64,000 bases of DNA. Source: a phage. The notes below the pieces were generated by a model. It searched no databases, was not told where the DNA came from, and worked only from the letters and a program-made list of their open reading frames with translations. The stretch lies in the sequence record OZ346187.1; one strand, written 5' to 3'. This document shows positions 1 through 64,000 of the stretch, in pieces (positions within the stretch are counted from its first letter, which is position 1; the number at the start of each line of letters is the position of its first letter). Made by a program: the position numbers and the translations under genes.

Positions 1-13
1 GGCAGTTGTCCAG

Positions 14-232
14 TTGCCAGACCCAGAGTGCCGTGATTCTGATGTTGACTATTACGGATTTAGACAAATTACCGATGTGCATGTTTACCACAACGGTGAA
101 GAGGTGGACTTCCACCAACTGCCAAACGATTTGCGACACTCAATTTACAAACGTGCAGCCCGTGAACTAGAGTCCTATCTGGATGCAGCGACGACAGCAG
201 CTGCATTTGCTGAAGAAGTGGGAGGTTTCTGA
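14..232 (+). CDS. hypothetical protein (may be the 3' part of a gene starting upstream of the window)
   Basis: ORF-track ORF at window edge, same strand as downstream early genes; no recognisable motif. Confidence 0.3.
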   Translation: MPDPECRDSDVDYYGFRQITDVHVYHNGEEVDFHQLPNDLRHSIYKRAARELESYLDAATTAAAFAEEVGGF

Positions 233-627
233 TGATTACAGGTGTGAAGGTTATCCAATACCACTTAACCAAATTGGAAGATGCTGAAAAAGAGCTTGCA
301 GAAGTTCTGAATAGTGGATATACTTTGCTATCATGCGCCTGCTCAGACACCTACGCTGTGTGGACACTTATCCGGAAGGAGGAGCCTGCAGGGATCTTGG
401 TGCCAAACCCTAAGATTATCAGTGAAGTGGATGACTGCTCTCAGGACGGCCTGTCAGAAGGCTGGGAAGTATGGGAAGGTGGTGAAAACCCTGCACCAGG
501 TAAGTGGGTAAAATACAAACTACGTAGCGGTGCACAGCACGCTGGATACTCTGATAACCTGGACTGGAGTCATTCTTCACCGGAATCATTGGTAAGTGCA
601 TATGATATCGTTGCTTTTCAGGAATAA
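232..627 (+). CDS. hypothetical protein
   Basis: ORF-track ORF, tightly packed with neighbours; no recognisable motif. Confidence 0.45.
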   Translation: MITGVKVIQYHLTKLEDAEKELAEVLNSGYTLLSCACSDTYAVWTLIRKEEPAGILVPNPKIISEVDDCSQDGLSEGWEVWEGGENPAPGKWVKYKLRSGAQHAGYSDNLDWSHSSPESLVSAYDIVAFQE

Positions 628-639
628 GGAGAGAGTGTT

Positions 640-1122
640 ATGTCAGATTTTATGTGGAAAGTAGGTTATGCCTCTCCTGAAATGTGCGAGGCTTGCTTTG
701 TAAAAATAGGCCGCGAGGATATTGACAAAGTGATCTTTAAGTTTCGTGATGTATCTGTGATCGGCAACCGAGTGCTTAAGCACTTAAAGAATCTGAAGCT
801 CACCAAAAAGAAGTTCTTCGGACTTTTCGAAGAGAAAGTTGATGCTTGGACCCATTGCATTCAGGAAGCTAAATCTCACTACAGTGCTATCGTTACCCCA
901 GAACGGGTAGCCAAGATGGAAGGATTCATCAACAGCACAGAGTTTGAGTGCCTAAAGGCTGCCCTTAATAGTTATCCAAAGTGCCTCAAACACCTTGACA
1001 AGTATGTAGAAAAGGATGGGGAAATGTACCTAACCCTGGACGCATATTATGAGATGCAAGAAATTTTAAATTTAGATTTGACATTGGTATCCACCGAGTA
1101 TACAATAGGTATCCGGGTTTAA
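640..1122 (+). CDS. hypothetical protein
   Basis: ORF with ATG and upstream GGAGAGAG RBS-like sequence; followed by hairpin terminator. Confidence 0.5.
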   Translation: MSDFMWKVGYASPEMCEACFVKIGREDIDKVIFKFRDVSVIGNRVLKHLKNLKLTKKKFFGLFEEKVDAWTHCIQEAKSHYSAIVTPERVAKMEGFINSTEFECLKAALNSYPKCLKHLDKYVEKDGEMYLTLDAYYEMQEILNLDLTLVSTEYTIGIRV

Positions 1123-1128
1123 CACTAG

Positions 1129-1155
1129 GCCCTGCCCGAAAGGGTGGGGCTTTTT
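1129..1155 (+). terminator. rho-independent terminator hairpin GCCCTGCCC-GAAA-GGGTGGGGC followed by TTTTT (copy 1 of 2)
   Basis: GC stem, GAAA tetraloop, T-run; near-identical copy at 12508-12535. Confidence 0.6.
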
Positions 1156-1173
1156 GCATTAGGAGACAGCAAA

Positions 1174-1938
1174 TTGAAATTCATCTACAAAGAACACTAC
1201 CACAAAGGTGTTGTGTGGAGTCTATTTGACGGGTCTGGTGGTGCAGTTATTGACTGGGCAAAAGCTGGGTACCTGTGCCTGTGCTTTAATGCAGAAGGTG
1301 CTGACCACGGCAGTTATGCAGAGGTGATAACCGATCATCCTAACATTCACTATGTGGATTATTGGATTGACCCATGGTTCCCTCAGGAAACTTTTTGCAT
1401 GTATCCAGCTCCAGACTTTATTCTTGCATTTCCTCCGTGCACGCATTTAGCGGTATCAGGTGCTGCACATTTTAAGAAAAAGCTGGCTAAGGATCCTTTG
1501 ATCCAAATTAATGCTGTAAAGGATGCTCGGGTTGCGGAAGAGTTGGGAGAGATTTACGATTGCCCGTGGCATGTAGAGAATCCTGTAGGGGTTATGTCCA
1601 CACTGTGGCGAAAACCTGATTACCGTTTTCATCCTTCGGATTATGGTGGGTATTTACCGGAGGATGATGTAAACCCCTGGTTTCCTGAATTTATAGCTCC
1701 ACGTGATGCCTACCCAAAAATAACTTGCGGCTGGATAGGCAATGGATTTATAATCCCGGCCACAAAACCTGTCCCGCAAATAGTTGACGCGGTTAGCGGG
1801 TATTCCATGCAACACGCCAAGCTGGGTGGAAAGAGTGCAAGAACGAAGATGATCCGAAGCCTCACGCCACGTGGCTGGGCAAAAGCCGTATTCTTAGCAA
1901 ACGAGCCTGTAGTAAGGAGCAGAATTAATGGGAAGTAA
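1174..1938 (+). CDS. divergent C5-cytosine methyltransferase-like protein
   Basis: Motifs in canonical order: FDGSGG (motif I FxGxGG), FPPCTHLAVSG (motif IV PC-), WHVENPVG (motif VI ENV); probable TTG start after AGGAGA RBS (ORF-track start 1144 lies inside the terminator hairpin). Confidence 0.45.
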   Translation: MKFIYKEHYHKGVVWSLFDGSGGAVIDWAKAGYLCLCFNAEGADHGSYAEVITDHPNIHYVDYWIDPWFPQETFCMYPAPDFILAFPPCTHLAVSGAAHFKKKLAKDPLIQINAVKDARVAEELGEIYDCPWHVENPVGVMSTLWRKPDYRFHPSDYGGYLPEDDVNPWFPEFIAPRDAYPKITCGWIGNGFIIPATKPVPQIVDAVSGYSMQHAKLGGKSARTKMIRSLTPRGWAKAVFLANEPVVRSRINGK

Positions 1939-4006
1939 ATTTATGGCATCTGCATACAACCGTTTCGGTGAGCCAAACCCGAAAGCAATTAAGTATAAAA
2001 GTGGGGGAAGTGTGAAACGAGACTATCGTGATGAAAAAGAGGTTGAAACTGTAGAGACTGTTTTAGAAAATACTAAAATCGTCCCTGTCCCACAACAAAA
2101 TATCGGTCTGATGGCTGCACAATATTTTGGTGTGCGATCAGCATTGTCCCAAGAAGACGGTGTGACAGTCACTGCAACATATTTCCCATATTACGACCGA
2201 TACGGAAATCTGTCCGGTTTCAAAAAGCGTGACTGGACTATTCCTAAAGAACAAAGGGGCCACTTCTCCGTTGTTGGCATAGTAAAGGCCAACTCCCAGA
2301 TGTTTGGTCAAAAGCTGTGTGCATCTTCCAACAACCGTAAGCAGATTAACGTTTGTGAGGGAGAAGGTGATGTTATTGCAGCATGGCAGGCTGCATATCA
2401 GATACAAGTAAAAGGGATTCTCACCAACGCTAAAGCCCCGGCAAAGGTGAAGCAGTGGGCTAAAGAGGTCCAGGACGGGATCGACGCAGTTATCAACGGT
2501 GGTGATCTGGCAGGAAAACCCTGCCTGCCTTTTGTTGGAATTAACTGTGGATGTGCAAACGCAGTAGATACTTTTGCAAACAATGAGAAGTTTATCCGTA
2601 GCTATGGAACAGTTGTGCTGGCAATGGATAACGATGCAGCTAACGAGGTAGAGAAGCAAAAACACGTCATTAAAGGTGTTGAGGCCACGCACAATATCGC
2701 AGCATTTTTGATGGCTGATAACGTTTACCACGTAGAATACCCTGGTGAAGTAAATGACCCTGACGGGGTAAAAGATATCCGTGACATGCTGAAGGCTAAA
2801 AAGCTGGAAGATATTGTCAACATGTTCCGGCACCCTGTTAAATATGTGCCTGATGCTGTGTCGGATTTAGAAGACTTCTCTATCGAGTCTTTGCGGAAAA
2901 AGACTTCCAACGGGGTAGATATCAGCGCAGAGTTCCCAAAACTGCAAAAAATGCTAAAAGGCTTGCACAAAGGGACACTCGTAATGCTTACAGGGCCATC
3001 AGGGGGCGGTAAAACAACTGTAGCTAAAAAACTGGAACATTGTATTGCAAGATACCTAATGGACCCGACATGCCCGAAGGCTGATGACTATGAAGAGGAT
3101 GATCGTCTATGTATGATCCATCTTGAGGAGGACCCAGAGGAAGCAATTAACTCCTTGTATGCAAACCAGTTAGGGTTTGATGTTAAAGAGTTTGTTGAAG
3201 ATCCTAGCCAGTTTTTAACTGATCAAGAACACGCAGAGATTCACCAATCATGGGCAAAAGCTGGAAAAATCAAAGTGTTCAAACATTTCGGATCTATTCC
3301 GGTGGACGAGTTGATTACCAAGCTTAAGCAAATGGTTTGCCTGTACCATTGCCGTTATATTGTGCTGGATCACCTATCCATGGTAATTTCAGGGCTTAAT
3401 GTTAAGGATGAGCGAAAAGAACTGGACATGGCTATGACTCAGCTGGCTGCGTTTTGTAAGCAGTTTAACGTGTTTATCTTGGTGATCGCTCACCTCAAAC
3501 GTACAGAGATTGTGCCTCCTAAGGACAAGGATGGTAACCCGTTACCTTTCTGGTATCCTGTGCGAAAAGAGAATTTGCGAGGATCGGCGGGGCTTGAACA
3601 GTTGAGTTGGGTAGTCATAGGTGTCGAGGCCGAAGAAATGGTGGATCGTTCTCGTGGACGTGTCCGTCTGGTAGGTCTTAAAAACCGTCCAGCAAAAACT
3701 CTAGGTATTGCTGACACTTTGGTTATGGACCCGCACACAGGTAAGTTCCATGATGCCAGTAATTGGTACTGGGACAAAGAAATGCAAATGTTTACAGACG
3801 GAGAAGGTGGGGAGGTTGTTTGGAGACCTCAGGCTATGTTTGAGGATCAGGAGCATGCAGTTGTAGAAACACCTATGGGCAAGGTTGTGGCTGATAAGGT
3901 TGTAACTCCTACTGTTAAGCCTGTTGACACGCAGGAAGACCTCCAGTACGATGATCCATCCTCTGACCCGGTCCCTGGTTTTGAGGATGATGAAACGCCT
4001 TTTTAA
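1928..4006 (+). CDS. DNA primase-helicase (TOPRIM + DnaB-like helicase)
   Basis: TOPRIM-like NVCEGEGD; Walker A LTGPSGGGKTT; DnaB-like CRYIVLDHLSM; acidic C-terminal tail ending DDETPF. Confidence 0.8.
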   Translation: MGSKFMASAYNRFGEPNPKAIKYKSGGSVKRDYRDEKEVETVETVLENTKIVPVPQQNIGLMAAQYFGVRSALSQEDGVTVTATYFPYYDRYGNLSGFKKRDWTIPKEQRGHFSVVGIVKANSQMFGQKLCASSNNRKQINVCEGEGDVIAAWQAAYQIQVKGILTNAKAPAKVKQWAKEVQDGIDAVINGGDLAGKPCLPFVGINCGCANAVDTFANNEKFIRSYGTVVLAMDNDAANEVEKQKHVIKGVEATHNIAAFLMADNVYHVEYPGEVNDPDGVKDIRDMLKAKKLEDIVNMFRHPVKYVPDAVSDLEDFSIESLRKKTSNGVDISAEFPKLQKMLKGLHKGTLVMLTGPSGGGKTTVAKKLEHCIARYLMDPTCPKADDYEEDDRLCMIHLEEDPEEAINSLYANQLGFDVKEFVEDPSQFLTDQEHAEIHQSWAKAGKIKVFKHFGSIPVDELITKLKQMVCLYHCRYIVLDHLSMVISGLNVKDERKELDMAMTQLAAFCKQFNVFILVIAHLKRTEIVPPKDKDGNPLPFWYPVRKENLRGSAGLEQLSWVVIGVEAEEMVDRSRGRVRLVGLKNRPAKTLGIADTLVMDPHTGKFHDASNWYWDKEMQMFTDGEGGEVVWRPQAMFEDQEHAVVETPMGKVVADKVVTPTVKPVDTQEDLQYDDPSSDPVPGFEDDETPF

Positions 4007-4068
4007 TGTTTAACAAAGAGTGGGAGGGGTAGTACAACCGCCTCCCCTTTAAGGAGAACGTTTATACT

Positions 4069-7000
4069 ATGAGTATGTGGAATTTTGACTTTGAGGCCTC
4101 AGGTCTTCTGGACGAGGAAGATCTTTACTACCATTGTGGCCTGTTTAAAGAGTTGAATAAAAATAATTTTATGTTGTTTTTGCCTATCAATGATAGATCT
4201 CATTACAGTGAAGAGGAGGTTGAAAAAGCAAAACAATTTATGCTGGCAAAGCAAGATATCTATCCTAGCTGCTCTGTCCGTATTGCGGATTTCAGCCAGC
4301 TTGAATGGTGGTTAACCGGGAACTCCGATTGGTCACCCACATCATTAAGTTGTCACAACTGTTTTAGTTATGACTTTATCTTGATGGAGAAGCTGTCTGG
4401 TATTCATTTTGATATGTTCCGTGATCCCAAGTGTATGGGGACAATCAATAATCATCAGGTGAACCTGTTCGACACTCTGCCAATGAGTCGTATACTATGG
4501 CCCGACAGACCGTTACCTAAAGGATGCCCTGATTCTGTATACAATCCTGTTACAAAACGTATGCAGCAGGTAGGTCCTCATGGCCTAATGGCGTGGGGGT
4601 ACGCTTTAGGAAACCAGAAGGTTAAAATTGATGACTGGAGAAATTTACCTCTGTGGAAGTATGTTGATCGTGTATTCGAGGACGTTATCATCCAGGAGCT
4701 GCTCTGGAAAGAGCTGGTAGCGGAATCAAAAGGTGTATTCTACGGCAAATCTGACATGCAGAACTTTATGTACGATCCAGCCAAAGAGAAGCCGAAAGGG
4801 TTCAAGAAGATTACCTGGAAGAATGCATTACGCCGAGGCATGCTGCAGCACTTCCTGATGGAGCTGCAGGCCCGTCAGGGTGTATACTTCGACATAGATG
4901 GAGCTATTGCTTTACGTGACCGTTGCGATGCGTGGATGAAAGAAATCGCTGATCGTGTTGAACCACAACTACCTTTAAAAGAGCTGTCAATGTCTCAGCG
5001 GCCCAAGTTCCCTGAAAAGCCGTTTAACCAAGACGGGACAATCTCTAATAATGGTTGGAAATGGTTAAAAGATAAGCTTGGCTATCCTGTAGACATGAGT
5101 GCTTTAGAGTTCAAAGCCCCGCCTAAGCGAGCATTTACCTCTACAGGAGATGTCAGCAAGATGGGGATAAAATGGTGTGAAGAGATGGGCTGCAAAGACC
5201 CCGATAAGATGGCTGATTTCTTGAGAGGCTATATTAAGGGCACCTCCACACCACAACCCTTACCTAAAGAGCTGATGGATCAGGCAATAAGTGATCTGCA
5301 GCAGAAGCGAATGCCTGACTGCAAGATACCTATGAAAATCAGCAATCAGGACGACATCAAGCGATACCTAATCAGTGCTGGTTGGCTCCCAACAATGTGG
5401 AGAACTAAAGATGTAACTAAAGACAGCAAGAAGAAAGCTTTACCTGATGCAGATGTTGATGCACGAGTATATGCATATATGGACGAGCTTTTGGAGTCAG
5501 AGTATTGTGACCTAATTATCAACTTCTGGAACAAAACTGATGCTAAGTTCCAGACAACCGTGCACAAGTTCCGAAGCTTTCCTAACTCCGAAAGGATTAA
5601 AAAGGAAGTATTCGGGAAAATACGTAGAAAAGCCAGGGCACTTATTACTTCTCCGCAACTGAAAGATACGTTTGGACACCTATGCCCAAATCTTGAAAAA
5701 TTGAACGGAGAGATGGCTAAAGATATCGTCTTGTGGTTATCATTGCGAAACCGCAGATCGGTCCTTGATCCAATCAAGGAGGATAAGGTTGATACTGGTC
5801 TTCTTAATCACCCACGTTTGAAGATTGACCATAAGCTTCCTGCTAAAAGCTCTGGATTAACAAACACTTCCAGACAGAAACACAGTATTTGTGCAAACAT
5901 GCCTAAACCATCTCCTAAAGTGGTTATGGGTAAAGAGATGCGTAGTCTGTGGGGTGTTCCTCCGGGATACTTTGAGATCGGTATTGACGGGTCCAACTTA
6001 GAGCAGCTTATCGGGGCTTGGGGTGCCTTTGAGTTCGACAACGGCCTGTATTATGATGTTGTAAGTAATGGCGATGCACACTGTTATTCAGGAGATACAC
6101 AAATTCTCACGGAGAAAGGGTGGGTGAGGTTTGAAGATCTTGATCCGGGAACACAAGTGTTCCAGTACGATCACAACACCTCGTCAATGAACCTTGTTAC
6201 TCCATTAAATTACGTTAAGCGTAGTTATTGTGGGGATATGTATCATTTCCACAACAGTAGTGTGGATTTTATGGTTACAGATCAACACAGGATGCTGACT
6301 GTGGATCACAGAAGCAATAAATTGTTTGAAGATTTGGCAAAAGACCTGAAAGCAGGTAAAGGGTCTAATTCAGGAAGAAGGTTTATCCATGCGGCAGAGT
6401 TTTATGGGAATACAACCTTATCTCCTGCCCAGGTTAATTTGCTTATTGCTATTCACGATGATGGGCACTTGCATACAAATAAGGACGGCAGCATCGTGTG
6501 CAGGATTCAGGTCGGAAAGGGAAGAAAAGTTGCAACGCTTTTAGATACTTTTTCTGCTCTAAGCCTTAGTTATGTAGAGCAGAGCGGGAAAACCACAAAA
6601 GGGGGCTTACTGGCGAGAAGGTTCCAATTCCACGTTCCGTCCTGGGTATTTGAGTTTTTGGACAACAATAAGGATTTCACCTATAACCTGATGAACCTTG
6701 ATAAAGAATCTAAAAACCTGTTTATAGCTTCTTTATCTAACTGGGACGGGTGGGTATCTTCCGAAGGTGGAAAGGTTGCTTACTACTCCCAGGCCGAGTG
6801 CAGGAAGAAATCTGTAGAGGTGGTGTCTGCGCTGGCTACTCAGTGTGGTTTACGGAATAATACGGTGGCGATTCACAAAAAAGGTCGTGCCGTGCAGCAC
6901 AGAATCACAATTGGTAGCAAACAGAGAGCAGGGTTGCTGACACTATCTAAAGAGTCTGTCGAGGTGAGCGGTTCTTTGGTTTATTGCGTTACCGTCCCTT

Positions 7001-7401
7001 CTGGAGCAATCATTGTGAGAAGGAATGGTAAAGTGGCAGTGTGCGGTAACTGTAATAACGCCAAAGCTTACTCTTCTGTAGCAGGCAAGGAGATTTCCCG
7101 TAACGATGGTAAACCTATCACGTATGGGGTTATGTATGGGGCACAAAAAGATAAAGTTGCAGATATGCTGGACATCTCCCCAGAGTTGGGACAAAGGGTA
7201 ATCGATGCACTCTGGGATGCCAACCCAGGTCTTAAGGGGCGCAAAGAGGATCTGGAGAAATTCTGGGAAGCAACAGGTAAGAAGTTTATCTACTCTTTTG
7301 ATGGTCATGCTATCTGGACCCGATCTAAACACTCTTTACTTAATGCATACCAACAAAATGGCGGTGCATCGTTGTGTGACTTAGTTGGAATACTCATGCA
7401 C
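4069..7401 (+). CDS. DNA polymerase, family A, exon 1 (contains an in-frame intein; ORF reads through to a stop at 7467 inside the intron)
   Basis: 3'-5' exo motifs FDFEASGL (Exo I) and CHNCFSYDF (Exo II); motif B-like RNDGKPITYGVMYGAQ; ORF ends ...GILMH just before the expected HDE of motif C. Confidence 0.85.
6082..7050 (+). mobile_element. intein with LAGLIDADG homing-endonuclease domain inside DNA polymerase
   Basis: Starts CYSGDTQILTEKG (intein block A), TDQHRML (block B TxxH), LAGLIDADG-like LLIAIHDDGH and LFIASLSNWDGW, ends ...VAVCGN followed by Cys (+1). Confidence 0.65.
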
Positions 7402-7737
7402 CACCAGATGGTGAAGCGTGGGTGGTACGATGAAGGTGTTCGTCGTATTATTTATTACCATAAATAACATTGTGGCTTCATAGAGTAATCTATGTCGAAT
7501 AACCTCTTTAACTGCGGGAAGCCTAAACCTTATGGCAAGGTAATCCGCAACGAAGCGCTCAAAAGAGCGAACGCTCAGAGGCCATTCCGAAAGGAAGTAG
7601 ACCAGCAAGTGCGGTCGAAATGGGAGGATTCCTGTGGTTGCTTATCATAGGAATATGAGATGGTCCGATCCTACGTGAAAACGTATGGCTATGCACGTAA
7701 TGGTGCGGGGTAGCTTAACGACCTACCTGAACTATTG
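7402..7737 (+). mobile_element. group I intron without ORF, interrupting DNA polymerase at motif C (boundaries approximate)
   Basis: P-like AACTGCGGGAAG, Q-like AATCCGCAAC, R-like CTCAGAGGCCA, S-like AGATGGTCCGATCC; joining exons gives ...ILMH-DEYQLQV. Confidence 0.6.
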
Positions 7738-8091
7738 GATGAGTACCAACTTCAAGTGCCTGACACACCGAAGTATAAGACTGTGTACACCTTCGACACA
7801 ATTGAAGAACTGGAAGCATTTAAGGCAGAGCAGGAAGCCAAACTTCATGTGTTCGACGGTCATAAGTACAAAAAGGCACGCAAGGATGAGGACGGAAACG
7901 AAGTGGTTGACAGAGACGGAAACACGGTGTACGATCCTATCCTGAACGATGACGGAAAGCTTGAACTTATCTGGAGCCCTGTGGGTGAAATGGTGGTACA
8001 TTGCTTCTGGCAAGCTTCTAAAATGATGGGAGTCCCGTTCCAGATCACAGGTGAATACTTGTGTGGTCGTAATTGGGGTGATTGTCACTAA
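7738..8091 (+). CDS. DNA polymerase, family A, exon 2 (C-terminal part)
   Basis: Begins DEYQLQV (completes motif C HDE) and ends GRNWGDCH, the conserved C-terminal His of family-A polymerases. Confidence 0.7.
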   Translation, partial: DEYQLQVPDTPKYKTVYTFDTIEELEAFKAEQEAKLHVFDGHKYKKARKDEDGNEVVDRDGNTVYDPILNDDGKLELIWSPVGEMVVHCFWQASKMMGVPFQITGEYLCGRNWGDCH

Positions 8092-8140
8092 TGTAAACTA
8101 TCAACACATGGAAGTGTTGTTGAGCAAAGAGGAGACTTTT

Positions 8141-8425
8141 ATGGTAGTAGAACCAACAAAAACATTTACATCCATGACTATCCCTGTTATTATGCAGGTG
8201 GAGTGTGTTCAGGTATCTCAAGTGTGGCCTGGCACCAAAATCCCAACAGGGCCTGATTTCTTTCAGGTTGGGAAAGTGTACAATGTCTGGAAGGCACCAG
8301 ATTGTTACCCTTTCATTAAAGATGACCGTGGGATGCTGTGGTATCTTGGAAATGACTTGACACTGCACCTTGGGAATGCTATTATTGCAGTATTCAGACT
8401 TAACAAGAAGGAGACCGATCAATGA
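8141..8425 (+). CDS. hypothetical protein
   Basis: ORF-track 8051-8425; ATG at 8141 preceded by AGAGGAGA RBS. Confidence 0.45.
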   Translation: MVVEPTKTFTSMTIPVIMQVECVQVSQVWPGTKIPTGPDFFQVGKVYNVWKAPDCYPFIKDDRGMLWYLGNDLTLHLGNAIIAVFRLNKKETDQ

Positions 8426-8649
8426 CGACTTTGGTTAAAGCCACCTTTGTAGAAGAAAAGATGACAGACATGTCATTCTTTAAAGAAGGAAAGACCTACG
8501 AGGTTTATTCCGATAAAGCTCGTGCAAACAAAATGATTAAAGACGAGGAAGGGGTTGACTGGTATATCTCTCACCTGGCAAACGGTGAGTATCATATCTA
8601 CGGAACCACTTTGCTTGCCAAGTTTGTAGTTGTTGAAGAGGACCTATGA
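8422..8649 (+). CDS. hypothetical protein
   Basis: ORF overlapping neighbours by 4 nt (ATGA coupling). Confidence 0.45.
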   Translation: MTTLVKATFVEEKMTDMSFFKEGKTYEVYSDKARANKMIKDEEGVDWYISHLANGEYHIYGTTLLAKFVVVEEDL

Positions 8650-8840
8650 AAGTAAAGTATCTTGCTGAAGGTATGAATAGGTATTTTACCCTTGGTGAAG
8701 AATATTGGCCCTTTACAAACAACGGCGATGTCTACGTGAAAGATAATTTCGGCACGCCGTGGTTTCTGCACTCTAATGGGCTGGGATACTCCATTTACTG
8801 CGGTGCAGTGAACAACACAACTCTTGCAGAGTTCGTTTAG
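8646..8840 (+). CDS. hypothetical protein
   Basis: ORF, ATGA-type overlap with upstream gene. Confidence 0.45.
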   Translation: MKVKYLAEGMNRYFTLGEEYWPFTNNGDVYVKDNFGTPWFLHSNGLGYSIYCGAVNNTTLAEFV

Positions 8841-8850
8841 AGGAGGTAGG

Positions 8851-9222
8851 ATGTTAGTAAAAGGTACCCACACAGTCAAACAACGTATTGAAGTTGAGAT
8901 TGATGATTGTGAGCTGAAGCATATTTTACGGTCATGCTCCAACGTTTTGCTCCTTAGTATTCTTCAGGAGCGAGCGGAGAACGAGTTCTTAAATGCATTG
9001 GCAGGCCGTCCCGGTGACTTCTGTGTGCGTAAGCGTGGTGACAACAAGTCGTGGTTGTGGGAGATCGATGCCGACTGGGATTACCACAAAAATGAGGGTA
9101 TAGATGAGCCTATTCGTGAACTGACGGACAAAGAGATTCAGATGTACAATGAAGTTTGTCATTGGGCAACACGCCAACAAATTTACCTAGACCCTGTGTG
9201 GCTGATTGAAAATAGTCGTTGA
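8851..9222 (+). CDS. hypothetical protein
   Basis: ATG at 8851 preceded by AGGAGG RBS. Confidence 0.45.
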   Translation: MLVKGTHTVKQRIEVEIDDCELKHILRSCSNVLLLSILQERAENEFLNALAGRPGDFCVRKRGDNKSWLWEIDADWDYHKNEGIDEPIRELTDKEIQMYNEVCHWATRQQIYLDPVWLIENSR

Positions 9223-9247
9223 CAAGAAGTAAGGTTAGATGTAAGAT
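9219..9247 (+). promoter_or_regulatory. sigma70-like promoter TTGACA-17-TAAGAT
   Basis: -35 TTGACA and -10 TAAGAT with 17-nt spacer, upstream of ORF 9299. Confidence 0.55.
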
Positions 9248-9298
9248 ACTCCTCACAAACAGAGTATTGATTGTTAAATAATTAAGGAGACCTCTAAG

Positions 9299-9526
9299 AT
9301 GAAAATCATGTTGAAACCAGAATGCGTTGCAAACGACCGAGCTTTTAAAGATTGCACACTTGGCGCTACTTATGAAGCAGAGTTTTGTGAGAACCCTTTG
9401 GTAAAAGCCCTTTTGGAAGAAGTACTTTATCACAAGAAGAGCTTGATGAGCTGGAAAACTCAGCACAGTGCCTTACCTTTAAAGATGATGAAGGAGACTC
9501 TGTCTGGTGCACTGTTAACGAAGTAG
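9299..9526 (+). CDS. hypothetical protein
   Basis: ORF with AGGAGA RBS. Confidence 0.5.
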   Translation: MKIMLKPECVANDRAFKDCTLGATYEAEFCENPLVKALLEEVLYHKKSLMSWKTQHSALPLKMMKETLSGALLTK

Positions 9527-9552
9527 TTTTTGTAAAAACTGAACATTAATAC

Positions 9553-9590
9553 TTGACAACAGCGATAGGACCTAATACAATGGTCCTATC
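9553..9590 (+). promoter_or_regulatory. sigma70-like promoter TTGACA-17-TACAAT with overlapping inverted repeat GATAGGACC/GGTCCTATC (candidate operator)
   Basis: Consensus -35 and near-consensus -10; perfect 9-bp inverted repeat brackets the -10. Confidence 0.6.
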
Positions 9591-9612
9591 AAAACGAAAG
9601 GGGACCACAGCA

Positions 9613-9873
9613 ATGACCAAACAATATCAACGAATTAAAGCCAAGGTTAAGCCAGACTATCTAGAGAAGGACTCTGCTTTTCGGGACTGCACAGCTGACA
9701 AAGTTTACACAGGGGCCGTCCTGTTGAACGATAAACTTGAAGTAGATGTGCTGGGTAAAGAGGCCGTTATCGAGGATGACAACGGTGACTGTGTTTTCTG
9801 CACCACACGAGAGCTAGAAGTCTTAGAATATTTCGGTGAAATCTTCAACTCCTTAGACGACGAGGAAGCGTGA
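9613..9873 (+). CDS. hypothetical protein
   Basis: ORF-track 9553-9873; start moved to ATG 9613 downstream of promoter, with AAGGGGA RBS. Confidence 0.5.
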   Translation: MTKQYQRIKAKVKPDYLEKDSAFRDCTADKVYTGAVLLNDKLEVDVLGKEAVIEDDNGDCVFCTTRELEVLEYFGEIFNSLDDEEA

Positions 9874-10262
9874 TGAAAAATATTTGGGATATCGATATCT
9901 TTGAAGCCTCTAAGCTTGACGGTGCTGATGGAGTGATTATGGTGTCTGATGGCAAGGCAACACTAACTTCCGGAGATATCATCTATGCCTTGGACGAGCT
10001 GGCGCTTCTGAAATCTACCGGTAACACTTTGGAGGAGCGTCTTCAAGGATTCGCTTTCAAAGAAGGTACAAATACAGCCATGATGTGCACCACACGGACA
10101 GTTCAGGTTGGTAACGGTGTCTATATGATTATTGCTGTGTGTCCTAAATTCAGCAACGTCAACAAAGATGATGCTGACGCGGTCAACGATGTGGTTGTTC
10201 TCTTCGTGGGTGACGCTATGGCAGATCTGATGAATGCAGGAGAAGCAGCAAATGAAGACTGA
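9870..10262 (+). CDS. hypothetical protein
   Basis: ORF, ATGA overlap with upstream gene. Confidence 0.5.
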   Translation: MMKNIWDIDIFEASKLDGADGVIMVSDGKATLTSGDIIYALDELALLKSTGNTLEERLQGFAFKEGTNTAMMCTTRTVQVGNGVYMIIAVCPKFSNVNKDDADAVNDVVVLFVGDAMADLMNAGEAANED

Positions 10263-10554
10263 AAACATCACCCCAGCAGGGTTCTTAAAAGTATACCGTG
10301 AACTGCTATATACTACAGAGGACAGTGTTCTAGAGTATCCAGAATATCTTTTGCTGTATAAGTATCTGCAGGAGGCTGGTGAAAATCTGCCAGTTAGTGC
10401 AGAAGGTGGTCCAAACTGGATATACAGCGCATGGAGAAAGGTTGACATTCTCCCAGACCCAGGTAAAGATATGGTAGTTTGGCAGCTTATCAACAACATC
10501 GGGATTCCAATCTTTGATGAAGCTGTTAAAATCTATTTTGAACTTGACGATTAA
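10252..10554 (+). CDS. hypothetical protein
   Basis: ORF-track 10234-10554; ATG at 10252 after GCAGGAGAAG RBS. Confidence 0.45.
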   Translation: MKTENITPAGFLKVYRELLYTTEDSVLEYPEYLLLYKYLQEAGENLPVSAEGGPNWIYSAWRKVDILPDPGKDMVVWQLINNIGIPIFDEAVKIYFELDD

Positions 10555-10571
10555 TATCAGGAGACCTTAAG

Positions 10572-10817
10572 ATGACTGAAGCAGTTGCTCGCGCAGGACA
10601 GAAAGTACGTTGTGTTGAAGTAGGTTTTGGTGGCAAAGGGTGTCAAAACTTGACTCAAGGCAAGGAATATGCTGTTATCTCTGGTGGTGGCGACGAAAGT
10701 ATTGTGTTCGAGGGCCACATCCTGGATGCTGAAAACTTTGAAATCTTTGACGACGATGGGGATCCGATCACCTGCCTGCTGGACGGGAATTGGGGAACTT
10801 TCGAAGTGATTGGCTAA
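10572..10817 (+). CDS. hypothetical protein
   Basis: ORF with AGGAGA RBS. Confidence 0.5.
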   Translation: MTEAVARAGQKVRCVEVGFGGKGCQNLTQGKEYAVISGGGDESIVFEGHILDAENFEIFDDDGDPITCLLDGNWGTFEVIG

Positions 10818-10827
10818 CAAATACCTA

Positions 10828-10856
10828 TTGTAATTTACAGAAGGGGATGCTAAAAT
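10828..10856 (+). promoter_or_regulatory. sigma70-like promoter TTGTAA-17-TAAAAT
   Basis: -35/-10 hexamers with 17-nt spacer upstream of ORF 10901. Confidence 0.5.
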
Positions 10857-10900
10857 AGTGTCTCCTTCTATGTTGTTCAAATAAAATCGGAGATTCCATA

Positions 10901-11269
10901 ATGGAACAAATGAACGATCAAGAGTCGGTTGCGATGAACGAGCAAGAACAACCTCAAGAATTTTTCTTAGGGTTAAGTAAAGATCAAGTGTCTCTTTTGC
11001 TAGTGCTTTCTTCTTTCATGGGAAGACTTCAGGAGCTCACACAACAACCGGAGGCTGAACAATTATTTCAGGCTCTGCGTGAAGAAGAAAAATATCGTCG
11101 TTTGGACTATGCCTTAGGTTGGGTAGCTCAACAACGAGATATGCTGATGGCCCTCTCTGGGACCACAAGTTTTGCAATGGGCCTGTTGGCTCAAGTTCAG
11201 GACAAATTAATTCAAGCAGGGTTTGCACACACGGCAAACACTAACGAAGAACAAGGAGACAAAGAATGA
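10901..11269 (+). CDS. hypothetical protein
   Basis: ORF with GGAG RBS; no recognisable motif. Confidence 0.5.
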   Translation: MEQMNDQESVAMNEQEQPQEFFLGLSKDQVSLLLVLSSFMGRLQELTQQPEAEQLFQALREEEKYRRLDYALGWVAQQRDMLMALSGTTSFAMGLLAQVQDKLIQAGFAHTANTNEEQGDKE

Positions 11270-12492
11270 GCGTTATTCAACAATTCGCTAACCCGATGAA
11301 TCCGCGTGAAACTGTTTTACTGGCTCACGGCATGATTAAACGCGTCAGCATCAAGCCTATCAAAGGTGCTGATCCTACAACAGGTATTAAAACCACTGTG
11401 TGGCAAGGTAAGAAAATTGAATCCAGCCACACCATCTCTTTACTGATTTCTGAACTGGATTCCTCTGATAACCTACTTCAAGGTGGTGAAGAAGTTTGGA
11501 TCAGTATGGGCGATAAGCTGCTTAAACCGGGTCATCAAGACTCTGTCTCTGTTAAAATTGATGACAAGTGGGAAACCGTAACGCCAGGATGGATCGTAAA
11601 TATCCCTTTGAAGGCAAACGAGCATAACGGTAAGACCTACTACAAAGGCTCACTGGCTAAGATGGTTAAGCTGGGTGCAGGAGAGGCTCCAGCAGCGACT
11701 CAGCAGCAAAAACAGCAACAAGGTGCACAATCACAAGGCCAGAAGCAGAAACCTCAGCAGAATGCCAATCAGGACGTTTTACGCATCTATGGTGATGTGA
11801 CTCAGATTGTTGGCAACGTGGTTACTGTAAATGACCACAAGATTGGCGAAGGTGCTATGGTTGTAACTGATGAGCAGCTTAAAGACCTGGTGGTAGGTGG
11901 TCGTGTTGCAGCCATTGTTGACAAAGACACTGGAAACATTATCAGTGGTTTCAAGGCCTATCCTCCTAAGGCAGAGAACGGCACTCAAGGCTCCGGTGGC
12001 AAGCGTAAATCCTCTTACGACCCTATCGGTGTGGAAACGGGGCATAGCATCAATGCGTTGCAGATCATCCTGGATCGCGGGTTTAAGGTAGACGACCCAC
12101 TGGGCGTGGCTAAAACACTGCACGTAGTCACCATTGAGCTTAAGAAAGAGTATGCTCAAGCCACCAACCGAACTGAAGATGAAGTAGGTGCCAGTGTCGG
12201 TAATGCGGTGTTGAACGCTTGTCGCCGTATTGACAAGAAAACGAAAGTTGATGATTTTGCAGCGGCAATTACTGCAGAAGCAAAAGATGTCTTGACTAAT
12301 CTGGCTGAGCCGTTGTACGATTGGATCAAGAACGGTGCTGGGTCAACTGACCATCAAGAACCTCAGGCTGCCAAACAGGAAGCAGCTCCACAGCAAAACA
12401 CTGTAGACGCTCCTCCTGTAAATGATGGGGAAGATGACCCGATGGATCAGAATCCAGCACAGTACGCCTTTGATGATGACATCCCTTTTTAA
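11266..12492 (+). CDS. putative ssDNA-binding protein with SSB-type acidic C-terminal tip
   Basis: C-terminus ...AQYAFDDDIPF matches the E. coli SSB tail (DFDDDIPF); Gln-rich low-complexity linker QQQKQQQGAQSQGQKQKPQQ. Confidence 0.5.
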   Translation: MSVIQQFANPMNPRETVLLAHGMIKRVSIKPIKGADPTTGIKTTVWQGKKIESSHTISLLISELDSSDNLLQGGEEVWISMGDKLLKPGHQDSVSVKIDDKWETVTPGWIVNIPLKANEHNGKTYYKGSLAKMVKLGAGEAPAATQQQKQQQGAQSQGQKQKPQQNANQDVLRIYGDVTQIVGNVVTVNDHKIGEGAMVVTDEQLKDLVVGGRVAAIVDKDTGNIISGFKAYPPKAENGTQGSGGKRKSSYDPIGVETGHSINALQIILDRGFKVDDPLGVAKTLHVVTIELKKEYAQATNRTEDEVGASVGNAVLNACRRIDKKTKVDDFAAAITAEAKDVLTNLAEPLYDWIKNGAGSTDHQEPQAAKQEAAPQQNTVDAPPVNDGEDDPMDQNPAQYAFDDDIPF

Positions 12493-12507
12493 CAATTAGT
12501 TAACATA

Positions 12508-12535
12508 GCCCTGCCCGAAAGGGTGGGGCATTTTT
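12508..12535 (+). terminator. rho-independent terminator hairpin GCCCTGCCC-GAAA-GGGTGGGGC + T-run (copy 2 of 2)
   Basis: Same hairpin as at 1129-1155, directly downstream of the SSB-like gene. Confidence 0.6.
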
Positions 12536-12554
12536 GTATAAGGAGATCTGAAAA

Positions 12555-12971
12555 ATGACATTAGAAGATATCATTGTTAAACCTGAGAACTATGACCAAT
12601 ACAACCTGTCAACTCAATCTGTAGACCTTGGATGCGCCACAGTTAGTGCGTGGCTGGTTAATGGAAAAGAGCTGGACAAGTGCTTAGAAGCTCACATGTC
12701 TGTTAACAAGTTTCTGGATGAAAATACTCACTGGCTTGAGGGTGCTGGAGTATATGCTTCATGGTTGGAGAGCATGGGCTTTGACTATCAATCTGATGAA
12801 GGGTGGTGGAGCTATCTGGCTATCTGTCCAGAAACACTGCAATGCTTCATGAAATACTCTGAAGATCTTGAGTACCGAGCGGTGGTTGATAGTGCTATTG
12901 CCCGTTATAGCCGTAAACCTTTTTCCCATGACATTAAAACTGTGGAAGAATTTGTTGAAGTTTTCTGTTGA
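12555..12971 (+). CDS. hypothetical protein
   Basis: ORF with AGGAGA RBS. Confidence 0.5.
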   Translation: MTLEDIIVKPENYDQYNLSTQSVDLGCATVSAWLVNGKELDKCLEAHMSVNKFLDENTHWLEGAGVYASWLESMGFDYQSDEGWWSYLAICPETLQCFMKYSEDLEYRAVVDSAIARYSRKPFSHDIKTVEEFVEVFC

Positions 12972-12999
12972 CACAGGTTGAAAGGTGTGCAATTATAAC
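12968..12999 (+). promoter_or_regulatory. sigma70-like promoter (TTGACA -35; -10 around AATTATAAC)
   Basis: Consensus -35; A/T-rich -10 candidates at 17-20 nt. Confidence 0.45.
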
Positions 13000-13067
13000 T
13001 TCATAAAACGGGAGGACGCGATGAACGAAGAAAACTGGGATGTATAACTAACAGGAGACCACTGCCC

Positions 13068-13265
13068 ATGATTTATCGAATCCGTGTAAGAGAAGATGCA
13101 CCAGGCTGTTACTTTGACTGGCGTGGGTGGTGGTTTCTCCACCCAATGGATGGACTCACAGATAGAATGCTGGATGCTGCCCTTTATACAGATACCGACA
13201 TAGAATATAATCTCTATCTGAAGGACGGTATAGATAACGGTCTATTTGAAGCAATTCCTGTGTAA
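13068..13265 (+). CDS. hypothetical protein
   Basis: ORF with AGGAGA RBS. Confidence 0.45.
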   Translation: MIYRIRVREDAPGCYFDWRGWWFLHPMDGLTDRMLDAALYTDTDIEYNLYLKDGIDNGLFEAIPV

Positions 13266-13333
13266 GAGACTGTGATAGCCATGTTTTATGATCTTCCTGT
13301 AGCACCACCACCTGTTGAACCTGGAGAACTAAG

Positions 13334-13753
13334 ATGATCTATGAAATGCCAAAACTGATTCGTGACGATGCCCAAAACCACACCATTATTATGGGTAAAC
13401 GCATGAATATCCTTTGCCGTAACGATTTCTGTGGTGTAGAATACGTTGCAGACTACTTCGGTGAGAATGGTAAACACCCTGTTCAGTTCTTCCTTGACCA
13501 TGAGGATAACATTATCTGGGAGTTTGAAACTGAAGATATCCGCAACCTCTTCATCTTCCTCGGTGTCAAGGTTAAGGCCAATTTCGCGGAAGGTGAGTGC
13601 GACGATTGTGGATTTTATGAGGTGACAGACTTCTATCTCCCGAGTGGCAAGAACATTTACTATGAGAGTCACTTCGGAAACACCAACATGCCTCAAAGCT
13701 GGGAAGAATTTTTCAGTATCGTAGAAGAGGAGCTGGCATACCGTGATTATTGA
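13334..13753 (+). CDS. hypothetical protein (Cys-rich)
   Basis: ORF with GGAGAA RBS. Confidence 0.5.
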   Translation: MIYEMPKLIRDDAQNHTIIMGKRMNILCRNDFCGVEYVADYFGENGKHPVQFFLDHEDNIIWEFETEDIRNLFIFLGVKVKANFAEGECDDCGFYEVTDFYLPSGKNIYYESHFGNTNMPQSWEEFFSIVEEELAYRDY

Positions 13754-14201
13754 TACTGTAAAGGGAGATTTAATCTCCCTTTTTAAGAGCGGTGCTGGTC
13801 ACCTAATCCACGGTTGTAACTGCTTCCACACAATGGGTAAGGGCATAGCAAAACAGATTGCCCGTGAGTTTCCTCAAGCATTGTCAGCCGACAAAGAGAC
13901 CAGACACGGTTGCCTAAGTAAACTGGGTGCGTTCTCCCGATGGGAGCACTTATCTCCGAGAGGTATTGTCTACGGAATCAATCTGTATACTCAGTTCTAC
14001 CCAGGGCCTAATGCTGAATATTTCTCAATCCTGAAAGGCTTTGAGCTAGTCAATGAGGTATTCGAGGGATCGACTTTACCATTCTACATCCCTAAGATCG
14101 GATGCGGCATAGGCGGTTTGAAGTGGGAGCACGTAGAGGACGTTATTAACCTCGCCACTTTTGATATAGATATTATCGTGGTGGAGTACAAAGAGTGTTG
14201 A
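13743..14201 (+). CDS. macro-domain protein (ADP-ribose binding/hydrolase-like)
   Basis: LIHGCNCFHTMGKGIAKQIA and IPKIGCGIGGL resemble the two glycine-rich macro-domain signature loops. Confidence 0.55.
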   Translation: MIIDTVKGDLISLFKSGAGHLIHGCNCFHTMGKGIAKQIAREFPQALSADKETRHGCLSKLGAFSRWEHLSPRGIVYGINLYTQFYPGPNAEYFSILKGFELVNEVFEGSTLPFYIPKIGCGIGGLKWEHVEDVINLATFDIDIIVVEYKEC

Positions 14202-14226
14202 CAGCTGACTTTTGAGATGGTATAGT
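14198..14226 (+). promoter_or_regulatory. sigma70-like promoter TTGACA-17-TATAGT
   Basis: Consensus -35 and good -10 upstream of ORF 14258. Confidence 0.55.
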
Positions 14227-14257
14227 CACCACAACGATTGAGAGAGGGAGCACCACT

Positions 14258-14458
14258 ATGGAGACTAAAATCTTAATTCTGGCTGTGATAGATACGACCG
14301 AAGGGGCCGTGTTCGAATCTGCAGGAGGGTATTTCTACCTGCCCTACGGAAAAATAACTTCCGAACCGAGTAAAGATTCAATCCTTAAAGTGTTCCCTTG
14401 TGCTTTCTGGCTGGAGATTCTGGTAGAAGATTGCAGAGGATTGGGGAGAGAATTATGA
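14258..14458 (+). CDS. hypothetical protein
   Basis: ORF with GAGAGGGAG RBS. Confidence 0.4.
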   Translation: METKILILAVIDTTEGAVFESAGGYFYLPYGKITSEPSKDSILKVFPCAFWLEILVEDCRGLGREL

Positions 14459-14649
14459 GAAACAAGAAAGAGCTTTACTCTGGCGAGTGGATCAACGATC
14501 AACAGGTCGGAGAGGTAACCTGCTTCCGGTGTTTTACTCGGTACAATCTTAAAACTGCACCAAAAAGTGTTCCAAAGACTGACGGTTATTACATAAAAGA
14601 ACCTCATTGCCCAAAATGTAAATGCCGATTGTACTGGAGCAATCTATAA
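14455..14649 (+). CDS. small zinc-ribbon protein
   Basis: CFRC...CPKCKC pattern; ATG at 14455 after GGGGAGAG RBS. Confidence 0.45.
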   Translation: MRNKKELYSGEWINDQQVGEVTCFRCFTRYNLKTAPKSVPKTDGYYIKEPHCPKCKCRLYWSNL

Positions 14650-14653
14650 GAGG

Positions 14654-14681
14654 TTGACATCTGAAAACTGCAGTGTATAGT
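14654..14681 (+). promoter_or_regulatory. sigma70-like promoter TTGACA-16-TATAGT
   Basis: Consensus -35 and good -10 upstream of ORF 14713. Confidence 0.5.
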
Positions 14682-14712
14682 ATACACATAAACTAACAGA
14701 GAGCGATGTATT

Positions 14713-14904
14713 ATGGTAATTTTTAACCGGGATGGTATCATAGTTAGACAGCACCCGTTCCTTGAATACTATCAAATTGAGCAATGGTGCTACGGGGATT
14801 GCAGTCACTCCTATGGGCAAAGTTGGGGATATCGTACAGTTTTTGAATCAACAGACCTTGACAAAGTAAGACAGAAAGTTTTAGAACTTATTAACAACAA
14901 GTGA
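14713..14904 (+). CDS. hypothetical protein
   Basis: ORF-track ORF. Confidence 0.45.
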   Translation: MVIFNRDGIIVRQHPFLEYYQIEQWCYGDCSHSYGQSWGYRTVFESTDLDKVRQKVLELINNK

Positions 14905-14913
14905 GTATGATAT

Positions 14914-15246
14914 ATGGTAACATTAGAAAGACGTAAAGCTATCGCCGCCACACTGGCAGACATCTTTTGGGATTGCAACTTAAAAGATACCAGAAATTGT
15001 GGCGCATCTGTAGATGTATTATTCCCACGGCCCACCATTGTTGCAATGGGAAACCTGTTAAACGTAGTGTACGGAGCATGGGACAAAGAAGGTGGATTCT
15101 ATATCTGGCAACCTGACTACAGAGCCTGGAAAGAGGTAAGGGGTGCGGTTGACTTTGGGCCTGCAAGTGCTAAGATGGATGGCTGGGAAATTTATGTTGG
15201 AAACGACATGAAGCTGAAAGGCGAGATTGTTTACTGGTTACCTTAA
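14914..15246 (+). CDS. hypothetical protein
   Basis: ORF-track ORF. Confidence 0.5.
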   Translation: MVTLERRKAIAATLADIFWDCNLKDTRNCGASVDVLFPRPTIVAMGNLLNVVYGAWDKEGGFYIWQPDYRAWKEVRGAVDFGPASAKMDGWEIYVGNDMKLKGEIVYWLP

Positions 15247-15266
15247 GAGAATGCAGGAGATAAAGT

Positions 15267-15512
15267 ATGAACAAAGGGTGGACATTTGTAGACGGCGTTG
15301 AAAACATGCCTCTAGGAAAGTATATTGTAGCCATGGCAGATGAGAATGGCAAGGTTGATTTCGGAGCTTGCGAGGTTGTTCTTGCAGGATCTGGTGACTA
15401 TGCTCACAAAACTGGGATAATTAACGGTCATTTCTACTTTGATTACAACCCTGTTGTGGCGTATATGGCTATGCCAGAGTTCGAGCTCCCAAAGGAGGGT
15501 GCGGATGTTTAA
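15267..15512 (+). CDS. hypothetical protein
   Basis: ORF with AGGAGA RBS. Confidence 0.5.
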   Translation: MNKGWTFVDGVENMPLGKYIVAMADENGKVDFGACEVVLAGSGDYAHKTGIINGHFYFDYNPVVAYMAMPEFELPKEGADV

Positions 15513-15702
15513 GCTTAAATCTGCATGGAACATCGCTGTGGGGGACGAGATCCGCATCCCAGGTGGAAAGACCATTATGAAGATATCTCGTATCGAGTAC
15601 GAAGGTGATCGTGTATTTCATATCTTTGCAGAAGATGGTCGAGAAATTTATATACAGGCAGGCTCTCACATCTATATTCGTAAGAAAGGGGACGACAAAT
15701 GA
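15505..15702 (+). CDS. hypothetical protein
   Basis: ORF-track 15439-15702; ATG 15505 after AGGAGGG RBS. Confidence 0.45.
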   Translation: MFKLKSAWNIAVGDEIRIPGGKTIMKISRIEYEGDRVFHIFAEDGREIYIQAGSHIYIRKKGDDK

Positions 15703-16028
15703 CAGAGATCATCATTTCAACTGCAGGGTATGTGTTCCTGACAATCATTGCACTGACCATTTTGGTGGTGGTATATGGAATTGTTATTCTCCCTATTCTT
15801 GAGACAATTAGTTTGTGTCGGTGTTGGAGAAAGGCTTACGGTCCACAGCCGTGGAAGGACTGGCCCCACCTGGTGCACATAGCGTTCTCTTATGCTTATG
15901 ATCACGCCAGCAGTGCATGCATAACCGGGTATCACGCCCACAACTGGAGCTGGGAAGGGTTGAGGAAATGGAATGTTACAAAGACCATACCTCTGCGCAT
16001 GTACAAACCTAAAAACAAAGACAGCTGA
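15699..16028 (+). CDS. putative membrane protein
   Basis: Hydrophobic N-terminal segment YVFLTIIALTILVVVYGIVILPIL. Confidence 0.45.
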   Translation: MTEIIISTAGYVFLTIIALTILVVVYGIVILPILETISLCRCWRKAYGPQPWKDWPHLVHIAFSYAYDHASSACITGYHAHNWSWEGLRKWNVTKTIPLRMYKPKNKDS

Positions 16029-16057
16029 TACTTGAAAATCCCTGGCATATCAAGTGT

Positions 16058-16092
16058 AAGGAGGATTTCTAAAATGGATTTCCTCCTTTTGA
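16058..16092 (+). terminator. putative rho-independent terminator (AAGGAGGA ... TCCTCCTT + TTTT)
   Basis: 8-bp GC-rich stem followed by T-run at the end of the rightward gene block. Confidence 0.45.
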
Positions 16093-16344
16093 TATTTCAC
16101 CGGGCCAGATATTTTAAAATTCTTAGAAAATCAGGTCTTTGAAATGAAAAACAGATCGAGTACCGAAAGAGGATGTACAAATTTTCTGATAATAATGGAC
16201 TTATTGTTATAAAAGGTCAGAGGTAAGCTGGGAAAGTTCTGGTAGAAGGGTGAGAGTATGTGCGGAAAAATCTGGAATAGTGACTTAAAGTACGGTGCGA
16301 ACGATAAGGAATTGAGCAGCACATCTTATCGTGCCTGTATTTTG

Positions 16345-16730
16345 TGTGGATGAATGAGAATACCTATCATTGTGAGAACCATTATCATTACGGGCAATTT
16401 AACAGTACCGATTATGCGCACCACTGGCGATACATACAGGGATTGATAACATGGGTTACTGTTTACGCACATAACAATTGTATTTCTTACTATTTGTGTG
16501 GGCGTTTAGACGTTGACGGTCAGAAGTCTGCAGGTTAATATCTAATCTATTGGCTGCTAACTATATCCCACACAAATAGTAAGAAATACAATTGTTATGT
16601 GCGTAAACAGTAACCCATGTTATCAATCCCTGTATGCATGCCAGTGGTGCGCATAATGGGTATTATGTTAAATTGCCCGTAATGATAATGGTTCTCACAA
16701 TGATAGGTATTCTCATTCATCCACACAAAA
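16345..16730. repeat. long near-perfect inverted repeat (~160-bp arms 16345-16504 and 16569-16730, ~65-bp spacer)
   Basis: Arms are reverse complements; ORF-track ORFs 16344-16538(+) and 16595-16786(-) translate the same peptide (NENTYHCENHYHYGQFN) from both arms. Confidence 0.85.
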
Positions 16731-16959
16731 TAGATTGCAAATGTTGTGCCACTGTGTGAACGGCCTGGCCTATTAATTTGCCTCACTGCCTTGATATTTG
16801 AGAATTATTATAAGAATGAGAAGTATTCCCATTTCGTCCGCCTGGCAGCACTCCTGTAGGTCCTGCAAGGACTCTAGCTGAAAGCTAGACCCTTCGGGCC
16901 TCCCTGCAGGTCAGGTCAAAATCGTGGTAGAATTGGGCCTGTTCAGATATTTCTGGCTG

Positions 16960-17520
16960 ACTCTTCAGGTCTGTGTGGGAAAAGCCAACCTCTCCGGCGG
17001 GGCATGGGGTCATGACGGGAAAATTGCAGGTCAATTAAAAAATTTACGTGGTGTATGAAGCGCTCTTCAGGTAAGGCAGGTATTATGGGATGAAACCCTC
17101 TTCAGGCAATGATATTTGTGGGTGTGATATTTGCTGGAAAGCCAGATATGACGGGACTCCCGGCGGGGCAGGGGTAGTACAGACAGGGAAAATATGGAGG
17201 ATGTGGTTGGGTAAATTGATCAGGCAGGTAGAGTATGGAATATGTTACAGGTATGTTAAATAGGGAGGCTGAATATCTGTAGGATTTGTGTGTAAAATCA
17301 AAGACTTAAGTGGTGTTGTGGTATTTTCTATAAATAATTCAAGTTTAATAGGTAATATTTGTCTCTATTCGCTTTGTGTGGTAAACAGATTCAGATGAGA
17401 TTGGTTTACAAGTGTATACATAATATACAAATTAAAGATACAAGAAACCCCCCTCCCCCTTCGGCTACCATTCACCTTTTCCTCTGACTGGTACTTAAAC
17501 ACTTATTCAGACTCTTCAGG
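16960..17520. repeat. dispersed direct repeats: 4x CTCTTCAGG and 2x CTCC(C)GGCGGGGCA-GGGT...GGGAAAAT
   Basis: CTCTTCAGG near 16962, 17062, 17098, 17512; longer repeat at ~16992-17024 and ~17157-17193. Confidence 0.6.
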
Positions 17521-17870
17521 TTATCACCCATATATCATATGGCAGTGACTGGTGTCCTCCGGCCCCTCTTTCGTCACCCGTCCGCTTCGCCATGCTAATG
17601 CCATAGCCAATGGTTCGGTTGTTCACCCTGTTCACTCAGGTGTATCTCCATACCCCTTCAAACCGAAGAGAACAGAAAACCCGAATTACTCGGTAAAAGA
17701 AAAGAGAAGAACTTAATTTTATCAGGATAGGCAAGAATGTCAAGGCATGACTGCTCACTAAACAAGCAAACAGTCATGTGTGGAAGGTAAGTGATTGTGG
17801 TGGTAGGAAATTTAGTTGAAAGATGTGTTATAGGTGCTTCCAGCACTTTAGCCGGGCAGCTAATTGTGTG

Positions 17871-18086
17871 TCAGTCCAGCGGTTCATCCTCTACTTCACT
17901 GAAATCAATGTTCATGGTCTCTTCCCAACCATCGATCTCAGCACAAGAGTGGAGTTCTTTAGGGTTTACTCCCAAAGCCTCAGCAACAGAGTCTATATTT
18001 AACACCTCTGGCAGGTATGATTCATCGAATTCAAGGTAAATCAGGCCACGAGTGTTGTCAGCTCCACCAAATATCTCTATCTTCAT
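17871..18086 (-). CDS. hypothetical protein (acidic)
   Basis: ORF-track ORF, last gene of the leftward block. Confidence 0.4.
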   Translation of the reverse strand: MKIEIFGGADNTRGLIYLEFDESYLPEVLNIDSVAEALGVNPKELHSCAEIDGWEETMNIDFSEVEDEPLD

Positions 18087-18207
18087 GAAATCTCCTCTGG
18101 AAATGAGAGTGTGAACAGGGTTTTATACGTTCTAATGCACAGGAATTATACACGTTTGCCTCTTCAGGCCATGCTTTAGCATGAGGAACCTGTGTGGGCT
18201 CGGTGCT

Positions 18208-18420
18208 TCATAGTCTACCACCTCTGAACTCTTCGTGCTCAGGCATAATAGAGAACCAGATATCTACGATGTCCTCCCACGTCAGGTCATCAGCCTCAGG
18301 ATCTGTCTGGGACGAAGATGAAGAGTCCTCAGAATCTAAGTTTTCCTCTTTAACTGGCTCATCCAAGGGACATATGGTCACTCCTTCGGATGTCTCTTCA
18401 GATGCATGTGTGTTGATCAT
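18208..18420 (-). CDS. hypothetical protein (acidic)
   Basis: ORF-track ORF. Confidence 0.4.
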   Translation of the reverse strand: MINTHASEETSEGVTICPLDEPVKEENLDSEDSSSSSQTDPEADDLTWEDIVDIWFSIMPEHEEFRGGRL

Positions 18421-18727
18421 GTTCCCCCCGTGAGTATTCCGGCAACAGCCGCTATGGAAGTAATGATCATCAGGATCACCACTAAAACTTCAGACAATGT
18501 TCTCATTGTGTATTCCATATTCTCCAAACTGTGTGTGGATACTATCACGGGAGCGGTAATGTGTCAACAGCAACGCCGCGAGGGTTTGGTTAAAATCCGA
18601 GCGTATGGTGATTTGGGTCAAAACGGACGTGCGTTCTCGCTACGCTCGAAATATGGAGTTGTTTGTAGGGAGCTCTTAAACGCTCTGTAATGAGATTAAC
18701 TGCCCAAGGTATGCAATCGTGCACCAG

Positions 18728-18756
18728 ATAAAGAAAAGGACGCCACAGAGCGTCCT
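18728..18756 (-). terminator. putative terminator hairpin AGGACGC-N6-GCGTCCT + T-rich tail
   Basis: Perfect 7-bp stem downstream of ORF 18781-19092. Confidence 0.5.
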
Positions 18757-18780
18757 AGGTGTCTTAAATTTGATATTTTG

Positions 18781-19092
18781 CTATACCCACGAGGGCTTAT
18801 CAAGGTTGGAGTAGCTGAAAGGTGTCAAAAGGTGACTGTCAAAATCTCTCAAACTATCCAAATCTTTTTCCTCGTCCTGACACCATCTGTGCCTACATTT
18901 GTTGTTGTAGTGCATGGAATGCATAGCGTTCTGCAACTTAACAGGCACAAGTGATTCAGGAGTAGATAGTATTGTTGGGTATGCCAGAACCACCTCAAAC
19001 AGTGGAAACACATCGAAACTAAAGTCTACCTCTGCAGAGGTTGATGGCATGTAGGAGTATTTAGCCGCCTTTGTAGACATAATCCACCTCAC
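18781..19092 (-). CDS. hypothetical protein
   Basis: ORF-track ORF. Confidence 0.45.
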   Translation of the reverse strand: MRWIMSTKAAKYSYMPSTSAEVDFSFDVFPLFEVVLAYPTILSTPESLVPVKLQNAMHSMHYNNKCRHRWCQDEEKDLDSLRDFDSHLLTPFSYSNLDKPSWV

Positions 19093-19415
19093 ACAGGTTT
19101 GATAATACCTTCACCGAATAGCTCTTCGTATCTAATCTTGTCCGGATCCCACTCTTGGATAATTTCGAAGACAATATCCAACCCAGGGATAATCACTTCT
19201 CCAGTGTCAAGTTTGGCAAGAACAAAACCAGAAGGCTGAATGGTTTCCCAGTTGCGCCGATTGGAATAGAAGACCTCGAAAATATCGCCGACCTTTATCT
19301 GTTGATCAAGATGTTCAAGATTCTCTTTCATATAGACGCAGCGGATTTTTCGTGCAGGCCATAGACCACCTGCATCACGTTCATTTAGCTCTTTTACAGT
19401 AATCGGTATACCCAT
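19089..19415 (-). CDS. hypothetical protein
   Basis: ORF, 4-nt overlap with downstream gene. Confidence 0.5.
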   Translation of the reverse strand: MGIPITVKELNERDAGGLWPARKIRCVYMKENLEHLDQQIKVGDIFEVFYSNRRNWETIQPSGFVLAKLDTGEVIIPGLDIVFEIIQEWDPDKIRYEELFGEGIIKPV

Positions 19416-19435
19416 CTCAAATCTCCTTCATAGAT

Positions 19436-19466
19436 AGTAAAAAGAGGGGCCCAAGCCCCCCTCTTT
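19436..19466 (-). terminator. rho-independent terminator (GGGGC-CCAA-GCCCC core stem, T-run on minus strand)
   Basis: GC stem-loop flanked by A-run/T-run between ORFs 19471 and 19415. Confidence 0.55.
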
Positions 19467-19470
19467 GTCA

Positions 19471-19776
19471 TTATTCTACAGAGCGTTTGAACAGAATGTC
19501 TGCCTCAGACATGTGCTCAACCTCTTCTTCGATTTTAGCGCGACGTTTTTCAGCCTCATAGCGAATATCGAACTCGGTAGCCACCAGAGATTTGATGAAT
19601 TTAGGAGAATACAGGTGATCCTGCTTCTCAACGAGAATGATATCCTTAATGGCATCTTTCAGATCTTTAATCTGAAGTTGGAGTTCTACCAGTTCTTCGA
19701 TTGTTTTGCGAAGGCGATCACGCTCTGCAGTGTCAGAAGGAAGAGAGGTGAACAGTTCAACTTTAGATTTAGCCAT
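19471..19776 (-). CDS. hypothetical protein (predicted coiled-coil)
   Basis: ORF with AGGAGA RBS; heptad-like charged pattern. Confidence 0.5.
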   Translation of the reverse strand: MAKSKVELFTSLPSDTAERDRLRKTIEELVELQLQIKDLKDAIKDIILVEKQDHLYSPKFIKSLVATEFDIRYEAEKRRAKIEEEVEHMSEADILFKRSVE

Positions 19777-19804
19777 AGTAAGAGTCTCCTTATGTTGTTT
19801 TAAA

Positions 19805-20056
19805 TTAACGTTCTACAAAAATACCGTTCAGTTCAATAACCAGGAATTTCTGGTCTTCACTATCGTCTCGTGCCAGCACCTCACAGACGTATCGGTCATC
19901 CCCATCATCATCGCAGTAAAATACAAGACTGAGGACTTTATCATGGTAAACCTTCGCAACTACCGCCTCGTAAGTATTGCCGATTGTGAATCCAAGATAA
20001 TCTCCGATGCATTTGACAACAACATGGTCTCCAGCATTTAAGTCAATCTTCGTCAT
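19805..20056 (-). CDS. hypothetical protein
   Basis: ORF-track 19805-20122; internal ATG at 20056 with RBS is the more likely start. Confidence 0.5.
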   Translation of the reverse strand: MTKIDLNAGDHVVVKCIGDYLGFTIGNTYEAVVAKVYHDKVLSLVFYCDDDGDDRYVCEVLARDDSEDQKFLVIELNGIFVER

Positions 20057-20211
20057 TACTGCGCTCCTTGGGTAATAATACTGTATGTAAAACTTTAACC
20101 AGAGATGTGAATAACGCCCCAAAACACACCGATAGCGCTAAAACAGACAAGGCCATCATTAAAGCTTCAGTAAAATCAGTCATTCCTCACCTCTTGTTAG
20201 TCACTATACTA

Positions 20212-20475
20212 TCATTTATCCTTGTCGTCAAGAACTTTTTTAAATCTTTCAGGGATATCTCCCGTTCTTAGATAGTTCATGACCTCGCAAGGTTCCCACT
20301 TGAATTTCTTACAGAGCAGGGCGGCTGAGATTGTTTCATTGCGAAAAGAAAGGATATTAATATCCCACTCTGAGAACCCCAACTTCCGAAGGGTAGCTAC
20401 AGAAATCCTCACCGCAACCCAGCAGCAAAAACATGCAACAAACGCCACTGCTACAACCCACATCAGGATGTTCAT
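20212..20475 (-). CDS. putative membrane protein
   Basis: N-terminal hydrophobic helix MNILMWVVAVAFVACFCCWVAV. Confidence 0.45.
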   Translation of the reverse strand: MNILMWVVAVAFVACFCCWVAVRISVATLRKLGFSEWDINILSFRNETISAALLCKKFKWEPCEVMNYLRTGDIPERFKKVLDDKDK

Positions 20476-20564
20476 ATAAGCACCTTACTGAAATACAAGA
20501 CACAGTGTTAAGGTTACTGACCAGCAAATAATTAACAGTGCCGTTGCAACCTTGGCAAGATTTA

Positions 20565-20852
20565 TCATAGTGCCTCTAAGATTTCATATCCTTCGGGTCG
20601 GAATACAAGCCACTCCGTGGCTCCGTTTGGTCGATACGCTTTATACAGAACAACCTGGTCTCGGCACATGCACATGGCTACATAGTTTTCATCCACACCT
20701 GCAGCCTGCATTGCATCTTCTTCTCCGGCAACTGCTTTGCTTACAACTTCCTTGGTAGGCAGGTGTGCGATCAGCTCGTCACCATCATTAATTCCAAAAT
20801 GGCTGAGTTCGCCGTTGGTATCTTTAATCTTAATCTTAACCAGATCTTTCAT
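20565..20852 (-). CDS. hypothetical small acidic protein
   Basis: ORF-track ORF; MK-start, acidic composition. Confidence 0.5.
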   Translation of the reverse strand: MKDLVKIKIKDTNGELSHFGINDGDELIAHLPTKEVVSKAVAGEEDAMQAAGVDENYVAMCMCRDQVVLYKAYRPNGATEWLVFRPEGYEILEAL

Positions 20853-21181
20853 TAGTCTTCCCCCAGGTTCAAAGGTCCTAAGATTTCATATGCCAGATTA
20901 GAAGTTACAAGAGGGTCTTCTGCGTCTTTAGTATTATACCACCCGTGAATAACCAGAGTCCCACTTTGTTTCATGTCCAACTGGAACTCTTCTGCCGTTT
21001 CCTCATCCAGCTCCAAGATTTCCATAAGGTATTTGATGTTAGGGAGGTATGCAGCTGTTACAGTCCCCTCTACCAGACCTTCAGGCCAACCTACATCTGG
21101 ATGACAAGTAGGAACCAGATTGGTCAGCTTAATGGTGTACGCTTTTTCTGCACGAGCCTTCAGTAACGGGTCAATCTTCAT
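20852..21181 (-). CDS. hypothetical protein
   Basis: ORF-track ORF. Confidence 0.5.
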   Translation of the reverse strand: MKIDPLLKARAEKAYTIKLTNLVPTCHPDVGWPEGLVEGTVTAAYLPNIKYLMEILELDEETAEEFQLDMKQSGTLVIHGWYNTKDAEDPLVTSNLAYEILGPLNLGED

Positions 21182-21531
21182 TATTCGTCCTCCTCTTCGG
21201 TACCTGCTTCCAGTAATAAGTTAAGAATATCTTCTGCACAAGGCTCATAGAACTCTTGGCCTTCATTATCGATGATTTTGTAGTCATCTCCGCGAATAAT
21301 CAGAGGATCACTCTCAAAATTATCGAGACCTTTAACAACGACAACACGATCGATTGCCATCATTGTAAGAACTTTATCGACATCTTCCTCTGCTACACCA
21401 TACTGCAGCAGAATGTCTTTGGTAGGAGGAACAGCATCCACCACAACACCGTTACCAAAACCTTCCGGTAAGTTAGCTAAAATATCTTCCGGAACCACAC
21501 TAACATCAAAACCAGTAATTTCTACTTTCAT
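21181..21531 (-). CDS. hypothetical acidic protein
   Basis: ORF; starts MKVEITG, acidic C-terminus. Confidence 0.5.
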   Translation of the reverse strand: MKVEITGFDVSVVPEDILANLPEGFGNGVVVDAVPPTKDILLQYGVAEEDVDKVLTMMAIDRVVVVKGLDNFESDPLIIRGDDYKIIDNEGQEFYEPCAEDILNLLLEAGTEEEDE

Positions 21532-21792
21532 TTACAGCACCTCTTCGTCAACTACTTCATAAAAATGGCCTGGGATTGCAATAGCGTTCTCACCTTCACC
21601 TACAAACACAGTTCCGTCAAGAATCAACATCATAAGAGTTTCTGGAATATCCTCTTCCTGAACGTTGCCAAAACCTTTAATCAGCTCGTAGGTTGGAAGA
21701 TTTACCTCTAAGATGTCACCATCTTTAGAGCGGAAATCAACACCATCCTGAATCTCTGCCATTTCAAGGTTTTTCAGTTTAATCTTCATCAA
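21532..21792 (-). CDS. hypothetical small acidic protein
   Basis: ORF; starts MMKIKLK, ends VVDEEVL. Confidence 0.5.
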   Translation of the reverse strand: MMKIKLKNLEMAEIQDGVDFRSKDGDILEVNLPTYELIKGFGNVQEEDIPETLMMLILDGTVFVGEGENAIAIPGHFYEVVDEEVL

Positions 21793-21868
21793 TCAGTCTC
21801 CCGTCTTGTTAAGATGAAGGTATTATTTCACACAGGGTTGGCGTTGTCAACACCTGTGTGCAAGAAAA

Positions 21869-22264
21869 TTACTGAAACAGTGCGGATAAATTACCTTCTG
21901 GTGGGAACTTATCTGCCAAAAACGGTGTTAGCACAGTAGCCTTCTGAAGATCTGGGGTCCACTCGTTGTTCAGAACATCCCAGTAGTACGCAATGTTGCT
22001 GTGTGGGTGCCGCATTACGAACTTTTTCCCTTCGTAGTCATCTGAAACCTCTACAGAAGAAATAACAACAGAATCTTCAAGGGTTTCTTCATAGAAAGAT
22101 CCACCTTCAAATTTCCAACGAGATGCAAGAGCTCCTGCCTTGAACGCTGCAGATAACGGACTGTCTGCAAGAACATACATTTCTTGCACTCTGTCGCTGC
22201 GATCTTTGCTTCTTACGTTGTATACAGTATCTGAGCTATACTCAACACGGTATAGGCTTACCAT
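21869..22264 (-). CDS. hypothetical protein (paralog of 24071-24469)
   Basis: Shares HP.S...YW...W.P pattern with ORF 24071-24469. Confidence 0.5.
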   Translation of the reverse strand: MVSLYRVEYSSDTVYNVRSKDRSDRVQEMYVLADSPLSAAFKAGALASRWKFEGGSFYEETLEDSVVISSVEVSDDYEGKKFVMRHPHSNIAYYWDVLNNEWTPDLQKATVLTPFLADKFPPEGNLSALFQ

Positions 22265-22623
22265 TACCGCACCTCCTCAATAACTTCCACATCTGAGCCC
22301 ACCACAAATGCAAAAGGACAGGTTTCATGAAAGACATCCGGATCGCCGCCAAGCTTGCTAACAATCTCTCCACCACTAATAAACACAAGCTCACCGATAT
22401 TCATCAGATTGCTGAAATAGTACCCATAATGATTAAAGAATGCAGCAGGGTCAGGTAGACTAGTAGCCTCAAGCACTACATCAGTTGAGGTTACTTTCTT
22501 ATCATAACCTCTCGCCTTTTGAGATGCAAGATCTGCAGAATCCTCAGGCGACCGGAGATGCACAGGAATTGTTTCACCAATAAAGCGTACTTTCATATTA
22601 TCACCCAACAACCATAGCTTCAA
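22264..22623 (-). CDS. hypothetical protein
   Basis: ORF-track ORF. Confidence 0.5.
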   Translation of the reverse strand: MKLWLLGDNMKVRFIGETIPVHLRSPEDSADLASQKARGYDKKVTSTDVVLEATSLPDPAAFFNHYGYYFSNLMNIGELVFISGGEIVSKLGGDPDVFHETCPFAFVVGSDVEVIEEVR

Positions 22624-22864
22624 AAGGGGTCATGAACGAATAAACGGCATCATCATCTGCTTCAGGGAATGCTCCCAAAGACTTCATGTCTGAGCCCTTG
22701 ACAAATACAAGGTTTTGATCAAAAGCTTCTTGAGGATCAATCCGATACATATTTCGTAGAATATCGCCTACCTCCTCATCAAGAGGTGAGTATGCTGTGC
22801 ACGTTTTTCCGATCAAGCTTTGAGAATCAGGGTATCCACCTGAAGTTTTAAAATAAACAATCAT
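22601..22864 (-). CDS. hypothetical protein
   Basis: ORF-track ORF. Confidence 0.45.
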   Translation of the reverse strand: MIVYFKTSGGYPDSQSLIGKTCTAYSPLDEEVGDILRNMYRIDPQEAFDQNLVFVKGSDMKSLGAFPEADDDAVYSFMTPFEAMVVG

Positions 22865-22955
22865 ATAGTATCACCTCTGGTAAGAGATTGGGATTCCTTT
22901 CCCACAAATAATTACAAACCTTCCTTATCGAGGAAGTATGCTAATCCAAGCAGGA

Positions 22956-23225
22956 TTATTCCTCTACAATCTCATACACATCCGGAGTTACAATCAACTC
23001 TTCTCCGTTACCCGGTGCAACAAACACCACCATGCCTTCAGGTGTGTGCTTTTTAGCCATCTCGATAACATCTTCTCGCAGAGCTGGCTCCATCAGATCA
23101 AAACCTTCACCCAGGGCATCACGAACCACCTTCATATAGTCAACTGGTTGTGCTTCGACAATCATACCTTCAACCAGTCCACAGTTTTTGTCTGCCAGCT
23201 CAGTTTTGAATAATTTAATTTTCAT
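22956..23225 (-). CDS. hypothetical small acidic protein
   Basis: Starts MKIKLFK, ends EIVEE. Confidence 0.5.
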   Translation of the reverse strand: MKIKLFKTELADKNCGLVEGMIVEAQPVDYMKVVRDALGEGFDLMEPALREDVIEMAKKHTPEGMVVFVAPGNGEELIVTPDVYEIVEE

Positions 23226-23362
23226 TTAGAGGTCTCCTCAATTATTTGATATTAATAGCCGTAACCTAACACATTAACTACAACTGCGATTGCAAACATA
23301 ATTTCAAAGCATGCAATCTCTACATTTGGAACTAATTTCTTGATCACACCCATTGTAGCACC

Positions 23363-23680
23363 TCATTCTCTAAAGTCAATCTTTACTTTGCCTTTCCCCT
23401 TACCTTTCTTTCCACCGCATTTAGCCAGTTGACGTGCTGCAACATCTACCATACGGTCAGTTGCCTCGTAAGCATCACTGCCTTTAGCTTTGGCAATAAC
23501 TTCTTTTCCAGAATTGTCAAAAATGAACGCCATAACTTCCTGGTGATCATTTTCAACTTTTACACTCACACGTGCATAGTTGGCAGAGGGATGCAAACGC
23601 TCCAGCTTAGACATTTTGTGGGAAATGAAAGACACCATACCTTCAGTGATTTCTACGTTGCCAGTGATTTCAATTTGCAT
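23363..23680 (-). CDS. hpf: ribosome hibernation promoting factor / RaiA-family protein
   Basis: MQIEITGNVEITEGM...VSVKVEND...AKAKGSDAYEATDRMVDVAARQLAK aligns by eye with E. coli HPF (MQLNITGNNVEITEAL...ASAEGQDMYAAIDGLIDKLARQL). Confidence 0.7.
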   Translation of the reverse strand: MQIEITGNVEITEGMVSFISHKMSKLERLHPSANYARVSVKVENDHQEVMAFIFDNSGKEVIAKAKGSDAYEATDRMVDVAARQLAKCGGKKGKGKGKVKIDFRE

Positions 23681-23762
23681 AACGTGTTCCTTTTAAAGAA
23701 GAGGGAACCAAACCCTCTTTGAAAACAATGATACTAAATCTGAAGCGTTGTGTCAACAGTTT

Positions 23763-24053
23763 TTACAGATTGTTGTCGATAGTTTTTAAAATATCCACAG
23801 CAAGATCTGCCATTTTTCGAACATACTCTGCAAACTCAACAGGATCCTTGATCAAAGAATTCACAGGGTCGTACCCTAGAGCGTTCAAAATGGCTGCAGC
23901 ATCTACAACCTTCTCATCATTTGCGAAGATCTCTCCATCAAACTTGTAGGTCCATTTTGAGTCAATCTTGGCAGGGAATGATTGGTCAACGCTTGTTACA
24001 CCATCCTTTTTAAACGCTCCGGTGTTATCAGTGTCTAGAACTAAATCCATCAT
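23763..24053 (-). CDS. hypothetical protein
   Basis: ORF-track ORF. Confidence 0.5.
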   Translation of the reverse strand: MMDLVLDTDNTGAFKKDGVTSVDQSFPAKIDSKWTYKFDGEIFANDEKVVDAAAILNALGYDPVNSLIKDPVEFAEYVRKMADLAVDILKTIDNNL

Positions 24054-24070
24054 GTTAGTACCTCACCGTT

Positions 24071-24469
24071 TCAGTTTAGCTTTTCTTCAACAACCCCATA
24101 GCTCGGGACAGAGTCAAGAGCTTTCTGGTTTAAAAGTGGTGTAGCAGAATCTGCAAACGGTGTCCAAGTTTTTGTTCTGGCATTCCAGTAATGCTTCACT
24201 CTGGAATCTGGATGCACTATAACAAAAACTTTTTCACTTGTCAACACATTAATTTCTTCTACACCCTTGCTGATAATTTCTCCGTCATAGCCACCAGTCT
24301 GGTATCCTTCGTACCAGGTTCTTGCATATGCATAGCCAGCCTGCCAGCATGCAGCCTCCTCCGAGGTGGAGACTACGTAGAAGTCTTTCTCAAATTCTGG
24401 GATACGCCCTTGCTTTACGCTCCAAGCTCCGCGAATTTTCATTGTAACTTTGAACAGTTTATTTTTCAC
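24071..24469 (-). CDS. hypothetical protein (paralog of 21869-22264)
   Basis: Shared motif pattern with ORF 21869-22264. Confidence 0.5.
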   Translation of the reverse strand: MKNKLFKVTMKIRGAWSVKQGRIPEFEKDFYVVSTSEEAACWQAGYAYARTWYEGYQTGGYDGEIISKGVEEINVLTSEKVFVIVHPDSRVKHYWNARTKTWTPFADSATPLLNQKALDSVPSYGVVEEKLN

Positions 24470-24481
24470 AACGGTTACCCA

Positions 24482-24736
24482 TCACAGCTCTACAATCTCT
24501 GCATCTGACCCTGCCCCAAAGGCATAATAGGATTCTTCCCCGAAATAATATTCCGGTGCACCAGCAGCGATCAGGTCTGATCCCAAGATAAACACCACGT
24601 TGTGGCCTACATAACTGTGATGTTGCCGCACAGGATCATCCCACGGCAACCCTTCAAAGTATACCGCAGGAACGACCTTTCCCTTCAGGAAGGATTGTCC
24701 CAAGTAGACGTTAGAATCAAGAATTTTAACCTTCAT
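24482..24736 (-). CDS. small acidic protein, MKVK-family paralog
   Basis: MKVKILD start, GSDLIAAGA motif, acidic C-terminus EIVEL. Confidence 0.5.
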   Translation of the reverse strand: MKVKILDSNVYLGQSFLKGKVVPAVYFEGLPWDDPVRQHHSYVGHNVVFILGSDLIAAGAPEYYFGEESYYAFGAGSDAEIVEL

Positions 24737-24953
24737 TCTCGTCCTCCACTATCTCTACATCCTCACCAAGGGCAAAGTTGTAGGTCCACTGGCTGTCAAA
24801 GCAGTCCTGAGATGCACCAGCGGAAATAAGATCTGCACCTTTTATTTTTAAAAGGTCAGGATAATCTTCGTTAGGGATAGCGGTAAACACTTTCCCCACT
24901 AAGGGCTCCTGACCAATATAGAAGCTTGAATCTAAAACTTTAACTTTCATCAA
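24726..24953 (-). CDS. small acidic protein, MKVK-family paralog
   Basis: MMKVKVLD start, KGADLISAGA motif, EIVEDENEG tail. Confidence 0.5.
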   Translation of the reverse strand: MMKVKVLDSSFYIGQEPLVGKVFTAIPNEDYPDLLKIKGADLISAGASQDCFDSQWTYNFALGEDVEIVEDENEG

Positions 24954-25237
24954 CGGTCTCCCTCAGGCGGTTGTGGGACGTAAACACTGTTACGAATATC
25001 GTCAGCAGTGTAGTAATAAGTGGTTCCAACCCTATCTCGGGCTGCAATGTACTCTGCTATACCAATAAGTGCCATTGATTTGGTGGCGTATCTTCCCCAC
25101 TCGTTAGCTCCCCAGTAGAATTTAGACCAGTAGGGAATAATACCGAACAAATATACCTTTTGACGAACTTCCCAGTAAGTGCCTTTTCCGACAAGTTTAA
25201 ACTCTACTTCACTACTGTTAATCTTTTTCATTATCAA
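24950..25237 (-). CDS. hypothetical protein
   Basis: ORF-track ORF. Confidence 0.5.
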   Translation of the reverse strand: MIMKKINSSEVEFKLVGKGTYWEVRQKVYLFGIIPYWSKFYWGANEWGRYATKSMALIGIAEYIAARDRVGTTYYYTADDIRNSVYVPQPPEGDR

Positions 25238-25530
25238 TCTCCCTCTACCGTGGTCGGATTGTCAGTAAGAAATTGAGCATTGGCTGGAGGCACGCCTGAC
25301 ATTTTCCACACAACCATAAGTTTGTAACCAGGAACTCTATTAAGTGCAGATCGAGTAGAGTTTGTGCACGTATACTTTCGCTTTCCAAACCCGTTCTCCA
25401 TCATAATCCAGTACCCAGTATCTTTGTCACCAGGTATCGGTAGACCACCTTCATCAACCCACTGAATGGACCACGGCACGATGGCTACAGCTTTATATTT
25501 AAACTTTTTAAACCACTCAAAAAGTTTCAT
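25234..25530 (-). CDS. hypothetical protein
   Basis: ORF-track ORF. Confidence 0.5.
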   Translation of the reverse strand: MKLFEWFKKFKYKAVAIVPWSIQWVDEGGLPIPGDKDTGYWIMMENGFGKRKYTCTNSTRSALNRVPGYKLMVVWKMSGVPPANAQFLTDNPTTVEGD

Positions 25531-25625
25531 AATTCAGCCTCGCATAGACATAATCACTATAAACAGGCAAACAATGAATCCGAATGCCACGCCACCCATA
25601 AACGTTAATATTGATGCAATCATAG

Positions 25626-25811
25626 TCAATCAGCCTCGCTTGGCAACTCTTCTACCTTAACATGCCGAAAAGTGTTACCGTAATGGTTGATCCATGACAT
25701 CAGCTCGCTTTCTTGCTCTTCCTCTGGGATGAACTCTCGAATGCTGACAAGTTTTAAGAAAACCCAATCACAATCTGCACCCATTCTACCAGACAGGCAA
25801 TAGTGCTTCAT
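25626..25811 (-). CDS. hypothetical protein
   Basis: ORF-track ORF. Confidence 0.4.
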   Translation of the reverse strand: MKHYCLSGRMGADCDWVFLKLVSIREFIPEEEQESELMSWINHYGNTFRHVKVEELPSEAD

Positions 25812-25829
25812 AAAACCCCCCCACCTGGT

Positions 25830-26024
25830 TTAGAATATTGCTTCTTCCATTGCACCTGAGAGCAACAAAGAGGTGATCTGGCTAACATTCATCTCAGACT
25901 CTACTTCCTCCCCTTTGAAAGGTTCGCGGCAGAATAGGACTGTTTCAGGACTTTTACTTCGAACAATATAATACAAATCATTCAATGTGTTGTAGTAATA
26001 AGTGTTAAAACGTAAGTTTTTCAT
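25830..26024 (-). CDS. hypothetical protein
   Basis: ORF-track ORF. Confidence 0.4.
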   Translation of the reverse strand: MKNLRFNTYYYNTLNDLYYIVRSKSPETVLFCREPFKGEEVESEMNVSQITSLLLSGAMEEAIF

Positions 26025-26308
26025 TTTCTAGTCCCCTTCTTAGATTTTTGTGTAGAAACGCTTTCTGCAATACGAGACAAACGTTCTTCTGAAGCCTTGC
26101 CTATTCCAGGTTTTTTGAGTGGGTTATCTTTATGACCACAATCCAATTGGATATTGGATACCTCTCCAACCTTGTAAGTCAATTCTAGCAAAAGGTTGTC
26201 GTCCTTGTCAAATGTTCTTACGATAAATTTTTTATCGTTCTCCTGAACTTCGTATCGGGTACCCGCAGTATACAACATGGTGCCATCCGCATAGGATATC
26301 CAGATCAT
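26021..26308 (-). CDS. hypothetical protein
   Basis: ORF-track ORF. Confidence 0.45.
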   Translation of the reverse strand: MIWISYADGTMLYTAGTRYEVQENDKKFIVRTFDKDDNLLLELTYKVGEVSNIQLDCGHKDNPLKKPGIGKASEERLSRIAESVSTQKSKKGTRK

Positions 26309-26652
26309 TGAACCTCCTTCTGCTGCAACAGCATTAACTCTTTGTTGGAGATTTTTACTGCTGTTTTTATTGTTCCATCTTCACGAAACCACGACCAGAA
26401 CTCTACAGTGTCCCCACTGTCAAGCAAAGCATACCCGTGGTAGAAGTCTTTGTCCTTAGACAGTTTCTCATCTATGTCTGCATCGACACATTCGTGATCC
26501 ATAGCATTTTGCCTGAATGCATCGGTTATACCAATGCACGCCTTGCTCTCAAGACTGGTATATCCGATATCTTTTAATTCAGTTTCCCAAGTCCAGTACC
26601 CTATAAAAGCTAAAACAGCTACCCACATTAATAACGTTTTAATCTTTGGCAT
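26305..26652 (-). CDS. putative secreted or membrane-anchored protein
   Basis: N-terminal hydrophobic segment LLMWVAVLAFIGYWTW. Confidence 0.45.
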   Translation of the reverse strand: MPKIKTLLMWVAVLAFIGYWTWETELKDIGYTSLESKACIGITDAFRQNAMDHECVDADIDEKLSKDKDFYHGYALLDSGDTVEFWSWFREDGTIKTAVKISNKELMLLQQKEVQ

Positions 26653-26714
26653 TCTCTCTACCTCTTTCTTAGTTTATTTCACTATGGCACATCCTTTGTG
26701 CCATATCTCAACCA

Positions 26715-27176
26715 CTACTTAAATAGTAGTCCAAAATAGTGCAAAATTAACAGAAGTTGAACTACACCTAGTGCAACGGCGAGTATGTTAATCTTAGAAT
26801 CGAAAAACTTCTTAACTTTTACTCTAAAAGGTTCCTTAATGTCCTTTACGATCCTATTTATAGATGATTTCATATCCCTGATTACCATCCTAAACATTAG
26901 AGACGGATCTTCCTTCTCTGTAATAGAATCGAAAACATACTCTCTTCGGTCATAAGGACCTCCAGATCTGCGTATTAACCTCTCCACAGAGACCTCGTAC
27001 GACACACCTGTAACGTAATCATCTATGATAAGTAGTGACGGGTCTTTATCGTCCAAGGGTATTAAAGTTATCTTTCCAGATTTTGTTAAAATTTCTCCTT
27101 TTTCAAGCAAGGTGTACCAATGCTCTCTACCAAGATTGTTGAGGCACGTTTTTACATATTTAACAAACATCGTCAC
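26715..27176 (-). CDS. putative C-terminally membrane-anchored protein
   Basis: C-terminal hydrophobic helix ILAVALGVVQLLLILHYFGLLF. Confidence 0.45.
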   Translation of the reverse strand: MTMFVKYVKTCLNNLGREHWYTLLEKGEILTKSGKITLIPLDDKDPSLLIIDDYVTGVSYEVSVERLIRRSGGPYDRREYVFDSITEKEDPSLMFRMVIRDMKSSINRIVKDIKEPFRVKVKKFFDSKINILAVALGVVQLLLILHYFGLLFK

Positions 27177-27376
27177 CCCTCATAGCACGTCTGATATAAC
27201 CACTCTATGAAATCTTGATACCATTCGCCCTCTGAGCGCTCCGTAGGCCAATAATCTTCACCCTCTCGTGCATTAAAATCTGAGTATTCAACTTTCCACT
27301 CCTTTACCAGCTCGTGGAGAAGGTTTTCAGCCTGCTCTAAAGATTTATTTTTTGCCATTGCTGTCTCCTTTTTCAA
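27173..27376 (-). CDS. hypothetical protein
   Basis: ORF-track ORF. Confidence 0.4.
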   Translation of the reverse strand: MKKETAMAKNKSLEQAENLLHELVKEWKVEYSDFNAREGEDYWPTERSEGEWYQDFIEWLYQTCYEG

Positions 27377-27577
27377 GATAGTTATACATCAGAACTGCAC
27401 CACCTAAGATGGCTACCAGTAACAATATCCCAGATAGCATCTCAATAAACATGGCTTGAAACACTGGAAGGTCTCCCTAAATTAACGCACCATTTTAAAT
27501 ACATGCTCTTTTCCCATAAAGGTGCCTGGCTAAGATCTGCGTAGAACGCAATCTCTTTAAGAACAGTATAGATAGTT

Positions 27578-27805
27578 TTAGGTGCGGTCTCCATCCCTAC
27601 TCTCCTTCCTGATATTCTTGTAGTAATCAACTAGGCACATTATTACGATGAAGATAACAACAGGCCAAAAAGGTGCAGCAGTGATGATGGTGATAAAATC
27701 ATCAAACTTCACCCTTCGTCTGGACACGATGCATACACCTGTCAAGAATACCGCTGTTATAACGGACATTACCAGGTAACCTATTAGCACAACATTTATA
27801 CTCAT
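27578..27805 (-). CDS. putative small membrane protein
   Basis: ORF-track 27578-27895; internal ATG at 27805 gives a protein with two hydrophobic helices. Confidence 0.4.
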   Translation of the reverse strand: MSINVVLIGYLVMSVITAVFLTGVCIVSRRRVKFDDFITIITAAPFWPVVIFIVIMCLVDYYKNIRKESRDGDRT

Positions 27806-27836
27806 TGGTCCTCCCCTTTGTAGGTTAAATTGTATA

Positions 27837-28370
27837 CTACAAATGGTCGCTGAGGGTGTCAAGAAAATTATCCCGTTCTTTCTCAGAGTTTTCATGTGTG
27901 TAGCTGAAAAACATATCGAGAATAACCTTATTGATATATTCCAGCTCCTCTGTGTTCAGATGCTTAGCAGGATCTACAATGACATCCCAAATATCATACA
28001 GACCACACTCATGATACCCATAACGCCACTCAATTGTCAAGCTGAGCGGCAAATCTTTACCGTCACAAACAACCTTCCATCTACATATGTTGGTATCTGG
28101 TCGTACCTGTGCACGGTACACCTGTACAAAATCCAATTTGAATTTGAGGTACTCGTCATACAATTTAAGCACAAAGCTCTCGATTTGTGGAGACACTTTT
28201 GCAGCAAACTGTGCGTATTTGTACTTGCACTGGATGATCTTTCTGCGTTTTGCAGTTAAATTTTTTGCCGCCAGTTGTTCTTCAGTGTATCTCCACCTAC
28301 GATCAACAAACGCAACAGGGTCTTTGTCCCCATAGAGGTCTTCCCAGTTAATCAGAAGCATACCTGTCAC
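27837..28370 (-). CDS. hypothetical protein
   Basis: ORF-track ORF. Confidence 0.5.
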   Translation of the reverse strand: MTGMLLINWEDLYGDKDPVAFVDRRWRYTEEQLAAKNLTAKRRKIIQCKYKYAQFAAKVSPQIESFVLKLYDEYLKFKLDFVQVYRAQVRPDTNICRWKVVCDGKDLPLSLTIEWRYGYHECGLYDIWDVIVDPAKHLNTEELEYINKVILDMFFSYTHENSEKERDNFLDTLSDHL

Positions 28371-28600
28371 TCCTCCACAACTTCAAGGCCTTTACCGCCT
28401 CGCTCTGGCAGATTACTTAAAGATAGGTAATACATATAATCAGGAGAGATCCTGCCAGACTCTGCACCTGCAGCTAGTAAATCCTTCCCTTTAACCAGGA
28501 CAACATTCTCGTTTGCAGATAGCCGTTTTGCTTCCACAATTTTACCAACACAGTCAACCAAGGAAGGGTACCCTAAATCTGTAAGAAATTTAACTTTCAT
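28367..28600 (-). CDS. small acidic protein, MKVK-family paralog
   Basis: MKVKFLTD start, KGKDLLAAGA motif, ends LEVVEE. Confidence 0.5.
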   Translation of the reverse strand: MKVKFLTDLGYPSLVDCVGKIVEAKRLSANENVVLVKGKDLLAAGAESGRISPDYMYYLSLSNLPERGGKGLEVVEE

Positions 28601-28637
28601 GCTACCTCCTACCTACCATCCCTGGTAAGATAAATTA

Positions 28638-29036
28638 TTACTGAACAGAGCGCGGTGCTGGGAAGGATAACTCTTCTAAAGAGAAGATTTCATTTCCTAC
28701 CACCCAAGTTGCTGGGTCATCTGGATCAACAGGTTGGATAATCATTACCTCATCAGCCTCGCACACACGTTTCCCACCCATAGTAGCGTCAGCCACTAAC
28801 ATACGCGGCTCTTCAGAAATGCACAGGTAGCCACCTCGGCCCACTGTTCCTTCCACGGGATCCTGCCCTTTGACCACAATGAATACCTTCTCTCCTGTGG
28901 CGATATTACTTTTCACACTAACAGTTTGACCAACTTTAGATGTACCGATCTTGGTGGCTTCAAACATTAAATCCCGAATTACTGTTGCATAGTTGCCGGA
29001 CACTTTCTTACCTTCTTTAGTAATCTCAATCTTCAT
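28638..29036 (-). CDS. hypothetical protein
   Basis: ORF-track ORF. Confidence 0.5.
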   Translation of the reverse strand: MKIEITKEGKKVSGNYATVIRDLMFEATKIGTSKVGQTVSVKSNIATGEKVFIVVKGQDPVEGTVGRGGYLCISEEPRMLVADATMGGKRVCEADEVMIIQPVDPDDPATWVVGNEIFSLEELSFPAPRSVQ

Positions 29037-29272
29037 AATCTAGGCTCCTTAAATGAATCTATGTAATCAATTAAATCCCAAGCATCGCGATGGGCTGTCA
29101 GAGGGTATACTTCTCCGAGAGGGATCATAGCAATAAGTCTATCAAAAACCCAGTCTGGACGCAACATTTTATGGTGATATTCCCACTCACCTTCCACAGA
29201 TTTTTTCTGAGTTATCAGGATCTCTGTGTAGTGTTTCTCCTGTCTTGAGTAGATTGAAAATGACTTGTACAT
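29033..29272 (-). CDS. hypothetical protein
   Basis: ORF-track 29033-29308; internal ATG more likely. Confidence 0.4.
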   Translation of the reverse strand: MYKSFSIYSRQEKHYTEILITQKKSVEGEWEYHHKMLRPDWVFDRLIAMIPLGEVYPLTAHRDAWDLIDYIDSFKEPRL

Positions 29273-29308
29273 AAATGACCCCCTCTTGTTGAAAACAACA
29301 ATACACAA

Positions 29309-29593
29309 CTACCAGGTTACTGTCAAGTAGGCAACCGTATTATTTTTCTCTGGGGAGATGCCAACAACATCTACCTGCAGACCTCCTGCCCTTAAATCTC
29401 CAACAATGTGAGGGAAGTAATCTGAGAGATGCGAGGGTAGATTTATCGAAAATCCGCACCCCAGAAAGCCTGCTAACGCTTTATTTTGTATCTCCCCCAC
29501 AATCGCATCATAAATGGAGTTAAGCTCGTCAGGGAGCGTTACAGGACGTTTTAGCGCTAACTGGTGTAATTTGTCCTTAGCACTCATTTTCAT
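29309..29593 (-). CDS. hypothetical protein
   Basis: ORF-track 29309-29623; ATG at 29593 overlaps the stop of the upstream methyltransferase gene. Confidence 0.45.
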   Translation of the reverse strand: MKMSAKDKLHQLALKRPVTLPDELNSIYDAIVGEIQNKALAGFLGCGFSINLPSHLSDYFPHIVGDLRAGGLQVDVVGISPEKNNTVAYLTVTW

Positions 29594-30123
29594 TTCAGGT
29601 CTACCTCTGGAGGTGCCAACCACATAAACGGCGGCAAGTCTAAACGGTTTTTCTTATCCCACACAAAATATGCATATGCTTGCCCGTCAGTTCTGCCGTT
29701 TGATTGAAATGATGGACGCTTAGATATTGTGATCACAGTAGTAGGTGCATTATCAAGCCACCATTCAAATCTGGCTTTGCTTTCCAGAAAATTAAGACGC
29801 AAAAGCATAATAACTACGTCAGCATCTTTCAACGCCTTGTCTACAAACTCACGAGCCAGGCTGTATGGTGGGTTGGTGATAATACAGTCAACATGGTTGT
29901 ATTCTGTATTCAGATAGTCAACACCTTCTTGTATTTCTCCCCATGCAGATCCTAACGGCATACGGGAGTAGAACACACCTGAGGCACTATTCCTGCAAGG
30001 CTCTAAGTAGGTCCAGTCTTCTGGGAACGGAATAAGGTCATACAGCCCTTCTGCACACCACTCCGGTGTCACATACTCATCGTAGGCGTTACGTTGTTCA
30101 TCAGGTTTTCGAGCACAAGTCAT
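29590..30123 (-). CDS. DNA N6-adenine (or N4-cytosine) methyltransferase, small phage Dam-like
   Basis: Catalytic motif IITNPPYS (NPPY) with conserved acidic residue upstream. Confidence 0.65.
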   Translation of the reverse strand: MTCARKPDEQRNAYDEYVTPEWCAEGLYDLIPFPEDWTYLEPCRNSASGVFYSRMPLGSAWGEIQEGVDYLNTEYNHVDCIITNPPYSLAREFVDKALKDADVVIMLLRLNFLESKARFEWWLDNAPTTVITISKRPSFQSNGRTDGQAYAYFVWDKKNRLDLPPFMWLAPPEVDLK

Positions 30124-30140
30124 GCAAATCTCCAGATCAT

Positions 30141-30164
30141 AAAAGCCCTCCGAAGAGGGCTTTA
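30141..30164 (-). terminator. rho-independent terminator GCCCTC-CGAA-GAGGGC flanked by A/T runs
   Basis: Perfect 6-bp GC stem + tetraloop between ClpP-like gene and methyltransferase. Confidence 0.6.
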
Positions 30165-30174
30165 GAATTAATGT

Positions 30175-31224
30175 TTAAGCTTCTTCGACAATTCCTGCAC
30201 CCAGGATTTTTTCATTGAGCTCTTTTGCTGTTTTAATAATATTGTCCACCAGACGCTTGCGAGTCTTATCTTTTACCTTAACCTCTTCACCGCCGTTTAG
30301 GGTTGTCTTCAATTGGGACAAAATGTCTTGAAGTTCAACGACAGAGAATCGCTGCAGATCTTCTGAGGTAATCTCACCTAAGGCAATCTTAACGGTCTCA
30401 CCACTTTCCATCTGCAGGTTCAGGAACACAGTGTGAACATCACCTTTCGAACCACCAGCTTTTGCAGATTCAACAGCATGAACTAACTCATCTAAAGAGG
30501 TACACTGGTGAATCTCCGGGAGACCTGCTTCACCTAACACACCTTCTTCATCACCTTTTGCCAGAAGCTTTTTCGGTTTTTGTCCGTTCTGGATGCGTTG
30601 TATGTTACCTTCATCCAGAATGATAGCTCCAGTTCGAGCTGCCAGCTCCTCTCCGTCCAACCACACTTCACCACCAGCTGTGATGGATGCGATCTCATCT
30701 TCTGTCAGCACCCAACCGTAGTATTTTTCGATCAGGCGTTCGAAACGCTTTTTCCAGTAGCTGACCTGAGTATTCATGTTCACACCGTTACCATAAGTGC
30801 CACCTTGATAGTAGTGGAACATAAATTCTGTGTCCGGAGCCACAGTACGTTCTTTGCAACCCAGCCATAAGATTGTTCCCGCAGAGCAGCACATCCCTTC
30901 CGCATGTGCAACAACGCTTGCCTGAGACTCGCGGAATGCCTGCAGATAAGCCATCGCAATGTGCACGCAACCACCAGGGCTGTTAATGATCACTCGAATG
31001 CTTTCTTCAGGCTGAGCCATACGGATCGTCTGCAGGCGAGACATATGATCCTGCAGGTCTTCCAAATCGTCGATATAAAGAACGTGGTCAACAACAGGTG
31101 TTGGGTAGCTGTATGTCTCCATAATACCACCCGGCATACCGAACATTTTATTACTCATAGGTTCGAAACCGTTCTGTTTTTCTTTCATGCCGTGTACCAT
31201 GGTGCTGCGAGGTGTTAAATTCAT
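30175..31224 (-). CDS. ClpP-family serine peptidase-like protein with C-terminal extension
   Basis: INSPGG and GMCCSAG (active-site Ser context) resemble the ClpP/S14 fold. Confidence 0.6.
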   Translation of the reverse strand: MNLTPRSTMVHGMKEKQNGFEPMSNKMFGMPGGIMETYSYPTPVVDHVLYIDDLEDLQDHMSRLQTIRMAQPEESIRVIINSPGGCVHIAMAYLQAFRESQASVVAHAEGMCCSAGTILWLGCKERTVAPDTEFMFHYYQGGTYGNGVNMNTQVSYWKKRFERLIEKYYGWVLTEDEIASITAGGEVWLDGEELAARTGAIILDEGNIQRIQNGQKPKKLLAKGDEEGVLGEAGLPEIHQCTSLDELVHAVESAKAGGSKGDVHTVFLNLQMESGETVKIALGEITSEDLQRFSVVELQDILSQLKTTLNGGEEVKVKDKTRKRLVDNIIKTAKELNEKILGAGIVEEA

Positions 31225-31284
31225 GAGAAATCCTTAATATTGGAAGTTGAAAGCTATTTATTTAAACCTGATTCACATTTACCT

Positions 31285-31596
31285 TTATTTAGCAATCACT
31301 AGTGAATACTTACGATTGTCAGAAGCATCACAGCTCAATGATTGCCAGTCTACCACATACCACGTATCATTGTCAACAATTACTTTATCGCCTGTTCTGT
31401 AGCAGGTACTGCTTTCAATAATCCGAGACTCGATAAAGAATCTGTGTCGGCGCTCACGTAGCAACGCTAAGTTGATTATATTACCACCGCTGTCCTTGAT
31501 CCACACATTCTTGGATCCTTTATTTGCCAAAATTGTCTCGCCGTTGTAGACAAACAGGCAGTATATTTTATTCAGTTTCTCTTGTATTGTAGCCAT
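31285..31596 (-). CDS. hypothetical protein
   Basis: ORF-track ORF. Confidence 0.45.
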   Translation of the reverse strand: MATIQEKLNKIYCLFVYNGETILANKGSKNVWIKDSGGNIINLALLRERRHRFFIESRIIESSTCYRTGDKVIVDNDTWYVVDWQSLSCDASDNRKYSLVIAK

Positions 31597-31624
31597 ACTG
31601 TCCTTCTCTCTGTTTTGTCCGATA

Positions 31625-31653
31625 ATAATATCTAAAGCTTACCTATTTGTCAA
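31625..31653 (-). promoter_or_regulatory. sigma70-like promoter on minus strand (TTGACA-17-TATTAT)
   Basis: Reverse complement of 31625-31653 gives TTGACA ... TATTAT upstream of ORF 31596. Confidence 0.5.
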
Positions 31654-31697
31654 CAACTGTTTTAGATATTTAAGGGTGGAATAACCACCCTTCTGTA

Positions 31698-32486
31698 TTA
31701 CTCGGAAACAGGGGTCCAAATATGGTTTGCACGATCCTCAATAAGATTGAGTGCGATCTGACGACCCAACCCGGAACGAACGACATCGTCTGGACTATCA
31801 AAGCTGATCATTCCAACCTCAGGATCTGGATGACGAGTAAAGAAATCCGTCACCCATGCAAGGCCAGATTTACCAGGGATGTCACGTTGGCTATTATCAC
31901 CCATAATTACAAGGGTGGCCTGATCAGAGATCCTTGTGATAATTGACAACATTTCTTCAGGGTTAGTTTGCTGTGCCTCGTCAATCAGGACAAAGCATCG
32001 CTCATCGAAACTACGACCACGAATGCTTTCAACTTCACAAATCTCGATACGACTGTTCTGACCGTCTCCCAGCATTGCGGCAAAAGCACCTTTGCCAACA
32101 CGACGACAAATCGTGTCCATCATGCTTCGAAGATAGGGCCACAGTTTCTGCATTGCATTTCCGGGTTTAAATCCTGAAGTCTTTCCTGTCTGGACGTAAG
32201 GACGTGCAACAATGATCTTATCAATCTCGTTCTTACGCAGAAGATCACCTGCATATGCAGATGCCATAAATGTCTTACCGGATCCAAACACACCGTTTAC
32301 AATAATAATCTTACGTGACCCCAGATAATCAAGATACTTTTGCTGCTTCTTATTCATTGGTCGGAGAGCTGGAGCGGTGTGCTCTCTTTCGTCAGCAAAT
32401 TTCTCAGCAGCCTTACGCAGGCGATCAGATTTGCGAGCCTCTCTAGCTTCATCACGCATGCGTTTTGTTTCTTTAGCTCGACCCAT
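31698..32486 (-). CDS. phoH: PhoH-like ATPase
   Basis: Walker A GVFGSGKTF and PhoH-like downstream motifs. Confidence 0.8.
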   Translation of the reverse strand: MGRAKETKRMRDEAREARKSDRLRKAAEKFADEREHTAPALRPMNKKQQKYLDYLGSRKIIIVNGVFGSGKTFMASAYAGDLLRKNEIDKIIVARPYVQTGKTSGFKPGNAMQKLWPYLRSMMDTICRRVGKGAFAAMLGDGQNSRIEICEVESIRGRSFDERCFVLIDEAQQTNPEEMLSIITRISDQATLVIMGDNSQRDIPGKSGLAWVTDFFTRHPDPEVGMISFDSPDDVVRSGLGRQIALNLIEDRANHIWTPVSE

Positions 32487-32524
32487 GTTGGGACTCCTTT
32501 CAGATTGAGATGTGCCAAGTACTT

Positions 32525-32875
32525 TTACTGCAACAGTTTTTCAATAGCCGCTTCCATGCTGCTTGCAACAGCCTGAACTCGGATATTCATCTCTTCTTGG
32601 TGGATCAGCTCCTTAAGCTCTTTAATGGTAAATTCTTTAGAGAAACCTTCCACCATAATCTTGTGCAAGGCTTCTTGCGTGTCTACTTGCAAGAACTTTT
32701 CCAGTTTGTTGGCAGAGGCTTCTAAATCAGCCCGAATACGAGGGTCATCTGTGCGATTCAGCATTAGGCGTAAGCCATCAAGATTAGTAGAAATAGCATC
32801 TGCATGTTGAGTAACTAACCGTGGCAAAATGAGGTCTACAAACTTATTAGCCAAATCGATACGTTCTTGTGTCAC
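32525..32875 (-). CDS. hypothetical protein
   Basis: ORF-track ORF. Confidence 0.45.
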   Translation of the reverse strand: MTQERIDLANKFVDLILPRLVTQHADAISTNLDGLRLMLNRTDDPRIRADLEASANKLEKFLQVDTQEALHKIMVEGFSKEFTIKELKELIHQEEMNIRVQAVASSMEAAIEKLLQ

Positions 32876-33015
32876 TGTTGCACCCCCTCTTCATCTTCAT
32901 GATGTTTCTTTTCACGCTTGTGTTTTTTCTTAAGCTCAAGCGCAATCTCTTTTCTTGTACGCCTTCTTCAAGGCTTTTTTAGCCATTTGGCACCTCCTCT
33001 GCTTTCATTACGCTA

Positions 33016-33045
33016 ATTATAACCAACTTAACAAAACTTTGTCAA
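33016..33045 (-). promoter_or_regulatory. sigma70-like promoter on minus strand (TTGACA-18-TATAAT)
   Basis: Reverse complement gives consensus -35 and -10 upstream of ORF 32875. Confidence 0.55.
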
Positions 33046-33048
33046 CAA

Positions 33049-33522
33049 TTAGTCAACCTGAACCCAACCACCTGCTGCCTTTTTAAACATTCTTTGGTTA
33101 TCACTACCTCTGAAGGGTTTTTTGGTTGGGTTATCTTTTTCGTACTTACCATCCATAATGTAATCGACACTATCTTTAATGTAATCGGGAACCTCTTCAA
33201 ACAAATACCCTGTGTACACCCAGATAGTTTTTGTGTTGCCGAAGTGTTCACGGATAGCGCTAATGATCGAGTACATACCCTCAATATTGTAAGGCGCTAA
33301 AGGTTCGCCACCGCATAATGTAACGCCAGTAATGTGTTTCGGCTCTATAGAGTGAAGTATACTCTCAATAGTGTCATTTGTTAACGGTTCCCCTTTAGCT
33401 GGTGACCAAACACTTTTGTTTTGGCAACCGACGCAGTGATGTGGGCAACCAGAACAGAACACCGTTGTCCTAATGCCTGGGCCGTCAACCATGCTACACT
33501 CTATAATATTAACAACATTCAT
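33049..33522 (-). CDS. nrdG: anaerobic ribonucleotide reductase activating protein (radical SAM)
   Basis: CSGCPHHCVGC radical-SAM cysteine cluster; adjacent to nrdD. Confidence 0.8.
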   Translation of the reverse strand: MNVVNIIECSMVDGPGIRTTVFCSGCPHHCVGCQNKSVWSPAKGEPLTNDTIESILHSIEPKHITGVTLCGGEPLAPYNIEGMYSIISAIREHFGNTKTIWVYTGYLFEEVPDYIKDSVDYIMDGKYEKDNPTKKPFRGSDNQRMFKKAAGGWVQVD

Positions 33523-33755
33523 TCCTTATCCTCTTTTAGGTAAGGATATTCAGGCCCACAATAAGCTCTATCCAAGAAAACAGCTTCTTCCCCTCTGGAA
33601 TCAGTAGATCTATAATACCCATCACCATGGTAACTAACGAACCAGTGGCACCCATCATCGCTTTCTACTGTTGTGGCTCTGTCCGAATGAAAGATAATTT
33701 CGTAATCCTTACCGAATGTAAACCATCTGTTAGCTTTTACACAGACACCTATCAT
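33519..33755 (-). CDS. hypothetical protein
   Basis: ORF-track ORF. Confidence 0.45.
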   Translation of the reverse strand: MIGVCVKANRWFTFGKDYEIIFHSDRATTVESDDGCHWFVSYHGDGYYRSTDSRGEEAVFLDRAYCGPEYPYLKEDKE

Positions 33756-34086
33756 AAGGAACCTCTCTTCTGTGGTGTGCTTCTATTCAAGATAAACCTA
33801 TAAAAGTCCATTTGATGAAGCCGTATAACTTTTTATACTTACGCTTCAGTGCTAACAATTTTATCTTGATTTTCTTGATAGATTCCCGCATTTCGACCCC
33901 TTATGCTTATAAGTACTCCGCATCGCATTCAGGGCAATGCCAAATAAAATCGTCCAGTGCCTTGCACCAACGAAGATTGCAACGACAACCACACTTGCAA
34001 ATTTTATAAATACCTTTAGACATACTGTACCCCCCAGCTCACTGTGTGTCAATAATATGCCACATCCTTGTGGCTTTTGTCAAGTA

Positions 34087-35349
34087 TCAGCAACTACAAC
34101 TTCCATAGTGCTTAACTCGCTCGATAACTTCCGCTTGCTTACCTTTATTGTAAGGACGGGAGTTAGGACTGGAAAGGTATCCAGACACACGTCGAATTAC
34201 ACTGATCGTTCCCTCTTCATGGTTTCCACACTCTGGGCATACAAAGCCTTTAGCTGTTGCACTGAACTCACCAGAGAAACCACACTTGAGACATTTATCC
34301 ACAGGTTGGTTAATACCAAAATACATAATATGTTTATACCCGAAGTCAACAAGAGCCTCTAAAGCATCCAGGTTGTTTTTCAGGTTAGGTGTCTCTACGT
34401 ATCCAATGTTGCCACCAGAGGAGATCATAGCAAAACCTTCCTCATACTCCCACTTATCAAAAGGAGAGCTATTTATCCACACTGGCTGATGGAAACTGTT
34501 GGTGAGATATTCATGCTCGTGCTTTAACACTTCTGGATATTCACGATCCAGACAGGTTGCAGCTTTATAGCATAGACTCTCAGAAGGAGTGCCGTACAAG
34601 CTAAATGCTAGTCTACTTTCCTTCTTGTATCGCTCACAAGCATCTCTCATGTGCTGAAGGATTCCAAGAGCTAAAGCCTTGTCACCTTCTCTGCCCAAAA
34701 TCTGACAGGTTTCATACACACCAATATACCCAATACTGATGGAAGCGTACCCGTCATAGAAGAGTTTATCAATACTTTCTTCGGGATCCAGGCGAGCAAG
34801 AGCGCCTTCACACCACATGATGGGGTTCTGCCCTGCCTTTGTTCCTTTTAGACGGTTAACCCTTACAAGGTGAGCCTCGTATGCAAGATCCAAGTATTCG
34901 TCAAGAACTGCAAAGAAATCAACACATTCCGTCTTAGCTTTTGCCGCAATCATTGGCAGGTTAAGGCTAACAACACCCAAGTTGAATCTGCCGAGGTATT
35001 TCTCCTCACCTGTTTCCAAGTCATTGTATTTGCTAAGAAAACTCCGGCAACCCATACTCGTTACTTTGCCATCTGTCGAGCCTGTCACTTTACGATTTAG
35101 TGGAACAGAAACAAAGTCAGGATAAATCCGCTCTGCAGAGCATTCCAGAGCTAATCGTTTCAAATCATAGTTAGGATCTCCGGGGTTCATGTTGACACCC
35201 TCTTCTAGGAAGAACAGCACTTTAGGGAACACAGGTGTGATACGTTCTTCACCAAGACCCATTTTGTGGACTTTCAAGTAATTTTTGGTAATCATTCTAC
35301 CAAAGACCGAGGTATCCAGTCCTAAACTTAATGTGATGAATGGAGTCTG
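34087..35349 (-). CDS. nrdD: anaerobic ribonucleotide reductase NrdD, exon 2
   Basis: Glycyl-radical motif RRVSGYL; strong similarity to the T4 NrdD C-terminal half; exon begins QTPFITLSLG upstream of ORF-track start 35295. Confidence 0.85.
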   Translation of the reverse strand, partial: QTPFITLSLGLDTSVFGRMITKNYLKVHKMGLGEERITPVFPKVLFFLEEGVNMNPGDPNYDLKRLALECSAERIYPDFVSVPLNRKVTGSTDGKVTSMGCRSFLSKYNDLETGEEKYLGRFNLGVVSLNLPMIAAKAKTECVDFFAVLDEYLDLAYEAHLVRVNRLKGTKAGQNPIMWCEGALARLDPEESIDKLFYDGYASISIGYIGVYETCQILGREGDKALALGILQHMRDACERYKKESRLAFSLYGTPSESLCYKAATCLDREYPEVLKHEHEYLTNSFHQPVWINSSPFDKWEYEEGFAMISSGGNIGYVETPNLKNNLDALEALVDFGYKHIMYFGINQPVDKCLKCGFSGEFSATAKGFVCPECGNHEEGTISVIRRVSGYLSSPNSRPYNKGKQAEVIERVKHYGSCSC

Positions 35350-36146
35350 CTGTCTCCTCCCTGTGTTTCCACAGGGCCAGACTATCTATTACTCTACTTC
35401 AATAAGATAATAACCCTTTATTGTGAGATGCTTACCTTCGGCATTTCCTTCGATAGCCCTGTGAACGTTACCTACGTTCAAATTTAAGGCTTTTGCACAG
35501 GCGTAGAGTGAAGGATATTCACCCACCAAGATTTTCCCTTTGTATGCCTGCACTTTCCTATAGCACTTACCTGGACAAAGTCCTGTTCGGAAAGCATGTC
35601 TCTTATTATCTTCCGGCAAAACCCACTCTAGGTTAGACGGATGATCATTCAATGTATTGCCATCTTTATGATTCACTTCCCAGTTTTCAGGGTCTTCTGG
35701 GACATCTGGCAAACAATACAAGGCAACAACCCTTGAGGTTTGGATTCGAATCTTTTTACCTTTGTGGTTGAAAGAGTACATATAACGGCGTTTAACATGC
35801 TTATTACCTTTTCCATAACCTCCCCACAATATTGGGTGCAGCATTCCACGTTTTCCGTATACGTTTCCAACTTCATCAATCACATAGTTTGATTCTTCAC
35901 CATTAAGAATGATCTTTTTCATAGAGCCTCTCCATTTCGAAGTTAGTATTTCAACTAACCCCTACACTACTTGGTTCAGAAATGTTTGTCAAGCATCTCT
36001 GCCTTTCGTTAGTCGTTACAACCGTTCCAACTCCTGTAAGAACTAGTCACGGGATTGGCATAGCTTTCGCCTTAGCGTTCCCCGTTAGCCGGATTTACCG
36101 ACCCCTCTTATGAGGTTAGGAGAGTTTTACAACGGCCAGTTTGTTA
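35350..36146 (-). mobile_element. group I intron in nrdD carrying an HNH homing-endonuclease ORF
   Basis: 5' exon ends GGU, intron starts UAA; ACGGGGAAC and CAAUCCCGUG elements as in the T4 td/nrdD introns; S-like UAGAUAGUCUGG at the ORF stop; intron ends in G before CAG. Confidence 0.8.
35389..35922 (-). CDS. HNH homing endonuclease (intron-encoded)
   Basis: EVNHKDGNTLNDHPSNLEWV...NKRHA HNH motif; lies entirely inside the nrdD intron. Confidence 0.75.
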   Translation of the reverse strand: MKKIILNGEESNYVIDEVGNVYGKRGMLHPILWGGYGKGNKHVKRRYMYSFNHKGKKIRIQTSRVVALYCLPDVPEDPENWEVNHKDGNTLNDHPSNLEWVLPEDNKRHAFRTGLCPGKCYRKVQAYKGKILVGEYPSLYACAKALNLNVGNVHRAIEGNAEGKHLTIKGYYLIEVE

Positions 36147-37007
36147 ACCGTTGACAGAAGTTAACGTATTGATTTGATAGAGCAAAGTCTGCATGCTGTC
36201 AAATACGTCTTTATCTGTCATTTGCATTGCAACAGTCTCAGCATCTGGCAACCAATGTTCCTGGCAAAATTTAAGGTTCTTCTCATAAGTCGCCTCAGCA
36301 TACTGTGCCAAATAATGGTCAATATGGCTCATAGTCTGACCCCCATATTGAGCACTAGCTACTGCACTAGAGATTTGGCTAAGGATTGTTGTTGCAACCC
36401 CTATTGACTTCGGCTTACTGACATGGGCGTTACCAATGTTGAATCCGTTTTCCAACATATCTGGATAATTTACCAAACAACAGTTTGTTAACGGACTGAT
36501 CAAGTAGTCAAGATCATGCACATGGATGAAGCCTTTATTGTGCTCTTCTGAGACACGGTCTGGCAGGATCTGTGTTGATGCAAGGTGTTTGCTAAGGATG
36601 CCTGCAAGCAGGTCACGATGAGTGTGTACATGATTGGTAGGCTTATTTGCGTTTTCTTTTGTAAATTCATCACAAGTTCGATCCAAGAAGCCACTAATAT
36701 CTGCAAGCAGTTTTCCACCTGCCTCTCTGTTATTATCTCTTGTCTGTCTATACTGGATGTATTCTCTGGCTGCACATTTTAAACCCATATCCATAAGAGC
36801 ATCTTCAACAAGGATATGGATATTTTTTACAGAGATCGTGCACTGGTCGGTTGGTAGATTGTTAGCAACAACTTCATTAACCGCACAAGCGATCCGGTAA
36901 GCTTCTTCTTCAGTATGTCCAGACTCAAGTAAGGCGGACTCTGCCGCCTTGATCACCTTAATTCCGTTATAGACCTCTTCTCTACCGTCCCGTTTTACAA
37001 CTTTCAC
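36147..37007 (-). CDS. nrdD: anaerobic ribonucleotide reductase NrdD, exon 1
   Basis: GFIHVHDLDY, TNCCLVNYPDMLENGF, KSIGVATTILSQ match T4 NrdD; ends ...TLTSVNG at the splice site. Confidence 0.85.
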
Positions 37008-37282
37008 TTTTTCTCTCCAAAACCATTCTTAACAAAAGAGATGAAATCGTCGGCACCGCCTATATGGACACTTTCAAGATTGCTTTCTAAGAAGATCTGC
37101 GGCAACGTTCTGGGGACAATTGGACTACACTTCTCAATAAGCTCTTCTTTTGTGTAGCCCTCGCCAAGTGTCTTATATACAAAAGGCAGACCTTTGCTGA
37201 TTGCAAATTCTTTTGCTCTGACACAGTGTGGGCAGTTATCCTTACCGTAAATGATGATGAAAAAAGATTTTTCGCAGCTCAT
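37004..37282 (-). CDS. glutaredoxin/thioredoxin-like redoxin for RNR
   Basis: CPHC active site near N-terminus; adjacent to nrdB. Confidence 0.7.
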   Translation of the reverse strand: MSCEKSFFIIIYGKDNCPHCVRAKEFAISKGLPFVYKTLGEGYTKEELIEKCSPIVPRTLPQIFLESNLESVHIGGADDFISFVKNGFGEKK

Positions 37283-37285
37283 ATA

Positions 37286-38374
37286 TTAAAACTCCCAAAT
37301 TTCTTCTTCAGCGTCGTTAACAGTTGTGTTGACGCGGTAGTCAGTGTTCGACATTTCTTGGTTCGCCGTCTGTTGCAATGAAGGTTTCATCCACACCTGC
37401 ATAAACGGTAGCGGGTCCTTTGTTGGCGGCACAAAGTCTTTGTCGATGTCGTAGTAATCATAAATCGGTGAGCAGTTATAGTCAACCCATTCTTTAAGCA
37501 ACGGTGAGTTAAGACCTATAATCGCTCTTCCTTCGCTGAAAATATAGTCACTCCAACCGTACTCTTTGGTTCGCACTTCATCAAGAATCTCTTTTAACTC
37601 CCCTTTTATCTCAAGGAAGCTTTTCTCCCATGCGGGATCATTAAGCAGGATATCAATGATGGCAAAATCACCTTTCGAATGTAGCATTTCGTCAAGCATG
37701 ATTTTTTGAACAAGCTGCGCCACCTGAACAAAGATACCCTGTTCAGCTACTGCGAAAGTGCATGCAAAACTTGCAATAAACTCAATACTTTCCAGAGCTA
37801 AAAGTGCAAAAAGCGCTCTAAGAATGCATTTCCGCACAACATCTTCTTCAACACTAGAAGGATCCAGTCGGTATTTTGCACCAATAACCTCAAGCTCTTG
37901 CATGTATTTGACAATAACGCCGGATCTGCTCAGAACGTTTTGGTTTTCCTGAATCTCTTCTATAATCTCACGGGCATTGGGGAGGCATTGTCTAACAATC
38001 TCTGAGTAAGTTAGTGCGTGAAGAACTTCAATCTCCGACTGTTTCATCAATAGAGTGAAAAGCTCACTATTAGTGATGAATGGTGAAAAGAGGCAGATGA
38101 TCGATCTTGCCGCAACGCTATCAGCCTCCCATTGCCACATCAAGGTCTGAACCATCACATCATAAGTTGACTTTGAGCATGTTACAAAATCTGAAATAGA
38201 TTGCGACAAATCCACTTCATCCTCTGCCCAGTCTTGTTCTTTTTGTTTTTTGTACAGTTCGAACAGTTGTGGATATTTTTTGTTGATAGAGTCGTACATA
38301 CCCATTTGCTGTCCCAGAAACAGCGGATAGTCACCAGTTTTATGAGCGGTGTTCTCAGCATTAAATACAGCCAT
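37286..38374 (-). CDS. nrdB: ribonucleotide reductase class Ia small subunit
   Basis: Ferritin-like di-iron pattern, C-terminal ...EEEIWEF; ORF-track start 38434 trimmed to ATG 38374 after nrdA stop and hairpin. Confidence 0.9.
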   Translation of the reverse strand: MAVFNAENTAHKTGDYPLFLGQQMGMYDSINKKYPQLFELYKKQKEQDWAEDEVDLSQSISDFVTCSKSTYDVMVQTLMWQWEADSVAARSIICLFSPFITNSELFTLLMKQSEIEVLHALTYSEIVRQCLPNAREIIEEIQENQNVLSRSGVIVKYMQELEVIGAKYRLDPSSVEEDVVRKCILRALFALLALESIEFIASFACTFAVAEQGIFVQVAQLVQKIMLDEMLHSKGDFAIIDILLNDPAWEKSFLEIKGELKEILDEVRTKEYGWSDYIFSEGRAIIGLNSPLLKEWVDYNCSPIYDYYDIDKDFVPPTKDPLPFMQVWMKPSLQQTANQEMSNTDYRVNTTVNDAEEEIWEF

Positions 38375-38391
38375 TATTCTACCTCTAAAAT

Positions 38392-38405
38392 GGGGCCGAA
38401 GCCCC
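38392..38405 (-). promoter_or_regulatory. intergenic hairpin GGGGC-CGAA-GCCCC between nrdA and nrdB
   Basis: Perfect 5-bp GC stem with tetraloop in the 38-nt nrdA-nrdB spacer. Confidence 0.45.
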
Positions 38406-38412
38406 TTTAAAA

Positions 38413-40728
38413 TTATAGTGCACAGCTTTCGCAATACGGATCTTCAACTGAACTATCTGCAATCAAAGGATAGTTCTTTCTGGTTTCATCTTCAGCCTGT
38501 TTCTTGGCATGAAGTTCCTCTGCCAAGGAGTCACCCGCACCAACCCTAGAGTTTAAATAATACCATGTCTTCATTCCGAATTTAGTGGCACGGATAAGGT
38601 ACCCTAGCTGCTCCTTCATTGAAATTTTACCATCTTTCAACTTGGTGTAGTCTATGTATAAATCCGCGCTGATTGCCTGACCTGTGAATTTTTGAATCAC
38701 AGCATACATATCGATCATGTCGTTAGTATCAACGTCCCAAGCCGAAGTGTAATACTCTTTCAACTCATCATAGTCAGGAACGATAAACAGCACCTGCCCT
38801 TGTGGCGACTTTTTAAAGATAATGTGCTCACGGACAGGATAAACCCCGTTAGTGGTGTTTGTTGCCAGCGAAGAGCTTTCATTAGGCATATATGCTTCAA
38901 GAACGCTATTACGTAGCCCACCATTTTCAACGATTTCTTTACGTAACCCTTCCCAATCCTGTTTAAGAGAAGGATCTTTCACCACGCTATCGACCTCTTT
39001 GTTATAGGTGTCGATTGGTAACCAACCTTCTGGATATTTTGTTTTATGCATCCACTCGCAGACACCACGCTCTTTTGCCAACCGTAAACTTGCCTTATGC
39101 AAGCTGTAGCTGTGAAGTTCTGCAAGATCGTGAACGAGCTGTTTACTTTCAGGAGACCCGTAAGTAACCTTGTGGCTGGCAATAAAATGTGCAACATTGG
39201 TAAGGCCAACCCCGATGGATCTGCGTTTTTTAACTGTGCTTTCCATATTTTCATACGGATATGTCATGATTTCCATAACATTGTCAATCATAAGCACCGT
39301 ATAGTATGCAACATCCTCATACTCCTCTGGAGTAACCCTCCCAGCTACAAGAGATGACAGGAAGCACAATGCAACCTCTCCATCATCAGCATCGTACTTG
39401 AAGATATTACGCATATCTGAATAGCCTTTTGTCGGGAGGGCTATTTCTGCACACAGGTTGCTTGAATAGATCACATCTTTAAAAGGTGTATGTCTATTCA
39501 TCTCATCTGTCCAGTATACGTACAGCCTTCCCACCTCAGTGCGCTGCGTGATCAGTTCAACAGCAAGATCTCTAGCTCGGATCCATGTTTTAGGAATACT
39601 GTCATCTTTAGCAATACGATCAACCTCTGCATCAAACTCCTCTATAGACATGGTGAAGATACCCTCATGCAGTTGAGGCGCGTGCTTATAAGAAACAAGC
39701 ATCCAATCTAAATTCTTAGCCACACGGTTGATAAACGACCTATTAATACCGATGGAGTAGTCCATGGTGTTGATTCTTTTTGAAGCAACAGTCATAGGGT
39801 TTCTCAAACGGATTAGCTCATCAATCTGCGGGTCCAGTGCAAGGAATGATACTGTTGCAGAACCACCACGTGATTGTTGTCTGTTCTCCTTAACCCCAGC
39901 ATCAATACCTCGATAATATGGAATCTTACCCATATGTTTAATAGTGTTACCACGAACACCATCGCCTGCAGATCTTGAGGATAAGTAGTAGCCGATACCT
40001 GCTTGGTTAACCGTCATTGTGTACGCAACTTCACGTGCCACACCAATAGATTTTGCTGTATCGTCAGCTTTTATTACACAACAAGATGCATACCCTGTCT
40101 TACCTGTGCGCAGCCCGTTTAAGTACGGTGTCGGGGCATTGATCTTTAAGTCGGACAGGTAAGTGTATAATTTTACAACATCGTTGATACGACGTTCTTT
40201 CGGCATATTCTTCATGACAGCCATTGCTATCCCCATAAACATCATCTGGGGAGATTCAAACAAGGTGTCTTTAAGAGTATCCTTGATCCCGTATTTGTCG
40301 CGAAACTGTTTAAGGACTGCATAGCCATAACCGAGATCTTTACTGTGATCAATAACAGTGCCTAAAGTGTTTAACTCGGTAAAGCTATAACCCATATCCT
40401 CCCAATACCCTTTCTCAACCATGTCGTTGTAAAATGATGGTAAGGAAGGGATCTTTGTAAACCCTCCAAAAGCCTCTTTATAAATCTGACCAATAAGAAC
40501 ACGACCAGCCATACGGGAATGTGCTTCGTCTTTACGGCTAACACAGGAGTCTATGATAGCTTGGTTAACTTCTTTGGTTGTACATCCATCATACAGTCGT
40601 TTGTATGCATCCAGTGCAATGTGTGACCAATTGCCGTTACCGTCGTCACCGAAAATAGCTGCCTTATTTAAACGTTCTGGATCGAATGCCACTTCACATC
40701 CGTTGCTTTTAATTACCTTGGTGATCAA
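38413..40728 (-). CDS. nrdA: ribonucleotide reductase class Ia large subunit
   Basis: ATP-cone N-terminus, active-site NLCAEIALPT, C-terminal Cys pair CESC. Confidence 0.92.
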   Translation of the reverse strand: MITKVIKSNGCEVAFDPERLNKAAIFGDDGNGNWSHIALDAYKRLYDGCTTKEVNQAIIDSCVSRKDEAHSRMAGRVLIGQIYKEAFGGFTKIPSLPSFYNDMVEKGYWEDMGYSFTELNTLGTVIDHSKDLGYGYAVLKQFRDKYGIKDTLKDTLFESPQMMFMGIAMAVMKNMPKERRINDVVKLYTYLSDLKINAPTPYLNGLRTGKTGYASCCVIKADDTAKSIGVAREVAYTMTVNQAGIGYYLSSRSAGDGVRGNTIKHMGKIPYYRGIDAGVKENRQQSRGGSATVSFLALDPQIDELIRLRNPMTVASKRINTMDYSIGINRSFINRVAKNLDWMLVSYKHAPQLHEGIFTMSIEEFDAEVDRIAKDDSIPKTWIRARDLAVELITQRTEVGRLYVYWTDEMNRHTPFKDVIYSSNLCAEIALPTKGYSDMRNIFKYDADDGEVALCFLSSLVAGRVTPEEYEDVAYYTVLMIDNVMEIMTYPYENMESTVKKRRSIGVGLTNVAHFIASHKVTYGSPESKQLVHDLAELHSYSLHKASLRLAKERGVCEWMHKTKYPEGWLPIDTYNKEVDSVVKDPSLKQDWEGLRKEIVENGGLRNSVLEAYMPNESSSLATNTTNGVYPVREHIIFKKSPQGQVLFIVPDYDELKEYYTSAWDVDTNDMIDMYAVIQKFTGQAISADLYIDYTKLKDGKISMKEQLGYLIRATKFGMKTWYYLNSRVGAGDSLAEELHAKKQAEDETRKNYPLIADSSVEDPYCESCAL

Positions 40729-40955
40729 TTTGCTTCCTCCACTTCATTAACGTATTTATCAAGGCAGGTATCAGTATCTTGCTGGATAAAGGTATCCTCT
40801 TCTACAGAGATATTTATAATTTTACCTGTATACTCGTCATAATAAACATCATCATACATTTTAATATCGTTTGTCAGGCCGTTGAACCAAAGCCAACCAA
40901 CATACTCTGCCCGACTTGCAAAACCAAGATCCTTCCACTTGGAGTTATGACTCAT
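40725..40955 (-). CDS. hypothetical protein
   Basis: ORF-track 40725-41033; internal ATG preferred. Confidence 0.4.
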   Translation of the reverse strand: MSHNSKWKDLGFASRAEYVGWLWFNGLTNDIKMYDDVYYDEYTGKIINISVEEDTFIQQDTDTCLDKYVNEVEEAN

Positions 40956-40965
40956 CTTCACCACC

Positions 40966-41466
40966 TTAGCTTTCAATACCGAATAATTTTTCCAGGCGAT
41001 GCAGATCTTCAAAATTAAAAGGTTCATCAACAATATGAATATCTTCAGCCTTTTCAGATTGTTTTGTATACTTTCTTACATTAACACGATCCTCTACAGG
41101 GATATCATACGGAAGATCTTGAACAAGCATTGCCTCACCGGGTGCTTTATCTACATCTAAAATATCTACACCGTTATACATTTGCGGGTATCTAAAGTCT
41201 GCACGCATGACACCAGCAAATACATCTGCCTTTCGATAATGTGTTGGCTTATTTTTGCATCGAACGTTTTTTCCACGAAGAACATCAATACTTTTTAAAT
41301 CAAACCCTACGGCAAAGAGTGCAGCTCGGAGACCGTTTCGTGTGCGAACGTTAAACCCGGGAACGGTAGATAGGAAATCCAAAGTAACTGAAATAAATGT
41401 CTTTTTAGGAATCATAACATTACTCATATCTGTCTCCATTTCTGGCCCACTAACAAAGTGAGCCAT
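40966..41466 (-). CDS. hypothetical protein
   Basis: ORF downstream of a minus-strand promoter; no recognisable motif. Confidence 0.45.
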   Translation of the reverse strand: MAHFVSGPEMETDMSNVMIPKKTFISVTLDFLSTVPGFNVRTRNGLRAALFAVGFDLKSIDVLRGKNVRCKNKPTHYRKADVFAGVMRADFRYPQMYNGVDILDVDKAPGEAMLVQDLPYDIPVEDRVNVRKYTKQSEKAEDIHIVDEPFNFEDLHRLEKLFGIES

Positions 41467-41496
41467 TATTATAGATTATCTAATACTATTAGTCAA
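41467..41496 (-). promoter_or_regulatory. sigma70-like promoter on minus strand (TTGACT-18-TATAAT)
   Basis: Reverse complement gives TTGACT ... TATAAT upstream of ORF 41466. Confidence 0.5.
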
Positions 41497-41499
41497 CAC

Positions 41500-41524
41500 A
41501 AAAATTACCTATCGCTGTGATAGG
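41500..41524 (-). terminator. putative terminator hairpin CCTATC-N5-GATAGG + T-rich tail
   Basis: 6-bp inverted repeat immediately downstream of the thyX stop. Confidence 0.45.
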
Positions 41525-41525
41525 A

Positions 41526-42509
41526 TTAACCTTTCACGAAGTGGTTATTAAGCAGTTGTCTGTGCTGAACCCACCCACAAAAGTTGGCAGACCAGAATTT
41601 ACCATCACGATCTTGATGGGTTACACCTTCCTGCCAAGTACTGATGTCTTGTGTGATTTCACATGAAGACAGGTAGTAGTTTAAACGTTCCATTGCGTTA
41701 TCGTGATCCATAGGTGTCGCCTGGTGCTCGTAAGGGCTTGCATGAATACGATCCCCACCAATCAATTTTTTAGCCACACTGTCTGCCTTTTCAAACGTGC
41801 TGTCAATATTTCGATAAGATACTTGTGCACAGCAACTAGCACTGATAGACAGAGCTTCTTTAGTATCGAGAATGCAAAGCTTTCCTTCTGTGTCACGTAC
41901 AGCGTAGTTAAACTCTCCGTCCAAATAAACGTGCTCTACATATGGGGTGTGCCATTGACCCGGTTTAAGGATTTCAGGAGTGCTATTCCCAAGAGCCTCC
42001 CACATACAATTAGCCAACATCTGAATCGTAGGATCCGCATCGTGCCAGCAACGGAGGTGGAAAAAATTATTCCACTCGGTGCTTGTTACAACTGTTTTCA
42101 TGCGCTGGAATGGCTCCACTAAGCGGTTACATACTTGCTTATGGTAACCAGCAAGGGCGAACTTCTCTGCATGCCAAGCGGCGTTTTTTGCAGCTTCTTT
42201 CCAAAACTCTTCAGGAGTTAGCTCCATGTCAGTGTACTCTACACGGATCTTTTGATCGTGTTCCCCACCATCTTCCATTCCTCGCTTATTTACACCGAAG
42301 CGAACTGGCATTGCCGGATTCTCCACAATCTGTTGCAGCATCTTGCCGACAGGTACTGCACGGGAAGACATGGCGTTTCGGCTGAACACTCGGTGCGTCA
42401 TAAGCTCTGAGTGAATAATTCGAGGATACTCTAGTTCAAAAGTGGTGATACGCTTACCTTTCTCGGAAATGCTGTCAGCAATAATCTTTGCAGTGCACAG
42501 TTTTAGCAT
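41526..42509 (-). CDS. thyX: flavin-dependent thymidylate synthase
   Basis: ThyX-like signature THRVFSRNAMSSRA (RHR-x7-S-type motif). Confidence 0.6.
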   Translation of the reverse strand: MLKLCTAKIIADSISEKGKRITTFELEYPRIIHSELMTHRVFSRNAMSSRAVPVGKMLQQIVENPAMPVRFGVNKRGMEDGGEHDQKIRVEYTDMELTPEEFWKEAAKNAAWHAEKFALAGYHKQVCNRLVEPFQRMKTVVTSTEWNNFFHLRCWHDADPTIQMLANCMWEALGNSTPEILKPGQWHTPYVEHVYLDGEFNYAVRDTEGKLCILDTKEALSISASCCAQVSYRNIDSTFEKADSVAKKLIGGDRIHASPYEHQATPMDHDNAMERLNYYLSSCEITQDISTWQEGVTHQDRDGKFWSANFCGWVQHRQLLNNHFVKG

Positions 42510-42709
42510 TATTTAGCTCTCCTTGTTTTAATTTTGGAAATTTCGTCTGGGTTTATGTTGGCCTTAAATGCAAGGTATCTGTTGAACATGTCAGAGCACA
42601 TATCTTGGGTGATCCTAGAGGCATACACTAGCTTACCTCCTAGATCATACACCTCTAGCCAGTCACCGTATCTGACTACAGGATCGCCACCTTTAGAACA
42701 TCTGCCCAT
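42509..42709 (-). CDS. hypothetical protein
   Basis: ORF-track ORF. Confidence 0.4.
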   Translation of the reverse strand: MGRCSKGGDPVVRYGDWLEVYDLGGKLVYASRITQDMCSDMFNRYLAFKANINPDEISKIKTRRAK

Positions 42710-42710
42710 T

Positions 42711-43304
42711 TCAAATACCTTCTAAAAATTTTCCTATTTTATACCAGCTATTAGCGGTATAGTCAACACTGACCTTTAACTCCTCGAATTGCTCATAAGG
42801 CGTATCTTTTAGGATTTTAATAACTTCAGGTCGTGAAGCGAATTGGTTCAGGTATTCATGCCTGTCGTCAATTATAACATCTACAGCCACATTCCCTTTG
42901 AAATGTGTGGCGTAGAAGCCGTGGCCCTGGGTGTGATCGTCCAGATCCATAAAATCACTGGTCCAACGCTTTAAGAACCTTGATTTAGATGCAAGGTGAC
43001 CTTTCTTGCATACCGAGATAAATGCAAGCTTGTGACCACGAGCCACCAAATCTTTCATAACCTCAATAGCCCCCTCTTCAGGCTTAAGGAAGTCGTAGAG
43101 GAACGGATCACTCCAGAAATCAAAAGGTCCTATGATGTTTTCTTTGGGACGATCAGGCCAATACTTTGACAGATCGTAGTACATTAGCCCATTAGAAGGT
43201 TTAGCTACTGTCTTACTGGCTGGACCATACAAACGCTCCAACCACTCCCACCATGCTGTTCCTGAATCTACCAGTGTCAGATCTACATCAATTCCGATTA
43301 ACAT
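42711..43304 (-). CDS. HAD-family phosphatase, likely 5'-deoxynucleotidase
   Basis: HAD motif I IGIDVDLTL (DxDxT). Confidence 0.5.
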   Translation of the reverse strand: MLIGIDVDLTLVDSGTAWWEWLERLYGPASKTVAKPSNGLMYYDLSKYWPDRPKENIIGPFDFWSDPFLYDFLKPEEGAIEVMKDLVARGHKLAFISVCKKGHLASKSRFLKRWTSDFMDLDDHTQGHGFYATHFKGNVAVDVIIDDRHEYLNQFASRPEVIKILKDTPYEQFEELKVSVDYTANSWYKIGKFLEGI

Positions 43305-43912
43305 TCTTCTTGGGCCTCTTTAGCATCAATATACTTGCACACAATCTCCGATGCACACTCCCAAGGTGCACCTTCAGGGTTTACAACATCAAACTCAACC
43401 CCTTTTATTCCGTTCTTTTCCAGACTTAGATAGGTTCTGGAATCATTTCCCCAGTCATATCCTACACGGTGAATACGGAACAACAACAGATCTCCACCTG
43501 TGCTGTATGCGTACTCGCTAAGGCATGCCAGCTCCTCTTTGAATCCCCCATCGGAGTAAACAATAACCCCTTTACCTTCAGGGAAATCTTTCTTCAAAGA
43601 TGCGACTGAGGCTTTACCGAAAGCATCTTCACCAAAGATAGGTTTAATCAGATTTTCACTACAATGGATCATCCATTCTCGCGGAGAAACATGCTTGCCG
43701 TCTATCATTAAGAAAGGGCAAGGCTCTTCTTTGTAGTGGCGGTCATAAAGTGCATTCCAGAGTTGAGGAGTTACACCAGCTGCCTTAATTGCCACACTGA
43801 AGAGCATTTCCTTAACCTCACGGTGGTGTGAGTTAGGAATAGCTTCCAACAAGAGATCTGCAATGTGATCCTTACCACTGCTGGGTGGGGCGTTAAGAAC
43901 AATAATATCCAT
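43298..43912 (-). CDS. deoxynucleoside monophosphate kinase
   Basis: P-loop LNAPPSSGKD near N-terminus, resembling T4 gp1 dNMP kinase. Confidence 0.6.
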   Translation of the reverse strand: MDIIVLNAPPSSGKDHIADLLLEAIPNSHHREVKEMLFSVAIKAAGVTPQLWNALYDRHYKEEPCPFLMIDGKHVSPREWMIHCSENLIKPIFGEDAFGKASVASLKKDFPEGKGVIVYSDGGFKEELACLSEYAYSTGGDLLLFRIHRVGYDWGNDSRTYLSLEKNGIKGVEFDVVNPEGAPWECASEIVCKYIDAKEAQEEC

Positions 43913-44115
43913 TAAAAACCTCCGTGGTATTCTTCAACTGCATCAATAATACTTTTACACTTATCTACCAGCTCGTTAGCCACTACAGCATCGTCTTCCC
44001 AAACAGCCTCCTCAATCTGATCAAGCAATGATCGCATCTTACTCATCATTTCTGGGATAAAGTTTTCTGAAAAGCTGTCTGGAATTGTTAACTCTAGTGT
44101 CATTTCGGTCTCCAA
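43912..44115 (-). CDS. hypothetical acidic protein
   Basis: ORF-track ORF. Confidence 0.4.
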   Translation of the reverse strand: METEMTLELTIPDSFSENFIPEMMSKMRSLLDQIEEAVWEDDAVVANELVDKCKSIIDAVEEYHGGF

Positions 44116-44130
44116 TCATACTATGCGTTA

Positions 44131-44589
44131 TTAGAAGTTTGTTTTTACACGTCCCTTCTCATCAACCTCGTTGTTAGCTAAAAGCGTTACAAAGTCTGTG
44201 AAACGAACATGAAGAACCCTTTTCTTATCAAGGTATCCTAAAGCCACCCCTGAGAAATTTAGCATCAAAGGGGCTAAAGAAGCTCTGGCACTGAAATGCT
44301 GTTGTTCTACCCTTCCAACACCCTTAGTGTAGGATGGGTTAAGATTGTAAGTTCTGAATCCCAGTTTTGTTGGAGCTTTAGAATTAAAAACGACTTTATA
44401 GCGTTTCTTACTCAACTTATGCTCCAGGATAAGCATTCCCTTATCACCTTTGATAAGTTGAAAATCTGTAAAGTGCTCTTTTAAGACGAAAGGTAGTGCC
44501 AGTCCCATCGCCTGTCCTCTTTGTACCGCTGTCTCACCAAAAGCTTTTGCATCAGTAAGTTCTTTGGTCAAGTCTATGCTTTTGATCAT
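44131..44589 (-). CDS. hypothetical protein
   Basis: ORF-track ORF. Confidence 0.45.
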   Translation of the reverse strand: MIKSIDLTKELTDAKAFGETAVQRGQAMGLALPFVLKEHFTDFQLIKGDKGMLILEHKLSKKRYKVVFNSKAPTKLGFRTYNLNPSYTKGVGRVEQQHFSARASLAPLMLNFSGVALGYLDKKRVLHVRFTDFVTLLANNEVDEKGRVKTNF

Positions 44590-45400
44590 ACCTGGTCTCC
44601 AAAATGTATTGTAGTTCTTTCTTACCTATACTCTTCATTCCAGCAGTCTTACCTGCTTCTTCTTGAAAAGAAGAATAGCATTCAGCAAACACTCTGTCAA
44701 CACCGTTAACTAAAGATTTTATGAAATATGTTGATTCTTCAGATTTTGGGTCATCATCCCCCAATACTTTTCCAGCATTATACCCAACACGTCTTACACA
44801 GAAGTCGTAGTCATCTGGTGTGCTAAAAGAAAATAACTTATTCTCTCCAATCTCTACAGGATCCCTATTGCACGCCTTTTTCTCCCAAATTTGGAAAACA
44901 CATGGCACGTCATAAGGTTTGCCATTAAGTAAAAACGAATTCTTAGGGCACCTTTCGCTGTAGACAAGGTGCATCGACATGTCCAGTTTGTTTGCAAAAA
45001 ATATTTTTTCAAATGTCCGTGGCAAGATGAAGGCTATAGCCCCTCCAAGCTCTAGCAATGATGCACAATGGTTAAAGAATTTGCAAGCTAAGGATGAATT
45101 CTTGCCAAATGGTGGGTTACCTATGAAGACATCTGCCTTGGGATGCACCTCCAAGAAGTTTGCCTGAATGCACGGTGTTGGTCCTTCAAATTCAGGATCT
45201 GGTACTAAATCGTACGACAGTATCTCTGAAAATAGTTTTGAAAAAGAACCCCTTCCAGCAGAAGGCTCAACGTATGCACAATTCCCATACTTATCTTTTA
45301 CTTTACCAACAAGATATTCTGCATACTCAGGGTTTGTGTAGTATTTGTCGTTGGACTCTTTCTTGCTCAAAGTGCCTCCAAAAGGAAAAGGGAGGCGCAA
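44552..45400 (-). CDS. DNA N6-adenine methyltransferase (start codon uncertain)
   Basis: AdoMet motif VEPSAGRGSF and catalytic motif IGNPPFG (NPPF). Confidence 0.65.
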   Translation of the reverse strand: MRLPFPFGGTLSKKESNDKYYTNPEYAEYLVGKVKDKYGNCAYVEPSAGRGSFSKLFSEILSYDLVPDPEFEGPTPCIQANFLEVHPKADVFIGNPPFGKNSSLACKFFNHCASLLELGGAIAFILPRTFEKIFFANKLDMSMHLVYSERCPKNSFLLNGKPYDVPCVFQIWEKKACNRDPVEIGENKLFSFSTPDDYDFCVRRVGYNAGKVLGDDDPKSEESTYFIKSLVNGVDRVFAECYSSFQEEAGKTAGMKSIGKKELQYILETRYDQKHRLDQRTY

Positions 45401-45407
45401 GCCTCCC
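45381..45407 (-). terminator. rho-independent terminator GGGAGGC-GCAA-GCCTCCC + T-run (minus strand)
   Basis: Perfect 7-bp stem and T-rich tail downstream of the exonuclease gene. Confidence 0.55.
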
Positions 45408-45415
45408 TATAATTG

Positions 45416-46399
45416 TTAGATTATCTGAATCAGGGTATTTTTCATTTCTTCTCTGGTGCGGATGTTGTTACGGTCACGAACAACAGATCCACAACCTTCG
45501 CAGCGGTATGTTTTAAATGCACTCAGTTGAGTATACGCCAAAGCTTCTTCCTCGTGAAGGTGTTCTCCACCACAGCGTGGGCAACGAACTTTTGGCTCCT
45601 CATCCTGGTAGTACAATGACATGTTGGGGTGCTGCTTAGCAAACGGGCGAGCCAGCAAATACAGGCCTTCCAGAGATAGGATATCGCCAACATTGTACTC
45701 CCGCATCTGTTTAAACGCCTCAAGATCACCGTGAACACACTTGATCCACATTTCAAATGTGTGGTCAATCAGTTTCTGTCGGGCAAGTTGGAAGTATTTG
45801 CATGCATACTCCAAAGTGTTTGCATTCAAACGGAATGCCTTCTTGATCATTTTAAGGGTGTCAACCTCTTTGTAGGGGCTTGTTGGAGGCAATCCGTGAA
45901 ATGCAAATCGTTGGTTGGCCCACCCACAGTCAAAACCTGAATTGTGGGCTACTGCGACATCACATTTATCCAGATAATACCACAAATCCTGAATCAATTC
46001 GAGATCATTGTGAATATCCTCATCCCACATTTTGTAATCAGGAAGAGCGCAGTCAACCACACTAGGACTGTCTAACCACTTACCTGCGAAAGTTAGCATG
46101 TAGGGCATAATTTCAATACCGCAGGTTTGAATGTTGGTCTTATAGTGCCCAAAGAACCAGCCGTTTGTTGGAGATGTCTCTGTATCATACACCCAAACTT
46201 TAGCACCTTTGTGCTCTTCAAGGAAGCGCTCCGTTGCTTCTCCTACAATCTCTGACATATTCTCTTGTGCACGTTTAAGCTGTAGTCGGATCCAGCTCTC
46301 ACGTGACTCACGGCCTAAAAATTCACGAGCAATTTGTCTATTAGTGTATCCCTGTTGCTTTAGTGTTAAAATTTGCTCAAGAGTTAACTTTGTCATCAT
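45416..46399 (-). CDS. DEDD-family 3'-5' exonuclease (DnaQ-like) with N-terminal HTH-like region
   Basis: Exo I VWVYDTETS, Exo II VAHNSGFD, Exo III YNVGDI. Confidence 0.6.
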   Translation of the reverse strand: MMTKLTLEQILTLKQQGYTNRQIAREFLGRESRESWIRLQLKRAQENMSEIVGEATERFLEEHKGAKVWVYDTETSPTNGWFFGHYKTNIQTCGIEIMPYMLTFAGKWLDSPSVVDCALPDYKMWDEDIHNDLELIQDLWYYLDKCDVAVAHNSGFDCGWANQRFAFHGLPPTSPYKEVDTLKMIKKAFRLNANTLEYACKYFQLARQKLIDHTFEMWIKCVHGDLEAFKQMREYNVGDILSLEGLYLLARPFAKQHPNMSLYYQDEEPKVRCPRCGGEHLHEEEALAYTQLSAFKTYRCEGCGSVVRDRNNIRTREEMKNTLIQII

Positions 46400-46411
46400 C
46401 GTTAAGATTCC

Positions 46412-46633
46412 TTAGTAAAACTGAAGAATGTCTTTTAAAGCGAAGTCACGATATTCGCCCTTGTCTACATCGAAGGCACGCATCAACCACTGCTCTTCTT
46501 TATGATACTCTGTAGAGCCAAACCATAAATTAGGCTCAGTAACGCAGCGATCTGCAACAACACCTTTCCAGTTACGGTATTTCATCCTGATCAGGACTGA
46601 GTCGCAAGGATTGAATACCTTTTTCATCCCCAT
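46412..46633 (-). CDS. hypothetical protein
   Basis: ORF-track ORF. Confidence 0.4.
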   Translation of the reverse strand: MGMKKVFNPCDSVLIRMKYRNWKGVVADRCVTEPNLWFGSTEYHKEEQWLMRAFDVDKGEYRDFALKDILQFY

Positions 46634-47177
46634 AGAAATCTCTCTCCTCAGTTTTCTTTATAAACTCCTGCATGTAGGACTCAATAGCCTCATGCTTGGT
46701 GCACTCTGGATTAATGACAAGATTGAGATCTGATTCTGCTCGTGCAATGATCGTAGCTTTAGAGCATCTCCTCAAGAACTTTGTCATATCATCTCTGTAG
46801 TTTTTGTGGAGCGGGAAGTCGCTGTAGTCTTTCTCCAAATAGTCAGCCATCCGGCGCAACGCCTCTGATAAACTGCAATCTGTATACTCGTTACAGTATT
46901 TCATCCAGTATTTAAGCACATACCCCTCAAAGGTATTAGTGCATTGTGACAAAACACCCCTGCAACGACCAGTCAGATGGTCATGATCCAAACAAGGCTT
47001 ACGAAGTGGCTCGCACAAGATCGGATCAAGACCATCCTGCTCCTCTGACAATTCTTTTCGAAAGTTGGCTATGTCCTTAGAATCTTTTAGCCACCCGCTA
47101 TGAACGGGGGCTTTGACAGCTTTCTTTCTTATTTTACGCTTTGCGATAACCCCTCCAGATGCGCCCTGCCTATCCAA
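46572..47177 (-). CDS. endonuclease VII-family (HNH-like) nuclease
   Basis: CLDHDHLTGRCRGVL matches the T4 endonuclease VII core (DHDH-TG-RG). Confidence 0.6.
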   Translation of the reverse strand: MDRQGASGGVIAKRKIRKKAVKAPVHSGWLKDSKDIANFRKELSEEQDGLDPILCEPLRKPCLDHDHLTGRCRGVLSQCTNTFEGYVLKYWMKYCNEYTDCSLSEALRRMADYLEKDYSDFPLHKNYRDDMTKFLRRCSKATIIARAESDLNLVINPECTKHEAIESYMQEFIKKTEERDFYGDEKGIQSLRLSPDQDEIP

Positions 47178-47758
47178 TAAGCATCGGCGAGATCGGCCTT
47201 ACCTTGTACCAAATTGATCCCATCTAGGAACCCAGGTTCAGATACTTCGCAGGCCTTAACCATCAACTTTTTATCCATCGTAACAGGTTTCTTCACAGTA
47301 TGCTCTTTACCTGTCTTTTTGTCAAGCTTTTTCTTCTCCTCAAAAGCAAGTTCCTCAGGAAGATGACTACGAGCAAACTTTTTGGCAGTTGTTGGTGTCA
47401 CGGTGTGGACCTTAAACAGGCCGTCATTTTCACAATCAGCTAAAGCATCCCAAAGCATAACTTCAAGACCGTAAAACAACCCAGCCAGTTCGCGTGTGGC
47501 ATCCCCGCGTGATCCAAAGGAAAGCCCTTCCATAACCACGGTGTCAACGCCGTGCGTGTGGATGTAATATCTGACCTGTTTGCAGATCCAGTCAATACGC
47601 TCAGCAGCTGTTGCAAAAGAAACCGTCCCTGGTTTCTTCTCTTTTGCAGATGAGCTTTGAGTTCGTAACACAACCTTATGAACAGGCTTTCCATCGTCCC
47701 ATACAACGCAAGCTGTGTGTGTCAACGACTGGTCTATGGATAATAGACGCTCTCTCAT
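47129..47758 (-). CDS. RuvC-like Holliday junction resolvase
   Basis: LLSIDQSLTHTACVVWDD and TVVMEGLSFG resemble RuvC catalytic motifs. Confidence 0.55.
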   Translation of the reverse strand: MRERLLSIDQSLTHTACVVWDDGKPVHKVVLRTQSSSAKEKKPGTVSFATAAERIDWICKQVRYYIHTHGVDTVVMEGLSFGSRGDATRELAGLFYGLEVMLWDALADCENDGLFKVHTVTPTTAKKFARSHLPEELAFEEKKKLDKKTGKEHTVKKPVTMDKKLMVKACEVSEPGFLDGINLVQGKADLADAYWIGRAHLEGLSQSVK

Positions 47759-48087
47759 GCTTCCTCGTCCTCCTCTCCTTCATCAGGAGCATAAGCCTTA
47801 TCTTTGAACAAGACGAGAGAGCAAAGCTTAACATCTGTTTCCACACTGGTGAACATGCATAACCGCTCGCCCTCAATCAGCTCACAATCCTCTTTTAAAA
47901 CAGCAGACCATACACGGTCATCTGCGTAATCATCCGTGTACAGGATGTATGAAATGGTGTCATCTTCATACAACCGCCACATACCTGTGGCAACAACGAA
48001 TGTATTTTTTGTTTTAAGTGTCCCTGTTGTGTGATCATCCTCAAAAACAGCTTCCATAATTGCGTTATCTACAGCATTTTTAGTCAT
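47755..48087 (-). CDS. hypothetical acidic protein
   Basis: ORF-track ORF. Confidence 0.45.
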   Translation of the reverse strand: MTKNAVDNAIMEAVFEDDHTTGTLKTKNTFVVATGMWRLYEDDTISYILYTDDYADDRVWSAVLKEDCELIEGERLCMFTSVETDVKLCSLVLFKDKAYAPDEGEEDEEA

Positions 48088-49226
48088 CAGATTGCTCCAA
48101 CATTTCTAAGAACGTTAACAAGTTTTGTCTGGTCATTAAATGTCCGCTTCATATACAAACAGTCAAAAATTATACTCATCCATTGACCTACGGAAATTCT
48201 ACGATCAATACCATTGAAGTCAGTATACTTAACAACACCTTTCGGGAACCACTTCTTGTACTGATCAATAATAGCCACCCACATCTCCTTTGGAGTGCTG
48301 CACTGAGACAGTAGGTAGAATGCTGAGGCATCCCCGAACTTACCCTTACCGATAAGTCCTTGATACGGCTTGATGTTGTCAGCAGAGTCACCACACAGCA
48401 TTTGGTATCCGAAGAACAGCATCCCGTAACCGCCAACCTCTCCATTAGGCTTCATGAAGATGTTCCCCATACCGTTATCGATCAGCATAGGGGTTTCCCT
48501 TACAAAATCTCCCTTATCGTTTCGCATGGGATCGAACACAAGCCCCGGTAGTGTTCTTTGGTCCTTATCAATAGAGATAATAAACTTGTTGAACTTACCT
48601 GTTTTTTGGTAGTGGTTCCAACCTTCAAATTGCTGGATAGCTAACCAGTCGTCAGCCTCGATACCGTTGATCACTTGAGCATTATACTGCTTTTGGAGAT
48701 ACTGTCTTGCATCTCCAAGCAGCAGTGGTCTAAGAGTATTGTTACGGTTGGCTTTATATCTTTCCGGCATGGGAAGATCTAGTCTGAAATTACCTGTGCC
48801 TCCAAGTACCCCCACGCACCGATCTTCCGGAATACCGAGATAATTAAGGACTGCATTAGCTTTACACTTAATTGTGTGCAAGCAGTTCTCTACAGGATCA
48901 GGGGTTTGGATATCCAAGACATCGAAATCTTCTCGTGTCCACGGAATAAACTCCTTGCCAGCCTTTTTACATGCAGCTTCACGGTTGGTATTCTCAGCTT
49001 TTAACCAACCACCAACGGTGTTCTTCTGCCGCCCCCAGAACTCTGTTCGTGTTTTAAACATCTTCTTACGTCCGGAGGCTTTGTGTGTTACCTCAATTGT
49101 CCTTTTTTCACAACTTGCTGCAGCTTGATATGCAACCTGATCGAAGTCATAATAAACTATAGCGTCAGGTTCAAGAAGATCAGCTAGACAATCTATGGAC
49201 TCAATAAGTGGATATTCTCTACTCAA
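48087..49226 (-). CDS. 5'-3' exonuclease / flap endonuclease
   Basis: NGIEADDWLA matches the FEN/5'-nuclease GxEADD motif. Confidence 0.65.
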   Translation of the reverse strand: MSREYPLIESIDCLADLLEPDAIVYYDFDQVAYQAAASCEKRTIEVTHKASGRKKMFKTRTEFWGRQKNTVGGWLKAENTNREAACKKAGKEFIPWTREDFDVLDIQTPDPVENCLHTIKCKANAVLNYLGIPEDRCVGVLGGTGNFRLDLPMPERYKANRNNTLRPLLLGDARQYLQKQYNAQVINGIEADDWLAIQQFEGWNHYQKTGKFNKFIISIDKDQRTLPGLVFDPMRNDKGDFVRETPMLIDNGMGNIFMKPNGEVGGYGMLFFGYQMLCGDSADNIKPYQGLIGKGKFGDASAFYLLSQCSTPKEMWVAIIDQYKKWFPKGVVKYTDFNGIDRRISVGQWMSIIFDCLYMKRTFNDQTKLVNVLRNVGAI

Positions 49227-49527
49227 AGACCCTCCTGTTAGTTATTCTGCAAGATGGTTGGATGCTGTAATGAAATGCATCATCACTCTCTGCAATAAGT
49301 GACTCAACATCCCAATACTTTTCAAAAAGGAACGGATTAGACCCCCAGTGGTGGGTTATTTTCATCAATGAGTCTGGTAGCAGATAGCCACAGATCTTAA
49401 TTACATCACCAGGTTGAATTGTGTTTTCATAGAGGTTGCTTTCCTTCTTCAGAATAATACCTTTATGATTCTCGTTTGCATACAACTGGACAATATCTTT
49501 ATCTTCAACAATAAAAATTTTAAGCAT
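49219..49527 (-). CDS. hypothetical protein
   Basis: ORF-track ORF. Confidence 0.45.
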   Translation of the reverse strand: MLKIFIVEDKDIVQLYANENHKGIILKKESNLYENTIQPGDVIKICGYLLPDSLMKITHHWGSNPFLFEKYWDVESLIAESDDAFHYSIQPSCRITNRRVFE

Positions 49528-49560
49528 GTCTAGTTCTCCTAGTTTATAAATATCTGACTG

Positions 49561-49590
49561 ATAATATCAGATTAATAACACTTTTGTCAA
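49561..49590 (-). promoter_or_regulatory. sigma70-like promoter on minus strand (TTGACA-18-TATTAT) with palindrome CTGATATTATCAG over the -10
   Basis: Reverse complement gives consensus -35; -10 sits inside a 13-bp palindrome. Confidence 0.5.
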
Positions 49591-49883
49591 GACTTTTTAG
49601 TCTTTCTTGGAGAGCTTTTTGTTGATCTTTTCCTTTTGTGGTAGATTCCAAGTGCAGCGTTTTCTTGGGCGCACGTTTTAACAGTTCTCAGAGAAGAACT
49701 TTCAGCTTTAGGCAGGTTTAACTCCCACCAACCGAGCCAGTAAAGTTCTGATTCCGACAGCTGCTCAGATTCAGCCTTCCGATACAATGATTGCATACCT
49801 CTAATGATGTCGTCCAGAGGTGTATCGAATACAAAAGCTGTCTTATCAAATTTCTCTTTTACAGGTTTCTTAGCCATGCTCAC
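49587..49883 (-). CDS. hypothetical basic protein
   Basis: ORF-track ORF; Lys/Arg-rich C-terminus. Confidence 0.45.
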   Translation of the reverse strand: MSMAKKPVKEKFDKTAFVFDTPLDDIIRGMQSLYRKAESEQLSESELYWLGWWELNLPKAESSSLRTVKTCAQENAALGIYHKRKRSTKSSPRKTKKS

Positions 49884-50754
49884 CTCTCACACAATCATCC
49901 ACTGACTTCATAAACTCTTGCACCCAAAGTGCCCCTATTTGAGGAACTATGGCGTTACCGAAGCCTTTGTGGCGAGACAATCCCATTGGGGTGGATAGCC
50001 CATCAACCAACAAGGGAATGCCGGGTTCAGGAAGTTTACGCCATTTTCCGTCTCGGCATAGATACTGTCTTGTATGCTCCCACACCCGTAATACATCCTC
50101 ACCTGCTCCCACAGATTCCCAGGACTTAATGACTTCCTGCCAGTTGCTAAGCGTTGTTGCTTGCGCCTTTCCATCGCTTCCTGAGATCTGCACCCTACCT
50201 GAGTTACCGTAGGGGTTAACCACGTTGCTAACTGCCCCGAAGTAAAGTCGTTCGCGGCGGTGCGGGGCGTTGAGGATTGCAGCATTAAGTATGGAAGCCC
50301 CGAAGCTGTAACCAGCGTTTTCCATTTCATTCTGCATATCGTCGAGCCATCCGGATTCAATCGCTTTTGCAACCTGCTCTCCAAACATGAACTCAGGTTT
50401 AAGCTGTTTAACGAGCCGGAGGTATGTTGGTGCAAGATGTCTTGGGTCAAATTTTCCACGTTGCTTACCTGCTTGAGAGAAAGGTTGGCAGCACGGAGAT
50501 CCTGTGCATACCGACCAAGTTTCTGGAATGCCAGCAAGTTTCAAGGCCAAAGGCCATCCACCTATACCAGCGAAGAAGTGCCACTGTGTGAAACCTCTAA
50601 GATCTTCTACAGTAACCTCTGTAATAGAACGATCATCCACCTCGCCTTGAGGAAGTAGTCCTAAAGATATTAGATTCTTCAACCAAGCAACTGCATCTTT
50701 ATCATTGTCATTGTAGTATACCACACTTAATTCTCCAAATACTGATGTATCCAA
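49870..50754 (-). CDS. dcm: DNA C5-cytosine methyltransferase
   Basis: Motif I HFFAGIGG, motif IV GSPCCQPFSQAG, ENV-like FGEQV, RRER, motif X GNAIVPQ. Confidence 0.8.
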   Translation of the reverse strand: MDTSVFGELSVVYYNDNDKDAVAWLKNLISLGLLPQGEVDDRSITEVTVEDLRGFTQWHFFAGIGGWPLALKLAGIPETWSVCTGSPCCQPFSQAGKQRGKFDPRHLAPTYLRLVKQLKPEFMFGEQVAKAIESGWLDDMQNEMENAGYSFGASILNAAILNAPHRRERLYFGAVSNVVNPYGNSGRVQISGSDGKAQATTLSNWQEVIKSWESVGAGEDVLRVWEHTRQYLCRDGKWRKLPEPGIPLLVDGLSTPMGLSRHKGFGNAIVPQIGALWVQEFMKSVDDCVRGEHG

Positions 50755-51242
50755 GAAAAGTCAGTCTTCCATTCCGGAACCTTGCTAAGCTCCCGCCACT
50801 CTGCAAAGCAGTCTCGATAATAAGCCTCTGCCATGCCCTTGGTGATCTTATTCACCTTAGCCAACTGATTAACTGCCTGAGCATACTTTCCACGGATATT
50901 TGCTAACCCAGGGTGCACCGATGTGTGACAATCCGGGCACAACGCTATCAGTCCGACAAGACGGATCACTCCATCTTCGAAAGTGTAAAGTTCATGACAC
51001 TCCACTGGGTGTTTGCTGCCCTTACCGCCGCACACCTCACAAGTGTAGTTGGCTTCTCTGTAGCACTTCTTACGGATCTTATCCCACTCACTCTTCTTCA
51101 CAGCGTTTCGGAGGTTATTATACCAAGCTGTTTCTGGGATCAGTTGCACAATAAGCCTGCGTTCAGACTTCATTAAACGTCCGTCTTCCACGTGTTCTCC
51201 CTCATTCAAAGAAATGGGTGCGAGGGCAGGAACCTGCCTCAC
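50727..51242 (-). CDS. putative HNH endonuclease (free-standing)
   Basis: CEVCGG...HPVECHEL...CPDCH zinc-finger/HNH-like pattern. Confidence 0.5.
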   Translation of the reverse strand: MRQVPALAPISLNEGEHVEDGRLMKSERRLIVQLIPETAWYNNLRNAVKKSEWDKIRKKCYREANYTCEVCGGKGSKHPVECHELYTFEDGVIRLVGLIALCPDCHTSVHPGLANIRGKYAQAVNQLAKVNKITKGMAEAYYRDCFAEWRELSKVPEWKTDFSWIHQYLEN

Positions 51243-51408
51243 CTTGTTTCACAAGCTCGTAGAGCTCACCTTGGCCTGTCTCATAAAGGCAAATACGTTT
51301 ACCATTGTCCCGATATACATCGACAAGATACGCTGTTTCACCTGCAAACACGACACCACAGGCCAGACATGCTGTCATGAACAAAATTGCCAACAGAAAA
51401 TCTTTCAT
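51202..51408 (-). CDS. putative small lipoprotein
   Basis: Signal peptide with lipobox-like LAILFMTACLACG. Confidence 0.4.
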   Translation of the reverse strand: MKDFLLAILFMTACLACGVVFAGETAYLVDVYRDNGKRICLYETGQGELYELVKQGEAGSCPRTHFFE

Positions 51409-51471
51409 GGTTAAACCCTCCTAAACATTTTATGAGGTAACAATACCACGTCCGTGTGGTTATGTCAATGA

Positions 51472-51942
51472 TCAATCCAGGACAACGCCACCTGCTTTTT
51501 TAAACACATCGATCAACTTCTCGATCTTCTGTTCATGCTGACCATATCCAGCACCAGGTAGCGAAGCCCAGCGGGAACGGCATTTGTGGATAGCTTCGTG
51601 GATACGCCCTTCGTCAATGTCAGCGAGAGCCTTGCACTCACGGATCAGTTGCAACGCAATCTTGTCCTGACTGGCAGGGCCAAAATCTGGTAATCCTAGC
51701 TGCTTCATATAGTGTTTAGCGAACTTCTCCAAAACCTGGTAACGCCCAGCAGCGGAGGAGGTAAGTTTAGCATTTAGCTTAACGTAAACACCGGGATGCT
51801 TGCTGTAATCGCTGAACAGCTTGCCACCGACTATGACATCGTATCCACGATCCTTGGTAGGTTGTCTACCATTATCTGTGCCTTCCGAATATGCGATCAT
51901 ATCCAAGAAAGCTTTTCGTTGAACATTTTTATCAAGTTTCAT
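51472..51942 (-). CDS. endolysin, lambda R-like lytic transglycosylase
   Basis: QRKAFLDMIAYSEGTDNGRQPTKDRGYDVIVGG...WASLPGAGYGQ is near-collinear with lambda R. Confidence 0.85.
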   Translation of the reverse strand: MKLDKNVQRKAFLDMIAYSEGTDNGRQPTKDRGYDVIVGGKLFSDYSKHPGVYVKLNAKLTSSAAGRYQVLEKFAKHYMKQLGLPDFGPASQDKIALQLIRECKALADIDEGRIHEAIHKCRSRWASLPGAGYGQHEQKIEKLIDVFKKAGGVVLD

Positions 51943-52066
51943 TTTTCATACTCTCCAGTTTACTCATAACTAACCCGATCAACAACACTGCATAGTGTGG
52001 TTATGTAGGTGCCAATTGAAAAACCATCATTCAATTGACTACCGTTGCCTACTAAACCTTCCTACA

Positions 52067-53350
52067 TCATTCCAGCACCTCCCAAGTGTCTGGGTTAACA
52101 TTCCGGACGCAGATACCGACAGGGAATTGGTAGTTGTTGTCTTCTGTCCTTGCTTGATATTTGAAGGTGACAAACTTGCCGATCATTTCCTGCATTCTGT
52201 CATAGCTACGCTCCTCGTGCGTACCTTTCATCTTCATTTTAACAACAACACCTTCCTTGTCAACACAGATAAGAACACCTTCATCATTCTTATCTTTCTC
52301 AACGTCAATAACTTTCACCTCTGCGTCGTTGAACTTTTTCCATTTCAATGCTTCAGATGTTCGCTGACCATACTCATATTTACCGCAGAAATTACGCATG
52401 ATAGTACCTTCATATCCTTCGGACATGAATATACCAACAGATTCTTCGCAATGATCAACTGTGTACGCAAGCTCTGCGTCAACAACCTTGATATGATCAA
52501 GCATCAGAGTGGTAACGGTATCCTCTGCATCCATAAGATCCTTGCAGCGTCCAGACTCTGTTTCTGGATCCCACCACACCTTGTCGCTAGGAATATCAAA
52601 AATGTGATACTCCAGATCGTAGCTACAGTATCCACCGTAACGCAAATCATCACGAACAGGCTCAACATCGACAGGAATATCTACCTTGTTGAAGTTTTTG
52701 TATGTTGATAAGCCTGCCTTAATTGCTGCATGACGGCGTTTTTTATCTGCCTCATAGTCTTTATCGATCTCGGCCTGAATCTCTTCCTGTGTGCGCCACC
52801 GTTTAGCAAGAGACACTATTTTCTGCAAAGGAAGACCATGAATGTATAGTTCCCCATCAAGTTGTTTAATCCCAGTGGTAGAATGGAAAGAACGAAGTTG
52901 CTCTAAAAGCTTTCCTTGAATAGGGTAGGACTTATTACCACGGGAAATAAATTTAGGCTCACCATTTTGGAAAACAACAAGCAGACGAAGGCCATCTAAC
53001 TTACGCAAGATCCAGCAAGGTAATTTAAGTGCCTTGCCACGCTTCAGGTAGTCATGCACCAGCATAGGTAAAAGATCAACACCCTGCTCGCAATCTTCCA
53101 TGTTTTCAACATACCCCAGACGGACTTGTTTTTCCCACTTGCTGATAGCCTCAAGCTCGGCCTGTTGCTCAGCTGTAGTCTCGTTGGCACGACCTACGTT
53201 TTTAGGTGTGCATACCGTCTCTTTGTACTGCAATTTACCGTCAAGCTTGCCAAACTCTACGATAACCTTTTCGCCATCAGTGAATACTTTCCACTGTTGG
53301 TAGCTGCCATCTTTGTTCAGTGCGTACAGTGTTGTTTTGATTTGATGCAT
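52067..53350 (-). CDS. ATP-dependent DNA ligase
   Basis: Adenylation motif I RKLDGLR (KxDGxR). Confidence 0.7.
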   Translation of the reverse strand: MHQIKTTLYALNKDGSYQQWKVFTDGEKVIVEFGKLDGKLQYKETVCTPKNVGRANETTAEQQAELEAISKWEKQVRLGYVENMEDCEQGVDLLPMLVHDYLKRGKALKLPCWILRKLDGLRLLVVFQNGEPKFISRGNKSYPIQGKLLEQLRSFHSTTGIKQLDGELYIHGLPLQKIVSLAKRWRTQEEIQAEIDKDYEADKKRRHAAIKAGLSTYKNFNKVDIPVDVEPVRDDLRYGGYCSYDLEYHIFDIPSDKVWWDPETESGRCKDLMDAEDTVTTLMLDHIKVVDAELAYTVDHCEESVGIFMSEGYEGTIMRNFCGKYEYGQRTSEALKWKKFNDAEVKVIDVEKDKNDEGVLICVDKEGVVVKMKMKGTHEERSYDRMQEMIGKFVTFKYQARTEDNNYQFPVGICVRNVNPDTWEVLE

Positions 53351-53619
53351 TACTCGGCCTCTTCCTTAAAAATTTTAAACATCTCTTCTTTACTCATTAC
53401 CAACCAGTCTCCCATAAAGTCAACTAACCAATCTCCCTGGTACAAAACCAAGTTGCCAAACGGCTCAACAAGCTCACACATGCGACGAATATCTCTGGTC
53501 CGAACAGGTGACGATGTAAACACACCTGTATCAATCCACCGTTGCAGATCAGATACTGATGAAGAGCTTCCATCAAACTGGTGTGCTTCTACAGGTTTAG
53601 CAAGATTAAATAACGGCAT
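53350..53619 (-). CDS. hypothetical protein
   Basis: ORF-track ORF. Confidence 0.4.
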   Translation of the reverse strand: MPLFNLAKPVEAHQFDGSSSSVSDLQRWIDTGVFTSSPVRTRDIRRMCELVEPFGNLVLYQGDWLVDFMGDWLVMSKEEMFKIFKEEAE

Positions 53620-53914
53620 TGCAGTCCTCCTTCTGTAGTAGGTCTTTTATAGGATAAACAAGTAAGTGTGGATCGGAATAACGTATAGTCCTATTCTGCC
53701 ATACTATGAACTTTATTACAACCAAATTTACAATATCTTTATCACCATGTAGCCCAACACACACATTTGTCCATATTTTGTGGTTGAAGATCTTGCTATC
53801 GATGTAGATTTTAGTGTCAAACTTATCTTCCATTCTACCTATAAGTTTGATCAGCTCCTTCATCTGGTCGCCAAACACAGCATCTTTTTCAAGATCTCTG
53901 GAATGCTTGTACAT
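53606..53914 (-). CDS. hypothetical protein
   Basis: ORF-track ORF. Confidence 0.4.
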   Translation of the reverse strand: MYKHSRDLEKDAVFGDQMKELIKLIGRMEDKFDTKIYIDSKIFNHKIWTNVCVGLHGDKDIVNLVVIKFIVWQNRTIRYSDPHLLVYPIKDLLQKEDCNAVI

Positions 53915-53976
53915 AACTAACTACCTCACTGCATACTTTCCATAATAAGTAAAGCCGGGTAATCCCGGCTATGTTG

Positions 53977-54690
53977 TTAAATATACTCTGTTACATCCTT
54001 GAAGCTCGAAGGCTTCATAATCTTACCTTTACTGTCAAGGAATATAATAGCTTTATTACCGTTGTAGAACTCCTCTTTAGCAACGAAACCTTCGTAGCGA
54101 CCACCAAAACGACGCTCAAGATCTTCAATCTCTAACTCTATGAGCAATTCAGTAGACATATCTGCACTGGCACCGTGAGAATATCGTAGATGGTTGATCC
54201 GTGCAAACTTGCTGTCATTAGATTTGAGAACCTTCCGCATCATCCCACACACATCGCCGCGAAGCTGGAACAGCAAAGCTGTTGACAACTCCGCTAAGCG
54301 GTAAGCTGACGCTCTTTGCTTGGATGTGTTTTTCGCAGCGATCAGTGTATCATAGAACTCACCGATCTTGAACTTAAGACCTCGTGGATTATCAAACAGG
54401 TTTGACCACTTTTCGTGATTATCATTAACAAGATAAGCGGCATAACTTGTGACAACGTGAAGATCGCAGGCCTCTTTTAGCAGGTGATCTCCACCATCAC
54501 CTTTCTCCAGCTCTTCCAAAACCTCATTGAACTCTTCCTCAATGAAGCTAAGCTGTAATTCGAATGGTGTGTATGATTTTTTCACTTTAGCTGCCACACG
54601 GTTCCAGTTTTCCACCCAGTTGGCAGACCAAAGGTAGTTTTCAGGCTGAGACAGTTTTTCCAGGTTGTCGATCAGTTTAGTATTCAGCAT
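53977..54690 (-). CDS. hypothetical protein, possibly MazG-like NTP pyrophosphohydrolase
   Basis: Acidic helix FIEEEFNEVLEELEKGD...KEACDL resembles the MazG EExxE...D motif; weak. Confidence 0.35.
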   Translation of the reverse strand: MLNTKLIDNLEKLSQPENYLWSANWVENWNRVAAKVKKSYTPFELQLSFIEEEFNEVLEELEKGDGGDHLLKEACDLHVVTSYAAYLVNDNHEKWSNLFDNPRGLKFKIGEFYDTLIAAKNTSKQRASAYRLAELSTALLFQLRGDVCGMMRKVLKSNDSKFARINHLRYSHGASADMSTELLIELEIEDLERRFGGRYEGFVAKEEFYNGNKAIIFLDSKGKIMKPSSFKDVTEYI

Positions 54691-54703
54691 TGAAGGTCTC
54701 CTT

Positions 54704-55465
54704 TTAAAGTTCCATAAAGTTTTCTACAGTTTCAATAAATGCTTTATCAGAGAAAGCGTCAACAGCACCGTTAAACCATACAGGGATCCCGCGATCCTCA
54801 TATTGATAAAGGTCGCTACGTGAAATGCCACTTCCATCTGCACTCTGCGAGTCATACTTGTTTACAATCAGCAGTTTTGTGCCTTTACAAGTAGCAGGAA
54901 ACAATTCCCAGTTAAAATTAATAACTGTGTTAGAACAACCTACTAGGATCACCATATCATTGCTTGTGAGAGATGTCAACAGGTCATACATGTCTGTATA
55001 CTTAGGAGCAACCTCACCGAAGAACACTACATTGGGCTTAACCCAGGTATACTTGCCTGTATCTACCTCCGTGTATCCGATATTTTTAATTACATCATTA
55101 CCTTCAGCATCTTCGTAGGTGATTTCAGGCAAATACCCGTGGACATGTAAAATATCTTCATGTTTTACACCAGCACGCTCCAGCAAATCATCTACATTGG
55201 TGGTAAGGTTGATCACACGACCAGACCAGCGGGAATACCACTCAGCGATCCGAAGATGTGCAAGGTTAGGATCAACACTGCCCAGAGCTACACGACGTGC
55301 ATTGTAAAAGTCATGCACCTTATAGTAATTCTTGGCAAAGGTGTGAATGTTGCACACCTCATCGATGCTGAAATTCTCCCACATTGCAGTGCTACCAGAT
55401 CGGAAAGTGGGAATACCAGATTCAGCGCTCAAACCAGCACCGGAGATAATAATCAGTCGTCGCAT
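54704..55465 (-). CDS. Sir2-family NAD-dependent protein (sirtuin-like)
   Basis: GAGLSAESGIPTFR matches the sirtuin NAD-binding motif; HG and VVFFGE downstream; no CxxC zinc module seen. Confidence 0.7.
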   Translation of the reverse strand: MRRLIIISGAGLSAESGIPTFRSGSTAMWENFSIDEVCNIHTFAKNYYKVHDFYNARRVALGSVDPNLAHLRIAEWYSRWSGRVINLTTNVDDLLERAGVKHEDILHVHGYLPEITYEDAEGNDVIKNIGYTEVDTGKYTWVKPNVVFFGEVAPKYTDMYDLLTSLTSNDMVILVGCSNTVINFNWELFPATCKGTKLLIVNKYDSQSADGSGISRSDLYQYEDRGIPVWFNGAVDAFSDKAFIETVENFMEL

Positions 55466-55473
55466 AAGTGTCC

Positions 55474-55824
55474 TCAGTAGATGTTTTGTTTAATCTCTAT
55501 TCCAAACTTCTTGAATGAGTCAGCAGCAAGCATAAATTTACGAGCTGCCGATGGATTAGAAGTATGCACGAAAATAATCACGTTGTCAATAAGTGGTGGC
55601 TTTCCGAATACAAGTTTCTCCTCTAGCGCAGAGAAGCAGTCGTACCCTTCAAGCACTTCACCTAGATCATTGTCAAAATACCACTCAGATACGCGTCTGT
55701 AGAGCTTTCTCTTATCATTAAGAAAATCCATAAACTCAGAAGAATTCTTTAGCCACAGAGCGTCTGGGAGTCCATAATCTGACGGATCTCTAAAATCATC
55801 AAGCCACACAATCCACTTCTTCAT
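55474..55824 (-). CDS. hypothetical protein
   Basis: ORF-track ORF. Confidence 0.45.
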   Translation of the reverse strand: MKKWIVWLDDFRDPSDYGLPDALWLKNSSEFMDFLNDKRKLYRRVSEWYFDNDLGEVLEGYDCFSALEEKLVFGKPPLIDNVIIFVHTSNPSAARKFMLAADSFKKFGIEIKQNIY

Positions 55825-56756
55825 TGCATATAGTCCTCGTTGTGGAAATAGTAGTCCAGTATCTCACGACGCTCCTGCTCTAATAAGCAATTCCACACAT
55901 CTTCTGTATAGTTGCTACGAATAAATTTTACCATACCGTAAAACTCTTCGTCAACACGTTTAAAGATATCATCATCCCAAATCTTCCAAGCTTTACCCCT
56001 CATTACTGCCTTCTGTGCCAGATAGTATGGAGACTTGATCTTCAGCTGCAGATCATAAGGGTAGTAAGGCTTACGAATCATATACCCTTCACCTCTTGTT
56101 TCTGCAGCTAATTCTTTTGCATAGCTGAACGGAATTTCACGCACAGTGTTAGGACGTTTTGCACCAAGGTATTTGGCAATCCCATCTAAAGCTGCTTCTG
56201 GTAGCATTATTCCAGAATCATTATATCTGCAACCTATCAAATATGCGCCATGGTCTTCTTGAACAATATGCGGATCTGAAGGGTGACAAATTTCAAACAT
56301 GAATGTCATGTTTTCATTGCCCATAACCTTCTTGATAAGATCTAAATTACCACATTGCTCTTGGATGGTTTCCTTTGCAAGGTTACAATATGGAGAATCA
56401 AGAGACCCGGTTGTTGAGAACAATAGGTCACCTTTATGAGATGATACCACACCAAGGAATCCGTTCTTTTTCTCTACCGCAGTCACAAGCTTATTGTCAG
56501 GCAGGTTGGTGGAGTTTTCTCCCAAGTTAAACACTTTTGTGAAGGGCCATGCCACAACATTTCCTTCATTACCTACAACAATGCCTCGGCACTCCAGTAA
56601 ACGAGGGGACAAATGCCATAAATTGTTGTAAAATACTTTTCTAGCATATTTATAGATCTTTAACCCGAGATCTGGGTAATACCTACTGGTTGCAAGACCT
56701 TTGTCAACTAGGTCGTCTGCATTAAAATACTTCATTATATGTTCCTCATTTGTCAT
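55821..56756 (-). CDS. putative RNA ligase (nucleotidyltransferase KxNG)
   Basis: VEKKNGFLG fits the ligase lysine motif K-x-(D/N)-G; a DNA ligase is encoded separately. Confidence 0.5.
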   Translation of the reverse strand: MTNEEHIMKYFNADDLVDKGLATSRYYPDLGLKIYKYARKVFYNNLWHLSPRLLECRGIVVGNEGNVVAWPFTKVFNLGENSTNLPDNKLVTAVEKKNGFLGVVSSHKGDLLFSTTGSLDSPYCNLAKETIQEQCGNLDLIKKVMGNENMTFMFEICHPSDPHIVQEDHGAYLIGCRYNDSGIMLPEAALDGIAKYLGAKRPNTVREIPFSYAKELAAETRGEGYMIRKPYYPYDLQLKIKSPYYLAQKAVMRGKAWKIWDDDIFKRVDEEFYGMVKFIRSNYTEDVWNCLLEQERREILDYYFHNEDYMQ

Positions 56757-56799
56757 TTTGTCAGTCTATCCTGCCACACAAATAACTTAGTGTCAACAC

Positions 56800-56828
56800 T
56801 TGAAATTAACAAAACAGTTAGGTATACT
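56800..56828 (+). promoter_or_regulatory. sigma70-like promoter TTGAAA-17-TATACT
   Basis: -35/-10 hexamers with 17-nt spacer ~29 nt upstream of the kinase ATG. Confidence 0.5.
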
Positions 56829-56856
56829 ACCGTTGAAATTAAAACGGAGGGTCGCT

Positions 56857-57267
56857 ATGTCTAAAATGCTATATATCGTGCGTGGTCTACCAGGGTCTGG
56901 CAAATCAACACTGGCAAATGCGCTATCTTTAGAGGGTCTGTATCCACATTTTGAGAACGACATGTTCTGGTATGACGATGACGGCAATTACAACTGGGAT
57001 GCAAGTAAAGTAACACTCGCAGCAAAATGGTGCAAAGATAACGTAGAAGATATGATGCGTATGGGATACGACCGTATCGTGGTAAGTAATACGTTTACAA
57101 AAGAAAAACATGTGCAGGAATATGTTGACATGGCAATCACTCATGGGTATAGTTATACCGTGATCGTGGTTGAAAACCGCCACGGCAATAAAAGCATTCA
57201 TGATGTTCCAGACAAGGTTGTGGATCGTATGGAACGCCAGCTTAAAAACTGCATTAAACTTAAATGA
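56857..57267 (+). CDS. P-loop polynucleotide kinase-like protein
   Basis: Walker A GLPGSGKST at residues 9-17; ORF-track start 56800 trimmed to ATG 56857 after GGAGGG RBS. Confidence 0.6.
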   Translation: MSKMLYIVRGLPGSGKSTLANALSLEGLYPHFENDMFWYDDDGNYNWDASKVTLAAKWCKDNVEDMMRMGYDRIVVSNTFTKEKHVQEYVDMAITHGYSYTVIVVENRHGNKSIHDVPDKVVDRMERQLKNCIKLK

Positions 57268-57274
57268 GGAATGT

Positions 57275-57829
57275 ATGAAATACTTTGTAACAAGCGACAC
57301 ACACTTTCTCCACCAGCGGGTCATGGAGTTTGATTCATGTCAAAAACACAGATCTCAGTATGATCACAATCTTGACAGTATGAATGCGGGAATCATCACC
57401 AAGTGGAACTCTGTTGTGTCACCTGCAGACACTGTGTTCCACTTGGGAGATATTGCATGCACTAATGATAAGAATATCAACAAATTGCTCCCAGATATTC
57501 TAAATATGTTGAACGGACATATTATTCTTGTTCGTGGCAACCATGACACAAGGACGACTGTCAAAATTATGAAAGAGTTCGGTCATGAGGTTGTAGATTA
57601 TTACGAGCTTCGCCACAACAAGAATTTGATCTGTATGAGCCATTACCAGTTTGCAAAGTGGAACAGAAAGCCTCACGGATCAGTCCAACTGTTCGGTCAT
57701 GCTCACGGAACCACACAACAGTTGTTTGGCAGGCAGCTTGATGTCGGTTGGGATGTGTGGGGGAGACTCTTACCATTAGAAGAGGCATACCGTATTGCAA
57801 TGAGTTTTGATATTGACAGCAGGGAGTAA
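57275..57829 (+). CDS. calcineurin-like metallophosphoesterase
   Basis: VTSDTHF, HLGDI, RGNHD, GHAHG motifs; ORF-track start 57170 trimmed to ATG 57275. Confidence 0.6.
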   Translation: MKYFVTSDTHFLHQRVMEFDSCQKHRSQYDHNLDSMNAGIITKWNSVVSPADTVFHLGDIACTNDKNINKLLPDILNMLNGHIILVRGNHDTRTTVKIMKEFGHEVVDYYELRHNKNLICMSHYQFAKWNRKPHGSVQLFGHAHGTTQQLFGRQLDVGWDVWGRLLPLEEAYRIAMSFDIDSRE

Positions 57830-57876
57830 TCCCTGCTATTTTAAAGAAAATTGCCACACAAGGAGAATCAGGAGAT

Positions 57877-58227
57877 ATGAAAGATGGGGATAAGCTGCTA
57901 TATCTTAAAGTCCCCCTTGAAATACTATCTATGTCAAAAGTTTTGAATGACACAACTGGGGAGGTTGTTGTTCTTGACTTGTATGACAAGATCGTATACT
58001 GCTACCTGCACAACTGGTATAAGCTTGGAGGAAATTCACGCTTCACACCAAGCACAAGGAAAATTGCAGCAGATGTTGGGATAAAGAAAACAAAAGCAGC
58101 AGCGTGCGTTAAAACTTTAGAATGTGCAGGAGTGGTTGAAACATCCACACAAGGGAGAGGTAAAAGATGCACATTTTCCAAAGTTTTGCCACCAGAAGAA
58201 GTTATTCGGATGTCAACAACTGGTTAG
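57877..58227 (+). CDS. putative DNA-binding protein (winged HTH)
   Basis: STRKIAADVGIKKTKAAACVKTLECAGVVE looks like an HTH recognition helix; lies just upstream of tandem palindromic repeats. Confidence 0.45.
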   Translation: MKDGDKLLYLKVPLEILSMSKVLNDTTGEVVVLDLYDKIVYCYLHNWYKLGGNSRFTPSTRKIAADVGIKKTKAAACVKTLECAGVVETSTQGRGKRCTFSKVLPPEEVIRMSTTG

Positions 58228-58303
58228 ACCAGTAAAAACTTAAATATCTGTACTATAAGGATTCGTATGTTTTATGTTCGCCATGGAACGGATACTATTA
58301 ACT

Positions 58304-58363
58304 GTCCGTGATACGGACACATCTGCCCGTAATACGGACACTAACTGTCCGTGATACGGACAC
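58304..58363. repeat. three tandem palindromic sites GTCCGTGATACGGACAC / GCCCGTAATACGGACAC / GTCCGTGATACGGACAC at 21-22 bp spacing
   Basis: Each unit is a 6-bp inverted repeat GTCCGT..ACGGAC with 3-bp spacer; followed by a very AT-rich stretch. Confidence 0.8.
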
Positions 58364-58866
58364 ATAAAGAATATAACTAAAATAACTAAATAATAAAAAA
58401 TAAAAGATCTAGTACTTATGGTACTAAGTACATATACTTAACTTATGTAGAATATACTAGATCCTAAGTACCATGTTTTAAATTTATTACTTACTATGGG
58501 CAGTGTCGGCCCTTCATTGGCACTCGCCTACGAGGGGCGAGATGCCGGGCCTCCTTGGTGCACACAATAACAGAAGTTCATACATGCAGGTCTGTTAACA
58601 TGTGTGGGAGCGAAGCGATAGCGCAGGCCAAAGGCCGAGCACTGATGTGGGCCACCGACGAAAGCTTGCCAGCGCCGTAAGGAGTCGGTTGAGAGTCTCC
58701 CGCACGAGCTTGGATGAAGTTTATGTGTGGAAACTGACAAGAAGGCCCCTAAATCGCTCCACAGCTATATAAACTATACCAGGTAATGCAATCGCACCAG
58801 TTTGATAGAAAAGCTCGTTACAAAGCGATACAGTGAGTTTTTCTATAACTTGAAGAGGAGGCAGCT

Positions 58867-59445
58867 ATGGGTTCACGCAAAGATGACCGTGAAAAGATTG
58901 CAAAACGTTATCAGAATGAAGAACAGATGGAGAAAACTTTCAAGTGGAAGCCAGGTTTCCAGCGTAATCATTCTAACGCTCGTGATCGTAAGCATCCGGA
59001 TAAGTGGTTAACACCGCCAAATGATGGCATGCAGGTTGGGGATGAGAAGGAGCTGTCACCTGGAAAAGATGGCAACTACATTCGCACTAAGGAAGCAGGT
59101 CCAAAGGATGACAGCTATCTTGTAGATAAGGTTCTTGACGGTGTTGATGTAGGTGTTGACACTGTACGAAACCTTTTTCTTGGTTGGTATCGCACAGGGT
59201 TTTTCGACATCAAGGCTATTCGTCGTGTTTGTGATATTAAAAAGTCTGCCTACGATGATGATTCCCTACATCGCACTCTGAGACAATACTCAGAGAGGTA
59301 CGGTCATCCAGTTATCACTCTTGACGATATTAACGAAGTTATGTATCATGTAGAGGTTGTTGCAGGTAGGTTCGGTGATGCATATCTCGGTATTCTTTCT
59401 GCAAAGGATGAGGTAATGTTAAATAAGATTTACTATGAACGCTGA
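58867..59445 (+). CDS. hypothetical protein
   Basis: ORF with GAGGAGG RBS. Confidence 0.5.
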   Translation: MGSRKDDREKIAKRYQNEEQMEKTFKWKPGFQRNHSNARDRKHPDKWLTPPNDGMQVGDEKELSPGKDGNYIRTKEAGPKDDSYLVDKVLDGVDVGVDTVRNLFLGWYRTGFFDIKAIRRVCDIKKSAYDDDSLHRTLRQYSERYGHPVITLDDINEVMYHVEVVAGRFGDAYLGILSAKDEVMLNKIYYER

Positions 59446-59640
59446 GGGGCGATTAATGAACAATCCGGTAGCAAAGAACTGTAATAAATTCAACAAGTCT
59501 GCGATTCACACTGACAGGAAAAAGAGTTGGTTTCCTGACATTGACGAGGAGCTTGAGAGTTACTTTGAAGATTTAGTCACCAATGCAGATGAGGTTGCGA
59601 TTAAAGAATACGCAGACAGGAGGGATAAGGCCGGAATCTG

Positions 59641-59669
59641 TTGACAAAAATAATGTTACCTGATAAGAT
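59641..59669 (+). promoter_or_regulatory. sigma70-like promoter TTGACA-17-TAAGAT
   Basis: Consensus -35, good -10, upstream of ORF 59721. Confidence 0.55.
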
Positions 59670-59720
59670 CTGCAATATGATGTGATACAATTTTAACTTA
59701 CGAGGTCTACAGGTAATGCT

Positions 59721-59963
59721 ATGTTTAAGGTTAAGCTCGTTTTTCGTTCCATGAATGAGGATTATTTAGAAGATGAAGGTGAATTTCGTGCACTGGATGA
59801 TGCAATAGATTTTGCCAACGACTTAGCTTGTATGAATACGGGTTATGGGCTATGCTGTTGGGATGGTGGTGTTCAGATCGGTGATAGCAAGATCTTCTAC
59901 TTCTACCCTGAGCCTGATAACAAACAAATTAAGTATGTTTTATTTATTTGTGCTTTACAATGA
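59721..59963 (+). CDS. hypothetical protein
   Basis: ORF-track ORF downstream of promoter. Confidence 0.45.
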   Translation: MFKVKLVFRSMNEDYLEDEGEFRALDDAIDFANDLACMNTGYGLCCWDGGVQIGDSKIFYFYPEPDNKQIKYVLFICALQ

Positions 59964-60250
59964 GGTTGTTTTCGTGTATCATGATGAATATCCAATTTAA
60001 AGATGAATTTGATGGCTTTATCTCCGGATGCTTTGAAACAGGGTTCGGAGAAGGCTGAGTTCCCCTTAGAGGGCTTGATAGTGCACCACACTTAAAATGG
60101 TAGGGGCAGCCAGCACATGACGATGTGACCCCAGCCAACCTGTAATAAGGTCGAGCCAAAGTGCGGTAATGGGCTCTGGTAACCCACTTGTTGGGTCTTG
60201 CTGGTCCAGGACGCTGGACAAGTCGCAGGGAATACCACCCTGCGGCGAAC

Positions 60251-60296
60251 TTGACAATCAGTATTTGCTATGATAAAATCCACCTATCACGTGATA
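60251..60296 (+). promoter_or_regulatory. sigma70-like promoter TTGACA-17-TAAAAT followed by palindrome TATCACGTGATA (candidate operator)
   Basis: Consensus -35, -10 TAAAAT; perfect 12-bp palindrome at 60285-60296 between -10 and start codon. Confidence 0.55.
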
Positions 60297-60307
60297 ATGG
60301 AGGAAAC

Positions 60308-60646
60308 ATGGCGGATACAACTAAAAAGCGTCGCCGTAGAGGCAGACCTCTGAAAGAGGAGTCCAACGCCATTCAGCTAGAGAAGAACATCCTTGATATG
60401 AAGGAATCTTTTATAGCGATGGTTCCAGAAGCTCACAAAGTTTTAAGAGAGCTGATGTTGGACCCGAAAACCAAACAAAATATTCGTCAAAGCATTGCAG
60501 AGTATGTTCTTGATAAGGCAGACCGAATGCAGGAAGAATATGATGAGATGTTTGGTGAAGAGGAAGAGGTGGTAGTGGAAGAGGCTGAAAAACCAGCACC
60601 TTTTATGCCATTTACTACAGAAATACAGCCTGTTAGCAATAGCTAA
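60308..60646 (+). CDS. hypothetical protein (basic N-terminus, acidic C-terminus)
   Basis: ORF-track 60188-60646 trimmed to ATG 60308 downstream of promoter; GGAGGAAAC RBS. Confidence 0.5.
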   Translation: MADTTKKRRRRGRPLKEESNAIQLEKNILDMKESFIAMVPEAHKVLRELMLDPKTKQNIRQSIAEYVLDKADRMQEEYDEMFGEEEEVVVEEAEKPAPFMPFTTEIQPVSNS

Positions 60647-60655
60647 AATATTTTC

Positions 60656-60684
60656 TTGACAAACTTTGCTTAACAGTGTAATAT
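60656..60684 (+). promoter_or_regulatory. sigma70-like promoter TTGACA-17-TAATAT upstream of the tRNA cluster
   Basis: Consensus -35 and A/T -10 about 60 nt upstream of the first tRNA. Confidence 0.55.
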
Positions 60685-60742
60685 TGTAAACATGGTCTCC
60701 CACCTTTTCTGGCGGCTAAGGTGTAAAAGAAAGCCACCCAGT

Positions 60743-60817
60743 GCCCTGTTAGCTTAGTGGATAAAGCAGCGGCCTTCTAAGCCGTTGACACTGGTTCGAG
60801 TCCAGTACGGGGTGCCA
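60743..60817 (+). tRNA. tRNA-Arg (anticodon TCT), CCA encoded
   Basis: Cloverleaf: acceptor GCCCTGT/ACGGGGT, D-arm GCTT..AAGC, anticodon loop CTTCTAA, T-arm ACTGG-TTCGAGT-CCAGT. Confidence 0.8.
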
Positions 60818-60821
60818 AATT

Positions 60822-60908
60822 GGGGAGTTATCCCGTAGAGGTAGCGGTGTAGACTGTAAATCTATTGTCATTGCGACTCGGGTGGTTCGACTCCACCACT
60901 CCCCACCA
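60822..60908 (+). tRNA. tRNA-Tyr (anticodon GTA), long variable arm, CCA encoded
   Basis: Acceptor GGGGAGT/ACTCCCC, anticodon arm GTAGA-CTGTAAA-TCTAT (GACUGUAAAUC as in E. coli tRNA-Tyr), T-arm GGTGG-TTCGACT-CCACC. Confidence 0.8.
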
Positions 60909-61022
60909 AATTTATATTTTTAGATGCATAAATAATACAGATAATGGCATTGATATTTATCGTCGTTTATACTAGTCACTAACTGCTCGAAAATCAGTGT
61001 CATTATCAGTATAATTTATAAA

Positions 61023-61113
61023 GGAGGGTAGGGAGCAATGGTGCTCAAGCGGTCTTGAAAACCGTCCCGTTGAGGATGACTCGATGATGGTTCGATTCCA
61101 TTACTCTCCGCCA
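61023..61113 (+). tRNA. tRNA-Ser (anticodon TGA), type II, CCA encoded
   Basis: Acceptor GGAGGGT/ACTCTCC, anticodon arm GCGGT-CTTGAAA-ACCGT, long variable arm, T-arm GATGG-TTCGATT-CCATT. Confidence 0.75.
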
Positions 61114-61211
61114 CATTGTTGACCTTGTAATTAAGCGAAAGCCGGAAGCAGAACCGGATTATCAAATGTTACAGTCGTCATCGCCGACTAGCAACATGGT
61201 CAACATACTGA

Positions 61212-61310
61212 GCTAGGTAAGCCCTTTGGCAAGGGCGAGGATTTTTAATCCTGAAAATAGACGAGGTAGTCGTTGAATACATAGGTGGTTCGATTCCATC
61301 ACCTAGCACC
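61212..61310 (+). tRNA. atypical tRNA-like gene (possible tRNA-Lys TTT with ~30-nt extra arm) or tRNA pseudogene
   Basis: Perfect acceptor GCTAGGT/ACCTAGC, D-arm GCCC-TTTGGCAA-GGGC, T-arm GGTGG-TTCGATT-CCATC, but 47 nt between D and T arms; loop TTTTTAA on a 4-bp stem. Confidence 0.4.
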
Positions 61311-61315
61311 TTTTT

Positions 61316-61391
61316 GCTGATGTAGCACAATCGGTAGTGCAATTGATTTGTAATCAATAGGTTGTAGGTTCAAGTCCTGCCATCAGCACCA
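61316..61391 (+). tRNA. tRNA-Thr (anticodon TGT), CCA encoded
   Basis: Acceptor GCTGATG/CATCAGC, D-arm GCAC..GTGC, anticodon arm ATTGA-TTTGTAA-TCAAT, T-arm GTAGG-TTCAAGT-CCTGC. Confidence 0.8.
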
Positions 61392-61392
61392 A

Positions 61393-61467
61393 GGCCCTGT
61401 AGCTGGAAGGTTCAAGCAAGCGACTCATAATCGCCAGACGGTGGTTCAATTCCACCCAGGGCCACCA
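61393..61467 (+). tRNA. tRNA-Met or Ile2 (anticodon CAT), elongator-type, CCA encoded
   Basis: Acceptor GGCCCTG/CAGGGCC with G1-C72 pair, anticodon loop CTCATAA, T-arm GGTGG-TTCAATT-CCACC. Confidence 0.75.
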
Positions 61468-61478
61468 AATAGTAAATA

Positions 61479-61555
61479 CTCCGCGTAGCTCAGCTTGGTA
61501 GAGCGCCTGATTTGGGATCAGGAGGTCGAGTGTTCGAATCACTCCGTGGAGACCA
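61479..61555 (+). tRNA. tRNA-Pro (anticodon TGG), CCA encoded
   Basis: Acceptor CTCCGCG/CGTGGAG, D-arm GCTC-AGCTTGGTA-GAGC, anticodon arm CCTGA-TTTGGGA-TCAGG, T-arm GAGTG-TTCGAAT-CACTC. Confidence 0.8.
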
Positions 61556-61601
61556 CTTTCAGTTATACTTTAAACATATATAAACAAAAGGAACCTTTAA
61601 A

Positions 61602-61871
61602 ATGTATACACTTAAAATTGTAGAGCGTGTAAATCCAACTCATACCGTAGATTTTCGTGACGATTTCAATCCTCTGGCTGTAAATCTTCGAGAGTCATAT
61701 CATGAACTCAGCTGCGATGCAGTGGTGGTCTTTTTTGAAGACAACTCTGAAGGGGCGGTAGCTTGTGTTGTTGATAGTGAGCAGAAGTTTTATATTTACA
61801 GAGATGTAGATGCATACTTGATGAATGAAAATGCAGTTACTGTTAGAATCATCCACCGAGTGCCTCGATAA
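61602..61871 (+). CDS. hypothetical protein
   Basis: ORF after tRNA cluster with AAAGGAAC RBS-like sequence; followed by terminator. Confidence 0.5.
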   Translation: MYTLKIVERVNPTHTVDFRDDFNPLAVNLRESYHELSCDAVVVFFEDNSEGAVACVVDSEQKFYIYRDVDAYLMNENAVTVRIIHRVPR

Positions 61872-61928
61872 GTATTAGTCTCCTTTTAGTTAGTTTCGAT
61901 CTATTTAGGTTACTCAATTTTAACCCGC

Positions 61929-61959
61929 CCCGTTAGCTGTATAGCTGCGGGGTTTTTTC
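61929..61959 (+). terminator. rho-independent terminator (CCCCG..AGCT-GTAT-AGCT..CGGGG + TTTTTT)
   Basis: GC-rich hairpin followed by six Ts. Confidence 0.6.
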
Positions 61960-61976
61960 GTTTCTGGAGCCTTAAA

Positions 61977-62375
61977 ATGATTTCAGTTTTAACATGGCTG
62001 AGCAGGTATAAAGGGATCATAAAAGGTTTAGTTTTTGCAGCTGCGATAGGTACAGCTTATCTTGGGGCCGTGTATTGGTTTAACTCTAAGCTTAATGATG
62101 CCTACCAAGAAGGTGTGTCAGCAACAGAGTTAAAGTGGGAACGGATCCTTGATCAGCAACAAAAGCAGGCCGACAAAATTAAAATGGGCCACGCAGAGGA
62201 GGTTAAAAACCTTGAAAAATCCCTTTCTGATCTGCAGGATAAATTAAATATAGCTGAGAAGGCAGGTAAAGAAAAGCAGATTATCTACCTCCAGTCACCT
62301 GAAGGCAAGAAGTCAACACTTCCTGATCAGCTTATAGATATTTATAATGAGAGTATCAATCAGGAGGATCAATGA
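61977..62375 (+). CDS. putative i-spanin (Rz-like)
   Basis: N-terminal TM helix LVFAAAIGTAYLGAVYWF then charged coiled-coil; overlaps downstream lipoprotein gene. Confidence 0.5.
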   Translation: MISVLTWLSRYKGIIKGLVFAAAIGTAYLGAVYWFNSKLNDAYQEGVSATELKWERILDQQQKQADKIKMGHAEEVKNLEKSLSDLQDKLNIAEKAGKEKQIIYLQSPEGKKSTLPDQLIDIYNESINQEDQ

Positions 62376-62659
62376 GAGTTGCTACACTGTTTATTGTGTG
62401 CTTGTTATTATGTGGGTGTGCAACCAGCGTTGAGAGAGAATACAAGATTGACCCTCCTGATGTAGGAAGGTTGATTGTTAAACCCCCGGAAGGTGCCATG
62501 AAACCACCTGCTAAAGCTATGCCTTTGAAGAAAGGTGCGCCAGATGCAGTGAATTCTGGCATTATGAGGGATAATAATCTGTCTTGTAGCAATGATAGAG
62601 CTAAATTGATCATTTTGCAAGACTATATTAGAACACTTTTTCCAAAGGAGAGAGGTTAA
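62372..62659 (+). CDS. putative o-spanin (Rz1-like lipoprotein)
   Basis: Lipobox-type signal MRVATLFIVCLLLCGCAT; Pro-rich; 4-nt overlap with the i-spanin candidate. Confidence 0.5.
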   Translation: MRVATLFIVCLLLCGCATSVEREYKIDPPDVGRLIVKPPEGAMKPPAKAMPLKKGAPDAVNSGIMRDNNLSCSNDRAKLIILQDYIRTLFPKERG

Positions 62660-63084
62660 TGTCTAAGATTTACGGACCGTGTTCTGAAAAGCAGAAGATG
62701 ATCCTAGAAAACGATGCAGATATTTTGGTAATCGGCGGTGCCGCAGGGTCTGGCAAGTCGTTCCTCTTGCAATTGATGCCACTTAAAATTATTGATGACC
62801 CCCACAGCTCTGTGGTTATGTTCCGAAGAACAACCCCACAGTTGGAAGGTGAGGGTGGATTATGGCCTAAAGCAGTAGCTATTTATAGTGATCTGCCTGA
62901 AAACATTAAGCCAAAGTTTAGAGAGAAGGATCATAAGTTCATTTTTCCACGGTTTGATCCGAACACTGGCAAGTGGGATAGAAGCAAAAAGGGAGCTGTT
63001 GTAAAATACTGCCACATGGAGTATGTACAAGATAAGCTTAACCATCAGGGGCTTGAGTACACCATGGTTTGCTTCGATGAGGGT
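62659..63084 (+). CDS. terL: terminase large subunit, exon 1 (N-terminal ATPase; interrupted by intron)
   Basis: Walker A VIGGAAGSGKS; Walker B MVCFDEG immediately before the stop at the intron start. Confidence 0.7.
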
Positions 63085-63134
63085 TAATTTGTAGCTCTCG
63101 TAAAACCTCCCTAATTGCGGGGAAATCTTTATTA

Positions 63135-63163
63135 TTGACACCACCAACCTGTCATGGTAACAT
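63135..63163 (+). promoter_or_regulatory. promoter-like TTGACA-17-TAACAT inside the terL intron, upstream of the endonuclease ORF
   Basis: Consensus -35 and plausible -10; overlaps palindrome TGTCATGGTAACATGACA. Confidence 0.35.
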
Positions 63164-63302
63164 GACAGAGGCTTCGAAGAGAGATCGAAGGTATGGTAAC
63201 AGTGTGTTAATTTAGATAATCCGCAGCGAAGCATCCGAGAGGATGAACGTTCAACGACTAGTCGAAAGACGTAGAATCAAGCGATTCGAAACGGGAGGGT
63301 GA

Positions 63303-63893
63303 ATGTGTAATACTAAGAAATGTATGGATTGCCAAAGAGTTCTACCTATTGATGATTTCTTTTTATCATCTAAGAGCAAGGATGGATACTCAGGTACATG
63401 CAAGGAATGCTATATGTACTACAGGAAGGGTGGATCTCGTAAAAACAAAAATATGGTTAAGAGAGATGATGCAGCATTGTTTATTCAAGACTTGCTGAAG
63501 AAAGGTGAACTTTTTGAATGCAAATCTTGTCATGAAAGTATGCTCGCTGATAGTTTTTACACAAAACGTGACTATGGTAAAGTATATCTGGTTACGAACA
63601 GGTGTAAGATGTGTGAAAAGTTTTATCAGATTGAGAAGAAATTTAACATAACAAAAGATGAATACTATCGTCTACTCTCAGATCAAGATCATAAGTGTGC
63701 CATTTGTAGAATATCCCTTGATGAGTATAGGACGCAAGGGTATAGAGATTTCTTTTGTGTTGATCATGACCATAAAACTGGTGCTGTAAGAGGGTTGCTT
63801 TGTGATAAATGCAACAGAGCTTTAGGTTTCTTCCAAGAGGATGAGGAAACTATTCTTAGAGCGGCAGAGTATTTACACATTCATAAGATATAG
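63303..63893 (+). CDS. endonuclease VII-family (HNH-like) homing endonuclease, intron-encoded
   Basis: FCVDHDHKTGAVRGLLCDKCNRALG matches the endonuclease VII core; several CxxC pairs; inside the terL intron. Confidence 0.7.
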   Translation: MCNTKKCMDCQRVLPIDDFFLSSKSKDGYSGTCKECYMYYRKGGSRKNKNMVKRDDAALFIQDLLKKGELFECKSCHESMLADSFYTKRDYGKVYLVTNRCKMCEKFYQIEKKFNITKDEYYRLLSDQDHKCAICRISLDEYRTQGYRDFFCVDHDHKTGAVRGLLCDKCNRALGFFQEDEETILRAAEYLHIHKI

Positions 63894-64000
63894 TCTGGTC
63901 TGCATGGAGACATGCAGCTGCCTGAAAATGGCGGGGCAAGACTAGCGACCTTGCCCGAACATAAACGACACAATTCGAATGGGAGCAGATAGACTACCTG

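Follow-up and report, generated by a model that had tools for sequence, protein, structure and literature searches.

Judged from its sequence, the window (the whole 64,000-nucleotide stretch of the phage record OZ346187.1 that was analysed) is that of an rV5-like Vequintavirus; its first 12 kb are 95–99% identical to the rV5-like E. coli Vequintaviruses 241Ecol014PP, Mangalyan, MaxTheCat and AlexBoehm. The coding sequence under study (1174–1938, + strand) extends from a TTG at 1174 to a stop codon at 1938 and yields 254 amino acids plus stop upon translation, in line with the short protein of about 255 residues noted in the preliminary description. According to homology, profile match and structural model it is assigned as a Dcm-like orphan C5-cytosine DNA methyltransferase of the family PHROG 757. 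It is the single long plus-strand ORF at this place, with an in-frame open extent of 1144–1938 (+). A ribosome binding site AGGAGA (1161–1166, +), read directly from the sequence, is located about 8 nt upstream of the TTG start, and the annotation of MaxTheCat uses the same start (CDS 64475..65239). The sole longer alternative, a GTG at 1144, is situated inside a terminator-like hairpin without a ribosome binding site and is disfavoured against TTG 1174.

The hairpin in question is G+C-rich (1127–1152, +; 11 pairs, 7 of them G-C, with a loop of 4) and is followed by a T run, the tail being TTTGCATTAG. It follows the stop codon of the upstream ORF (1120–1122) and thus is part of the leader of the methyltransferase gene. 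Within the end of the upstream ORF a sigma-70-like consensus match, TTGACA-17-TACAAT (11/12; 1078–1106, +), was found, which we treat as a putative promoter, as 4.2 kb contained 8 sites of this kind where 6.1 were expected. The hairpin starts within about 20 nt downstream of this match, so transcripts from the promoter would start just ahead of the hairpin. It could serve as terminator of the upstream gene, as a 5' stabiliser or as an attenuator of the methyltransferase/replication operon.

Downstream, a DnaB-type primase/helicase gene follows (1928–4006, +; DnaB_C E = 1.9e-13), whose ATG overlaps the final 11 nt of the methyltransferase gene, and a DNA polymerase gene comes next. Because of this overlap and the adjoining polymerase gene, the methyltransferase gene belongs to the replication module, and the 11-nt overlap indicates that methyltransferase and primase/helicase are probably co-transcribed and translationally coupled. 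Its neighbours altogether are hypothetical proteins, the primase/helicase and the DNA polymerase; in the annotation of MaxTheCat no restriction endonuclease partner adjoins the methyltransferase gene. The family-A polymerase gene itself (4069–7467, +, and on to ~8100) is interrupted: its 1132-aa ORF carries an intein-like insertion from CYSGDTQILT to near VAVCGN/C with LAGLIDADG-like segments between, and shows a weak Hint_2 Pfam match at aa 672–706 (E = 8.8e-4, under the curated cut-off). The stop at 7467 precedes the end of the polymerase, the MaxTheCat CDS is joined from two pieces, megablast coverage versus MaxTheCat falls to 92% in two pieces at this gene, and an HNH endonuclease is annotated in the corresponding stretch of other relatives.

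Further away, the 64 kb of MaxTheCat equivalent to the window are annotated with two putative N6-adenine methyltransferases, nucleotide reductases and a thymidylate synthase, whereas CmoA, ligase and TET-like genes are missing from this annotation. The thymidylate synthase of the window (327 aa; within the region 41526–43304, −) is of the ThyX type (PF02511, E = 3.6e-9, covering aa 23–178 only) and adjoins a 5'-deoxynucleotidase gene (NT5C, E = 4.4e-6), with no sign of a hydroxymethylase pathway seen. A link of the methyltransferase to a pyrimidine hypermodification pathway was rejected in view of this ordinary ThyX and of the lack of annotated CmoA, ligase or TET-like genes in MaxTheCat. A 282-aa ORF (44552–45400, −), which adjoins a DnaQ-like exonuclease gene (45416–46399), is syntenic with a 'putative N6 adenine methyltransferase' of MaxTheCat (118493–119311) and gave no Pfam match at E ≤ 0.001. 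Furthermore, a Sir2 gene and a T4-type RNA ligase gene adjoin each other (54704–55465, −, and 55821–56756, −; PF02146, E = 6.9e-28, and PF09511, E = 1e-14, respectively); the phage-encoded Sir2 is of possible interest for counter-defence or NAD+ metabolism.

Comparison with known proteins unveiled a match of the 254-aa protein to the 'DNA methyltransferase' profile PHROG 757 with E = 7.7e-87 and 291.5 bits, residues 2–251 being aligned to profile positions 5–226 of 247. It is 99.2–99.6% identical to proteins of rV5, FFH2, LL12 and BASEL phages, and these near-identical proteins are labelled hypothetical protein, DNA methyltransferase or 'Dcm-like C5 cytosine methyltransferase', the last being the annotation of the BASEL Vequintavirus proteins with 99.6% identity. 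An identical sequence is present in the protein collection within a cluster of 332 members. Relatives of the family occur in 1,504 phage records, including Drexlerviridae, Dhillonvirus, Krischvirus-type T4-like and Klebsiella Webervirus-type phages as well as Salmonella, Vibrio, Pectobacterium and Pseudomonas phages, and an exhaustive profile search returned 2,039 representative clusters at E ≤ 0.001. The gene is thus already annotated in close relatives and its family characterised experimentally, which makes the finding essentially ordinary. Pfam and NCBIfam scans of the 254-aa protein gave nothing relevant (no PF00145 even at E ≤ 10), and phmmer against the PDB gave chance-level matches only. 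Among 26 aligned relatives 19 matched PF00145 at E ≤ 10, three of them above the 22-bit gathering score, with matches covering only profile positions 4–94 of 324, i.e. motifs I–IV. Some relatives of the mini-methyltransferase are fused to much larger proteins, one of which is annotated Helicase/UvrB N-terminal; BFVD A0A6J5SE15 (1397 aa) and the representatives P0247, P0256 and P0269 (401–453 aa) belong here. These fusions echo the tight linkage of methyltransferase and helicase/primase genes observed here, in Dhillonvirus and in other phages.

The preliminary description had pointed to FDGSGG, PPCTHLAVSG and HVENPVG, which follow one another as motifs I, IV and VI do in C5-cytosine methyltransferases, and translation confirms them at aa 18–23 (1225–1242, +), 87–96 (1432–1461, +) and 133–139 (1570–1590, +). 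FDGSGG would form the SAM-binding loop after beta-1, PPCTHLAVSG carries the putative nucleophile Cys89 followed by Thr90 where PCQ has its Gln, as had been recognised from the outset, and HVENPVG, on strand beta-5, contains ENP instead of ENV with Glu135. Coincidental motif matches, named beforehand as a possible refutation, were ruled out: a search for F.G.G ... PC ... EN[VPI] in this order gave a single hit in the six-frame ORF stretches of the window (n = 122 stretches of at least 100 aa, 22,303 aa in total), and none of the 200 residue-shuffled controls contained it. Motif VIII (QxRxR) and motif X (GN) cannot be made out in the 254-aa protein. In the place of motif VIII stands YPKITCGW (1711–1734, +) with K182-x-T184-xx-W187 on beta-7, as suggested by the strand order, and RSLTPRG ahead of the C-terminal helix (1855–1875, +) probably corresponds to motif X, Arg228 presumably occupying the site of the Asn of GN.

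An alignment of 147 diverse family members revealed high conservation of C89 (94%), E135 (97%), N136 (93%), P137 (98%), K182 (93%), T184 (92%), W187 (97%) and Arg228 (94%), with lower values for D66 (71%) and Arg233 (75%). The residue after the catalytic Cys is Thr in 130 of the 147 members (88%) and otherwise Asp, Glu or Arg. Motif I reads [FY]-D-x-[ST]-G family-wide, the first Gly of FxGxG being variable. In a profile-to-PDB alignment the family consensus F-P-P-C-T-D-L-A was aligned to G-S-P-C-N-D-L-S of DNMT3B, and the profile alignment to CmoX placed F18, D66 and C89 on Phe25, Asp69 and Cys98, which act as adenine-stacking residue, adenine-binding residue and nucleophile, respectively (PMC12783734).

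The AlphaFold2 model of the 254-aa protein (pLDDT 87.9, pTM 0.88) shows a class I methyltransferase fold with C5-methyltransferase topology. Its best structural matches were DNMT3A/B, CmoX, M.HhaI and M.HaeIII, with DNMT1, M.MpeI and DNMT2 ranking lower; Foldseek returned DNMT3A at E = 4e-7, and the best matches in a viral structure library were phage 'DNA-cytosine methylases' of the same family. Since the best matches are C5-methyltransferases, a methyltransferase fold is predicted, the absence of which would have spoken against the original assignment. Together with the PHROG 757 match this prediction bears out the description as a divergent C5-methyltransferase-like protein. In the model only about 22 residues connect beta-7 (184–189) to the next helix (212), and from beta-7 to the C-terminal helices there are ~20–40 residues. 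This short connection leaves almost no target-recognition domain, and the highly conserved 40-residue segment W145 ... K182 between motifs VI and VIII may be a DNA-binding substitute.

With respect to the replaced Gln, the preliminary description had further considered a pyrimidine-modifying enzyme with altered chemistry rather than a canonical Dcm. This suggestion found no support: Thr is the family norm at this position, DNMT3B has Asn (PCN) and CmoX has Ser (PCS, within S-P-P-C-S-A-F-S), so that the Gln of PCQ is not a defining residue of C5-methyltransferases and the exchange of Gln for Thr alone is no evidence of a different chemistry. Experimental work on a homologue points the same way. 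From the KarlJaspers-like Drexlerviridae phage K42, Wang et al. isolated escapers of retron Ec86, all of which disrupt a 711-bp 'Dcm-like C5 cytosine methyltransferase' gene, and expression of K42 Dcm was reported to be toxic only when the retron is present (bioRxiv 10.1101/2023.08.16.553469; peer-reviewed version cited as Cell Rep 2024 43:114857). LC-MS in this study shows high 5-methylcytosine (5mC) in the msDNA with wild-type K42 Dcm and low values with the C82A/E128A/K175A/K176A mutant or the empty vector (bioRxiv 10.1101/2023.08.16.553469).

The Dcm of the KarlJaspers phage Bas06 (711 bp, 236 aa) is 54% identical to the 254-aa protein over 235 residues (E = 2e-86). C82, E128 and K175 of K42 Dcm fall on C89, E135 and K182 of the 254-aa protein, and K176 corresponds to Ile183. 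As K42 Dcm forms 5mC by LC-MS and its Bas06 relative shares the motif PPCT with the protein described here, a PCT-type enzyme of PHROG 757 evidently uses SAM and makes 5mC, which speaks against the altered chemistry. In the BASEL work the Vequintavirinae were described as 'exceptionally susceptible' to restriction-modification, apparently without effective protection, the systems affecting them being of the EcoRI/EcoRV type. This sensitivity argues against a genome-wide bulk hypermodification of pyrimidines and fits a sparse, site-specific methylation. The literature searched contained no methylation data for any rV5-like phage or Vequintavirus; the rV5 genome paper makes no mention of methylation, and BME3 and other papers merely repeat annotations. 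Taken together, we assign the ORF, with a probability of roughly 0.8, as an orphan SAM-dependent DNA cytosine-5 methyltransferase of the compact, phage-specific family PHROG 757, whose members typically comprise 225–255 aa.

One alternative concerns the group that is transferred. E. coli makes carboxy-SAM (Cx-SAM) by CmoA, and the enzyme might transfer a carboxymethyl group from it, instead of or besides methyl, to give 5-carboxymethylcytosine in the manner of CmoX, which we regard as quite unlikely. CmoX likewise lacks the Gln (SPPCS) and selects Cx-SAM by Arg350, a residue that stands at the site of the Asn of motif X (GRMV against GNAV/GNSV; PMC12783734). A Lys at the motif-X position (N374K) turns M.MpeI into a carboxymethyltransferase, and M.CviPI is converted likewise by comparable changes at the corresponding residues. 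In the family studied here Arg228 of IRSLTP, conserved in 94% of the members, lies five residues ahead of the C-terminal helix, which is the expected motif-X site. The spacing to this helix suggests that I-R228-S-L-T-P corresponds to G-N-A/S-V-P-x of M.HaeIII/M.HhaI, G-R-M-V-P-P of CmoX and G-R-S-W-S-V-P of DNMT3A. The K42 study monitored 5mC, and its available text describes no search for other products. In the extended form of the proposal, PHROG-757 enzymes would accept host carboxy-SAM via Arg228 and produce 5-carboxymethylcytosine alongside 5mC in coliphage DNA, which we consider improbable to the same extent.

However, the K42 homologue clearly raises 5mC and hence accepts SAM, whereas wild-type CmoX takes Cx-SAM only (PMC12783734). 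DNMT3A, which genuinely uses SAM, has an Arg at the motif-X site too (GRSW), so that Arg alone is not diagnostic. Moreover, the signature of CmoX is SPPC (PMC12783734) but that of the 254-aa protein is FPPC, and neither CmoA nor a CmoY-like ligase is annotated by the gene or in the equivalent 64 kb of MaxTheCat. The equivalence of R228 and N304 is drawn from spacing and may be off by one or more residues: either Arg228 or Arg233 (94% and 75% conserved) is close to the start of the C-terminal helix, and sequence profiles do not align this region with CmoX. When the family profile was aligned by hhalign with CmoX, or with a profile built from the CmoX family, only motifs I–IV were matched, in local as well as global mode, and a PDB search with the family C-terminal consensus peptide gave only chance matches, to glucose-6-phosphate isomerase. 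Considering the Arg of DNMT3A, the 5mC formed by the K42 enzyme and the absent CmoX hallmarks, carboxymethyl transfer is kept as a reading of low probability. If true, it would bring to hundreds of common enterobacterial phages a modification that has until now been described in a cyanophage, and could explain why retron Ec86 is fired by a phage 'Dcm' but apparently not by the host Dcm.

A different substrate was weighed as well. RsmB/NSUN-type RNA m5C methyltransferases carry Ser or Thr after the PC of motif IV, which counts in favour of a protein acting on RNA (e.g. on tRNA, as DNMT2 does) or on single-stranded intermediates of replication instead of methylating duplex phage DNA at defined sites. 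The near-absence of a target-recognition domain in the 254-aa protein, the coupling of the gene to the primase/helicase and the fusion of some relatives to helicase domains are compatible with such a role, and the substrate demonstrated for K42 Dcm is a hairpin in msDNA, most of which is single-stranded. Nevertheless, the top structural matches are DNA enzymes with DNMT2 ranking lower, the TC of motif VI in RsmB/NSUN enzymes is absent, the protein having ENP instead, and the K42 homologue methylates DNA, namely the msDNA stem, in vivo. We therefore consider this substrate very unlikely. An RsmB/NSUN-type RNA methyltransferase as such was rejected, as there is neither the TC motif with its second catalytic Cys nor any structural match of that kind. 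Very unlikely in our view, too, is a catalytically dead protein whose function would lie in binding to DNA or to a partner, be it as a regulator of the DNMT3L kind or as a decoy that counters a host defence. Canonical motifs VIII and X are not recognisable, K176 of K42 Dcm is replaced by Ile and Pfam misses the protein; but Cys89, Glu135, Asn136, Pro137, Lys182 and Asp66 are retained and conserved in the family, including the active K42-type enzyme, and Ile or Leu at position 183 is common to the whole, otherwise strongly conserved, Vequintavirus clade.

For the preferred cytosine-5 DNA methyltransferase, homology suggests the following course of reaction. SAM would be held by the motif-I loop, the acidic residue after beta-2 and Asp66. 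Cys89 of PPC would attack C6 of a flipped-out cytosine, while Glu135 of ENP would hold or protonate N3/N4 of the target base, and the methyl group of SAM would then move to C5, followed by beta-elimination. With its gene at the head of the replication module and overlapping the primase/helicase gene, the enzyme is probably a product of early or mid infection. Replicating phage DNA would be methylated at a short motif and host DNA incidentally. The likely benefit, and most likely the role of the enzyme, would be self-protection against the subset of restriction enzymes that are blocked by methylation; in BASEL, resistance to restriction did not simply go along with the presence of methyltransferase genes in the phages. 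A cost has been demonstrated in relatives, in which the same activity methylates the msDNA of retron Ec86/Eco1 and sets off abortive infection.

The target CCWGG has been assumed from the name 'Dcm-like'. In the K42 study, support for it comes solely from the loss of retron defence on mutating CCTGG in the msDNA stem (bioRxiv 10.1101/2023.08.16.553469). Counts of CCWGG in the window (79 observed versus 78 expected from composition and 134 from a Markov model) and of other short palindromes, taken as a sign of avoidance or tolerance, depend in their outcome on the null model and are uninformative. E. coli K-12 MG1655 is dcm+ and has its own Dcm. The msDNA of Ec86-carrying MG1655 shows low 5mC in the absence of the phage enzyme, and no auto-activation of the retron occurs (bioRxiv 10.1101/2023.08.16.553469). 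Low msDNA 5mC in a dcm+ strain implies that phage and host enzymes may not be equivalent, and CCWGG as the target of the phage enzyme may be wrong or incomplete. Among other short sequences, GTAC is under-represented over the whole length of the window (120 copies, where a Markov model predicts 209 and composition 240), GCGC and CGCG reach 0.36 and 0.22 of the composition expectation, and GATC, with 1.35 of composition, is not avoided. For the related phage Bas51, a 2025 PLoS Biol paper reported its N6-adenine methyltransferase to be a trigger of the retrons Asa1 and Squ1 and measured the adenine methylation at GATC and GTAC.

Formation of 5mC by the family and its role as trigger of retron Ec86/Eco1 are already published, and the gene itself adds little to this. 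It is of modest value as a near-smallest C5-methyltransferase architecture of ~230–250 aa with non-canonical motifs VIII and X, missed by Pfam. Its recognition motif, once known, would help to predict which restriction systems and retrons are evaded or triggered by these phage-therapy candidates.

In comparison with known systems, the protein shares with the canonical PF00145 enzymes M.HhaI, M.HaeIII and E. coli Dcm the fold, the order of motifs I, IV and VI and the catalytic Pro-Cys, whereas those enzymes comprise 320–470 aa with PCQ, ENV, QxRxR, a target-recognition domain of 60–100 residues and the GN of motif X, motifs IX and X having been compared for M.HaeIII, M.HhaI and the CP-933R enzyme; the name 'Dcm-like' reflects no specific similarity to E. 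coli Dcm. The catalytic domains of DNMT3A and DNMT3B, at only 12–14% identity, keep ENV and the RxR of motif VIII, have ~285 aa and act in a tetramer with regulatory domains, so this likeness indicates no evolutionary closeness beyond the superfamily. CmoX of Synechococcus phage S-B43 (PDB 8YF3) is a full-length PF00145 protein (372 aa, E = 5.9e-53) with SPPC, ENV, a normal target-recognition domain and a gene adjoining those of CmoA and the ligase CmoY, none of which applies to the 254-aa protein. The K42/Bas06 Dcm belongs to another phage family and another gene neighbourhood, whereas the gene described here overlaps the primase/helicase gene within a replication module, and its product is longer (254 versus 236 aa) by ~10 residues at each terminus. 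The K42 enzyme is the one for which activity and retron triggering have been shown, and the activity of the 254-aa protein is predicted from homology. PPCT, ENPV, K-x-T-x-x-W and RSLTPRG are common to the 254-aa protein and the K42/Bas06 Dcm, and the BASEL genomes annotate the K42/Bas06 enzyme and the Vequintavirus relatives of the 254-aa protein alike as Dcm-like C5 cytosine methyltransferases.

Follow-up and report, generated by a model that had tools for sequence, protein, structure and literature searches.

A Vequintavirus family A DNA polymerase gene with a LAGLIDADG intein and a group I intron

The mycobacteriophage Bethlehem, an actinobacteriophage, carries an intein in gp51 (annotated as the gp52 'phosphoesterase' in AY500153), a phosphoesterase-type recombination directionality factor (RDF). 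When studied experimentally, the Bethlehem RDF intein spliced completely and its endonuclease was toxic (PMC5050341). The penultimate residue is Gly both in this intein (G316) and in the AceL NrdHF intein (G145), which also splices, and restoring a penultimate His to the Bethlehem RDF intein by a G316H substitution slowed its splicing (PMC5050341, PMC7891396). AceL NrdHF (PDB: 6zgq) is a naturally split intein that has been proven experimentally to be of class 3; it begins with Ala1, lacks an endonuclease, has Thr at block G position 5 (G:5) and Ser at +1, and resides in a ribonucleotide-reductase-related gene. The inteins PI-SceI, PI-PfuI, PI-PkoII and TliVMA/PhoVMA, which combine a HINT domain with a LAGLIDADG endonuclease, are of archaeal or yeast rather than phage origin, end in His-Asn and have Asp instead of Cys at block F position 4 (F:4).

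Inteins and group I introns also occur together. In the Pectobacterium phage CB7, a member of the Vequintavirinae, NrdA and NrdB each contain an intron and an intein, and RT-PCR demonstrated splicing of the introns in its polymerase gene (PMC7344957). The ribonucleotide reductase genes of SPβ-type Bacillus prophages are likewise described, in work cited in PMC4760082, as holding an intron and an intein together.

The present analysis concerns a 64,000-nucleotide stretch of phage DNA (OZ346187.1), referred to here as the window, in which a polymerase gene is interrupted at positions 6082–7050. The interruption belongs to the same family as the Bethlehem RDF intein, which matches the family profile over its full length (127.8 bits, E = 3e-41). 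The two share Cys1, the TxxH block, the block F Cys (VYCVTV in the window, VWCLRV in Bethlehem), a LAGLIDADG endonuclease and Gly-Asn at the C-terminus, and they are similar in length (323 and 317 aa); they differ in the +1 residue (Cys versus the Ser that follows the TGN end in Bethlehem), in host protein and in host phage, and their pairwise similarity is low. AceL NrdHF has the Gly-Asn and block F Cys signature in common with the window intein, which in contrast is contiguous, has an invariant Cys1 and presents Cys at both G:5 and +1. The identity to PI-SceI, PI-PfuI, PI-PkoII and TliVMA/PhoVMA is only 13–17%, and these inteins are larger, with extra DNA-recognition regions. As in CB7 and the SPβ-type prophages, an essential gene of nucleotide metabolism or replication has been hit by both a group I intron and an intein; such phage introns often carry HNH endonucleases and the inteins LAGLIDADG endonucleases. 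The inteins of CB7, a phage of the same subfamily, are in its helicase, NrdA and NrdB while its polymerase has introns only, whereas the window intein lies within the polymerase itself. No published account of a Vequintavirus polymerase intein was found in the open-access literature, and intein annotation is absent from the GenBank records of the related phages that were examined.

Taken together, positions 6082–7050 very probably encode a functional, mobile intein of the replicative family A DNA polymerase; it most likely cuts empty alleles and spreads by repair together with its flanks, and its likeliest splicing chemistry is class-1-like. Observed here are the insertion, its fold and motifs, the selection acting on it and the footprint of its transfer, while its splicing, the cutting of empty alleles and the sequence of chemical steps are inferred.

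The insertion and its host gene

The phage is a Vequintavirus, an rV5-like myophage infecting E. coli, and the host gene encodes its family A DNA polymerase. The organization of the gene up to the group I intron is as follows, where the limits between the HINT and endonuclease domains are approximate and were taken from the secondary structure of an AF2 model built with a 34-sequence family alignment.

4069–7467, plus strand: polymerase open reading frame
4069–6081, plus strand: N-extein, the first part of polymerase exon 1; contains motif A (IDGSNLE) and ends ...VVSNGDAH, the last His being the equivalent of T7 gp5 His506
6082–7050, plus strand: intein, 323 aa, from Cys1 to Gly322-Asn323
6082–6393, plus strand: N-terminal half of the HINT domain, approximately aa 1–104; block A CYSGDTQILTEKGW, block B VTDQHRM (T66, H69, R70, M71)
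6394–6936, plus strand: LAGLIDADG homing-endonuclease domain, approximately aa 105–285; motifs LLIAIHDDG (D127) and FIASLSNWDG (D222)
6937–7050, plus strand: C-terminal part of the HINT domain, approximately aa 286–323; block F VYCVTVPSG (C302 at F:4), block G VAVCGN (C321 at G:5, G322 at G:6, then N323)
7051–7461, plus strand: C-extein within exon 1; Cys+1 at 7051–7053, motif B (RNDGKPITYGVMYGAQ) at 7099–7146; ends ...RIIYYH, the last His being the His of motif C (HDE)

The insertion is in frame and free of stop codons over its 969 nt (323 codons). Its boundaries are exact from alignment to the intein-less phages MaxTheCat and rV5, which align to 4069–6081 and 7078–8091 of the window and differ from it in length by precisely 969 nt. 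The translation runs from CYSGDTQILT to VAVCGN and is followed directly by a Cys codon (CNNAKAY...). The first-pass annotation had proposed an intein with these coordinates from a canonical N-terminus (CYSGDTQIL), a TxxH block, two LAGLIDADG-like motifs and an Asn followed by Cys. All of these are seen in the translation, and the coordinates are borne out by the exact indel and by a family profile that aligns end to end with 6082–7050 (E = 2e-99). With the same profile, the six-frame translation of the window yielded no other member of the family.

A phmmer alignment to the T7 DNA polymerase (E = 7e-16) pairs IDGS with T7 D475 and GDAH with GDIH506, and continues over the junction at T7 His506/Thr507, where the insert has no counterpart. 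The intein lies between motifs A and B of the polymerase. Motif B begins at nt 7099, 16 codons past the insertion, in agreement with the earlier placement just upstream of it. Alignment of the insertion to a normal polymerase subdomain in homologs, which had been raised as grounds for dismissing an intein, is not what is found: the T7 alignment is unbroken, and the site is empty in 109 and filled in 7 of 116 related phage records.

The insertion divides the fingers at the point that corresponds to T7 His506/Thr507, beside motif B, and polymerase activity would for this reason require splicing. Retention of the insertion, either as an accessory polymerase domain or in a pseudogene, is scarcely credible. 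It would leave the fingers interrupted at this very point, yet seven independently isolated and viable phages have the intein, with an intact frame, in their sole polymerase gene. The splice-junction residues are all conserved and the fold is that of an intein, both of which also argue against retention.

The splicing domain and its chemistry

An exhaustive HMMER search placed 7,698 proteins in the intein family at E ≤ 1e-3, while a word-indexed search of protein sequences, queried with just the intein, gave no match at E ≤ 1e-5. Among the best 150 of the 7,698 matches were 132 full-length copies, located in differing positions of differing host proteins; all 132 have an N-terminal Cys, 116 end in GN, and the +1 residue is C, S or T in 131. 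Phage host proteins of the family include NadV, NrdA, NrdB and PhoH. Related inteins were also identified at the same polymerase site (GDxH before the intein, T or S after it) in two entries, P0007 and P0009, whose polymerases are only 42–45% identical.

Across 133 family sequences, C1, H69 and C302 are invariant and residue 66, the start of the TxxH block (TDQH, residues 66–69), is always T or S. Gly322 is present in 130 and Asn323 in 120, with Gln in place of the Asn in 11. Position 321 (G:5) is T in 57, S in 40 and C in 25, for a T/S/C total of 92%. The penultimate His (G:6) is absent, with Gly322 in its place, the block F His is likewise missing, and F:4 is occupied by Cys302. In sequence, the splicing domain departs from the canonical form in its Gly-Asn C-terminus and in the Cys at F:4; only the N-terminus is canonical. 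A penultimate His is common among inteins but not obligatory, and class 1 inteins usually have Asp at the block F position where this family has its invariant Cys.

Fold comparison assigns the HINT fold to the domain, although its N-terminal Pfam match to Hint_2 scores 23.6 bits, below the cut-off of 28.4. Among solved structures, the nearest is that of the class 3 AceL NrdHF intein (E = 3e-16 across profile positions 6–110), and class 3 membership was weighed owing to this relationship. Class 3 inteins are marked by the lack of a nucleophile at position 1 and by a WCT triplet, composed of Trp at B:12, Cys at F:4 and Thr at G:5, in which the block F Cys serves as obligate first nucleophile. 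In the window intein, Cys1 is present and the triplet positions read Met71, Cys302 and Cys321, of which only the Cys at F:4 fits, while the proven class 3 AceL intein itself reads M-C-T (PMC7891396). Class 3 membership was rejected because Cys1 is invariant.

The likeliest chemistry would be class-1-like, in which an N-S acyl shift at Cys1 is followed by transfer of the thioester to Cys+1 and by cyclisation of Asn323, the last step probably aided by Arg70 in place of the penultimate His. A class 3 or hybrid route is a less likely alternative, though one to be taken seriously; here Cys302 would attack the N-terminal junction, or take the acyl group from Cys1, to form a branched thioester before transfer to Cys+1. 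Against this route, Cys1 is invariant in 133 of 133 family members, which argues for its use, AceL differs from the window intein in having Ala1, and Trp B:12 is missing. Furthermore, the Bethlehem RDF intein, a member of this family, was taken to be class 1 by its authors (PMC5050341). A broader and somewhat more speculative suggestion is that the signature of this large and mostly phage-borne family (Cys1, TxxH-R, an invariant Cys at F:4 and [T,S,C]-Gly-Asn) may bridge class 1 and class 3 mechanistically, either by a relay from Cys1 to Cys302 to Cys+1 or with Cys302 already initiating while Cys1 is kept. The class 3 AceL NrdHF intein, with its Ala1, might then be a derived offshoot.

The endonuclease domain and the transfer footprint

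Between the two parts of the HINT domain lies a LAGLIDADG homing endonuclease of the monomeric type with two motifs. Its motifs, LLIAIHDDG (residues 120–128) and FIASLSNWDG (residues 214–223), each finish in an acidic residue and a Gly, and both align to those of the solved VMA intein 7qss. The fold is the pseudo-dimeric α-β-β-α-β-β-α arrangement. D127 and D222 are conserved in 95% and 96% of the family, respectively, and the conserved basic residues are K146, R148, K149 and K197, of which K149 and K197 reach at least 95%. The Pfam LAGLIDADG models gave no match to the window intein at E ≤ 0.1, while 5 of 34 family members match PF14528 (best E = 6e-6). As a result, the endonuclease type was assigned through profile and fold comparison. 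Over eight alleles with no stop codons, dN/dS is 0.07–0.17 in the HINT and endonuclease parts alike; this purifying selection, along with the viability of the phages that have the intein, lends splicing indirect support.

The N-extein of the window (4069–6081) is 98.4–98.6% identical in nucleotide sequence to those of intein-less phages (98.6% for MaxTheCat) and only 88.0–90.3% identical to those of six phages that carry the intein; the intein, in contrast, is 97.7–98.5% identical to the copies in these six. Mismatch maps and identity by segment delimit the region concerned:

6045–7112, plus strand: approximate gene-conversion patch, composed of the intein with 27–37 nt upstream and 57–62 nt downstream

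Inside this patch the window sides with the intein-carrying phages and not with its otherwise closest, intein-less relatives. It reads CNNAKAYSSVAGKEI at the site where empty alleles read QNNAEAYTKVAGREV; the empty site of the MaxTheCat type is ...GTAAGTAACGGGGACGCACAC before the insertion point and CAAAACAATGCTGAGGCATATAC... after it. The +1 residue is Gln, a non-nucleophile, in the empty alleles and Cys in the window, so that Cys+1 came in together with the intein; simple insertion with no co-conversion would yield an intein unable to splice. Among the 116 records, the Cys-type flank was never present in an empty allele, whether from precise loss or as a naive target, the 109 contiguous junction matches all being at most 81.7% identical.

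The short conversion tract, about 30 nt upstream and 60 nt downstream, is a probable mark of recent homing, and on sequence comparison the intein appears to have been acquired recently. The endonuclease most likely cleaves the empty polymerase allele in co-infecting phages, and repair off the intein-carrying copy would bring in the intein with its short flanks, among them the Cys+1 codon that displaces Gln. Repair initiated by an endonuclease is not the only conceivable source of the footprint: recombination of the ordinary kind between co-infecting phages could in principle leave it too. A related alternative is a splicing-competent intein whose endonuclease is dead and whose spread relies on vertical inheritance and ordinary homologous recombination alone. 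The low occupancy (7 of 116 records) and the lack of a Pfam LAGLIDADG match of its own speak for such an intein, but both catalytic Asp residues and the conserved Lys and Arg residues are retained, dN/dS in the endonuclease part is about 0.1 and not above that of the HINT part, and the intein is far more conserved across phages than its host gene. The conversion tracts also flank the insertion site closely on either side, as break repair at that site predicts. A dead endonuclease is improbable, and an active one is the preferred reading.

The group I intron and the meaning of the locus

The remainder of the polymerase gene is composed of two features.

7462–7737, plus strand: group I intron, 276 nt; in this phage it lacks an endonuclease ORF
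7738–8091, plus strand: polymerase exon 2, DEYQLQV ... NWGDCH, then stop

The first-pass annotation had placed a group I intron in the same gene, and this holds: Rfam RF00028 matches 7452–7687 over model positions 1–253 with 64.7 bits against a gathering score of 50 (E = 4e-14). The limits were set by the intron-less allele of NHEP1, in which a continuous CDS joins position 7461 of the window to 7738. The last base of the 5' exon is T (T7461), the last base of the intron is G (G7737), and the intron splits the codons of motif C between His and Asp-Glu. The same intron holds an HNH ORF in relatives. Since it is missing from one intein-carrying relative, the invasions by intein and intron were independent, which sustains the earlier proposal of repeated invasion by selfish elements.

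The intron would leave the mRNA first and a 1,248-aa precursor would be translated afterwards. From this precursor, the bipartite HINT domain would cut out the 323-aa intein and ligate His671 to Cys+1. The predicted spliced junction peptide is ...VVSNGDAH-CNNAK... (...YYDVVSNGDAHCNNAK), and the true polymerase product would be 925 aa, the outcome of RNA splicing and protein splicing occurring once each. In the seven intein-bearing GenBank records, a frame of 1,132 aa is labelled only as 'DNA polymerase' or 'hypothetical protein'; exon 2 stands as a separate gene in several of them.

That the polymerase gene holds a real intein and a separate group I intron is well supported, and as an instance of selfish elements entering a replication gene of a phage it is ordinary. 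Current understanding is unchanged by it, as inteins, LAGLIDADG homing and the co-occupancy of phage replication genes by introns and inteins are already well established. With a Gly-Asn end and a block F Cys in an easily cultured E. coli phage, this family member is convenient for probing the role of the invariant second Cys. The locus is also a clean natural experiment on homing. Close relatives differ in whether they have the intein, whether they have the intron and whether that intron holds HNH, with all combinations represented, and the conversion tract in the window is sharply bounded and must import the Cys+1 codon because the empty alleles have Gln.

Limits of the intein and its place in the polymerase

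By sequence, the window region matches Vequintavirus (rV5-like) E. coli myophages, and 134 phage records match 4069-8091. Sixteen records (MG0656xx, named 'Campylobacter phage', ~92-93% identical to the polymerase gene) look like rV5-like coliphage sequence under a Campylobacter host label. Relative to the intein-less phage MaxTheCat, ~12.8 kb containing many small hypothetical genes (MZ501094, ~78.5-91.3 kb) is missing at window 16135-16494, through either a deletion or a rearrangement; 360 nt alone separates the flanking collinear blocks there.

Features of the window and, by residue, of the intein
1928-4006, primase/helicase, upstream of the polymerase gene
4069-7467, T7-like family A DNA polymerase, long ORF
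60743-61552, + strand, six-tRNA gene cluster (Rfam; two, with 35.5 and 29.9 bits, barely pass the gathering score)
Residues 66-69, TDQH
Residues 120-128, LLIAIHDDG
Residues 214-223, FIASLSNWDG
Residues 300-305, VYCVTV

Translation of 6082-7050 gives 323 codons with zero stops, beginning CYSGDTQILT and ending VAVCGN before a Cys. MaxTheCat and rV5, the closest relatives of the flanking gene, align to 4069-6081 and 7078-8091 with a difference of exactly 969 nt. The junction protein reads SNGDAH followed by QNNAEAYTKVAGREVSRNDG in the empty allele, and SNGDAH, 323 amino acids and then CNNAKAYSSVAGKEISRNDG in the window. Against the six-frame translation of the window, the intein-family profile covered 6082-7050 from first to last position (E = 2e-99) and identified no further match. 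Since the translation, motif positions, length difference and profile limits agree, the first-pass annotation was correct in both the coordinates and the features it had listed for a 323-aa insertion.

Removal of the intein and the intron in silico yields a 925-aa product whose alignment with T7 gp5 is unbroken across the junction. Motif A (IDGS) aligns with T7 D475, the junction (NGDAH, then C) with NGDIH506 and T507, motif B (RNDGKPITYGVMYGA) with R518, K522 and Y526, and motif C (YYH-DE) with H653-D654-E655. T7 gp5 has no counterpart of the insert, so the insertion does not align to a normal polymerase subdomain and its identification as an intein stands. The intein lies in the polymerase fingers, adjoining nucleotide-binding residues; T7 His506 presumably touches the incoming nucleotide. 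The same site, GDxH before T or S, is filled by related inteins in three proteins from the HMMER search, P0007 and P0009 (polymerases only 42-45% identical) and P0002 (75%). Their inteins are 37%, 40% and 88% identical to that of the window, broadly paralleling extein identity, and the site is an old, recurrent intein insertion point.

Intein family, splicing chemistry and endonuclease

Matches in an exhaustive HMMER search with the intein numbered 7,698 proteins at E ≤ 1e-3, of which 2,145 also passed E ≤ 1e-10. The best 150 of the 7,698 contain 132 full-length copies, at varying insertion positions in hosts of very different length. All 132 begin with Cys. The last two residues are Gly-Asn in 116 and Gly-Gln in 11, and the +1 residue is Cys in 79, Ser in 40 and Thr in 12. 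Annotated phage hosts include nicotinamide phosphoribosyltransferase, both class I ribonucleotide reductase subunits, PhoH and others, with copies 26-30% identical to the window intein over its whole length. Several metagenomic proteins (P0018, P0017, P0014, P0008, P0004) carry more than one copy. In P0018, a family A polymerase, one immediately precedes CQNI, which seems to be the PNLQNIP-type motif of the polymerase, and another interrupts motif B (CGQ, intein, SVNFGVFYGL); the family therefore has several insertion points in family A polymerases.

C1, H69 and C302 are invariant in a 34-sequence alignment, with which a 133-sequence alignment agrees. The family profile matches two solved inteins, AceL NrdHF (3e-16) and a VMA intein (1.4e-5 over positions 20-289). 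Pfam recognized Intein_splicing in 8/34 members and LAGLIDADG_3 in 5/34; the window sequence alone gave only a sub-threshold Hint_2 match. The intein finding is correct and well supported, and the element belongs to a known family of HINT plus LAGLIDADG inteins, the Gly-Asn / F:4-Cys phage subgroup. The host gene is also of a known kind, DNA polymerase I inteins being on record (PMC4760082). No published description of this Vequintavirus polymerase intein was found in the open-access literature, nor any intein annotation in the seven GenBank records.

The splicing domain differs from the textbook kind. The penultimate His is absent (Gly322 in 130/133), as is the block-F His. The Cys at F:4 (C302) never varies in the 133 sequences, G:5 is T/S/C, and the block-B His is mostly followed by Arg. 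AceL NrdHF carries the same signature (M70-C124-T144-G145-N146, R69) and is class 3 by experiment; C124 is its first nucleophile and R69 aids Asn cyclisation, replacing the missing His (PMC7891396). The first residue, however, is Ala in AceL NrdHF but Cys in 133/133 family sequences. The Bethlehem RDF intein of a mycobacteriophage, a family member (127.8 bits), splices to completion, does so more slowly once the penultimate His is put back, and is regarded as class 1 by its authors (PMC5050341). On these grounds a class-1-type start at Cys1 is favored, in which Arg70 would help Asn323 cyclisation; formation of a branched intermediate by Cys302 is considered less likely.

Modeling from the single sequence was unusable (pLDDT = 34), and a model calculated with the family alignment was used instead (pLDDT = 94.1, pTM = 0.91). 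The predicted structure and profile alignment of both DG motifs confirm the LAGLIDADG assignment of the endonuclease, bearing out the two motifs proposed from sequence. The intein has both catalytic acidic residues, D127 and D222, which are conserved in 95% and 96% of the 133 sequences; K149 and K197 are conserved to a similar degree.

Footprint of intein transfer

Several observations speak for a living, mobile element. The eight intein alleles (window and seven phages) each have 323 codons without stops. Across them dN/dS is 0.07-0.17, and the endonuclease part does not exceed the splicing part. The intein DNA is 97.7-98.5% identical to copies in six phages whose N-exteins are only 88.0-90.3% identical; the window N-extein is 98.4-98.6% identical to those of intein-less MaxTheCat and SophiaRose. 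Mismatch maps place the switch from donor-like to MaxTheCat-like sequence 27-37 nt from the insertion on its upstream side and 57-62 nt from it on its downstream side. Within the downstream tract, filled and empty alleles differ at 21-23/57 positions and in six amino acids, including Gln to Cys at +1. The junction is present in 116 phage records: 109 are empty, all with a Gln-type flank (matching the window's spliced junction at ≤81.7% identity), 7 are filled, all with a Cys-type flank, and none is mixed. Such short tracts are the footprint expected of break repair begun at the insertion site, and we infer that the intein's endonuclease made the break. They also show that co-conversion supplies the nucleophile that the intein requires, Cys+1.

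Group I intron, a probable second one, and repeated invasion

The group I intron proposed for the same gene is upheld by an Rfam match of 64.7 bits over 7452-7687, against a gathering score of 50, and by phage NHEP1, which has the intein in an intron-less, continuous polymerase CDS. NHEP1 joins window 7461 straight to 7738, and the intron is therefore 7462-7737 (276 nt), with T ending the 5' exon and G ending the intron. A 507-nt HNH endonuclease ORF occupies this intron in Mangalyan, VB-EcoM-WM and SophiaRose and is absent from the window (7520-7596). The JEP1 intron is a third length variant, longer and with no annotated HNH. In 241Ecol014PP an HNH gene lies after the polymerase gene rather than in the intron.

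HNH ORFs in the polymerase intron of related phage loci
L002, 5035-5541
L006, 4034-4540
L010, 3065-3571

Compared with MaxTheCat, the window's nrdD gene (class III anaerobic ribonucleotide reductase) is broken into two ORFs by a 797-nt insertion. With a sub-threshold Rfam group I match at 35359-35646 (23.3 bits, E = 0.0023), the insertion probably represents another group I intron with an HNH gene inside it.

The nrdD region
36144-37007 and 34087-35295, ORFs of split nrdD
35351-36147, 797-nt insertion in the - strand gene
35389-35922, - strand, 177-aa ORF with HNH-like motif (EVNHKDGNTLNDHPSNLEW), within the insertion

Genes with both intron and intein are known from Bacillus prophages (cited in PMC4760082). 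The related Pectobacterium phage CB7 has both in NrdA and in NrdB, and RT-PCR showed that its polymerase introns are spliced (PMC7344957).

Intein and intron states of the polymerase gene
Intein and intron: window, 241Ecol014PP, EPFV3, YP-6, JEP1 (longer intron)
Intein and intron with HNH: Mangalyan, VB-EcoM-WM
Intein, no intron: NHEP1
Intron, no intein: MaxTheCat, rV5
Intron with HNH, no intein: SophiaRose

The repeated invasion that had been proposed for this gene agrees with these combinations: since intein and intron states vary among sister phages, the two invasions were independent.

Follow-up and report, generated by a model that had tools for sequence, protein, structure and literature searches.

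Group I introns in phage family-A DNA polymerase genes have reportedly been known since SPO1 (1990), and an intron at the HDE motif is said to have been reported in T7-like phages by Bonocora and Shub in 2004. In Pol I, we take the HDE of motif C to be H881-D882-E883, with H881 as the His of QVHDE. In the T7-like phages ΦI and W31, self-splicing IA2 polymerase introns whose P6a contains an HNH ORF are reported at "site 881 (E. coli numbering)" (PMC3428280). Since H881 would be the motif C histidine, the ΦI/W31 site is most likely the same as that of the intron described here (YYH^DE, comparable to T7 H653^D654; carets mark insertion or splice sites), an equivalence that is based on the literature. 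Our intron is located in a 64-kb stretch of phage DNA (OZ346187.1, hereafter the window). The ΦI and W31 introns are like it in residing in a family-A polymerase gene, in being of the IA2 type and in having P7.1 and P7.2 joined by GUA. The sister alleles of phages SophiaRose and Mangalyan share the P6a location of the HNH ORF, whereas the window copy is without an ORF, and ΦI and W31 are podoviruses, of a different family from the window phage. The polymerase introns of SPO1, SP82, Bastille and Pf-WMP3 (I-HmuI, I-HmuII, I-BasI and I-PfoP3I) are found at site 674, in the finger subdomain (PMC3428280), in contrast to the motif C location in the window. Two candidates for further T7-like phages with an intron at HDE, obtained by tblastn with the HNH protein of the sister alleles, were rejected: Salmonella phage SI5 is P22-like, and the polymerase of Klebsiella phage Roth32 is split elsewhere.

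In Pectobacterium phage CB7 (Certrevirus, Vequintavirinae), the intron CB7_50, flanked by CB7_51 and CB7_49, splices in vivo, as determined by RT-PCR and Sanger sequencing (PMC7344957). CB7_50 occupies the same site as the window intron (RRIIYYH^DEYQLEV) and has the same P1 and guide and homologous 5' and 3' parts of the ribozyme, although the two introns are only ~75% identical over these conserved parts. It is 687 nt long and encodes an HNH endonuclease, and, compared to the window copy, which is ORF-less, its P5 is extended and its P6 is different.

The window intron itself is already known and ordinary, the same intron and junction being annotated in public phage genomes. In rV5 (NC_011041), LL12 (MH491969) and MaxTheCat/Bas57 (MZ501094), the intron is identical to that of the window over 276/276 nt and at the same site, while the flanking exons differ by 2.7–4.8%; all three phages are without the upstream intein of the window. 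The LL12 polymerase CDS in GenBank is a two-piece join with the remark "intron-interrupted gene", and the genome announcement describes the DNA polymerase gene as "disrupted by predicted intron sequences" (PMC6658697). The polymerase of MaxTheCat, the closest relative of the window (98.8% identity), is also a two-piece join, and the BASEL paper set intron and intein boundaries by comparative genomics (PMC8594841). In the rV5 paper, the terminase introns are the only introns discussed (PMC3606486). The rV5 RefSeq record leaves the intron unannotated and gives the two polymerase exons as separate genes. Mechanical ORF calling places ORFs at 7492–7650 (+) and 7685–7945 (+, straddling the 3' splice site) of the window; their rV5 equivalents (L001 3956–4114 and 4149–4409) are the hypothetical proteins gp222 and gp221, which look like annotation artefacts of the unrecognised intron. 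As the exact intron was already annotated in LL12 (2019) and in the BASEL phage MaxTheCat (2021), the scientific gain is small. The value is a practical one: two polymerase fragments and spurious hypothetical proteins are still listed in many Vequintavirus records, among them that of rV5, the RefSeq type genome, and the exact coordinates and junction would correct their annotation.

The window derives from a Vequintavirus, an rV5-like coliphage (myovirus). Megablast of 4069–8091 against phage genomes gave 134 records, mostly Escherichia Vequintavirus, at 90–99% identity. A primase/helicase gene (1928–4006) is located upstream of ORF 4069–7467, which encodes a T7-like family-A DNA polymerase. 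A stop codon at 7465–7467 ends the polymerase frame, which is continued on the same strand by DEYQLQV...GRNWGDCH (7738–8088), as the earlier note on this DNA had described. We conclude, with a probability of about 0.93, that 7462–7737 is an IA2-type group I intron, 276 nt long and without an endonuclease gene, which interrupts this T7-like (family A) polymerase at the HDE motif. The earlier note had likewise proposed an ORF-less group I intron in motif C, for which the Rfam match, the covariation, the empty alleles and the RT-PCR of the CB7 homolog described here provide support, and had suggested a covariance-model scan. Such a scan of the whole window matched RF00028 (group I intron) at 7452–7687 on the + strand, over the full model (1–253), with 64.7 bits (gathering score, 50) and E=4e-14. 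Apart from tRNAs, this is the sole Rfam match in the window at gathering thresholds, and as it exceeds the threshold, a group I ribozyme is truly present in the gap. The intron-less allele of phage NHEP1 (L006) gave no RF00028 match. The features of the locus are collected in Table 1.

Table 1. Features of the interrupted polymerase gene in the window. Intron numbering starts at 7462 (1) and ends at the terminal G (276).
Feature	Position	Strand	Intron numbering	Sequence and evidence
DNA polymerase exon 1	4069..7461	+		ends ...RRIIYYH (CAT, T7461); ORF list, T7 alignment to His, contiguous in NHEP1; intein 6082-7050 inside
Group I intron, ORF-less, IA2-type as indicated by P7.1/P7.2 and GUA	7462..7737	+	1-276	starts AAAUAA, ends ...CUAUUG; RF00028; 276 nt absent in NHEP1 and in ~27/60 sampled Vequintavirus records
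P1	7458..7475	+	exon CCAU + A1A2 with U9-G14; U(-1)·G11	exon CCAU + intron AA (7458-7463) with guide UUGUGG (7470-7475); six pairs invariant in 11/11 homologs
P10 part of guide	7468..7471	+	C7-U10	CAUU; can pair with exon 2 GAUG (7738-7741), from sequence
P2 hairpin	7479..7494	+	18-22/29-33	CAUAG-AGUAAU-CUAUG; 5/5 pairs double-sided compensatory; 100% of cells paired
P3, 5' strand	7503..7508	+	42-47 (with 161-166)	CCUCUU; partner 7622-7627; 100% paired, 2 compensatory pairs
P4 around short P5	7513..7549	+	P4 52-57/83-88; P5 60-63/77-80	P4 UGCGGG/UCCGCA (classical P and Q elements), P5 GCCU/AGGU; 90.7% paired, in a MAFFT alignment with some rows off by one column
P6 hairpin	7556..7569	+	95-99/104-108, AAAA loop	CGCUC-AAAA-GAGCG; site where sister alleles hold the HNH ORF
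P7, 5' strand (R element)	7580..7584	+	119-123 (with 200-204)	GGCCA; pseudoknot with P3; pairs with 7661-7665; 100% paired
P7.1, GUA linker, P7.2	7585..7616	+	P7.1 124-127/132-135; GUA 136-138; P7.2 139-142/152-155	UUCC-GAAA-GGAA, GUA (7597-7599), GACC...GGUC; fold
P3, 3' strand	7622..7627	+	161-166	GGGAGG; covariation count
P8 hairpin	7628..7654	+	167-177/183-193	11 bp, loop UGCUU; 5/7 tested pairs compensatory; 94.7% of cells paired
P7, 3' strand (S element)	7661..7665	+	200-204	UGGUC; covariation count
P9, P9.1, P9.2 hairpins	7670..7728	+	P9 209-214/221-227; P9.1 232-235/242-245; P9.2 247-252/262-267	7670-7688, 7693-7706, 7708-7728; all 100% paired; 4, 1 and 3 compensatory pairs
Terminal guanosine (omega-G)	7737	+	276	G directly before GATGA in 12/12 homologous introns
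DNA polymerase exon 2	7738..8091	+		DEYQLQV...GRNWGDCH + stop

The secondary structure contains all the helices of a group I core. The P/Q/R/S-like elements that the earlier note had seen in the gap are present as P4 (UGCGGG/UCCGCA) and P7 (GGCCA/UGGUC). The splice-site pair in P1 is the canonical U·G (U7461·G7472), and a UG pair is found at this position in 11/11 homologs. RNAfold of 7456–7743 recovers every nested helix (P1, P2, P3–P6, P7.1/P7.2, P8 and P9–P9.2) with a minimum free energy of -88.4 kcal/mol; the corresponding z-score against dinucleotide shuffles of -2.75 is moderate taken alone. The IA2 assignment of phage polymerase introns rests on the presence of P7.1 and P7.2 joined by GUA (PMC3428280), and by this criterion, the predicted fold indicates that the window intron is of the IA2 type. 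The sequence GUAG is invariant in 11/11 sequences, and all cells of P7.2 pair (100%), one of its pairs being compensatory.

Conservation of this structure was assessed in a MAFFT alignment of 11 homologous introns, from which ORF-bearing P6 loops were trimmed, using the structure of the window sequence. Standard pairs account for 93.1% of the 726 cells, compared to 35–42% when the structure was slid by 1–3 columns, a control that is biased in favour of the structure since the latter came from a member of the alignment. The compensatory counts are free of this bias: both-sided changes occur in 32/68 pairs, compared to 2–9 in the slid controls. The covariation score is 0.425 versus at most 0.089 for the slid structures, and the observed values were reached in 0/500 shuffles. 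P2, P3, P7, P7.2, P9, P9.1 and P9.2 are completely paired, the P3/P7 pseudoknot included, and P7 changes from GGCCA/UGGUC to GACUA/UAGUC in a compensatory manner. Pairing is lower in P5 (44%) and P6 (53%) of the 11-sequence alignment, which we attribute to misalignment of these length-variable, ORF-trimmed regions; the P4/P5 of the CR9 type, for example, is off by one column.

The boundaries of the intron could be defined to the nucleotide. The last base of exon 1 is U (T7461) and that of the intron is G7737, which puts the insertion inside motif C, the catalytic HDE motif, directly after the His codon and before that of Asp, and joining T7461 to G7738 gives ...RRIIYYH^DEYQLQV... (product side ...CDLVGILMHHQMVKRGWYDEGVRRIIYYH^DEYQLQV...). 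The earlier note had located the 3' boundary (G7737^GAT) exactly, but placed the 5' boundary at ~7402, 60 nt upstream of the true site, which would give an intron of ~335 nt, an LMH-DEYQLQV join rather than IIYYH-DEYQLQV, and a 5' exon ending in a non-canonical C. The LMH junction also regenerates an H-D-E tripeptide, as the exon happens to read LMHH there. This placement is nonetheless almost certainly wrong, for the Rfam alignment and three independent further lines of evidence agree on T7461. Rfam places P1 at UACCAU^AAAUAACAUUGUGG, with CCAU^AA/UUGUGG and its U·G at 7461, and there is no P1 pairing at 7402. A phmmer search of PDB sequences with the spliced protein, along the lines of a comparison to an intron-less family-A polymerase that the earlier note had suggested, aligned T7 DNA polymerase straight through the junction (rriiyyHDEyql in the query, fayMAWVHDEIQV in T7, residues up to 658; YYH DEYQL compared to WVH DEIQV), which makes the break equivalent to T7 H653^D654. 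Twenty of the 21 codons that had been considered out of pattern (HQMVKRGWYDEGVRRIIYYH) align with T7 up to H653 and are true exon; AAA-TAA alone is intronic. These 60 nt are also present and in frame in the intron-less alleles. NHEP1 spans exactly 276 nt less than the window and has a single uninterrupted polymerase CDS, in which the counterparts of the 150 exon nucleotides on either side of the intron are contiguous (L006 3693^3694), with identical amino acids across the junction (RGWYDEGVRRIIYYHDEYQLQV). Finally, the LL12 polymerase spliced at the T7461-type junction is the 925-residue GenBank protein AXC42883.1, residue for residue, whereas the 905-residue product of the LMH^DEY junction is not on record. 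Different bases stand on the two sides of each boundary (T^A and G^G-A), which leaves no room for sliding, and with the 5' site at T7461, the concern over a non-U exon terminus disappears. The intron ends in G, and its excision restores the host reading frame: natural empty alleles are without exactly these 276 nt and have the frame intact.

It is also conceivable that the insertion is not spliced and that the polypeptides of exons 1 and 2 assemble, for which the NrdA of Aeromonas phage Aeh1, which is split, and the unspliced CB7_245 would be precedents. Two separate polymerase CDSs are listed in rV5 and many other records, a mechanical TTG start is available at 7735, and an HNH insertion in another gene of CB7 did not splice (PMC7344957). 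However, the break would separate the His from the Asp-Glu of the catalytic motif, the CB7 homolog at exactly the same site does splice, and the gene is uninterrupted in many relatives. Moreover, an intact core maintained by compensatory changes across genera would be unexplained if the RNA neither folded nor spliced, and we regard two separate polypeptides as very unlikely. An element that is a decayed, catalytically dead intron remnant could have lost its endonuclease ORF (or never possessed one), and P5 is indeed short compared to the sister introns. Yet every core helix is intact, as are the GUA linker, the U·G pair and the terminal G, and loss of splicing in a gene that is essential for replication would be lethal. 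The same 276 nt are found at 99% identity or more in at least 23 independent phage records, which argues equally against an assembly artefact, and either origin appears exceedingly improbable. The covariation, the empty alleles and the CB7 experiment speak against all three alternatives: the boundary at ~7402, the non-splicing split gene and the dead remnant.

Based on general group I intron chemistry, we infer that splicing in the phage of the window follows the standard two-step, guanosine-initiated pathway. The guide UUGUGG of the pre-mRNA would pair with the exon end CCAU^AA and present U7461·G as the 5' splice site, which would be attacked by an exogenous guanosine bound in P7. The guide would then hold exon 2 through P10 (GAUG), and the 3'-OH of U7461 would attack after G7737, ligating the exons (...TATTACCAT to GATGAGTAC...). 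The predicted junction of the spliced mRNA is ...CGTCGTATTATTTATTACCAT^GATGAGTACCAACTTCAAG..., the predicted full-length polymerase reads IIYYHDEYQLQV across it, and the predicted tryptic peptide spanning the junction covers IIYYHDEYQLQVPDTPK. The spliced mRNA would encode a continuous polymerase with motif C restored, from which the intein would still have to splice at the protein level. Unspliced RNA, in contrast, would terminate two codons into the intron (AAA TAA), yielding a polymerase without the Asp and Glu of HDE (T7 D654 and E655).

The intron is present at 99% identity or more in 23 or more phage records, rV5 among them, and diverged versions (66–86%) were identified by blastn in other Vequintavirinae and in Vibrio phages. 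All 12 fetched loci, except the intron-less NHEP1, contain an Rfam group I core. The same ...YH^DE... site is used in 11–12 other phages, which represent four named Vequintavirinae genera, an unclassified member of the subfamily and two Vibrio phages. The carriers are rV5, JEP1, JLBYU08, SophiaRose and Mangalyan (Vequintavirus), CB7 and CR9 (Certrevirus), SSE121 (Seunavirus), 18-1-2 (Avunavirus), phage A5-4, and Vibrio phages K412 and 10AMN. In every case, the 5' boundary reads TACCAT^AA(A/G/C)... and the 3' boundary ...TG^GATGA. We surveyed the junction with a 400-nt spliced probe in 60 records sampled evenly from 117; 27 are uninterrupted, 14 contain 276 nt and 2 contain 328 nt, and for the remaining 17, the insert is long or the match is not joined. 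Close relatives are polymorphic for the presence or absence of the intron at one site, which is one criterion for a mobile intron. The intron family is mobile and polymorphic in the genus, the site being empty or occupied by 276 nt, by 328 nt, or by an intron of ~842 nt whose P6 loop encodes an HNH homing endonuclease. Intron-less vequintaviruses include JeffSchatz and Murica. NHEP1 differs from the window by four synonymous changes at the start of exon 2 (12 nt, L006 3694–3705 and window 7738–7749; GACGAATATCAG versus GATGAGTACCAA), which could affect recognition by a homing endonuclease. The NHEP1 exons around the junction show no local excess of divergence over the general ~10% of this phage.

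The sister alleles of SophiaRose and Mangalyan are 842/843 nt long and contain a gene for a 168-residue HNH protein in an extended P6/P6a stem (ACUAAAGGGGUGUAGUU...AACUACACCUGGUAGU), with the stop codon of the ORF within the 3' strand. JEP1 and JLBYU08 (328/329 nt) have the same introns, in which a 14-nt P6 hairpin replaces the 528-nt segment. The 276-nt form represents a separate lineage, with ~69% identity to JLBYU08 and its own P5, P6, P7.1 and P8, and is therefore no simple ORF deletion of the HNH-bearing allele. No intron-encoded homing endonuclease is present in the window intron, as anticipated in the earlier note; its sole ORF encodes 52 residues (7492–7650). The idea that this ORF is what remains of an endonuclease was rejected, since the ORF has no Pfam match, overlaps the P2–P8 catalytic core and is absent from the sister introns. 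The window copy is not able to home alone. Elsewhere in the window, a free-standing 177-residue ORF (35389–35922, - strand) is ~48% identical over 48 residues (E=7e-6) to the intron HNH endonucleases of the sister phages and contains the motif ...NHKDGNTLNDHPSNLEW...; its product is probably a homing endonuclease. Free-standing HNH genes are also located directly downstream of polymerase exon 2 in 241Ecol014PP (L003 5544–6191) and in Vibrio phage K412 (L010 1994–2641). The polymerase intron is ORF-less in both phages, and the two HNH proteins appear unrelated to each other by eye.

The window intron has 0/276 differences to those of rV5, LL12 and 241Ecol014PP, while divergence in the 750 nt of exon next to it is 2.7–4.8%. 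At the exon rate (computed with 400-nt flanks), ~7–13 differences would be expected in the intron, and the Poisson probability of observing none is 6e-4 to 2e-6. An unchanged intron beside diverged exons is a well-known pattern for phage introns and fits recent lateral spread. Being ORF-less, the intron would need an endonuclease provided in trans, as in the collaborative homing that Zeng, Bonocora and Shub (cited in PMC3428280) suggested for psbA of cyanophages. The free-standing HNH genes beside the polymerase in 241Ecol014PP and K412 are compatible with such a process. Purifying selection, or strong constraint on the ribozyme alone, would also fit the identity of the introns. We therefore suggest only tentatively, as a possible but doubtful scenario, that the 276-nt intron may be no passive relic and may be spreading laterally among vequintaviruses by collaborative homing.

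The polymerase gene contains further insertions and insertion sites. An intein of 323 residues is encoded at 6082–7050 (+) in exon 1, after GDAH (CYSGDTQIL...VAVCGN, followed by Cys). rV5, LL12 and MaxTheCat are without exactly these 969 nt and have a Gln in place of the +1 Cys. The matches that support an N-terminal Hint domain are weak but consistent (Pfam Hint_2, E=7.5e-5; AceL NrdHF intein of the PDB, E=1.8e-4), and its central ~200 residues match no endonuclease family. The intein is found in 7/134 polymerase matches. A second group I intron site, in motif B, corresponds to 7128^7129 of the window (...ACGTATGGG^GTTATGTATGGG..., GKPITYG^VMYGAQ), where it is empty; it is occupied in CB7, whose polymerase gene has this second intron, and in SSE121 and Avunavirus 18-1-2. 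In these relatives, the intron, which often includes an HNH gene, follows TYG and precedes (I)MYGAQ. The polymerase gene, thus, represents a compact natural case of three sites for selfish elements (intein, motif B intron and motif C intron), with all occupancy states among sequenced relatives.

Rfam also identified a cluster of six tRNAs at 60743–61552 (+) of the window, two of which are near threshold (35.5 and 29.9 bits). About 15 "Campylobacter phage" records (MG065635–MG065690, host Campylobacter jejuni) are 93–100% identical to E. coli vequintaviruses over the polymerase and intron, which suggests that the host labels are wrong or that the data set is contaminated with coliphages.

What the first reader, a model, noticed from the sequence alone, without database searches (positions are those of the whole stretch)
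11266..12492. SSB-like protein ending in the E. coli SSB interaction tip DDDIPF
The last six residues are identical to the host SSB tip that recruits many replication and repair proteins, preceded by a Gln-rich linker. The N-terminal region does not obviously resemble the bacterial SSB OB-fold, and the protein is much longer than host SSB. It may hijack host SSB-interacting partners; the primase-helicase also ends in a related acidic ...DDETPF tail.
Basis: partly seen in the sequence, partly recalled or inferred. Interest (0 to 1): 0.5.

Follow-up and report, generated by a model that had tools for sequence, protein, structure and literature searches.

The report
Phage's own SSB with host-type tip
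This gene of an rV5-like E. coli phage very probably encodes the phage's own single-stranded-DNA-binding protein, built on an unusual scaffold but ending in the same docking peptide as the host SSB; a 2026 preprint has already described a 99%-identical protein this way.

Summary
ORF 11266..12492 (+) encodes 408 aa ending FDDDIPF, the last seven residues of E. coli SSB. The primase-helicase (1928..4006) ends FEDDETPF.

The tip is not chance. About 5e-6 such ends are expected in the window, and P407 and F408 are 99% and 96% conserved across a family of 249 sequence clusters.

The phage is a Vequintavirus. A complete close relative has no other SSB. The gene order primase-helicase, polymerase, this gene holds down to about 30% identity.

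The protein is 405/408 identical to Bas52_0087. A preprint (10.64898/2026.04.29.721553) calls that protein SSB-like with a conserved C-tip and shows it is needed to trigger the DRT10 defence, with links to host ExoI.

ssDNA binding and partner binding remain untested. Verdict: real, well explained, already known. In passing, a homing-endonuclease-associated 15-aa cap follows the IPF tip in many phage SSBs.

The parts
11266..12492 (+). Whole CDS, 408 aa: non-canonical phage SSB, the ortholog of Bas52_0087 (PHROG 4477)
   Evidence: PHROG 4477 E=2.9e-173; 405/408 identical to Bas52_0087
11266..11685 (+). OB fold 1 (aa 1-140), the predicted main ssDNA-binding domain. Conserved aromatic and basic positions: K42, H55, W78, K97, W102, H120 (Tyr or Trp in most members), K123, Y126
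11686..11772 (+). Gln-rich disordered linker (aa 141-169; 13 Q of 29)
   Evidence: pLDDT below 50; composition
11773..11964 (+). Small second OB-like barrel (aa 170-233; beta1-3, short helix, beta4-5). Optional: present in 46 of 142 complete family members
11965..12015 (+). Short Gly/Lys/Ser linker (aa 234-250)
   Evidence: pLDDT below 50 for aa 237-250
12016..12333 (+). Four-helix domain (aa 251-356). It is the family signature, with D252, G255, G259, H260, N263, G308 and G312 strongly conserved. It holds both DRT10 escape substitutions (D252V, Y351C). Proposed oligomerisation module
12334..12468 (+). Acidic, Pro/Gln/Ala-rich disordered linker (aa 357-401; net charge -8)
   Evidence: pLDDT below 50; composition; the only region of the related complete genome that E. 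coli SSB (aa 134-178) matches by tblastn
12469..12489 (+). C-terminal tip FDDDIPF, identical to the last 7 residues of E. coli SSB
   Evidence: P407 99% and F408 96% conserved; 117 of 150 listed representatives end x-Pro-Phe/Trp, and 14 of the remainder are truncated fragments
12508..12539 (+). Intrinsic terminator directly after the gene
   Evidence: 9-bp stem with 7 G-C pairs followed by a T run; annotated as a terminator in phage HdK5
10901..11269 (+). Upstream 122-aa ORF whose stop overlaps the start codon (ATGA), probably co-translated. PHROG 7310, function unknown
   Evidence: conserved next to the long-form genes in L006, L007 and L011; no Pfam hit
1928..4006 (+). T7 gp4-like primase-helicase. 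Its last 8 residues, FEDDETPF (nt 3980-4003), resemble the SSB tip
   Evidence: DnaB_C E=1.9e-13; tail conserved only in close relatives
4069..7467 (+). DNA polymerase of the same replication module, a candidate phage partner of the acidic tails
   Evidence: annotated DNA polymerase in relatives; conserved synteny

Best explanation
The gene encodes the Vequintavirus's own single-stranded-DNA-binding protein, built on a scaffold unrelated in sequence to bacterial SSB.

Inferred mechanism:
- OB fold 1, helped in the long forms by a small second OB fold, binds ssDNA at the phage replication fork.
- The conserved four-helix domain makes the protein oligomeric or cooperative.
- The acidic disordered linker presents the C-terminal FDDDIPF peptide. 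That peptide docks into the hydrophobic-pocket-plus-basic-residue sites that normally receive the host SSB tip (ExoI, RecQ, PriA, the chi subunit and others), and probably also into sites on the phage's own polymerase and primase-helicase. Phage ssDNA therefore looks like SSB-coated host ssDNA to these enzymes.

Shown here: the sequence, the predicted folds, the conservation and the gene context.
Shown by others: the near-identical Bas52_0087 is required for efficient activation of the DRT10 defence during infection.
Inferred only: ssDNA binding, oligomerisation and every partner contact.
For: (1) Tip identity and selection. FDDDIPF equals the E. coli SSB end. P407 and F408 are among the most conserved residues in a family of 249 clusters at 50% identity. 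Many members copy up to 13 terminal residues of the E. coli SSB end as I recall it (NEPPMDFDDDIPF; only the last nine, MDFDDDIPF, are confirmed by PMC3159472).

(3) Domain order. Folded DNA-binding part, then a disordered acidic linker, then the tip, as in bacterial SSB.

(4) Context. The order primase-helicase, DNA polymerase, small ORFs, this gene is conserved down to about 30% identity. The gene lies between terminators in the early replication region.

(5) The SSB slot is empty. The complete, curated genome of the 99%-similar phage MaxTheCat has a helicase, primase-helicase, polymerase, exonucleases and ligase but no annotated SSB. E. coli SSB by tblastn matches only the tail of this gene.

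(6) Independent work. Phold and AF2 led the authors to call Bas52_0087 SSB-like, with two OB folds and the C-tip. Both escape mutants (D252V, Y351C) are missense rather than null, and ExoI dosage modulates the response.

(7) Some GenBank records already name family members SSB.

(8) Grafting the SSB tip on T4 gp32 was used to test its role in stimulating ExoI (PMC3159472). This shows that the tip can be put on a different scaffold.
Against: No biochemistry exists for ssDNA binding, oligomeric state or any partner.

There is no sequence-level homology to any SSB family.

Expressing Bas52_0087 alone neither harmed E. coli nor triggered DRT10, so strong interference with host SSB partners is not evident.

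In a sizeable fraction of related phages the tip is followed by a 15-aa cap, so Phe is not the free C-terminus. Known SSB-tip pockets hold the alpha-carboxyl group of that Phe. Either the free end is dispensable for these phages, or the cap is removed.
Confidence: 0.72

Rival explanations
1. T7-style internal use. The acidic tail ending in Phe serves mainly the phage's own replisome. The SSB tail and the similar primase-helicase tail compete for one basic patch on the phage DNA polymerase, as T7 gp2.5 and gp4 do on gp5. The likeness to the host tip would then be secondary. This is compatible with the protein being an SSB; it differs only in who the partner is.
For: In the window and in the complete related genome the only two ORFs ending in PF after an acidic run are this protein and the primase-helicase. 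T7 gp2.5 ends ...EADEDGDF and gp4 ends ...DWSNDTDF. The gp2.5 tail anchors on the polymerase's front basic patch, and a gp4 DTDF peptide is seen on gp5 in PDB 6P7E (PMC12339929). The replication set is T7-like: one primase-helicase, one polymerase, and no clamp or clamp loader annotated.
Against: The helicase tail is not conserved with the SSB tip. Relatives at 72% identity end ...EDEDCPF, while distant relatives end ...EGSY or ...VEEY even though their SSB still ends DDDIPF. The SSB tip matches the bacterial consensus far more closely than any generic acidic tail would need to, up to 13 identical residues. The ExoI link reported in the preprint points to a host partner.
Confidence: 0.35
2. 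Decoy. The protein is not a working SSB. It soaks up host SSB partners, for example ExoI or RecQ, through its tip to protect phage DNA ends or to disable host repair and defence.
For: It carries the host-identical tip. The preprint proposes competition with or displacement of SbcB (ExoI).
Against: Two OB folds with conserved aromatic and basic residues and a conserved helical domain are far more than a decoy peptide needs. The gene fills the otherwise empty SSB slot in the replication module. Expression alone has no effect on host viability. Capped alleles are frequent.
Confidence: 0.08
3. Annealing or recombination mediator. Like T7 gp2.5, the protein also or mainly promotes single-strand annealing, standing in for the recombinase that these phages appear to lack.
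Against: No specific similarity to any annealing-protein family. The RecO match is of the generic OB type (82 aligned residues at 8.0 A rmsd in the full-model search).
Confidence: 0.15
4. The likeness of the tail to the host SSB tip is fortuitous.
For: None beyond the shortness of the motif.
Against: Expected occurrences in the window are 4.8e-6. Pro-Phe is 99% and 96% conserved, and the consensus D-F-D-D-D-[ILV]-P-F holds across 117 of 150 cluster representatives, most of the rest being truncated.
Confidence: 0.01

Closest known systems
Bas52_0087 (QXV84166.1) of Escherichia phage RudolfGeigy (Bas52), described in bioRxiv 10.64898/2026.04.29.721553
   Same: 405/408 identical, same length, same genomic position. 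Described there as SSB-like with two OB folds, a disordered C-terminus and the FDDDIPF C-tip. [quoted passage not shown] Escape substitutions D252V and Y351C fall in the four-helix domain defined here.
   Different: Three substitutions only (K369T, G388E, A401S in Bas52). The preprint gives no family-wide analysis. In the sections read (methods 26, results 36, discussion) it does not describe the helical domain as a separate conserved module, and it does not discuss the primase-helicase tail, the missing SSB slot or the capped alleles.
Bacterial SSB (E. coli SSB; Pfam PF00436, TIGR00621)
   Different: No sequence homology in the OB part. It has an extra second OB fold and a four-helix domain. 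It is 408 aa against 178. Oligomerisation is probably through the helical domain rather than through OB-OB contacts (inference). The family is essentially absent from bacterial genomes: one MAG contig among 185,579 species genomes.
T7 gp2.5 with T7 gp4
   Same: A phage-specific OB-fold SSB with an acidic tail ending in Phe, paired with a primase-helicase whose tail resembles it. The replisome set is similarly minimal.
Canonical phage and plasmid SSBs with the host tip (for example the Vibrio phage 1.106.O SSB and the Drexlerviridae SSBs)
   Same: They carry the same DDDIPF-type tip, and some carry the same 15-aa cap after it.
   Different: Those have a recognisable bacterial-type or small single OB domain and no helical domain.

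Membership tests
PHROG 4477 / Bas52_0087 family (OB fold + four-helix domain + SSB tip) | Full-length sequence match to the family profile | tested here: met
   phrog_4477 E=2.9e-173 over aa 1-408; 99% identical to Bas52_0087; short-form members also match phrog_4477
PHROG 4477 / Bas52_0087 family (OB fold + four-helix domain + SSB tip) | Conserved four-helix domain with the D252, G259-H260, N263, G308 and G312 motifs | tested here: met
   All present in the window protein
PHROG 4477 / Bas52_0087 family (OB fold + four-helix domain + SSB tip) | C-terminal D-D-D-[ILV]-P-F tip | tested here: met
Bacterial SSB family (Pfam PF00436 / TIGR00621) | Sequence match of the OB domain to the family model | tested here: not met
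   No PF00436 hit even at E<=10. TIGR00621 gives E=0.24, 11.7 bits against a cut-off of 53.95, and only over the tail. The PDB profile search finds no SSB.
Bacterial SSB family (Pfam PF00436 / TIGR00621) | OB fold superimposable on SSB | tested here: met
Bacterial SSB family (Pfam PF00436 / TIGR00621) | Disordered linker followed by the acidic tip D-D-D-I-P-F | tested here: met
Bacterial SSB family (Pfam PF00436 / TIGR00621) | High-affinity ssDNA binding; homotetramer formed by the OB domains | not testable with these tools
   Needs purified protein
T7 gp2.5-like SSB | Sequence or structural match to gp2.5 or DUF2815 | tested here: inconclusive
T7 gp2.5-like SSB | Acidic C-terminal tail ending in an aromatic residue, with a matching tail on the primase-helicase | tested here: met
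T7 gp2.5-like SSB | The tail binds the phage DNA polymerase | not testable with these tools
Phage N4 SSB (gp45) | Sequence or profile similarity | tested here: not met
   hhalign probability 0.6%; N4 SSB ends ...SLFGKK, with no acidic tip

The most novel reading that the evidence does not exclude
The family may be more than another SSB. Its most conserved part is a four-helix domain with no detectable relative, and that domain is where the DRT10 escape mutations fall. It could be a new oligomerisation or partner module that defence systems read out.

Separately, the DNA encoding the IPF tip is a homing site for HNH/EndoVII endonuclease genes. These leave a conserved 15-aa cap (A-P-[IV]-G-L-Q-[YF]-G...) after the tip in three unrelated SSB scaffolds, and the cap persists even where no endonuclease remains. 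If the cap is a functional peptide that masks or re-targets the SSB tip, it would be an undescribed way for phages, or their selfish elements, to switch SSB-partner recruitment on and off.
Probability: 0.2. Interest if true: 0.6.

Novelty: already known. Interest (0 to 1): 0.3.

Why it matters
It assigns a function to a conserved 'hypothetical protein' found in at least 359 sequenced phage genomes (tblastn). These are rV5-, phi92-, PVP-SE1-, CR3- and phiTE-like myophages, several of which are used for biocontrol and therapy.

It fills the missing SSB slot of their replisome. It also explains why this protein is a trigger for a reverse-transcriptase defence system that is tuned by host ExoI.

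More generally, it shows that the bacterial SSB tip is a portable module kept intact on an unrelated scaffold. That gives a clean system for asking which host SSB partners a virulent phage needs.

For this scan the finding is real, but it has already been reported.

Tried and rejected
- Sequence searches of the whole protein and of the separate N-terminal and helical domains against Pfam, NCBIfam, PHROGs and PDB sequences gave nothing beyond PHROG 4477 and tail-only matches.
- Phage N4 SSB, which is similar in length to the short forms, was tested as a relative and rejected.
- The scan of bacterial genomes was meant to give hosts, so that tip variants (IPF or LPF) could be compared with host SSB tips. 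It found one MAG contig only, so the test could not be done.
- tblastn with two LPF-ending metagenomic members found only phages of Gammaproteobacteria.
- Recent DNA transfer of the tail from the host ssb gene: no blastn match of the tail-coding 163 nt in 5,426 complete E. coli genomes.
- Stop-codon read-through or a hidden extension in this window: rejected, because TAA is followed directly by a terminator.
- A literature search for the cap sequence found nothing relevant.

Full report
**Observation.** The window contains an ATG-initiated ORF at 11266..12492 on the + strand. It encodes 408 aa ending ...NPAQYAFDDDIPF, followed by TAA. [quoted passage not shown] From the amino-acid composition of the 219 ORFs in the window, 4.8e-6 ORFs ending in DDDIPF are expected. 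The primase-helicase ORF (1928..4006, 692 aa, DnaB_C domain) ends ...PGFEDDETPF. These are the only two ORFs in the window, and in a complete related genome, that end in Pro-Phe after an acidic run. The strongly Gln-rich stretch is internal (aa 141-169, 13 Q of 29). The linker in front of the tip is Ala/Gln/Asp/Pro-rich with net charge -8.

**Source.** The window is 97-99% identical to Vequintavirus genomes, the rV5-like E. coli myophages of about 135-140 kb, such as A6-1 and MaxTheCat. The gene is labelled 'hypothetical protein' in nearly all of them.

**Family.**
- A word-indexed search found 56 homologues.
- A profile search of 1.84 billion cluster representatives found 249 clusters at E<=1e-3 and 167 at E<=1e-10.
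- Of the 150 representatives listed, 117 end in x-Pro-Phe/Trp, 8 in another acidic tail ending in Phe or Trp, and 7 in PF plus one residue. Four have PF plus a roughly 15-aa extension, and 14 are truncated fragments.
- The tip consensus is D-F-D-D-D-[ILV]-P-F. P407 (99%) and F408 (96%) are as conserved as the core glycines G108 and G312.
- Several members carry up to 13 terminal residues of what I recall as the E. coli SSB end (NEPPMDFDDDIPF; the last nine are confirmed).
- Most members are 260-300 aa. Only 46 of 142 complete ones have the middle domain.
- The family occurs in 359 GenBank phage records: Vequintavirinae, phi92- and phAPEC8-like phages, PVP-SE1, CR3/GAP31 and phiTE-like phages.
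- It occurs in only one MAG contig among one genome for each of 185,579 bacterial and archaeal species. It is absent from 5,426 complete E. coli genomes at the DNA level. It therefore belongs to virulent phages.

**Structure.**
- AlphaFold2 on the family alignment gives three folded domains: aa 1-140, 170-233 and 253-356. The linkers at 141-169, 237-250 and 359-403 are disordered.
- A separate model of aa 1-140 reached pLDDT 95.6 and pTM 0.86.
- OB1 keeps conserved aromatic positions (H55, W78, W102, 120, Y126) and basic positions (K42, K97, K123), as ssDNA-binding OB surfaces do.
- None of the domains matches Pfam SSB, TIGR00621 or any PDB sequence. The only links to SSB models run through the tail.

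**Context.**
- The order primase-helicase, DNA polymerase, a few small ORFs, this gene is kept in relatives down to about 30% identity.
- A 122-aa ORF (10901..11269, PHROG 7310) overlaps the start codon by ATGA. An intrinsic terminator follows the stop.
- The complete, curated genome of MaxTheCat lists a DNA helicase, primase-helicase, polymerase, DnaQ-like and 5' exonucleases, EndoVII and a ligase. It lists no SSB, clamp or recombinase.

**Literature.** A bioRxiv preprint of 30 April 2026 (10.64898/2026.04.29.721553) studies Bas52_0087 of BASEL phage Bas52 (RudolfGeigy, MZ501102). That gene is the ortholog, 405/408 identical in protein. The authors report the following:
- a Phold 'SSB-like' call;
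- an AF2 model with two OB folds and a disordered C-terminus bearing FDDDIPF;
- two DRT10 escape mutants, D252V and Y351C, placed at a 'putative oligomerization interface';
- no toxicity or DRT10 activation from expression alone;
- enhancement of restriction by the wild-type allele in trans, but much less by the mutant alleles;
- attenuation of defence by ExoI (SbcB) overexpression.

They propose that the protein competes with or displaces ExoI. Both substitutions lie in my four-helix domain. D252 is Asp in 120 of 142 members, whereas Y351 is variable. A few GenBank records already name family members SSB: JLBYU08, KP2025, ESCO9/25/32, Mt1B1_P17, Eryne, BME3 and phAPEC8_ev052.

**Mechanism.** The best-supported reading is that this is the phage's replicative SSB on a non-canonical scaffold. 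One or two OB folds bind ssDNA. The helical domain gives oligomerisation or cooperativity. The acidic linker presents a tip that fits the known SSB-tip sites, which hold the Phe side chain in a hydrophobic pocket and its alpha-carboxyl on a basic residue.

Who the partners are is open. Host partners are suggested by the exact bacterial consensus and by the ExoI genetics. Phage partners are suggested by the parallel with T7, where gp2.5 (...DGDF) and gp4 (...DTDF) share a site on the polymerase, and by the FEDDETPF tail on the primase-helicase. That helicase tail is limited to close relatives...EDEDCPF at 72% identity, and ...EGSY or ...VEEY in distant ones. It therefore cannot explain why the SSB tip is conserved across the whole family.

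A pure decoy role is unlikely given the conserved OB folds and the empty SSB slot. Chance is excluded.

**A complication seen in passing.**
- In about a third of Vequintavirus records an endonuclease VII/HNH-type gene sits directly after this gene.
- In SophiaRose the roughly 640-bp element brings a recoded copy of the tip codons. It extends the protein by 15 aa (...EFCDDIPF-APVGLQYGKSRIHAL), and the endonuclease ORF starts 29 nt before the new stop. The old tip codons survive in degenerate form as the 3' end of the endonuclease ORF.
- In bov25_3 the endonuclease is present but the stop after IPF is kept.
- The same cap ends SSBs of other scaffolds: a canonical E. coli-like SSB of Vibrio phage 1.106.O with no endonuclease nearby, and the small Drexlerviridae SSBs of ACG-M12 and morffagbaw with HNH genes. 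In all, 224 phage records have it.
- In many viable phages the Phe is therefore not the free C-terminus. That either argues against a strict need for canonical tip docking or implies that the cap is removed. Nothing on this was found in the literature library.

**Verdict.** The SSB-like interpretation is supported at the level of fold, context and independent work. The host-hijack idea is reasonable but untested. Because a near-identical protein has been described in the same terms, the finding is already known. This analysis adds the family-wide picture, the definition of the helical signature domain, the empty SSB slot, the limited spread of the helicase tail, and the endonuclease-linked cap.

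Noticed in passing
Relatives of window 12466-12500; L028 (SophiaRose) 2150-2833; L032 (bov25_3) 2200-2814: A homing-endonuclease gene of the EndoVII/HNH type is inserted exactly at the tip-coding 3' end of the SSB-like gene in roughly a third of Vequintavirus records. It brings a recoded copy of the tip codons. In some phages it adds 15 aa (APVGLQYGKSRIHAL) after IPF, with the endonuclease ORF starting 29 nt before the new stop. The window itself has no insertion.
   Followed up: partly
L034 1102-1563 (ACG-M12), L035 1006-1563 (Vibrio phage 1.106.O), L036 1072-1975 (morffagbaw): The same 15-aa cap (A-P-[IV]-G-L-Q-[YF]-G-x(3-4)-[ILM]-[YH]-x-[LI]) follows the IPF tip in unrelated SSB scaffolds. 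These include a canonical E. coli-like SSB with no endonuclease next to it. In all, 224 phage records match. Its function is unknown, and no mention was found in the paper library.
   Followed up: partly
window 4069-7467: The DNA polymerase ORF is 1132 aa, against 925 aa in phage HdK5. It carries an intein-like insert starting CYSGDTQILTEKGW at about aa 672, with a weak Hint_2 match (E=8.8e-4, below the cut-off). MaxTheCat annotates its polymerase as two joined pieces. No Pfam DNA_pol_A match at E<=0.001.
   Followed up: partly
window 10901-11269: A 122-aa ORF is translationally coupled to the SSB-like gene through an ATGA overlap. It belongs to PHROG 7310 (unknown function) and has no Pfam hit. 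It is conserved next to the long-form family members and is labelled 'putative single-stranded DNA-binding protein' in phage JLBYU08. It may be a partner subunit.
   Followed up: partly
GenBank records MG0656xx matched by window 10500-13500: Sixteen to twenty-one records named 'Campylobacter phage', with C. jejuni given as host, are 97-99% identical to E. coli Vequintaviruses. Host labels or cultures are probably mixed up.
   Followed up: no
window 37286-38434 (- strand): The ribonucleotide reductase beta-subunit ORF ends ...AEEEIWEF. This is the other acidic-aromatic C-terminal tail in the window. From my own knowledge it is presumably the usual R2 tail that binds R1, and it is unrelated to the SSB tip.
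   Followed up: no
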